25,633 bases of DNA, from contig JBDGSE010000010.1 of NCBI GenBank assembly GCA_042217695.1, forward strand, positions 1 through 25,633. Reading direction: 5' to 3'. Shown piece by piece: positions 1-25,633 of this stretch (the first letter of the stretch is position 1; the number at the start of each line of letters is the position of its first letter). A program made the position numbers and the translations under genes. The DNA comes from Candidatus Nanohaloarchaea archaeon. GTDB lineage: Archaea > Nanohalarchaeota > Nanosalinia > Nanosalinales > Nanosalinaceae. The notes beneath the pieces were generated by a model. The model was not told the origin of the DNA. It saw nothing but the letters and a program-made list of their open reading frames with translations, and did not search any database.

Positions 1-293
1 CTTCGGACAGTCTTGTCTCCGGTTTTCACTGCGACCTGTTTCAGCCCATCGGGATCGGAAACCTTGGCGTTTACCTGTGGAGAAAGATTTTCTATCGAGT
101 GTTGTCCCCAGATGGGTGGTAGTTTGATTTTCCCGTTTTTTACGTTTAGTTGTATGTTGCCGGGCTGGTTCTTCTCTACGGTAGTAGTGGTTTCTGTACT
201 GGTCGGTGTCTCTTTGTCTTTCTGTGTGGTGTTGCAGCCGGCTAGTCCGGCCATTATTGCTCCTGATGCCAGTATGTAGTCTCTTCTTTTCAA
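1..293 (-). CDS. Tat-type lipoprotein, N-terminal part only (runs off the window; absent from the ORF track)
   Basis: Manual translation from TTG at 293: MKRRDYILASGAIMAGLAGC-NTTQKDKETPTSTETTTTVEKNQPGNIQLNV. It shows twin Arg, a hydrophobic stretch, an LAGC lipobox and a Thr-rich linker. SD-like AGGTGG lies upstream and the frame is open to base 1. Confidence 0.8.
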   Translation of the reverse strand, partial: MKRRDYILASGAIMAGLAGCNTTQKDKETPTSTETTTTVEKNQPGNIQLNVKNGKIKLPPIWGQHSIENLSPQVNAKVSDPDGLKQVAVKTGDKTVR

Positions 294-401
294 CCTTCTT
301 CCACCTTGTAACTACTGTAGAATAGCGAACAGGTTTATTTATAGTTTGTGGTTGTACGTCAGTAGAAAGTATTTTTATTCCAGCAGTGTTCTTAAAGCAG
401 T

Positions 402-2762
402 ATGGACGTCCGGAAGACCGCAGTGTTTCTCTCCATTTTAGTCCTGTCTCTAGGTCTCGCCTTCGGTTATACTGCCTCTACTGGCTCTGCTGGCGGAGGA
501 GGCGGGGGCGGTGGAGGCGGAGGTGGTGGAGGAGGCGGTAATCCACCTGTTGCCTGTGAGGACAACAGTGACAACGATGGCGATGGTCTTGTCGACGGCA
601 ACGATCAGGGCTGCACCCAGCCCTACAGCGAGGACGATTCGGAGAAAAGCATATGGGATACCGACCTGACCACGACGATGGATGATGACACTCCTTCTCT
701 CTCGACCGATGTATCGGTCTTCTTTGACGGCGTTGTCTACGAGGGGGCCGAGAGCAACAGGGATGCTTACCCGGACAGCGGCAGCCTGAACGAGAAGCAC
801 ATAGACAACCCGACGACCTGGGAGGGAGGTCAGCCTGCCACTGAATCCTACTCGAATTTCCCGGCCGGGACCGCGTTCGTGGATGACCGTGTTATAGATC
901 CGCCTAACCCGGTCGGCAGCGATAACTGTGGTGACGGTCTGGAGGGCAACGACCCGACGCCCAACAACGGGCAGAACAATCCATACTACAGCGCGGCCGA
1001 CTGCCGGAAGGACTGGGGTCGTTACGCGGTTGCGTACAACGTGAAGGATTCGGACACCGATCACGACCCGGACAGTAACTACCAGCAGGATTCCCTGACC
1101 TGTAACGATGATGAGGCAACCTGCGATGATGACACCGGTACTGTTGATTGTAATTCGAGCAGCTGTAGCGGTAGCTGCAGTGGTGGAGGCAATTGTGATG
1201 ATGCGAGCTGTACGGTGACTGACAGCTGTGATGTTTCCTGTTCCGTGACAGACGACCAGTCCGCCGATGAGAGCAACGATTACTGGTCTACAAGCGGGGA
1301 TACCCTTGTTGAGACGAGTTGTACCAATGATGGGGGCTGGATCGCATCGGCAAGTTGTTCTGCCTCAAATTCCGCCTCAGGATGTACGGCATCCTACAGC
1401 TGTGGACAGTACTGTGACGATGCATGTTCCTGCAACGGTTCCTCTGCCAGCGCTAAGACCAAGGACAGTGCTCATGCAGGCTACTACAGGAGCTGGGAGG
1501 ACACAGGCTCTGTGAACTGTAACACCAACAATGTGGTCGACGGTGGTGGAGATACACAGGGCGACGAGTACCCGAGCAAACCCGATAACGATCCTGCCGG
1601 CACTTATACAGATTTCACCGCGTATGCGGATAACTCTCTCTCAGGTACACCGACGGACAGCGATGCCGCCTGGTGCGCCTGGGAGAGTACTCTGACAGTG
1701 GATGCCGACGGTCCGCGGGGCTACGGCGACGGTTTCGTGGTTATCGCGGATGGAAACATAGTCGCAACTGAGAGCCCCGACGGCTCCGATCGTGTAGGCC
1801 AGAGAGTGTTCGTCGACGGAAATTACCAGAGCTACAGGGGCCGGATAAGCACCTCATGCGGAGGTAATACGGTCTGTCTCCGGTACGTCGACTTCTACAC
1901 CGAGGCAGGTTCCGGTACCCGTGGAAGCCCGGAGTGGACAACAGTCAGCGACGCGGTACAGGTGGAGTCAGAGCTCTACACCGCCGAGATGAGTTACTCG
2001 GTGTGCAAGGCCATAAACAGGATATACCAGAAGAACGGCAACGGGAATTACGGACAGGAGCTGGTCAACTGCGACTTCAGCCGGAGCTGTGGAAGCAGCG
2101 ATACAGGCCAGGGCCCCTCGTCCAGTGCCTGCGGTGACGAACCAAACGAGTACTGGGCCTGTATGGAGGGGGCAGAGGTCGACGAGGGAAGTGTAAACGT
2201 CAACCCGGTCCACTCCCAGCAGTGCGTGAACCAGGTCTCGGACTGTGTGCTGCGGGGTAACGAGGTTCCGGAGGGATACGTCGCGGATGTCGCAACGCAG
2301 GACTATGCCGGATACGAGAAGACGGGTCACTCTCCTGACTGGGAGGTATGTCTGAACATCCAGGGCCAGGACCCGGGCGCCGCTGGAGATGACGTGGATG
2401 GCGACAACTACGACTACGACTTTGACGGCACCACCGAGGAGGTCGGTGGAGAGTGGTACGACCTGGACAACGAGATCGTGAACGATTACCTGAGAAGCGG
2501 CGGCGGTGGACACCACCTCATCACGAACGGCGACCCCACGAACGCCTCGGATATAGCCTACTACTGGCAGACAAACGTCAACCCTTACCACCCGGTTTAC
2601 AACCCGACAGGGGGAATGAAGGGTATCGCGCTCGAAGACGACTGCGGAAGGCTTGACATCCCGGACAACCTCCTCGGCTGCACCGATCAGGGGACTGTGA
2701 GCGATGAACCCCAGAGCAAAACCGGACTATTCTACACGTTCTTCAAGGTGCCAGCCCCATGA
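402..2762 (+). CDS. Large secreted Cys/Asp-rich surface protein (786 aa)
   Basis: Sec-type signal peptide, Gly16 linker, Ca-binding-like CEDNSDNDGDGLVDGNDQGC motif, Cys-dense block and a CGDExxEY domain. No C-terminal anchor. Confidence 0.8.
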   Translation: MDVRKTAVFLSILVLSLGLAFGYTASTGSAGGGGGGGGGGGGGGGGNPPVACEDNSDNDGDGLVDGNDQGCTQPYSEDDSEKSIWDTDLTTTMDDDTPSLSTDVSVFFDGVVYEGAESNRDAYPDSGSLNEKHIDNPTTWEGGQPATESYSNFPAGTAFVDDRVIDPPNPVGSDNCGDGLEGNDPTPNNGQNNPYYSAADCRKDWGRYAVAYNVKDSDTDHDPDSNYQQDSLTCNDDEATCDDDTGTVDCNSSSCSGSCSGGGNCDDASCTVTDSCDVSCSVTDDQSADESNDYWSTSGDTLVETSCTNDGGWIASASCSASNSASGCTASYSCGQYCDDACSCNGSSASAKTKDSAHAGYYRSWEDTGSVNCNTNNVVDGGGDTQGDEYPSKPDNDPAGTYTDFTAYADNSLSGTPTDSDAAWCAWESTLTVDADGPRGYGDGFVVIADGNIVATESPDGSDRVGQRVFVDGNYQSYRGRISTSCGGNTVCLRYVDFYTEAGSGTRGSPEWTTVSDAVQVESELYTAEMSYSVCKAINRIYQKNGNGNYGQELVNCDFSRSCGSSDTGQGPSSSACGDEPNEYWACMEGAEVDEGSVNVNPVHSQQCVNQVSDCVLRGNEVPEGYVADVATQDYAGYEKTGHSPDWEVCLNIQGQDPGAAGDDVDGDNYDYDFDGTTEEVGGEWYDLDNEIVNDYLRSGGGGHHLITNGDPTNASDIAYYWQTNVNPYHPVYNPTGGMKGIALEDDCGRLDIPDNLLGCTDQGTVSDEPQSKTGLFYTFFKVPAP
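492..539 (+). repeat. GGN codon run encoding 16 consecutive Gly
   Basis: ggc gga gga ggc ggg ggc ggt gga ggc gga ggt ggt gga gga ggc ggt; the mixed codons indicate a protein linker, not a slippage microsatellite. Confidence 0.9.
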
Positions 2763-4924
2763 ATTGGAAGCTACTGGCGCTGGGAACCGCACTGGTTGTC
2801 CTGGCGACCGCTGCCTCCGCCGCCTACACCGGCCCCAAGGAGAGGGACGAGGACTACAACCCGCAGGGCGTCAACCAGACTCCCGTCGTCCCGCCTTTCT
2901 ATTACGGACACATGAACAGACTGGAGGACATGTCAGATCAGCTGGAGCCCGGCATGGGTACCTCGGTTTACGGACTTGCAGATCCCGGTCTTACCGGCGC
3001 AGACGTGGACGATGCGCTGGCAGGTTCCATGAACGTTGACTCGGAGAGCGATGCGAAGTGGCACGACTCGATGGGGAACGCGCAGCGCGCCGACCAGTGG
3101 GCGATAACACGGAGTCTCCGGTGGGCGATCTCCAACCGGGGGATACCTTACCTGCCGGGTAAAACCTACTACCACAAGGACTACAGCGGGATGAAGAGAC
3201 AGAACCCTGACGACCCAACAGTTCCCAAGACCGTCAAGGTGTTCGGGAACTCTATAGCGGTTGTGGCCGCCGAGACGATGACCTCGGACCAGGGTACCAC
3301 GGTTCATCCCTCCGACGGTGTCTGGATAGACCCGGACGACCTCAGAGAGATGAGCCTGAGCGGCAAGATAAAGCAGTACTGGCTGGACGTGTACAGGTAC
3401 AACATCGACCTTACCGGGCCGGACTCCGGGCTCGGGCTTTTCATCGGGGACGGCGCGGGCGTGAACTTCGTGGACCCCGGTCAGCGTTACACGATGTACG
3501 GCAACGTCTACTTTGAGGGAGAGGCCGACAACGAGGACACGGCCGGCCCTACCGATCCTGACAGCAATATCGATGAGGGCGAAAACGATCCTACACGGGT
3601 GGGAGAGACCGTGGCCAAGCTGGAGCCGCCGATGTGCGGCGACGACCAGAGCGAGTACCTGATAGAGGAGATGGGGGAGTCCGTGAACTCCAACCGCTTC
3701 GACGGCAGGTATGCCTGTGTCGACTCCACGGATGTCTGTGTGGATATGAGCGGCAGCGGCCAGAAAATCTTTAGTTCCGGGGCTTACAGCCAGACAAATG
3801 AGCCGGACGAGGATTTCGGGCGTCTGAAGAACGACAAGGAGGCATGTGCAAAACTGGAGGCAAGCCAGAAGGTGGGGCAGTCCTCGGATGATTACACCCC
3901 GATGTGGTACGACCAAGACTATACAGAAAGCCTTTGCAGGAACCAGAACAACCTCTACGGCGCCATGGGGGTACAGTGGGTGGCAAAATCCTACGTTGAC
4001 ACCTACCCCAACGCCGTCGGTGGAGGGATAGACGATGACTGGAGCGCCTACCTGCAGCGCCTCTGGAGGAACGGAGCGCTCACCAAGAACTACACCTCGA
4101 TACCCTACAAGACCGATTGGGATGCCGGTGAACCTACCAGCACACTGACCTCGCCGGTACCGTCTGGAGCGGTCAACCAGTCCGTGCCCGAGACCAACAC
4201 CAGTATAGCCACGCTCGGGTTCTGCGCGGGCGATGACGGCGGAGAGTACCTGGTCCACCAGGACTGCCAGACCTCGGTGTGTAAGACAGACAACTCGATA
4301 ATGGGTGTTGCACCCAACCCTAACTGGTGTGTGATGAAGGACTACAACGATATAGACTCGCAGTACGGAAGATCATCCAACGAGGAGAGAAGGATCTACC
4401 CGCCGGGCTCCGAGATAACTTTCACGTACAGCGGCGGAGGACAAAGCGTGGTCTCCTGCTACAACGGTGTGTGGTACGAGGAATGGCCGGTGGTCTTCGG
4501 CCGTGGAAACATGGAGATCTTCCTGGGGAACACGCGCTCGATAACGTTCAACCTGATAAACCCTGAATCGGATTCCACGACCTACACCGTCGAGATGAGT
4601 CCGTCGGGTATAAACAGTGCCTGGCTGGAGTTCGCGCAGAACGGCACCAGCTTCACCACCACCGTTCCGCCACGCTCATCGAAAACGTACACGCTGCAGG
4701 TTTACGGCGGGAGCACAGAGGTTACACCGCCTGACTCCGTGGAGGTTATAGCGACCTCGAAGGACGGCGAGATATCGGGGTCGGATTCGGTGGAGATAGA
4801 CGTGGTGGAGTCCCCGACCGGGACTTCTTCCGGAACCCAGACGCAGAACGTGCCGGGTATCGGGGTGGTCCAGCTGGCGGTTATCGCCCTTTCAGCTGCA
4901 ACTCTCTACTTCTTCACGCTCTAG
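2759..4924 (+). CDS. Membrane-anchored surface (glyco)protein with PGF-CTERM-like tail (721 aa)
   Basis: Signal peptide, two C(A)GDDxxEY motifs, N-x-S/T sequons, a beta-rich Ig-like C-terminal region, a Ser/Thr linker, then VPGIG plus a TM helix. ATGA overlap with the upstream gene. Confidence 0.8.
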   Translation: MNWKLLALGTALVVLATAASAAYTGPKERDEDYNPQGVNQTPVVPPFYYGHMNRLEDMSDQLEPGMGTSVYGLADPGLTGADVDDALAGSMNVDSESDAKWHDSMGNAQRADQWAITRSLRWAISNRGIPYLPGKTYYHKDYSGMKRQNPDDPTVPKTVKVFGNSIAVVAAETMTSDQGTTVHPSDGVWIDPDDLREMSLSGKIKQYWLDVYRYNIDLTGPDSGLGLFIGDGAGVNFVDPGQRYTMYGNVYFEGEADNEDTAGPTDPDSNIDEGENDPTRVGETVAKLEPPMCGDDQSEYLIEEMGESVNSNRFDGRYACVDSTDVCVDMSGSGQKIFSSGAYSQTNEPDEDFGRLKNDKEACAKLEASQKVGQSSDDYTPMWYDQDYTESLCRNQNNLYGAMGVQWVAKSYVDTYPNAVGGGIDDDWSAYLQRLWRNGALTKNYTSIPYKTDWDAGEPTSTLTSPVPSGAVNQSVPETNTSIATLGFCAGDDGGEYLVHQDCQTSVCKTDNSIMGVAPNPNWCVMKDYNDIDSQYGRSSNEERRIYPPGSEITFTYSGGGQSVVSCYNGVWYEEWPVVFGRGNMEIFLGNTRSITFNLINPESDSTTYTVEMSPSGINSAWLEFAQNGTSFTTTVPPRSSKTYTLQVYGGSTEVTPPDSVEVIATSKDGEISGSDSVEIDVVESPTGTSSGTQTQNVPGIGVVQLAVIALSAATLYFFTL

Positions 4925-7170
4925 GAGATCTCGTTCACGGAGGTCGTGCCGCCTGTCTTGCTGCACTCGTAGAGTTTTCCTGTGGCGGCCTCTTCCAGGT
5001 CCCGGTCGTGTGTGACGACCACCAGCTGTTCCAGAAGGTCAGAGGTCCGCGTGCCCAGGGTTTCCGCCAGTTCCGAGACACCGGAGGAGTCCATGTTGTG
5101 CGTCGGCTCGTCCAGCATCAGCACACCTATCTCCGGGGATAGGATGAATGTCAGGCCGAGTCTCAGGGCGAGTGCGGCGGAGTGTCTCTCCCCGCCGGAG
5201 ACCTCTCCCTCGGCAGATATCCAGTTCTCTTCGGCGTCCAGGAGTTCGAGGGCGTAGTCGCGGGACGGGTTAAGACGGAGAGAGTAATAGTAGTCGTAGG
5301 GGTATATCTGGTTCCACAGTTCGTCCATCAGGTCGTTGAGTTTCTCCACGAACCTCTCCCGCAGCTGTAACTGGGTTTGCTCCAGCGCTTTCTCGTACTC
5401 GTGCATGAAATCGGTCAACGTGTCAAGCTTCTCCAGTTCCTCCCGGTACTCCTCCTTTTTCTCGAACTGTTTCTCAAGCTCGTTGAGCCTCTTCGCCTTC
5501 TCCTTTAACAGCTGCTGGACGGAGCTTTTCTTCTCCTCAAGTCTCGAGACCTGCTGTTTCTTCTGTGAGATCTCCTCCTGCAGTTCCTCAAGGCGGGACT
5601 CCGAGAACGAGTTATCCTCCATCTCTTCTTCCAGTTCCGACTTCTTCTCCTCTATGTCATCCAGTTCCTCCTCGAGCTCCTCCTTTTTCTGCGTGTCCTG
5701 AAGTCTCTCAAGTTTTTCCTCCAGTTCTTCGATCTCATTACCGGGGCGGTCCAGTTCCTCCACCGCGTCCTCGAGTTCTTCTGCACGTTTCCTGGCCTCT
5801 TTTCTCTCCTCTCTCTTCTCCTCGAGTTTCTCCCCGGCGTCTTCGTGCTTCAGGAGCCGGTCCCGTTTCTCTTTCCTCTTCTCCAGTTCGTCCTCGAGTT
5901 CCTCTATCTGGTTCTCGAGCTCATGCCGCCGGGTTTCAAGCTCTTCTATCTCCTCTCTCTTCTCCTCGAGCAGTTCCTCGCGGTGCTGGTCGTCCAGGGG
6001 CCGACCGCAGACCGGGCAGTCGCCCGACGCGTCCTCCAGTGAGGAAAGGCTTTCCTGTATCTCCCCGGTCCGGGTCCTGACCGAGGCGAGTTCGTCCCTT
6101 TTCTCCTCCAGTTCGTTTTCGATCTCCTCGATTCTCTCCTGGAGTCCGTCGAACTCCTCGAATTTCTCGGCCTTCTCCTCGAGTTCTTCTATCTCTCTCT
6201 CAAGCTCCTGTAAATCGTCTCTCTGTTCCTCAAGTTCGTCCTCGAGTTCTTCTATCCTGTCTCTCTTCTCCCGGAGTTCCTCAAGTCTCTCCTCGGTCTC
6301 ACGTATCTTTTTATCCGGGTTTTCCACGTCAAGGTAGTCGAGCTCGGATATACGTTCCTCTATGGATTCCTCCCGGGTCTTCAGCCGGGTCTTTCTCTCC
6401 TCGAGTTCCCGGTAGCTGTCCCGTTTCTCCTTGAGTTCTTCTTCTCTCTCCTCGAGTTCTTCCAGCGAGTTCTCCAGTTCCTCGAGTCTATCCTCTATCT
6501 CGTCCTTCCTGTTCTTTTTCCTCGAGATGTCCTCTCTCAGGGCTTCGAGCTCCTCGGCGTCCAGGTCCTCCTCCAGCTCCTCCACCTGTTCCAGCCGTCT
6601 TTCGCGCCGGTCCTTCAACCGGTTCCGGGCCTTTACCGCGGTTTTGCGGCCGGACTCGAAGCGTTCCAGGTCGAGCAGTTCGTCCAGTCTCTCCTTCCTC
6701 TCGCCGGGCCGCATGTTCAGGAAGAGGTCCAGGTTGTTCTGTTCGGAGTAGACCGCCCTGGTGAACCCCCTGAAATCCATTCCCAGTATCTTCTCGACTT
6801 CCTCTGTCACGTCCCGGGTCTTCGGCTCCTCCAGGGTTTCTCCGCTTTTCATGTCTACAAGCCTGCTCTCTGTGGTCCCCTCTCCTCTTTCGATGGACCT
6901 CTCTACACGGTAGTTATTCCCGTCGGTGGAGAACTCTACCGCGACAGATGTCTCGTCCACTGCTTCAGGGTTACGTCTCAGGACCTCGTCGAGACGTACG
7001 TCATTCGAGTTCAGGGCAGGTGTAGTTCCATAGAGGGCAAAGGTTGCCGCCTCTAAGAGACTGGATTTCCCTGAGCCCATGTCGCCGACGATCGCGTTGA
7101 CCCCTGCGTCCAGTTCCACCGAGTTCTCCCGGTGAGACCTCCAGTTTTCAACCTCTATTTTCTCTATCAT
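4921..7170 (-). CDS. rad50: DNA double-strand break repair ATPase Rad50
   Basis: Walker A GDMGSGKSS, Q-loop YSEQ, coiled coils with central zinc hook CPVCG, signature VSGGE, Walker B/D-loop MLDEPTHNMD, H-loop VVTHD; downstream of mre11. Confidence 0.95.
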   Translation of the reverse strand: MIEKIEVENWRSHRENSVELDAGVNAIVGDMGSGKSSLLEAATFALYGTTPALNSNDVRLDEVLRRNPEAVDETSVAVEFSTDGNNYRVERSIERGEGTTESRLVDMKSGETLEEPKTRDVTEEVEKILGMDFRGFTRAVYSEQNNLDLFLNMRPGERKERLDELLDLERFESGRKTAVKARNRLKDRRERRLEQVEELEEDLDAEELEALREDISRKKNRKDEIEDRLEELENSLEELEEREEELKEKRDSYRELEERKTRLKTREESIEERISELDYLDVENPDKKIRETEERLEELREKRDRIEELEDELEEQRDDLQELEREIEELEEKAEKFEEFDGLQERIEEIENELEEKRDELASVRTRTGEIQESLSSLEDASGDCPVCGRPLDDQHREELLEEKREEIEELETRRHELENQIEELEDELEKRKEKRDRLLKHEDAGEKLEEKREERKEARKRAEELEDAVEELDRPGNEIEELEEKLERLQDTQKKEELEEELDDIEEKKSELEEEMEDNSFSESRLEELQEEISQKKQQVSRLEEKKSSVQQLLKEKAKRLNELEKQFEKKEEYREELEKLDTLTDFMHEYEKALEQTQLQLRERFVEKLNDLMDELWNQIYPYDYYYSLRLNPSRDYALELLDAEENWISAEGEVSGGERHSAALALRLGLTFILSPEIGVLMLDEPTHNMDSSGVSELAETLGTRTSDLLEQLVVVTHDRDLEEAATGKLYECSKTGGTTSVNEIS

Positions 7171-8299
7171 GGGCCTTCTCCAGTGTATTTAACGCGTTTT
7201 CGACGTCCCCGGTCTGCAGGAGTTCGAAGAACTGTTCGTGGTCGATATCGAGATCGGTGTCGATGTTCTCCTCCAGGAGTTCCTGTCCCTCCTTCGCCGG
7301 GTCTATCTCCTCTCCCGTGGAGGAGGTTCCTGGTCTCTCGATGTCGCGGTTCACGCTCAGAAGGAGGTTGTCGAACATATCACGTATCTCCTGGATGTTG
7401 ATCCTGGCTGAGGTCTTTCCCTCCAGTTTCAGGTTGACCAGTGGTTTCATCTCTCCCTCTATTTCGGAAAGGTCGTCCGCTATCCCCTGTTTTATCTCGG
7501 ACCAGGGCTCGCCGTCCAGCTGGCGTTCCACATAGTAGACATCCCGGGCCGAGTTGAGCTTATTGAATTTTAACCGGCCTTCCGTGGTGTCCAGGGTCAC
7601 GAATCCCTTCGGTTTCTCTGCCTCTACCTTGCGCAGCTGTGTCGTCAACGTGCTGCCGGGAAGTATGAGCGGTTTCTCTCTTCTCTCCAGGTCATACCAG
7701 TGTATGTGGCCGTCCACTATCAGGTCGAATCCCCCGGGAAGGTCCTCCATGGTCAGGGCGTCTCCAGAGGTATATACAAAGCCCTCGATGGACTGGTGTA
7801 TCATGAGGATGTTGAACGCGTCCTCAACTGGTTCGGGGGACCACTCCTCCAGGACCTCCGGGGCCCGCGACTCGGGCACCCCGCTCATGCCGTGGACCGC
7901 GACTTTCTCCCCGTCTTTCTCGAAAGTCCGGGTCTCCAGGTCGAGGTGTACAAGCCTCCCCGCGCTCTCCATAAGCTCTATGGGGTTTGTATAGGCCTCA
8001 GGTCTTCGTTCGTGGGTTCCGTGTATTGCCACCACTGGGATCCCGTCTCCATCCATTTCCAGGGCGCCATTCGTTTCCACGCTGCGGTCGCCATCCATCG
8101 GTATCGAGAGAACCTCGGTGGCCCGGTCAAGTACCTCCTGTTTTGGGATCTTCCGGTCGAATATATCGCCGGGCATCAGGATGATATCTGCGTCAAGCGA
8201 ACGTTCAAGCGCCTCGCGGGCGTTACGGAAGGAATCGTCCTCGCGTTCCTCGCCCCACCTGAACCCGAAATGGGTGTCGCTGACGATGGAGACCTTCAT
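7148..8299 (-). CDS. mre11: DNA double-strand break repair nuclease Mre11
   Basis: Phosphoesterase motifs SDTHFG, GDIFD, GTHE, HQ and GHIH; overlaps the rad50 start. Confidence 0.93.
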   Translation of the reverse strand: MKVSIVSDTHFGFRWGEEREDDSFRNAREALERSLDADIILMPGDIFDRKIPKQEVLDRATEVLSIPMDGDRSVETNGALEMDGDGIPVVAIHGTHERRPEAYTNPIELMESAGRLVHLDLETRTFEKDGEKVAVHGMSGVPESRAPEVLEEWSPEPVEDAFNILMIHQSIEGFVYTSGDALTMEDLPGGFDLIVDGHIHWYDLERREKPLILPGSTLTTQLRKVEAEKPKGFVTLDTTEGRLKFNKLNSARDVYYVERQLDGEPWSEIKQGIADDLSEIEGEMKPLVNLKLEGKTSARINIQEIRDMFDNLLLSVNRDIERPGTSSTGEEIDPAKEGQELLEENIDTDLDIDHEQFFELLQTGDVENALNTLEKAHDRENRG

Positions 8300-8361
8300 G
8301 GTTTACCCGCGGTTTCCGAATCTTTTATCCCTGACTCAAGACAAAAACCACATAAGTGTGT

Positions 8362-8379
8362 TGTTACTAATTAGTTACA
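8362..8379. promoter_or_regulatory. Near-perfect 18-bp palindrome, candidate operator in the divergent promoter region
   Basis: TGTTACTAATTAGTTACA, with one symmetric mismatch and a perfect ACTAATTAGT core, between mre11 and ORF 8390. Confidence 0.45.
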
Positions 8380-8389
8380 GGGTGTCTGG

Positions 8390-9091
8390 GTGGAGTTCGA
8401 TACCTTCGAAAAAGTATATCCAGAGGTGGTGGAAGAAGTTGAACGGGAGACAGATCTACGTGTAGAGGAGGCGTTCGACGAGTTCCGGCAGGAAGAGTTT
8501 CCGCCTGAACTCAGTGAAAACGTGGTTGACAGGGGTCGTGCAAAGACAGTGGCCGACAACAATACGGTCAGACTTGAATACTCGGGCGATCTCACCGCCT
8601 GGGAACTGGCCCATGACACCGTGCACGGCCAGATGCTGCAGTCCGGCGGGCCTGGAGAGATACTGCCGGGAGACAACCTTTTCGACATGAAGCTCTACGG
8701 AGAGTTCGCAGCCAACCTGGCCGAAGTCGAGGTGAGGGACCCTGGCCCGGATCCCGGCAGCGTCATGTCCCTGGTCCCCATCCGTTCACACTACATGGAC
8801 AGGCGCAGGGAGGCAGTCGATAACGGGTTTGAAACCAGGGGAAGCCTCTACGACGAGTTCCTGGCCGCCGATGCTGAAGGACGGGAGGAGTTCCGCGAGG
8901 CGATACTCGACTACCAGGATATCCGCGAAAACGTGGTGGCGCAGCAGGCTGCCCGTGAATACGCCCGGGAAAACGACTACGAACTCGAGGACTATCTGGA
9001 ACCGGACAGGCAGCTGTTCCACGACACGGTAGACTATGTTAAAAACTTTGAAGGAGAATTAATTGACAGGGCGAAACCGGATGGAGCTTGA
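8390..9091 (+). CDS. Hypothetical protein with ImmA/IrrE-like zincin motif (HDxxH variant)
   Basis: Acidic ORF with typical codon usage and a GTG start. LAHDTVH is followed 26 residues after the second His by EFAAN, resembling LAHExxH...ExxAN. Confidence 0.55.
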   Translation: MEFDTFEKVYPEVVEEVERETDLRVEEAFDEFRQEEFPPELSENVVDRGRAKTVADNNTVRLEYSGDLTAWELAHDTVHGQMLQSGGPGEILPGDNLFDMKLYGEFAANLAEVEVRDPGPDPGSVMSLVPIRSHYMDRRREAVDNGFETRGSLYDEFLAADAEGREEFREAILDYQDIRENVVAQQAAREYARENDYELEDYLEPDRQLFHDTVDYVKNFEGELIDRAKPDGA

Positions 9092-9422
9092 AGACGCCGA
9101 GAAAAACTTCCTGGAAAAAGTCTACAGGAAACTCGAGGAAGACCTGGAAAACCTGGAACAGGACGTTTTTTCATCCCCGGAAGAGGTCTTCGAGGCCGGG
9201 ATATCGATATACGATGAAGACGAGAAGACGCCTCTCCTGGGGATATCTGTCACCGAAGTTCCCGAGGAGATCCTTGAACGGCTTGAGGATAAAGGGGTAG
9301 TCTCGCTCGGGGAAAGAAGAGACCACGTCCGGAAGGAACGCGAAAGCGACGGCGAATTCGCGGCGAGCACCCGCCGAAGGTTCTTCAAGGTCTCCCGGAA
9401 GAAACTGGGAGAGCTGCTGTAG
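9081..9422 (+). CDS. Small hypothetical protein, possible winged-helix DNA-binding fold
   Basis: ATG at 9081 overlaps the upstream ORF end. EILERLEDKGVVS...RRRFFKVS resembles the wHTH recognition helix and wing. Confidence 0.5.
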   Translation: MELEDAEKNFLEKVYRKLEEDLENLEQDVFSSPEEVFEAGISIYDEDEKTPLLGISVTEVPEEILERLEDKGVVSLGERRDHVRKERESDGEFAASTRRRFFKVSRKKLGELL

Positions 9423-9472
9423 ACTGGAAAAAGGTTCAAATAGTTTGCCCGTTCTGTCCATATTTAGATACG

Positions 9473-10945
9473 ATGTCGCAGGAACTAGGTATAACAGTGG
9501 ATAAAGACAGGAACCCGTCGGAATGGTACACCCAGGTAGTCAAGAAGGCCGAACTGGCTGATTACGCTCCTGTAAAGGGCTGCATGGTCATCAAACCCTA
9601 CGGAATGAAGCTCTGGGAGTCCATAAAGGAAGAGTTCGATGAAAAGATAGAGGACACCGGTGTGGACAACGCATACTTCCCGCTTTTCATACCGGAATCC
9701 TACCTCGAGAAAGAGGGCGACATCGTCGAAGGATTTGATCCAGAGGTGGCATGGGTCACCGAGGGCGGAAACGAGGAACTGGATGAGAGGCTCGCGGTAA
9801 GGCCCACCTCCGAGTCAATAATCGCACCTTTCATGAGTAAATGGGTCCGTTCACACCGCGACCTGCCTCTGAGGTTGAACCAGTGGGCGAACGTGGTGCG
9901 CTGGGAGGCCACCGATACCCGGCCCTTTTTACGCACGAGAGAGTTCCTGTGGCAGGAGGGCCACACCGCCCATGCCACCGAGGAGTCCGCGGACGAGGAA
10001 ACAATGCTGAGACTTGAGCAGTACCGCGAGGTAATCGAAGACCACCTGGCAATCCCCTCCATCATGGGTTACAAGCCCGAACATGACAAGTTCCCTGGCG
10101 CGAAGTACACCACCACCATCGAGACGTTGATGCCTGACGGGAAATCCATACAGTCCGGTACCTCGCACCAGCTGGGACAGCACTTCGCGGAGGCGTTCGA
10201 CATAAAGTTCGAGGACGAGAACGCGGAGAAAAAGACCGCATGGACCACCTCATGGGGTCTTTCAACAAGAACTATAGGCGCACTTATAATGGCGCACGGC
10301 GACAACACCGGGTTAAAACTCCCGCCGACCATCGCCCCCATACAGGCCGTGATCGTCCCGATATACCAGGACGACAACCGCGAAGAAGTTCTCGAGTACG
10401 CGGAGAACGTGAGGGAGGAGCTCGAGGACGATGTCCGGGTCAAGCTCGACGACCGCGACCACCGCACGCCGGGCTACAAGTTCAACGAGTGGGAGCTGAA
10501 AGGTGTTCCGCTCAGGCTCGAGATCGGTCCGAACGAGGTAGAAGATGAGGAGGCTACGGCTGTAAGAAGAGACACCGGCGGAGAAGTGAGCATAGGGTTC
10601 GACTCCCTTGAAACAGAGACAGGCGAACTGCTCGACGAGATACAGGAATACATGTACTCCCAGCTCGCCGACTACCTGGAGGCGAACATAAGAGAGGCTG
10701 AATCCAAGGAGGAGATACTTGGAACCATCGGGAAGTCCAGGGGCTACGTGAAGGCCCGCTGGTGTGGAGACCCTGAATGCGAGGAGGAGATAAAGGAGCA
10801 GGTATCCGCCGAGATAGTGGTCCTTCCGTTCCGCGAGGACTCAAAACCGGCGACCATCCAGTCCGAGGAAGAACAGATAGACGGCGAATGCGCGGTCTGC
10901 GGCGAGGACGCGAAACGTTTCGCTTATTTCGCAAAGAACTATTGA
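9473..10945 (+). CDS. proS: Proline--tRNA ligase (archaeal/eukaryal type)
   Basis: VRPTSE, FLRTREFLWQEGHT, SWGLSTR, anticodon-binding domain, C-terminal Cys (Zn) domain ending in FAKNY. Confidence 0.97.
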   Translation: MSQELGITVDKDRNPSEWYTQVVKKAELADYAPVKGCMVIKPYGMKLWESIKEEFDEKIEDTGVDNAYFPLFIPESYLEKEGDIVEGFDPEVAWVTEGGNEELDERLAVRPTSESIIAPFMSKWVRSHRDLPLRLNQWANVVRWEATDTRPFLRTREFLWQEGHTAHATEESADEETMLRLEQYREVIEDHLAIPSIMGYKPEHDKFPGAKYTTTIETLMPDGKSIQSGTSHQLGQHFAEAFDIKFEDENAEKKTAWTTSWGLSTRTIGALIMAHGDNTGLKLPPTIAPIQAVIVPIYQDDNREEVLEYAENVREELEDDVRVKLDDRDHRTPGYKFNEWELKGVPLRLEIGPNEVEDEEATAVRRDTGGEVSIGFDSLETETGELLDEIQEYMYSQLADYLEANIREAESKEEILGTIGKSRGYVKARWCGDPECEEEIKEQVSAEIVVLPFREDSKPATIQSEEEQIDGECAVCGEDAKRFAYFAKNY

Positions 10946-11047
10946 GGCAGTCCTTTACTCAACTTCGCATCTCTGGCGAGAAGCTCAGATCCGTGAAAAA
11001 CTATTAACCATGATCCTTCCGAGAAGCAAACCCCGGCACCGGATAGG

Positions 11048-11056
11048 TATTTAAAG
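11048..11056 (+). promoter_or_regulatory. TATA-like box upstream of psmB
   Basis: TATTTAAAG with a purine-rich BRE-like sequence upstream. Confidence 0.4.
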
Positions 11057-11121
11057 CTAAATCTCGTTAGTTTCGTTATAGAACCAGCTTTTCTCGGAGT
11101 TCTCATATCAACGTGATGTTT

Positions 11122-11772
11122 ATGCAGAAAGATGAACAAGTACAGGGAAAGGATGCAGAAGGATTTGAAACCGGAACAACGACAGTAGGTCTTACAACGG
11201 AAGAAGGAGTGATAATGGCTGCGGACCGCAGAGCGTCCATGGGGCGTCTGACCGCGTCCAAGTACGCGAAGAAGATCTATAAACTGGACGACAGGATAGG
11301 CATGACTATCGCGGGAAGCGTGGGAGACGCGCAGAGGATAGTCCGCATAATGCGTTCCCAGCTGAAGCTCCACAAGCTGGAGACCAAGGAGCTATCCGTA
11401 AAAGGTGCGGGAACTTTACTCGCAAACATACTTCACAACCACAAGATGATGCCGTTCTTCAACCAGTTTGTCATGGGCGGAGTCGACGATGGAGAAGGCG
11501 TGCTCTACGACCTGGATCCCGCGGGAGGACTGATGGAACACAAGAAGTTCACCGCCACAGGTTCGGGCTCCCAGATAGCTTACGGTGTCCTGGAGGACGC
11601 CTGGGAGGAGAGCCTGGATCACGAGGAGGGACGCCAGCTGGCCATAAGAACGGTACAGGCCGCCATGGAACGCGACACAGCCTCCGGCAACGGCATCATG
11701 GTAGTGGAGATCACACCAGAGGAAGGCTACAGGGTTCTCGACGAGAAGGAAGTCGAATCCGTACTTAACTAG
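11122..11772 (+). CDS. psmB: Proteasome subunit beta
   Basis: Short propeptide ending ETG|TTTVG, plus AADRRAS, AGSVGDAQ, TGSGS and RDTASG. The start could also be 11113 or 11116. Confidence 0.96.
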   Translation: MQKDEQVQGKDAEGFETGTTTVGLTTEEGVIMAADRRASMGRLTASKYAKKIYKLDDRIGMTIAGSVGDAQRIVRIMRSQLKLHKLETKELSVKGAGTLLANILHNHKMMPFFNQFVMGGVDDGEGVLYDLDPAGGLMEHKKFTATGSGSQIAYGVLEDAWEESLDHEEGRQLAIRTVQAAMERDTASGNGIMVVEITPEEGYRVLDEKEVESVLN

Positions 11773-11805
11773 AGAGCCTTTTTTACCAGAAGAGAGTGTA
11801 TCAGA

Positions 11806-13683
11806 ATGGAAGAGCTAGAAGACGTAAAGGAATTTTTACCGCCGAACGCGGATGTATCCGATATCAGGTTCGAAGCCTCAGACATAGTCATCTATACCGA
11901 CAGCAAGGAGTTCTTCCTTGACAACTCGGATACAGTCAAGAAGATCGTGAACGAACTCAAGAAACGGGTTGAGATTCGGCCCTCGCCGAAACTCATCAAG
12001 GAACCGGAGAACGCCCGGAAGCAGCTGGAAGAGATCGTGGACGACGAGGCCGGGATAGAGGACGTTATATTCCAGCCGTCTCTTGGAAAGATGATAGTGA
12101 GGGCAGAAAAACCTGGAAGCGTGATAGGGAAGAACGGCGCCGGCCTCCAGAAGATACGCGAGGCAACCTACTGGGCACCCCAGGTCGAACGCGTGCCCGC
12201 CATACAGTCCAAGATAGTGGACCGGGCCCGGGAACTGACCGTGGAGGACCCTGAGTTCCGGAAGGAGTTTCTGCACGATGTGGGCAAGAAGATAAGGCTC
12301 GAGAAGTCCATGGGGGACGAATGGATCCGTGTGACCGCGCTCGGAGGTTTCCGACAGGTCGGAAGGTCCTCTGTCCTTGTACAGACGGAGGAATCCAATG
12401 TTCTGCTGGACGCGGGTATCAACCCCAGCGCCGAGCCAGGCTCAAAGGAAAACTATCCCTACCTGAACGCCCCGGAGCTCGACCTCGGAAAGCTTGACGC
12501 GGTCGTGCTTTCACACGCCCACATGGACCACAGCGGCATGATACCGTATCTCTACAAGATGGGTTACGACGGCCCGCTGTACGCCACCAAACCCACAAGA
12601 GACATGATGATAATGCAGACCCTGGACTACATCGGTATCGCGCACAAGGAGAACCAGAAGGCGCCGTACGACTCATCCGCGATAAAGAAGGCGGTGAAGA
12701 GAACTATCACCCCCGACTACGGAGAGGTCACGGATATCACACCAGACATGCGGTTGACTATGAGGAACGCGGGACACATACTTGGATCCTCGCTGGTACA
12801 CCTCCACGTTGGAGAAGGACTGCATAACATACTCTACACCGGAGACTACAACTACGACCGGACCGAGATGCTCAACCCGGCGGATACAAACTTCCAGCGG
12901 GTGGAAACCATGATAACGGAGTCGACTTACGGAGGTAAAGACGACAAACAGCAGCCGCGGGAGGAGTCCAACAAGAAGTTCCTGTCCAAGGTGAAGCAGA
13001 CGCTCAGCAAGGGAGGAAAGGTTATCGTTCCAGTCTTCGCTATAGGTCGTTCACAGGAGATTCTGGGACTTCTCGCGGACGAGATGGCCCGCGAATACTT
13101 CGACTATCCCGTCTACGTCGACGGCATGATACACGACGCCAACGCGTTACACACCGCGTACCCGGAGTACCTCTCCAAGAAAGTACAGAAGAAGGTATAC
13201 CAGGAGAACTCCCCGTTCCTGATGGAGAACCTGGAGCCGGTCGGCTCCCACCAGGAGAGGGAGGAGATAATGAACGACGAGAACCCGGCCATCATACTCA
13301 CGACCTCGGGCATGGTGACGGGAGGGCCGATAATGTCCTACCTGAAGAGACTGGCGAAGGATGAGGAGAACGCGATGATATTCGTCGGTTACCAGGCCGA
13401 AGGCACGCTGGGCAGAAAGATTCAGAACGGCCGCGACAGGGTCGAAATAGACGGTGAACGGGTCCCGATAAACCTGGACGTATCAAGTGTCTCGGGCTTC
13501 TCGGCGCACAGCGACCGACAGCAGATAATCAACTTCGCCAAGAACCTGCGGTCCAGCCCGAACCGCGTACTGACCAACCACGGCGAGGAGAGCAAGTGTT
13601 TCTCACTGGCGAGCGCGCTCCACAAGATAATGCATATCGACACCTCTGCGCCGCAGAACCTGGAGACCATCCGCCTGAATTGA
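11806..13683 (+). CDS. fttA: Beta-CASP ribonuclease aCPSF1 / transcription termination factor FttA
   Basis: N-terminal KH domains (PGSVIGKNG), LGGFRQVGRS, SHAHMDH, AGHILGS, ESTYGG, GFSAHSD; conserved adjacency to psmB. Confidence 0.95.
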   Translation: MEELEDVKEFLPPNADVSDIRFEASDIVIYTDSKEFFLDNSDTVKKIVNELKKRVEIRPSPKLIKEPENARKQLEEIVDDEAGIEDVIFQPSLGKMIVRAEKPGSVIGKNGAGLQKIREATYWAPQVERVPAIQSKIVDRARELTVEDPEFRKEFLHDVGKKIRLEKSMGDEWIRVTALGGFRQVGRSSVLVQTEESNVLLDAGINPSAEPGSKENYPYLNAPELDLGKLDAVVLSHAHMDHSGMIPYLYKMGYDGPLYATKPTRDMMIMQTLDYIGIAHKENQKAPYDSSAIKKAVKRTITPDYGEVTDITPDMRLTMRNAGHILGSSLVHLHVGEGLHNILYTGDYNYDRTEMLNPADTNFQRVETMITESTYGGKDDKQQPREESNKKFLSKVKQTLSKGGKVIVPVFAIGRSQEILGLLADEMAREYFDYPVYVDGMIHDANALHTAYPEYLSKKVQKKVYQENSPFLMENLEPVGSHQEREEIMNDENPAIILTTSGMVTGGPIMSYLKRLAKDEENAMIFVGYQAEGTLGRKIQNGRDRVEIDGERVPINLDVSSVSGFSAHSDRQQIINFAKNLRSSPNRVLTNHGEESKCFSLASALHKIMHIDTSAPQNLETIRLN

Positions 13684-13705
13684 AGGAAAAAAGAGAAAAA
13701 GAGGT

Positions 13706-13972
13706 TCAGGCCAGGTTATCGGGCATGTCCAGTTCTTCGAACTTGCTGGCCACATTGGACTTCAGGGATACCCTGGCCGGTGTGCCGAGTTTGCCGATGT
13801 AGATATCGACCAGTTTCTCGATGGTTCTCTTATCTCCCGAGAACTCGGTGACGGCGCCGTCTTCGGAAACCTCCAGTCCGTCCACCTGGTTCGCCAGCTT
13901 GACCGCGTTACTCGTCCCCAGGGCCGAGGCCTCGTGCTTGACTATCTCTTCAGCCAGTTCTCTGTATGCCAT
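13706..13972 (-). CDS. Small soluble hypothetical protein (88 aa)
   Basis: SD GAGGTGA before ATG 13972; helical/beta pattern (LGTSNAVKLANQVDGLEVSEDGAV); 10 bp downstream of the membrane-protein gene. Confidence 0.75.
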   Translation of the reverse strand: MAYRELAEEIVKHEASALGTSNAVKLANQVDGLEVSEDGAVTEFSGDKRTIEKLVDIYIGKLGTPARVSLKSNVASKFEELDMPDNLA

Positions 13973-13982
13973 CACAATCACC

Positions 13983-14399
13983 TCAGATAGCCCGGTATGT
14001 CTGTATGAAACCGCCAGCTGTCAGTAGAGAGGCGATCAGGAACAGGTATACCATCGCGGCCTCCGATGGAGCTGCTATCTTCAGTACTTCGGAAGATGCG
14101 TGCCAGAGGACGTAGATCGAGTAGAACGCTATACCGCCTCCAACTGTGTAGAGGGCCCGACCTATGTCTCCCCCGTACTTGTTTGCCGTGGCTGTCACGG
14201 CCGTTATCGACGTGAGTCCTCCGAGGATGATAAGTACCTCGGCGGGGAGGTGGAATGGTATCGCTTCCTCGTGTTCTGCGTTATGGTCTGTCCCGGTTGT
14301 CTGGTTGTCCTGTGCGGCTGCAGGTACTGCCAGCGAGACCGCCAGCAATACCAGTAATACAGCTGTAATCGGTTTTGAATCCTTGAATTCCGGTGTCAT
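13983..14399 (-). CDS. Membrane protein: signal peptide, His-containing linker and 3 TM helices
   Basis: Hydrophobic N-terminus ending AAA|Q, then DHNAEHEE, then three hydrophobic segments. Confidence 0.75.
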   Translation of the reverse strand: MTPEFKDSKPITAVLLVLLAVSLAVPAAAQDNQTTGTDHNAEHEEAIPFHLPAEVLIILGGLTSITAVTATANKYGGDIGRALYTVGGGIAFYSIYVLWHASSEVLKIAAPSEAAMVYLFLIASLLTAGGFIQTYRAI

Positions 14400-14617
14400 G
14401 ATTGCACCTGTGCGGAAATAACGCCAGCTAGTTTAAATAATTTACTAATATCTGAGTTTTTTTGTGCCTGATCGAGGCGTCTGAGTTCCCTGAAAGGCGT
14501 GAAACTCTGTGAGTGGCTGCGACCGGATGTTTGAATGTGAGATAACGGGGAACACAAACTCTCGATGCCGATACCCATGCTATTTATTAAAGGACCGACA
14601 ATTTTTTTCTGATAACC

Positions 14618-15355
14618 ATGGATTTACATCTGGATGACAGGGTCGCTATCGTCACAGGCGGCTCCTCCGGGATAGGGAAGGCGATAGCCGAGAGACTTGT
14701 TGCGGAAGGAGCTGACGTGGTGATAGCCGACGTGGACGTTGAAGCCGGTGAAGAAGTCGCGGACGAGATCGGCTGCGAGTTCAAGGAATGCGATGTCTCC
14801 GACTGGGAGGCCGTGAAACACCTGGTCGCGAGCACGGTCGACGACTACGGCAAACTCGATATAATGGTGAACAACGCGGGTATCGGCAGCACCCACGGCA
14901 TCGATGAGATGGAGATAGAGGAATGGAACAAGATACTGTCGGTGGACCTTGACGGAGTTATGCACGGCACAAAGGCCGCTATCGGCCACCTGAAGGAATC
15001 CGAGGGTGTCGTGATAAACATCGCCTCCATCTATGGCCTGGTGGGCGACGTTGGCGCCACCGCGTACAACGCAGCGAAAGGCGGGGTAGTCAACTTTACC
15101 CGCTCGGTGGCGGACGATGTCGCGACCGACGGTGTACGCGTCAACTCGGTGTGTCCTGGCTTCGTCGATACAGCGATGACCGAGGAGGCCCTGAAGGACG
15201 AGGACTTCAGGCAACACGTCCTGGGAGAGACACCGATGGACCGCGTCGCGGAACCGGAAGAGATCGCGAACGTTGTAGCATTCCTGGCCTCTGAGGAGGC
15301 GTCCTACGTCACCGGTATCAACATGCCTGTGGACGGGGGATGGACCTCTCACTGA
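14618..15355 (+). CDS. Short-chain dehydrogenase/reductase (classical SDR)
   Basis: TGGSSGIG, NNAG, catalytic YNAAK, VCPG, VDGG. The Asp in IADVD suggests NAD preference. TATA-like TTTATTAA about 30 bp upstream. Confidence 0.95.
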   Translation: MDLHLDDRVAIVTGGSSGIGKAIAERLVAEGADVVIADVDVEAGEEVADEIGCEFKECDVSDWEAVKHLVASTVDDYGKLDIMVNNAGIGSTHGIDEMEIEEWNKILSVDLDGVMHGTKAAIGHLKESEGVVINIASIYGLVGDVGATAYNAAKGGVVNFTRSVADDVATDGVRVNSVCPGFVDTAMTEEALKDEDFRQHVLGETPMDRVAEPEEIANVVAFLASEEASYVTGINMPVDGGWTSH

Positions 15356-16572
15356 ACTCCTTTTTCTTCATATTTTATCTCTCTCACGAACTCTGAGTCC
15401 AGTATATCCTTTATCTGTTCCGATGTCTGCCTGTACTCATCTTTGATCTCTTCCAGCCGTTCTCTCAGCTCTCTCCGGTCCTCTCCCTTCTCTTCGACCC
15501 TGTCGCTGAGCCTGTCGATCTCCTTCTCCAGGCGTTTTTCCTTCTCAAGTATCTCCCGGTTCTCCAGTTCCTCATTCTTTCCCTGGATCTCTTTTTCCAG
15601 CTGCTGCAGGTTCTCGGTGTAGGCGGTGAACCTCTCCAGTTCATCGAGCGCCTCCAGGAGTTTCTTCCTCTGTGACTCATCCAGCAGACCGGCGGGAAGC
15701 TTCTTCCTGGCCTCCTCCACCGCGGCCTCGGTTTCCGCTGGTTTCTCCCTGAGAGAGTCCAGTTCACCGTCTCTTACCCGTTTCAGCAGGTCGAGATGCT
15801 CGAGCTCTATCTCGCCGTTTTCCGCCTGGTAAACCAGTTTTTTCATCCCTCGTTCGGAGCGGGAGAGCTCTCTTCTCATCTCTTTCTTCACCGAGCGCTT
15901 CTCGGATTTCAGCTCCTGGAGTTCCTCCCGTGTCTTCTCGTAGTCCTGCCAGGCCGAGCTTTCGTGCAGCTCCTCCAGCTCTTCCTTTTTCTCCTCAAGT
16001 TCCTGTCCGGTGTTCGACTCCTCGATCTTCTCCAGTCGTTCCTTGACGTGTTCGCGTTCGTCCTCCAGCCTCTCCAGTTCTTCCACCGCGTCCTCGAGCT
16101 CGGATCGGTGTTCCAGCACGGTGTACTCGTTCCCCAGGAAATCTTCAAGCGACTCTGTCTCCTTCCTGACCTTTTCCAGTTTCTGCGGTATATCCGAGGG
16201 AACGTTCTCCATCACGGCGGCCTCCTTCTGTGTCATCGTCTGGAAGTCCTCCAGGAATTCCTCGAGCTGTTCGTGGAGTTTCTCCGGGGAGGCCTGGAGG
16301 TCTATCCCGGATATCATCTTTTCCCTGTCCTTCGCTATGTTCTCTGCGACATCTTCTACTATCGCCCTGTCCTTCTCATCGCTGTGCTCTTTCAGAGTTT
16401 CCAGTTCGTGGTCAAGCTCTTCCAGGGCTTCCTCGATATCTTCCCGGTGTTCCCCGGCCTTTTCCTCCGCCTTCTCCAGCTCATCTTTTTTCTTTTCGGC
16501 AAAGAATTCGTCGGCTTCCTCGACCTGGACCTGGAATGGTTCCCGGAACCTGGCTATAAATTCCCTGAACAT
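15349..16572 (-). CDS. Long coiled-coil hypothetical protein (407 aa)
   Basis: E/K/L heptad-rich throughout with no ATPase motifs. ATG 16572 is preferred because the track's 45-aa extension is compositionally unlike the rest. Confidence 0.8.
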   Translation of the reverse strand: MFREFIARFREPFQVQVEEADEFFAEKKKDELEKAEEKAGEHREDIEEALEELDHELETLKEHSDEKDRAIVEDVAENIAKDREKMISGIDLQASPEKLHEQLEEFLEDFQTMTQKEAAVMENVPSDIPQKLEKVRKETESLEDFLGNEYTVLEHRSELEDAVEELERLEDEREHVKERLEKIEESNTGQELEEKKEELEELHESSAWQDYEKTREELQELKSEKRSVKKEMRRELSRSERGMKKLVYQAENGEIELEHLDLLKRVRDGELDSLREKPAETEAAVEEARKKLPAGLLDESQRKKLLEALDELERFTAYTENLQQLEKEIQGKNEELENREILEKEKRLEKEIDRLSDRVEEKGEDRRELRERLEEIKDEYRQTSEQIKDILDSEFVREIKYEEKGVQ

Positions 16573-16660
16573 GTTGATGTATGGGGCGGAGACATTGAAA
16601 GGATTACCTGCCCCACCGCACACATTTAGGGTTGCTTTGCTATCACTACCCCTGGTTCCG

Positions 16661-17027
16661 ATGACTGTTCTGAGGACACCAGAGAGGAACCGGACATGGA
16701 AAGACATGGCAAGAGGACGCCAAAGATCTCGCCCGGCAGATGGCGGAGGTCGATGATGCTCTGGACGCGGCCAGGGCTATCGTGGCCGGCAGAGCAGGAC
16801 CCGGCCTGGCTCACAGGAGAACAGGGTTTTCATCACCAGGACTTTCCCGCCTACGCACCGTAAAGTGTCTGAAGAGGTCCACGGCAGCCGCGGATACATG
16901 GCAGATGTGGCGGATATGATGGCTGATTACCGGGGTTGTTGACCGGCTGGTGTAGGCCGAGAAGCGTGTAGGGCATGTTACAGTGGACCGGAGGGTTCGC
17001 TCCTTCGTTCTGAAGGAGCAGGACTGA
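16661..17027 (+). pseudogene. Frameshifted remnant of a possible wHTH protein
   Basis: Consecutive protein-like fragments in shifting frames, with one internal TAG (see findings). Confidence 0.4.
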
Positions 17028-17065
17028 ACGGAGTCTTTAAGTTTCTCCGGGCCGGTTCCTGAATT

Positions 17066-17320
17066 ATGGTTTACGAAGTTAAATGTGCGGAATGCGGCAA
17101 AGTCATAGATTTTGGTGGCCGTGAACCCTCCGATTTCTCTGGCGAGGAAAAGCTGCCTGAGGACGCGATAGAGTTCCAGGGAGATGTATACTGCCGGGAA
17201 TGCGTCAAGAAGTTCGTCCAGTTCGGAGTGGGCGAGATCGAGGAACGTGTCGACCAGCTGGAGGACAACCTGGAGGAAGTGATGGATGCCGTGGGTATAG
17301 AGAAGGATATGGGCTCTTGA
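17066..17320 (+). CDS. Small Zn-binding (CxxC...CxxC) protein with C-terminal coiled coil
   Basis: CAECG and YCRECV motifs; TTTAAG about 28 bp upstream suggests a leaderless transcript. Confidence 0.8.
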   Translation: MVYEVKCAECGKVIDFGGREPSDFSGEEKLPEDAIEFQGDVYCRECVKKFVQFGVGEIEERVDQLEDNLEEVMDAVGIEKDMGS

Positions 17321-17415
17321 ATAGTTGGCGGATGAAGCTGCCAGGAAGCATGGTTTCCTGGCGTTCCAGGGAAGGCTTCAGGTTGCTGAAAACTGGAGAG
17401 GGGGGTGGACGTTTT

Positions 17416-17781
17416 TTACTCGTCCTCGACCTTTTCGTTGCTCCTTGCTATCTTTGCGTAGCTCGGGCAGGCGACTATCCAGTCCTCGTCGACGCCGGCC
17501 ATGTCTCCATCGATCGCCTTGATCGTCTTCTTCAGTCGTTTGACGGCCCGCTTCAGGGAGGTCATCTCCTTGTCCTTGAGCGGCTGGATGTTTATCCAGA
17601 CGATGTGGTCGTTCCGGAGATGTTCCTGTGCCTCCTCCACGTCATCAAATTCAGTGAGGGTTACAGCCCGTATAACAACTTTCTCATCAGAGTCAGTCAT
17701 CTGTGCGTCGAGTTCGACAAAGTCATCGTCCACGAGGCTTTCTTCGTTGTTGTCGTTCTTTGAGAGGAATCCCAGTGCCAT
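17416..17781 (-). CDS. sepF: Cell division protein SepF
   Basis: Short amphipathic N-terminus, DDFVELD, and core IVWINIQPLK...IDGDMAGVDEDWIVACP; next to UPF0147. Confidence 0.88.
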   Translation of the reverse strand: MALGFLSKNDNNEESLVDDDFVELDAQMTDSDEKVVIRAVTLTEFDDVEEAQEHLRNDHIVWINIQPLKDKEMTSLKRAVKRLKKTIKAIDGDMAGVDEDWIVACPSYAKIARSNEKVEDE

Positions 17782-17838
17782 CGATTTATTTACCTCTTGG
17801 TTATTACTTCTCGGACAGATTTTTATACATTTTCGGTT

Positions 17839-18087
17839 TCAGTCGTTGAGGCTTTCGACCTTGGAGGCCAGGTTCCAGATCTCGGTCCGTGTGTGCTGCT
17901 TGATGTTCGGGTCGTTGCTTATCTCGTCGAGGATGGATGACGCGGAGTTGACCCTTACTGACAGGTCCTTCTCCTCGTCTTCAAGGTACTGACTGGCCTC
18001 TTCCAGCATCTCCGAGACATTGGAGGGGACCCCATTCTTGTCGGCCAGGTCCCTCATCCTCTGGACCAAGGATTCCACTGAAGCCAT
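17839..18087 (-). CDS. UPF0147 family protein
   Basis: VPSNV and SILDEISNDPNIKQHTRTEIWNLASKVE; SD AGGTGG before ATG 18087. Confidence 0.9.
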   Translation of the reverse strand: MASVESLVQRMRDLADKNGVPSNVSEMLEEASQYLEDEEKDLSVRVNSASSILDEISNDPNIKQHTRTEIWNLASKVESLND

Positions 18088-18096
18088 GGAAACCAC

Positions 18097-18429
18097 CTAC
18101 TGGCCCATGTTCTGGGTTATCTGGCTCTGTGCGTCTTCCAGTTTATCCCGGAGCTGGTCCTCCTTCTTCTCGAGACTCTGCTTTCTTACTTCCAGGTCTT
18201 CCTTTTTCTCCTCGAGGTCGTCGACGAGTGTGTCGCGATCCTTGGCGACAAAGATCTCTCCTACTTCCTGGTATACCTGTCCTTCCTCTTCTTTTTCAAG
18301 TTCTTCCAGGGCCTTCTTGATCCCCTGTACCTCGGTCTCGGTTTCTTCTTTCTGCGTCATTACCTGCTGGAGCTGCTGCTGTGTCTGCTGCATCTCCATC
18401 ATCATCTGCTGTGGGTCTTGGTCTGACAT
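18097..18429 (-). CDS. pfdB: Prefoldin subunit beta
   Basis: QQQLQQVMTQK...ALEELEK...VYQEVGEIFV coiled coil/hairpin pattern; SD AGGTGA before ATG 18429. Confidence 0.92.
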   Translation of the reverse strand: MSDQDPQQMMMEMQQTQQQLQQVMTQKEETETEVQGIKKALEELEKEEEGQVYQEVGEIFVAKDRDTLVDDLEEKKEDLEVRKQSLEKKEDQLRDKLEDAQSQITQNMGQ

Positions 18430-18454
18430 AGGTTGATTCACCTGTAGTACTTTT

Positions 18455-18661
18455 TTAACGCTCGTGTATCCTCTTCGCCAGGCTTGCAAGCCTGAATACG
18501 GTGTCGGTGGCGCCCCTCAGCGCTCCAAGGCTTTCTGCCTCGACCTCCACGGTCATGGGGTCTCCGCCTGTGACAGAGTACTTTACCCTGTTCCGGGATT
18601 CCAGACTTAACTCGAGGGTCTGGGCGATCCCCGGGTTCTCGATCTCGAGCCGGGACCTCAT
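18455..18661 (-). CDS. pcc1: KEOPS complex subunit Pcc1
   Basis: VEVEAESLGALRGATDTVFRL motif; canonical position between rpoP and pfdB. Confidence 0.8.
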   Translation of the reverse strand: MRSRLEIENPGIAQTLELSLESRNRVKYSVTGGDPMTVEVEAESLGALRGATDTVFRLASLAKRIHER

Positions 18662-18795
18662 ATGGCCTGAACGGTCTCTGGGTCTTCAGACCTTTTCTTG
18701 AGGAGTACCCTGTGCGAGCACTGCGGACAGATAACCTTCTCCTCTACCGGGTCGATGTCCACTTCTTCCTCGCAGTTCACACATACATAGCTCAT
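18658..18795 (-). CDS. rpoP: DNA-directed RNA polymerase subunit P (Rpo12)
   Basis: YVCVNC...ICPQCSHRVLLKKR zinc ribbon; ATG 18795. Confidence 0.93.
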   Translation of the reverse strand: MSYVCVNCEEEVDIDPVEEKVICPQCSHRVLLKKRSEDPETVQAI

Positions 18796-18844
18796 TACGC
18801 GAAACACCTCTTCTGTGTAAGCCGAAAATCTTCGATTTTCACTT

Positions 18845-19138
18845 TCATTCTTCACCCTCTATCTCGTCTTTTGCTTCCTCCAGTTCTTCTACCGCGACCT
18901 CTGTCTGGAGGGCCTTTTTCAGCATCTCTTTTGCTCCGGTGTCCATCCTGTAGGCACCGCCTGCGGCCTTGTTACCGCATTTCTGGCATTCCCAGATACC
19001 TGCCGCGGTCCGTTTCACTTCCGAGGAACCGCATTCCGGACACTCTGCGTCCCTGGACTCGGCTTCGTCGACGTTCTTCCTTATCCGGCTTCCGTAACGG
19101 GAGCCAAACCTCTTCGATGATCTGTTTTTTCTGGCCAT
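18845..19138 (-). CDS. rpl37ae: 50S ribosomal protein L37Ae (eL43) with acidic C-terminal tail
   Basis: RFGSRYGSRIRK, CPECG, VKRTAAGIWECQKCG, AGGAY. Confidence 0.95.
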   Translation of the reverse strand: MARKNRSSKRFGSRYGSRIRKNVDEAESRDAECPECGSSEVKRTAAGIWECQKCGNKAAGGAYRMDTGAKEMLKKALQTEVAVEELEEAKDEIEGEE

Positions 19139-19177
19139 CTCTATCACGCTATAAAGGAAAAAAGGGAGGAAACCTTT

Positions 19178-19969
19178 TTATTCTCCCGTGGCCTCCATGA
19201 GTTTCTCACGGAGCATGCCGGTTTTCTCTTCCGCCTGATCCATCGCTTCACGGATCTCTTCCTGTGTGTAGGGCGCGGTCTCTCCCTTCTGCATCGCCAC
19301 GACGTTGCCGTCCTGGTTGAAGGTCACTGTCAGTCTTGCGTCCTGGGCCTTTTCCTCCTCCCGGGTCGGGTCCCAGACCACTTCACCGGAGATCTTTCTC
19401 GCGGTGGCGGTAACAGTGACGTCCTGCAGCGGGATGTCCCGGTCCTTCTCTCCCCGGACGAGTTCTCCTGTCTCCTCGTCGTACTCGGGTATGTAGCCGG
19501 TCATGAGTGATGCCATCGCTCCGAGAGCGGAGGCATCTATCAGGTTGCCGTCGTCGTTGAGGACGTGCACGTCGATGAAGAGAGTGATGACTTTCTCGCC
19601 CTCCTCGATGCAGAGGTCTTCAAGGTCAACGGCTTCTGCCTCACGGATTCCGCGGTCGACGACTCTTGCGAGCTCGACGCCGGGTTCCTGTGGAGGCCCT
19701 GATTCGAATTCCCGGGCCGCCATCGGTGCCAGCTCGGCGTTTGTCACCAGTGTGCCCTGTGCGGGCCGGTCGGAGTAGGGTTCCTCGACAGAGGCCTTCA
19801 GTCCGACCACTACCTGGGTGTCGCCGATGGATACTTTGGCGGAGCCTTCGGCGGTCTCGTTGATGTAGTCCGTCTCTATCTCGATGTCCCTGTACTCGTC
19901 CAGGTCTCTGCCGTCGAGGCGGTCGCCGTCCTTCACCATGTCCTTGATGGTGCGGGTGTTAAGTTTCAT
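19178..19969 (-). CDS. rrp42: Exosome complex component Rrp42
   Basis: RLDGRDLDEYR, AEGSA, ELARVVDRGIRE, DDGNLIDA, VAMQKG. Confidence 0.95.
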   Translation of the reverse strand: MKLNTRTIKDMVKDGDRLDGRDLDEYRDIEIETDYINETAEGSAKVSIGDTQVVVGLKASVEEPYSDRPAQGTLVTNAELAPMAAREFESGPPQEPGVELARVVDRGIREAEAVDLEDLCIEEGEKVITLFIDVHVLNDDGNLIDASALGAMASLMTGYIPEYDEETGELVRGEKDRDIPLQDVTVTATARKISGEVVWDPTREEEKAQDARLTVTFNQDGNVVAMQKGETAPYTQEEIREAMDQAEEKTGMLREKLMEATGE

Positions 19970-20700
19970 TCAGATTCACCTCTTATTGACTCGTACTTTT
20001 CTAGAATGGTTTTCCTCTGTTGCTCGTGCAGGGTCCGGCATCCATCTTTCGCCATCTCCAGGCATTCCTCGACCTGGTCCTTGGTGAGGTCCCCGTCCAT
20101 CTGGAGCAGGGTTATCTCCTCCTCTCCGTTGACGAGGGCGATGGGGATGTCGGCGTTCCCTTTCTTGTCCTCGACTCCGTTGACGTCGAGAACTACTTCG
20201 CCGTCCACGACTCCTGCGGCGCAGGACGAGACAAGTCCCTTCATCGGGATGCCTGCGTCCGCGACTGCGAGTGCCGCAGCCGTGATCCCTGTTGCTCTTG
20301 TACCTCCATCGGATTCTACGACCTCCATGGAGATATCGATCCCTGCGTTGGGGTATCTTTCAAGTTCTATGACGGGTTCAAGCGCCTTCTTGGCCACGAG
20401 ACCGATCTCCTTTGCTCTCCGGTTCGGTCCAGGTCTCATCCTGTCGTCCACGGAGAAGGGAGCCATGTTGTACCGCATCTTTATGACCGCTCTATCGGCC
20501 TCCTGAAGGTGCTTCGGGTGGAGTTCCTGTGGTCCGAACACTGATGCGACCACCCGGGTGTTGCCTACCTCGACCATCGCGGAACCGTCCGCCTCGTCGA
20601 GCACCCCGATCTCCATCGAAGTTTCTCTTAACTCGTCTTTTTCTCTTCCGTCGACACGTTTACCGTCTTCGTCGAAAAACTCTACTTCTTCTTCGCTCAT
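19966..20700 (-). CDS. rrp41: Exosome complex exonuclease Rrp41
   Basis: RVDGR, ADGSA, YNMAPFS, NRRAKEI, DGGTR and VLD...ED...AD catalytic motifs; SD AGGTGA before ATG 20700. Confidence 0.95.
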   Translation of the reverse strand: MSEEEVEFFDEDGKRVDGREKDELRETSMEIGVLDEADGSAMVEVGNTRVVASVFGPQELHPKHLQEADRAVIKMRYNMAPFSVDDRMRPGPNRRAKEIGLVAKKALEPVIELERYPNAGIDISMEVVESDGGTRATGITAAALAVADAGIPMKGLVSSCAAGVVDGEVVLDVNGVEDKKGNADIPIALVNGEEEITLLQMDGDLTKDQVEECLEMAKDGCRTLHEQQRKTILEKYESIRGESE

Positions 20701-20701
20701 C

Positions 20702-21385
20702 TTATTCACCTTTCTGTTCGTCAAGCCAGTCCCCGATTTTCTCTGTTAGTCCCCGGATGTGGGCCTCTCTTTCTACCTTCTTGACTGCTCGAGCTGCGAG
20801 GTTAGGGTTGTCCCCGGAGATCCAGACCTGGCCGTTCTGACCGACTATGATGTTGCATCCGGTCTTCTCGTTGATCTGCTTGACCATGGTACCTTTCTTC
20901 CCTATGACTCTCGGGACCTTGGAGGGTGCGATCTCGATGATGCGTCCACCGTGAAGTTTCTTGCATCTCCTGTCCTTCATGGTCAGGTCGACGTCCATCG
21001 ACTCCGAAACGGAATCGACTTTGACGACTATCGCGTCTCCCACCTCGAAGTAGTCGGTAAGGTCTTCCTCGTCAAGGTCGACGTACTCCTCGGAGGCTTC
21101 TGAGATCCCTAGAGCGCCGTCGTATGGAGAGTTCAGATCGACAGTCCACCGCGAGTAACTTACCCGGGAGACCTCGCCGATAACTACGTCGCCCTCGGAG
21201 GGGATGTAACGGCCGGACATCGGCACTACTTCGATGCCCTGCCCGCTGTACCTTACAACTCCAGCGTACTTGGAATAGATTTTGTCTTCTTCATCGTAGG
21301 TGCCGGAGTCCGCGTACATCTCGTCTCCATCGTACACAAGGTCTCCGGGCACCACTAGATCGTTTTCATCTTTTACACGCGACAT
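20702..21385 (-). CDS. rrp4: Exosome complex RNA-binding protein Rrp4
   Basis: VVPGD, YIPSEGDVVIG (S1), KVPRVIGKKG and VGQNG (KH), AHIRGLT. Confidence 0.95.
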   Translation of the reverse strand: MSRVKDENDLVVPGDLVYDGDEMYADSGTYDEEDKIYSKYAGVVRYSGQGIEVVPMSGRYIPSEGDVVIGEVSRVSYSRWTVDLNSPYDGALGISEASEEYVDLDEEDLTDYFEVGDAIVVKVDSVSESMDVDLTMKDRRCKKLHGGRIIEIAPSKVPRVIGKKGTMVKQINEKTGCNIIVGQNGQVWISGDNPNLAARAVKKVEREAHIRGLTEKIGDWLDEQKGE

Positions 21386-21475
21386 GAATATTACCTCTTA
21401 TTGTGGAATTGCATTCTGCAAGAGAATGGTCTTTATAACCAAGACAGCGACAGGAATTCTTTTATACCTGCTGTT

Positions 21476-22156
21476 CTATACTTCCTCGGTCATCTCGGTC
21501 TTTCCTCCGGATATCTCCTGCAGCTCCTCCAGGAGGTCGCTCATCATCCCTGCCGGCATCCTTATCTTGGCGAAGAGGTACTCGTTACCCCACTGTTCCT
21601 CGAGTATGTCAGCTTTTTTCTTCAGCAGGTCGTAAGCTTTCCCGGAGACATCGTTCGGTACCTTGATGGCGGCAGTCTTCTCCTCGAGGGAGATAGGGAT
21701 TATCGGCCTTATCATCTCAACCGCCTCCTGGAACTGTTCCTCGACATCCTTCATGGCGTCCGCGTTGAAACCTGCCTCTTCAAGGGCGTTCTCGACCCTC
21801 TGCGGCGGGTGCGGGTTCCCGGTCTTGGGATCCATGGCCCTGCGGGAGATCATGGAGACCACCTTTTTGAACTTTTCTTCACGCATCTCACGCTTCTGCT
21901 CGGTCGTGAGCTGCATATCGCCTTTCTCGAATATCTCCTCCGCGACGTCCATGACCTGCCGGGTGCCGAACTCTTCCTCGAGTTCGTCTGCTGACGCTCT
22001 CTCTCCTTTGTCGGCGTCCGTGAAGACATCCTGGACGAAGAGAAGCCGCTGTATGTCGTGTTCCCTGTCCTCGAACTTGACCTCCTTTGCCAGGTCCGGA
22101 TCGACAAGTATCTCGTATTCGCCTTTACGCACGCGGATGGCGTCGGAAGTATCCAT
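21476..22156 (-). CDS. Ribosome maturation factor SBDS/SDO1
   Basis: EILVDPD, VFTDADKGERAS, GDMQLTTEQKR, DPKTGNPHPPQRVENA. Confidence 0.95.
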   Translation of the reverse strand: MDTSDAIRVRKGEYEILVDPDLAKEVKFEDREHDIQRLLFVQDVFTDADKGERASADELEEEFGTRQVMDVAEEIFEKGDMQLTTEQKREMREEKFKKVVSMISRRAMDPKTGNPHPPQRVENALEEAGFNADAMKDVEEQFQEAVEMIRPIIPISLEEKTAAIKVPNDVSGKAYDLLKKKADILEEQWGNEYLFAKIRMPAGMMSDLLEELQEISGGKTEMTEEV

Positions 22157-22252
22157 GATAGGGAATTTGGACCGCAGACTTAAGACATTTTTACTCCAGA
22201 GTTGTCGTTACTGACCGATAACTATAAAATATTTGGTTGTGGTCGTGTACAT

Positions 22253-22819
22253 ATGACGCCGGGAGACGACTACCAGGTGCTGGTGGTAGACGATCACAGC
22301 GACTTTGCCGACCTGATGGGCGAATGGATAGAACGCTACGACAGCTCCTACGATGTGGAAATCGCCTACAGCGGCGAGGAAGCCTGTGAAAAGGTGAACG
22401 AAGACACCGACCTGGTGTTTCTCGACAGGGATATGCCTGGCACGACCGGGGACGAGGTCCTGGAACGTATGAGGGAGGAGGGATACGATTCCCGTGTAGT
22501 AATGGTTACCGGCCTTGAACCCACGGAGAACATAGCGGAGATGGATTTTGACGATTACCTGTTGAAGACGGTTGACGAGTACCAGGTCGCCGATAAACTT
22601 GAACGGATGAAGTCCCTCGACGAGGTTGACGAGGAACTCCGTGAACTCTACAGCCTGACACAGAAGATAGTTAGCCTGCAGATGAGTTCCGAGGTGGATA
22701 CACCGTCCAGCGAGGCCTACAGAGATCTCGTCGAGAGAAGGGATAGACTCCGGGAAGACCTTGGAGAAGATATGGAGTCCATAGATTTCGATACTGCTAT
22801 CCGGCTGCTTGAAAGCTAG
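22253..22819 (+). CDS. Response regulator (REC plus HalX-type helical domain)
   Basis: VLVVDD, phospho-acceptor FLDRDMP, MVTG, DDYLLK and a C-terminal ELYSLTQKIVSL...EAYRDL; TATAAAAT about 30 bp before ATG 22253. Confidence 0.88.
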   Translation: MTPGDDYQVLVVDDHSDFADLMGEWIERYDSSYDVEIAYSGEEACEKVNEDTDLVFLDRDMPGTTGDEVLERMREEGYDSRVVMVTGLEPTENIAEMDFDDYLLKTVDEYQVADKLERMKSLDEVDEELRELYSLTQKIVSLQMSSEVDTPSSEAYRDLVERRDRLREDLGEDMESIDFDTAIRLLES

Positions 22820-23175
22820 AGGTAGGCTTCTTCACCGAAATAGTTGCTGGGCAGACGGTAGTAAACCCAGTTATCGGGGCCGTACGCGATCGCGTCAAGT
22901 ATCACGAACGCTGCGACCATCAGGACTGTGGTGATACTCCCCGATAGAACCGACAGCAGAGTAGTGAGACCTCTCAAACCCAGTGCATCGTACATACGGG
23001 GTATCGCCAGTACAATGAAACCGACCATCACCAGCTGGAACGCTATCCTGACGTCTAGAGACTTGAAACTCAACCGGGCGTAGACCTCCTCTCTCTTCCT
23101 GTGGATCTGGAACACCAGCAGACCTGAGAGGACTGCGAGCGGCAGGGTCAGGAAGAATCCTATCCACGTTCCCAT
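22816..23175 (-). CDS. Small 3-TM membrane protein
   Basis: SD GGAGGTG before ATG 23175; three hydrophobic segments. Confidence 0.7.
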   Translation of the reverse strand: MGTWIGFFLTLPLAVLSGLLVFQIHRKREEVYARLSFKSLDVRIAFQLVMVGFIVLAIPRMYDALGLRGLTTLLSVLSGSITTVLMVAAFVILDAIAYGPDNWVYYRLPSNYFGEEAYL

Positions 23176-23477
23176 GGCTTGACACCTCCTGCAAGGGCGT
23201 TCAGTAGAAGGAAGAACACGAACCACAGTACAAGTGCGGCGTCAAAAGACAGTCTTAGAGCCATTTCACGTCCCGTCGCCGAGAAATAGGTTCCCAGTGT
23301 GAGGGCCACCGAACCCAGGAAAGCAAGTGAGAACAGGAAAGTTGTAAGTCCCTCATTAAGCTTCAGCATGGTGGTCGCCGTGTACTCATTTCCCACCCAT
23401 CGGGCCTGGAACTGGTGGACAAGGTAAGCGGTGAGGAGCATCCCCAGAACTATAACCGTGTCCTTCAGCACCAGCAT
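23160..23477 (-). CDS. Small 3-TM membrane protein
   Basis: Three hydrophobic segments; overlaps the next gene; start uncertain (23477 chosen). Confidence 0.65.
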   Translation of the reverse strand: MLVLKDTVIVLGMLLTAYLVHQFQARWVGNEYTATTMLKLNEGLTTFLFSLAFLGSVALTLGTYFSATGREMALRLSFDAALVLWFVFFLLLNALAGGVKPWERG

Positions 23478-23527
23478 GGATGAAATATAAGGAAGGAGGG
23501 AATAAATACCCTGCGCCTGCACCGGTT

Positions 23528-24238
23528 CTAGATCTCGATGCCGCGCTCCTTGAGTTCCTCGGGGCTGAGACGCTGGAAATCGTTCTCTGTATCGACCACC
23601 GATAACTCGATGTTCTCCAGCTCGATGTCCTCTTCCCCTGCCTTCAGCGCCTCGACTGAAAGCTCGATGGCGGACTGTTCCTCCATTTCCTCCTCCCAGT
23701 TACTTTCGAGGTGGGAACGCGCGTCTTCACCGCCTTTACCGATTGCGACAGCGTTCCACTGGGAGAGAGTTCCTGAAGGATCGGTCTGGTAAACTTCCGG
23801 TTCACCGTCTTTTACACCACCGGAAACCGTCGCGACACCGTACGGGCGTACACCGCCGTACTGCGTGAACTGCTGGCATCTGTCCGACAGGAACTTGGCC
23901 AGCGAGTTAGGAGGGATATCCTCATCGTAGGTCATGAGGTACCTCTGTGCCTCGTTGCGGGCCTCCTCTACAAGCGTCCTGCCGTCGGCCACGAGCCCCG
24001 AGGTCGCGACCCCGATATGGGAGTCGATCTTGAACACTTTCTCCGGGTTCCTTACCTGCAGCTCCGGGGTGGATCGAGTGGCCGCAAGTACGACCCCGTT
24101 CTCGAACACGACTCCGAGAGCTGTAGCGCCTTTTTTAACTGCTTCTTTAGCGTATTCTACCTGGAACAGTCGACCATCAGGAGAGAAAATCGTGATTCCC
24201 CGGTCGTACTGCGCCTGTTGCTGGTTAGTCATCTGCAT
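23528..24238 (-). CDS. psmA: Proteasome subunit alpha
   Basis: YDRGITIFSPDGRLFQVEYA, SGLVADGR, TQYGGVRPYG, TDPSG. Confidence 0.97.
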   Translation of the reverse strand: MQMTNQQQAQYDRGITIFSPDGRLFQVEYAKEAVKKGATALGVVFENGVVLAATRSTPELQVRNPEKVFKIDSHIGVATSGLVADGRTLVEEARNEAQRYLMTYDEDIPPNSLAKFLSDRCQQFTQYGGVRPYGVATVSGGVKDGEPEVYQTDPSGTLSQWNAVAIGKGGEDARSHLESNWEEEMEEQSAIELSVEALKAGEEDIELENIELSVVDTENDFQRLSPEELKERGIEI

Positions 24239-24352
24239 TTACGAGTCACCTTTAGAAACGTATAACTAAACATATACTTGGAAGATTTATTAACCTGTCC
24301 CGCCTCTTGGACCCGGCCGAATAATAACTTTTAACTCGAAACACTTCGACCC

Positions 24353-25093
24353 ATGGCCACGGACCCGCACACCCACACCACCTACTCTGACGGAGAGTTT
24401 CCAGAGGCGATGGCCTCGGCCGCGGAAGAACACGGGCTGGACGGCATAGGTTTCGCGGACCACCTGCTGCCCGGGCTTGACGAAAGAAGGCAACACTACG
24501 GCATGAACATGGATATCCCCGAGGTACGGGAAAGACGGTCGGAAGCCATCGAGAAGATGAGGGACGAGTACAGTATACAGATATGGGACGCCGCCGAGAT
24601 AGACTACCTTCCGGGGATAGAGCTCGAGGAAACTCTGCGGAACACGGACTTCGACTACGTTCTTGGGAGCGTCCACTACCTCGACGGAGACCACGTGCTC
24701 GCGGAAAGACATTTCTCAGGCCTCGATAAGGGACAGCGGGAACAGAAAGTAGACCAGTACTTTGACTCGCTGGTGGACATGGTGGAATCTGAGCTGTTCG
24801 ATGTAGCCGCACATCCCGATGCGATCGAGAACAACCAGTACCTCGAACCGCTGGTCACTGAAGAACACTACGACCGGCTCTTCCAGGCCTTCCGTCGCTC
24901 GGACACTTTACCAGAGATAAACGCCGCGAAGGCCCTGGAACCCGAGACCTCGTTCTACAGAAGGTGGAGGGACGAGGACCTAGAGTTCTCCTTTGGAACT
25001 GACGCGCACTCCCCGTCAGAACTGGAGGAGAGAAACAGGCTGCGGGAGGGCCTGGAATCAGAACCCGTTCCAGTAGAGGAATTCACGGGTTAA
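24353..25093 (+). CDS. PHP-family phosphoesterase (histidinol-phosphatase HisK/HisJ-like)
   Basis: DPHTHTTYSDG, FADH, DYVLGSVH, AAHPD, EIN, GTDAH. Confidence 0.88.
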   Translation: MATDPHTHTTYSDGEFPEAMASAAEEHGLDGIGFADHLLPGLDERRQHYGMNMDIPEVRERRSEAIEKMRDEYSIQIWDAAEIDYLPGIELEETLRNTDFDYVLGSVHYLDGDHVLAERHFSGLDKGQREQKVDQYFDSLVDMVESELFDVAAHPDAIENNQYLEPLVTEEHYDRLFQAFRRSDTLPEINAAKALEPETSFYRRWRDEDLEFSFGTDAHSPSELEERNRLREGLESEPVPVEEFTG

Positions 25094-25192
25094 AGAAAGC
25101 CTTTTTTAGTTTGCCCATTCACCTATTCAACGTTAACCCACTGAAGTCCATGCAGTTCGCATGGTCTGTGATGATCGAACTTTCAGAAGTTC

Positions 25193-25382
25193 GGACCACT
25201 AGCTCAGGGGTTAGAGCACCGTCCTTATAAGGACCCCACGCTGAAATCACTGCCGAAAGGCCAGCGTGGTGGCCTCCAAAAGCGCCAGCTTGCTGGCTCC
25301 GGTCGTAGACCGGAAGATCTGCAAACTGGATCGCCAGTTTTGAGAGAGGCGGCGGTCCCGGGTTCGAATCCCGGGTGGTCCA
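25193..25382 (+). tRNA. tRNA-Ile(UAU) with a 117-nt intron at canonical position 37/38
   Basis: Acceptor GGACCAC/GTGGTCC plus A73, D arm GCTC/GAGC, anticodon stem CCGTC/GGCGG, anticodon TAT at 25226-25228, T arm CCGGG-TTCGAAT-CCCGG. CCA is not encoded. Confidence 0.9.
25230..25346 (+). other. tRNA intron with bulge-helix-bulge junction
   Basis: Central helix CUUA (32-35) pairs with UGAG (25341-25344). The 3-nt bulges are UA^A and AG^A, and the outer helix is GGAC/GUUU. Confidence 0.85.
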
Positions 25383-25432
25383 TCCCTGCGGGATGAAAAA
25401 CCGGTTTCGAACATAGAAAAATTGTTTTCGCA

Positions 25433-25452
25433 TTCGGATCCCGGGTGGTCCA
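25433..25452 (+). repeat. Direct repeat of the tRNA 3' end (att-like)
   Basis: TTCGGATCCCGGGTGGTCCA versus TTCGAATCCCGGGTGGTCCA at 25363-25382 (19/20 identical). Confidence 0.85.
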
Positions 25453-25608
25453 ACTCATTAACCGTTCGTTGGACTCCCATCCACTAAACCACGGGTTTCT
25501 GGAAGGGGTCCGACCGTGGAAGGGGTCGCTGGCCTAGTTCCAGAGGATTTTCAGGGCTTTTCCACGGTAAATAGTAGTTTTTTTATTCGGCGGAGAGACT
25601 GTAGGTTT

Positions 25609-25633
25609 ATGGAGTATCTGTTGATACTGATGG
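25609..25633 (+). CDS. Possible start of a truncated gene (MEYLLILM...)
   Basis: ATG about 30 bp after a TTTTTTTAT tract and a hydrophobic start; only 8 codons are visible. Confidence 0.3.

Follow-up and report, generated by a model that had tools for sequence, protein, structure and literature searches.

According to the available text of two papers, the intron of eukaryotic tRNA-Ile(UAU) is required for pseudouridines 34 and 36, which are made by Pus1, and in yeast the same intron prevents the Elongator-dependent modification ncm5U34 (PMC4090602, PMC11408192). In archaea, the pre-tRNA-Ile(UAU) of ARMAN-2 (Ca. Micrarchaeum) contains a 25-nt intron at position 37/38, and ARMAN is described, in the available part of the same report, as having neither TiaS nor tRNA-Ile(CAU) (Fujishima et al. 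2011, PMC3239211). A tRNA-Ile(UAU) gene is also stated for both Korarchaeum cryptofilum and Nanoarchaeum equitans, with an intron in the Korarchaeum gene (PMC6000648, available text). The tRNA-Trp introns of Haloferax volcanii and other euryarchaea carry a box C/D guide, as far as the accessible text goes (PMC11408192).

Here we describe the tRNA-Ile(UAU) gene of a nanohaloarchaeon (DPANN), which is located at 25193-25382 of the window, i.e. the whole stretch of 25,633 nt that was analysed. The assembly comprises 757 kb in 44 contigs with 55% G+C and is 83% complete, and the prolyl-tRNA synthetase (ProRS) encoded on the same stretch is 76-82% identical to that of Nanohaloarchaea MAGs. As far as the ARMAN report is available, the situation resembles ARMAN-2 in that a DPANN archaeon uses tRNA-Ile(UAU) as AUA decoder, has no TiaS and carries a canonical bulge-helix-bulge intron at 37/38. 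It differs in that the ARMAN-2 intron comprises 25 nt without an internal hairpin module and occurs together with a three-unit epsilon2 endonuclease, whereas here we found a conserved core of ~50 nt plus a 65-nt insert and a single 184-aa endonuclease unit. With the eukaryotic system, as portrayed in the accessible text, the locus has in common the tRNA, the intron site, the pairing between anticodon and intron, the retention of the intron in all members examined and the presence of Elp3; unlike there, TruA/Pus1 was not found (5/5 genomes) and splicing is of the archaeal bulge-helix-bulge type. The euryarchaeal tRNA-Trp intron likewise holds a long conserved RNA module inside an archaeal tRNA intron but, in contrast to the guide-bearing type outlined in the text at hand, the present intron has no C box (at most one mismatch), one non-conserved CUGA and no K-turn. 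Korarchaeum and Nanoarchaeum share the rare archaeal UAU decoder, intron-containing where stated; they belong to different phyla, and a conserved intron hairpin is absent from the descriptions in the available text of PMC6000648.

From ARMAN, a 37/38 intron in tRNA-Ile(UAU) together with the absence of TiaS is already known (PMC3239211, in the part available). New are the order-wide, covarying, single-copy core with an A-rich bulge and the division of the intron into this core and a local insert, as well as the contrast with introns that get lost and the position of AUA as the leading Ile codon. A full-text literature search over main texts returned no description of a conserved hairpin in the nanohaloarchaeal tRNA-Ile(UAU) intron.

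The gene was identified in two ways. With introns allowed, ARAGORN called a tRNA-Ile(tat) at 25193-25382, and the Rfam tRNA model RF00005 matched the same interval with 46.8 bits and a 118-nt insert after position 37. From both programs and the sequence, exon 1 (tRNA positions 1-37) was assigned to 25193..25229, with the anticodon TAT at 25226-25228, and exon 2 (positions 38-73) to 25347..25382, with the CCA not encoded. The parts of the gene and its promoter-like box lie on the forward (+) strand. Placed by hand, the intron occupies 25230-25346 and thus 117 nt; it interrupts the canonical 37/38 site, and without it the exons yield a cloverleaf with the anticodon UAU and the identity Ile. Without introns, ARAGORN called a tRNA-Leu(gag) at 25306-25385; this is a false call that combines the last part of the intron with exon 2.

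In most archaea TiaS makes agmatidine on tRNA-Ile(CAU). We searched for TiaS with PF08489 and obtained one weak match of 23.8 bits among 57 genomes of the same order, against matches in 3/4 outgroup archaea and 4/4 archaeal control genomes. In the 288 ORFs of at least 300 codons, ATA makes up 52.9% of the Ile codons (28.1 per 1000 codons), with ATT at 2.4 per 1000; the 13 Pfam-backed genes of the window contain 115 ATA, 114 ATC and 5 ATT codons. Since AUA accounts for about half of the Ile codons, tRNA-Ile(UAU) is a major decoder and its errors would be costly, and it is probably the sole decoder of AUA. In archaea without agmatidine, a UAU anticodon has to be stopped from reading AUG.

For comparison, 61 related genomes were searched by BLAST, and the gene was present in 55 of them. 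With 20 extra regions and 42 metagenome loci added, the set having both exons amounted to 77 loci with 67 distinct introns. Eleven of the 20 extra regions were missed by the exon-1 pattern; ARAGORN resolved these into 8 tRNA-Ile(UAU) genes with introns and 3 fragments. The counts leave out the 3 fragments, which lack exon 1, and three metagenome loci ending inside the intron (L075, L095 and L111). This gives 85 complete loci, and in 85/85 an orthologous intron is found at the same site. The intron lengths range from 37 to 146 nt and are mostly 50-57 nt.

The exon-intron junctions could be folded by hand into a bulge-helix-bulge motif. C32-U33-U34-A35 of exon 1 (25224..25227) form the exon strand of a central 4-bp helix H, the intron strand being UGAG at 25341-25344. 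The bulges comprise 3 nt each, namely U36-A37-A, in which the A is the first intron base, and A-G-A38; the AG that follows UGAG (together 25341..25346, a URRG-like element) is the intron part of the 3' bulge (AG/A38). The inner helix h' consists of G2 and G3 of the intron, which are part of GGAC at intron positions 2-5 (25231..25234), with the CC of GGCCUCC. The same GGAC has a second complement in exon G29-C32. The 3' strand closing on GG(A)CC is UGGCCUCC (25270..25277), and according to alignments and a motif tally (U)UGCCU(CC) is kept in relatives. The gene has in this way two bulges, the helix between them and an outer and an inner helix flanking them; a 63-nt insert parts the inner helix from helix H, so that a strict motif requires the insert to stack out.

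The same elements were obtained with RNAalifold from 48 orthologues having introns of at most 65 nt, with no structure hint given. The output contained the anticodon stem, helix H, a two-pair inner helix h' and a 7-bp hairpin 1. In helix H the pairs were C32:G (48/48), U33:A/G and U34:G/A; in h' intron G2-G3 paired with the CC of GCCUCC (G:C/U and G:C). The base opposite C32 is G in 67/67 distinct introns, helix H has 4 bp in 39 of them, against 3 bp in the remaining 28, and intron positions 2-5 read GGAC in 66 and GGAU in one.

The original prediction had proposed that the intron folds into four helices, and all four were found at the bases it gave. Hairpin 1 (25236..25269), which belongs to the conserved core, has an 8-bp stem in which CCACGCTG (25236-25243) pairs with CAGCGTGG (25262-25269), an 8-nt bulge AAAUCACU on the 5' side (25244-25251) and the cap GCC-GAAA-GGC (25252-25261). 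Hairpin 2 (25284..25297) is GCCAG-CTTG-CTGGC, hairpin 3 (25298..25314) TCCGGTC-GTA-GACCGGA and hairpin 4 (25323..25340) AAACTGG-ATCG-CCAGTTT. The minimum free energy (MFE) fold of the 117 nt consisted of exactly these four hairpins and a closing helix AGG.CC/GGCCU. Its energy was -53.4 kcal/mol (z = -5.06), 0/200 shuffles were as stable, and the MFE structure holds just 0.28 of the ensemble. When the hairpins were folded singly, hairpins 1, 3 and 4 clearly beat the shuffles (z = -5.05, -3.70 and -5.00, respectively). Hairpin 2 alone had z = -1.87, was matched by 24/200 shuffles and is not clearly better than these. The segment of hairpins 2-4 alone gave z = -3.59 and favours an alternative pairing of CUGGC with GCCAG.

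A motif search of the intron found a single CUGA, but neither an ACA nor, with up to one mismatch allowed, a C box, so the reported absence of a C/D box pair and of a terminal ACA was borne out. At gathering thresholds Rfam gave 0 matches in the whole window, and at E-values up to 10 within 25050-25633 only the tRNA model covered the gene. The Rfam scan suggested earlier thus confirmed that the intron fits no catalogued RNA family.

Comparison with the relatives separates the intron into two parts. Each complete orthologous locus (n = 85) contains hairpin 1 together with the 5' element GGAC and the URRG strand on the 3' side (GGAC is GGAU in 1/67 distinct introns). The core is composed of N-GGAC(C)(U), hairpin 1, (U)UGCCU(CC) and the URRG-NN 3' strand and comprises ~50 nt. 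In the relatives hairpin 1 has a 7-10-bp stem and an A-rich run at the 5' side of the loop or bulge, often with a small distal stem and a GNRA or other cap. The cap therefore varies, and the GNRA tetraloop, taken earlier as a sign of selected structure, is not a conserved feature. The AAA of the A-rich bulge is present in 54/67 introns and is not universal. The stem occurs as CACGCAG/CUGCGUG, CACACAG/CUGUGUG, CGCACAG/CUGUGCG, UGCGCAG/CUGCGCA, CGUGCUG/CAGCACG, CAGCUCUA/UGGAGCUG and in other variants, with the pairing intact.

Covariation was tested on a MAFFT alignment of 33 sequences for 11 pairs of hairpin 1. All 11 pairs had changed on both sides (47 cells), and 88.2% of the cells were paired. 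The covariation score was 0.420 compared with 0.219 for shuffles, and 0/500 shuffles scored as high; kinship alone can beat shuffles, but both the controls in which the partner was slid by 1-3 columns, with 25-53% paired, and RNAalifold as an independent result speak against this explanation. Of the covariation looked for in all four helices, the part concerning hairpin 1 stood, as this hairpin is conserved with compensatory changes across the order, and the part treating the four helices as one RNA did not. Mean ungapped pairwise identity reached 0.62 within intron positions 1-17, compared with 0.94 within exon 2. As it was only 0.27 in the 20 nt before the tRNA and 0.28 in the 20 nt after it, the flanks are saturated, in contrast to the core.

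A covariance model of the core had one match in this genome, the intron itself, with 54.4 bits. Within the phylum the model matched once in each of 39 out of 70 genomes and twice in one genome. Broken down by family, it matched in 37/49 genomes of family f1 and in 1/20 of other families. From these sequences the core is diverged outside f1, where AUAUC-like loops are found and the A-rich bulge is not preserved; in one relative the intron measures 37 nt and contains just a short hairpin. Judged by the same sequence comparisons, the core of tRNA-Ile(UAU) is common to no other intron and is inherited vertically, not transposed.

The remaining part of the intron, an insert of 63-65 nt with hairpins 2, 3 and 4 (25278..25340), is situated between GGCCUCC (25271-25277) and UGAG (25341-25344) and none of the 66 other distinct introns holds anything comparable. 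In the short introns of relatives the GCCUCC and URRG elements are adjacent or one base apart. The view of four helices as one conserved RNA was given up, since hairpins 2-4, including the CUUG loop, lack a counterpart in other loci. The AACUG...CAGUU stem of hairpin 4 is the only part belonging to a recurrent class, which is found near tRNA genes. Other lineages have different inserts at the same place, among them a recurrent 5-bp stem with a UCN loop (CCAGC-UCU-GCUGG, GCGAGC-UCA-GCUCGC) and, as another type, an AACUGCC...GCAGUU hairpin. Hairpins 2-4 would accordingly be an expansion segment and presumably dispensable. Repeated modules inside the intron were ruled out, as blastn-short of the intron against its own genome gave only chance matches of 12-13 nt and the covariance model had a single match.

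This genome is rich in long structured introns (17/25 ARAGORN tRNA calls, several of 98-144 nt), and introns of different tRNAs have sequence modules in common. In 2010 Fujishima et al. reportedly described expanded and transposed bulge-helix-bulge introns in tRNA genes of Thermoproteales. The nanohaloarchaeal genome is similar in its many long introns and in modules common to introns of different tRNAs; in contrast, the tRNA-Ile(UAU) core was not found in other introns and points to vertical inheritance.

We then compared how readily the intron is lost. An intronless tRNA-Ile(UAU) was found in 0/85 loci (the 77 loci and 8 further ones, all with a 37/38 intron). In the same relatives, 30 loci retrieved with the tRNA-Lys(UUU) gene of this genome comprised 11 intronless genes, 18 with introns and one that is a tRNA-Lys(CUU); the tRNA-Lys introns have 26-214 nt and belong to unrelated sequence types. 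For tRNA-Ile(GAU), taken from the same set of loci, 10 of 20 were intronless, 9 had an intron and one was ambiguous. Only two tRNAs served as controls, and the genomes, being related, do not count as independent samples. Since introns are gained and lost readily in this group, yet 0/85 losses and one homologous core are seen here, retention in tRNA-Ile(UAU) looks selected. The proposal of an intron with selected structure in this tRNA was upheld in that hairpin 1 covaries and no orthologue is without the intron, whereas other tRNA introns are gained and lost.

Enzymes of splicing and modification were surveyed in this genome and four near-complete relatives. The splicing endonuclease EndA is present in 5/5 genomes in the same form, one 184-aa gene with an N-terminal and a catalytic domain. 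By its size and domain content alone we take it to be a single-subunit (alpha4-like) enzyme with a narrow substrate range; a divergent second subunit beside it is possible. The ligase RtcB was likewise found in 5/5 genomes, so that both endonuclease and ligase are encoded. TruD and Cbf5/TruB each occur in 5/5 genomes, as does Elp3, whose copy in this genome combines the domains ELP3_N, radical-SAM and GNAT. For the TruA/Pus1 family (PF01416) the count was 0/5 nanohaloarchaeal genomes, four of which are 95-98% complete, against 13/14 controls. Of the eukaryotic Pus1 system, the locus has a 37/38 intron of tRNA-Ile(UAU) that is predicted to pair with the anticodon; the synthase family was not found in any of the 5 genomes searched.

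The intron itself was also considered as a guide RNA. A box C/D guide of the tRNA-Trp type was rejected, as neither a C box (up to one mismatch) nor a K-turn was found and the single CUGA at 25241-25244 reads CAGA, CGGA or other forms in relatives. An H/ACA guide inside the intron was dismissed as well, because the intron lacks an ACA and hairpin 1 has its bulge on one side only. In the search for an H/ACA guide across the exon-intron junction, one bipartite complement of 19 bp was obtained in this genome (contig C10:1674-1730); it was rejected as chance, since it falls within a 377-aa ORF and lacks an upper stem. Exact guide patterns matched in 0/61 and 3/61 genomes, with as many or more matches for reversed-pattern controls; these patterns allow no G-U pairs or mismatches, so that a diverged guide would be missed. 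One of the six pattern matches is the tRNA gene itself. With no TruA/Pus1 enzyme in 5/5 genomes, no guide boxes in the intron and no guide RNA candidate, the yeast mechanism that had been considered for the anticodon is as such unsupported.

We favour the reading, at a probability of about 0.55, that the single-copy tRNA-Ile(UAU) carries a canonical bulge-helix-bulge intron made of an old, cis-acting core of ~50 nt and a local insert, and that the tRNA needs this intron. The two layers would be the old core (5' N-GGAC, hairpin 1, (U)GCCUCC and URRG-NN) and the lineage-specific insert. The 3' strand would pair with C32-A35 and thereby bury U34 and A35, and U36-A37-N and N-N-A38 would be presented as two 3-nt bulges for cleavage. 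Hairpin 1 would stack on the GG/CC inner helix, extending and locking it; the alpha4-like single-subunit endonuclease would cut, and RtcB would join the exons. The tRNA would have to pass through this precursor state, most plausibly so that its anticodon is kept paired, or is modified, before its release to a translation that discriminates AUA from AUG. Judged from the sequences, the core is most likely a cis-acting element of the precursor, and it is possible that it gates an anticodon modification. Hairpin 1 may also be a mere extension of the inner helix for a strict endonuclease, which would account for the covariation yet leave the retention unexplained. An intron whose core is kept only as a cleavable bulge-helix-bulge fold, its universal presence being a historical accident, seems a rather improbable explanation: long structured introns are frequent in this genome (17/25 tRNA calls, several of 98-144 nt), hairpins 2-4 look like neutral expansion and the intron length varies between 37 and 146 nt, but the 0/85 losses against 11/30 for Lys(UUU) and 10/20 for Ile(GAU) in the same relatives do not fit, and the conservation exceeds the needs of a bulge-helix-bulge motif (unpaired A residues; GGAC in 66/67).

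A further step beyond the cis-acting core would be that the paired anticodon and hairpin 1 with its A-rich bulge form a recognition platform for a factor, an idea to which we attach limited credence. Such a factor might, though we hold this doubtful too, modify U34 or U36 on the precursor or shield U34 from Elp3 until another mark has been set. Only correctly marked tRNA-Ile(UAU) would reach the ribosome, in a tentatively proposed convergence with the eukaryotic Pus1-intron system that would employ a non-TruA protein. Universal retention of the intron as opposed to its frequent loss in the two control tRNAs is consistent with this, as are the unpaired A residues conserved in sequence beside a covarying stem and the predicted pairing of U34 and A35 with the intron in every orthologue (helix H of 3-4 bp). 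Elp3 in 5/5 genomes means that a U34-modifying enzyme which might need keeping off does exist, TruD and Cbf5/TruB are there in 5/5 genomes, and by analogy the yeast intron, in the available text, both allows pseudouridine 34 and prevents ncm5U34 (PMC11408192). These points are set against the TruA/Pus1 count of 0/5 versus 13/14 controls, an intron without C/D or H/ACA features, a best H/ACA-like complement that lies within the 377-aa ORF and lacks the upper stem, guide patterns (0/61 and 3/61 genomes) not above the reversed controls, and a bulge motif that is not preserved outside family f1. The earlier suggestion of a stable circular non-coding RNA can be extended: once excised, the intron would act in trans, probably as a circle, with hairpin 1 as its functional part. 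The core is indeed conserved, covarying and single-copy, and archaeal introns circularise, with the tRNA-Trp class acting in trans according to the accessible text of PMC11408192; yet guide boxes and a long conserved single-stranded segment for target pairing are missing from the intron, no Rfam family is similar to it, and conservation falls precisely on the segments in contact with the exons (GGAC, GCCU and URRG), which makes this reading very unlikely.

Archaea have no nucleus to order the processing steps, unlike eukaryotes. A retained intron with a covarying hairpin that is unique in the genome mirrors the one tRNA intron of eukaryotes proven to act in anticodon modification. If the anticodon were indeed licensed on the precursor, the latter would be held unusable, a wobble-base enzyme would be recruited or excluded, and only the marked AUA decoder would be released; if the core is only a splicing scaffold, this would be an ordinary intron whose history of expansion is well documented. 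The question is testable in cultivated nanohaloarchaeal co-cultures.

The window also encodes genes of the archaeal exosome and proteasome, Rad50/Mre11, FttA and a HalX response regulator. Upstream of the tRNA gene a promoter-like AAAGCCTTTTTTAG box is found at 25094..25108, which from its position we take to be of the BRE/TATA type. In many relatives a AAGCCTTTTTTAGA box is situated ~35-45 nt upstream of tRNA-Ile(UAU); with the AAAGCCTTTTTTAG box ~85 nt upstream, the leader is longer here than in the relatives.

The tRNA-Ile(UAU) gene is preceded by a leader (window positions 25141-25193) that contains an insert of about 45 nt in comparison with most relatives. Its upstream part reads CUGA-AG-[UCCAUGC...GCAUGG]-UCUG-UGAUGA, i.e. 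a hairpin flanked by a box-D-like (CUGA) and a box-C-like (UGAUGA) motif, and because these motifs surround the hairpin we consider the insert a K-turn candidate. It is followed, within the same interval, by a second hairpin, CGAACUU-UCAG-AAGUUCG, whose 3' end is G1 of the tRNA. The two-part module recurs in the genome of the window (G000) immediately 5' of tRNA-Leu(GAG) on contig C31, where 26 of 26 positions are identical, in antisense orientation 3' of tRNA-Gly on C16, and in a further copy at C1:326. It is also present in the tRNA-Ile leaders of the related genome G007 and of the related locus L083. Across the copies the stems of the hairpins covary.

Downstream of the tRNA (25383-25452) the trailer contains a T-arm-like hairpin, CCGGUUUCGAAC-AUA-GAAAA..UUUUC-GCA-UUCGGAUCCCGG, and after this hairpin the last 20 nt of the tRNA are repeated (25433-25452 versus 25363-25382, 19 of 20 positions identical). 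This region might be the scar of an integration event or, alternatively, a structured trailer linked to the tRNA. Elements of a similar kind, in which the inner stem covaries, are situated 3' of tRNA-Leu(UAG) on C19 and of tRNA-Leu(GAG) on C31, and a repeated tRNA 3' end was also found downstream of tRNA-Ile(UAU) in the related genomes G003 and G054.

The palindrome AACTG-N4-12-CAGTT occurs at 15 sites in G000, compared with about 4.8 expected from mononucleotide shuffles, and eight of the 15 are located inside tRNA genes or at most 121 nt from them, among them the one in hairpin 4 of the tRNA-Ile(UAU) intron (25324-25339). One hairpin, ACUGGUUACGC(U/C)CAGU, opens four other tRNA introns of G000 and is also found outside introns, adjoining tRNA-like ends; the sites listed for it are C6:15735-15936, C12:6305-6498, C30:52522-52667, C16:10833-10977, and C36:46059. 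In the same genome the Thr(CGU) intron resembles the Lys(CUU) intron over its full length.

The gene at C4:3529-3754 of G000 was labelled tRNA-Arg(tct) with a 136 nt intron by ARAGORN, but it has a long variable arm. Inspection by eye favours a class II tRNA, and the gene is probably tRNA-Ser(CGA), interrupted by an intron at 37/38. This intron has at its 3' end the module of UGAUGA plus hairpin that also occurs in the leader of tRNA-Ile. In other families, six tRNA-Lys(UUU) introns (L139, L140, L149, L151, L153, and L154) have the motif pair AAAGC(A/G)CUGAG...CGAUGA(U/C) in common, which looks like a box D'/C' pair; owing to this resemblance a K-turn of the C/D type may be present in them.

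With regard to decoding, AUA is the most frequent isoleucine codon in the 288 long open reading frames of G000 (52.9% of the isoleucine codons), and AUU, at 2.4 per 1000, is nearly avoided. The same isoleucine codon pattern is seen in the 13 Pfam-backed genes of the window.

The window ends in 55 bases (25579-25633) that are identical to C14:1-55 of G000, and for this reason the window contig and C14 probably abut. In the related genome G009 the RtcB match is in two pieces within a single open frame of 951 amino acids (C1:317691-320414), about twice the usual length, which may contain an intein-like insertion.
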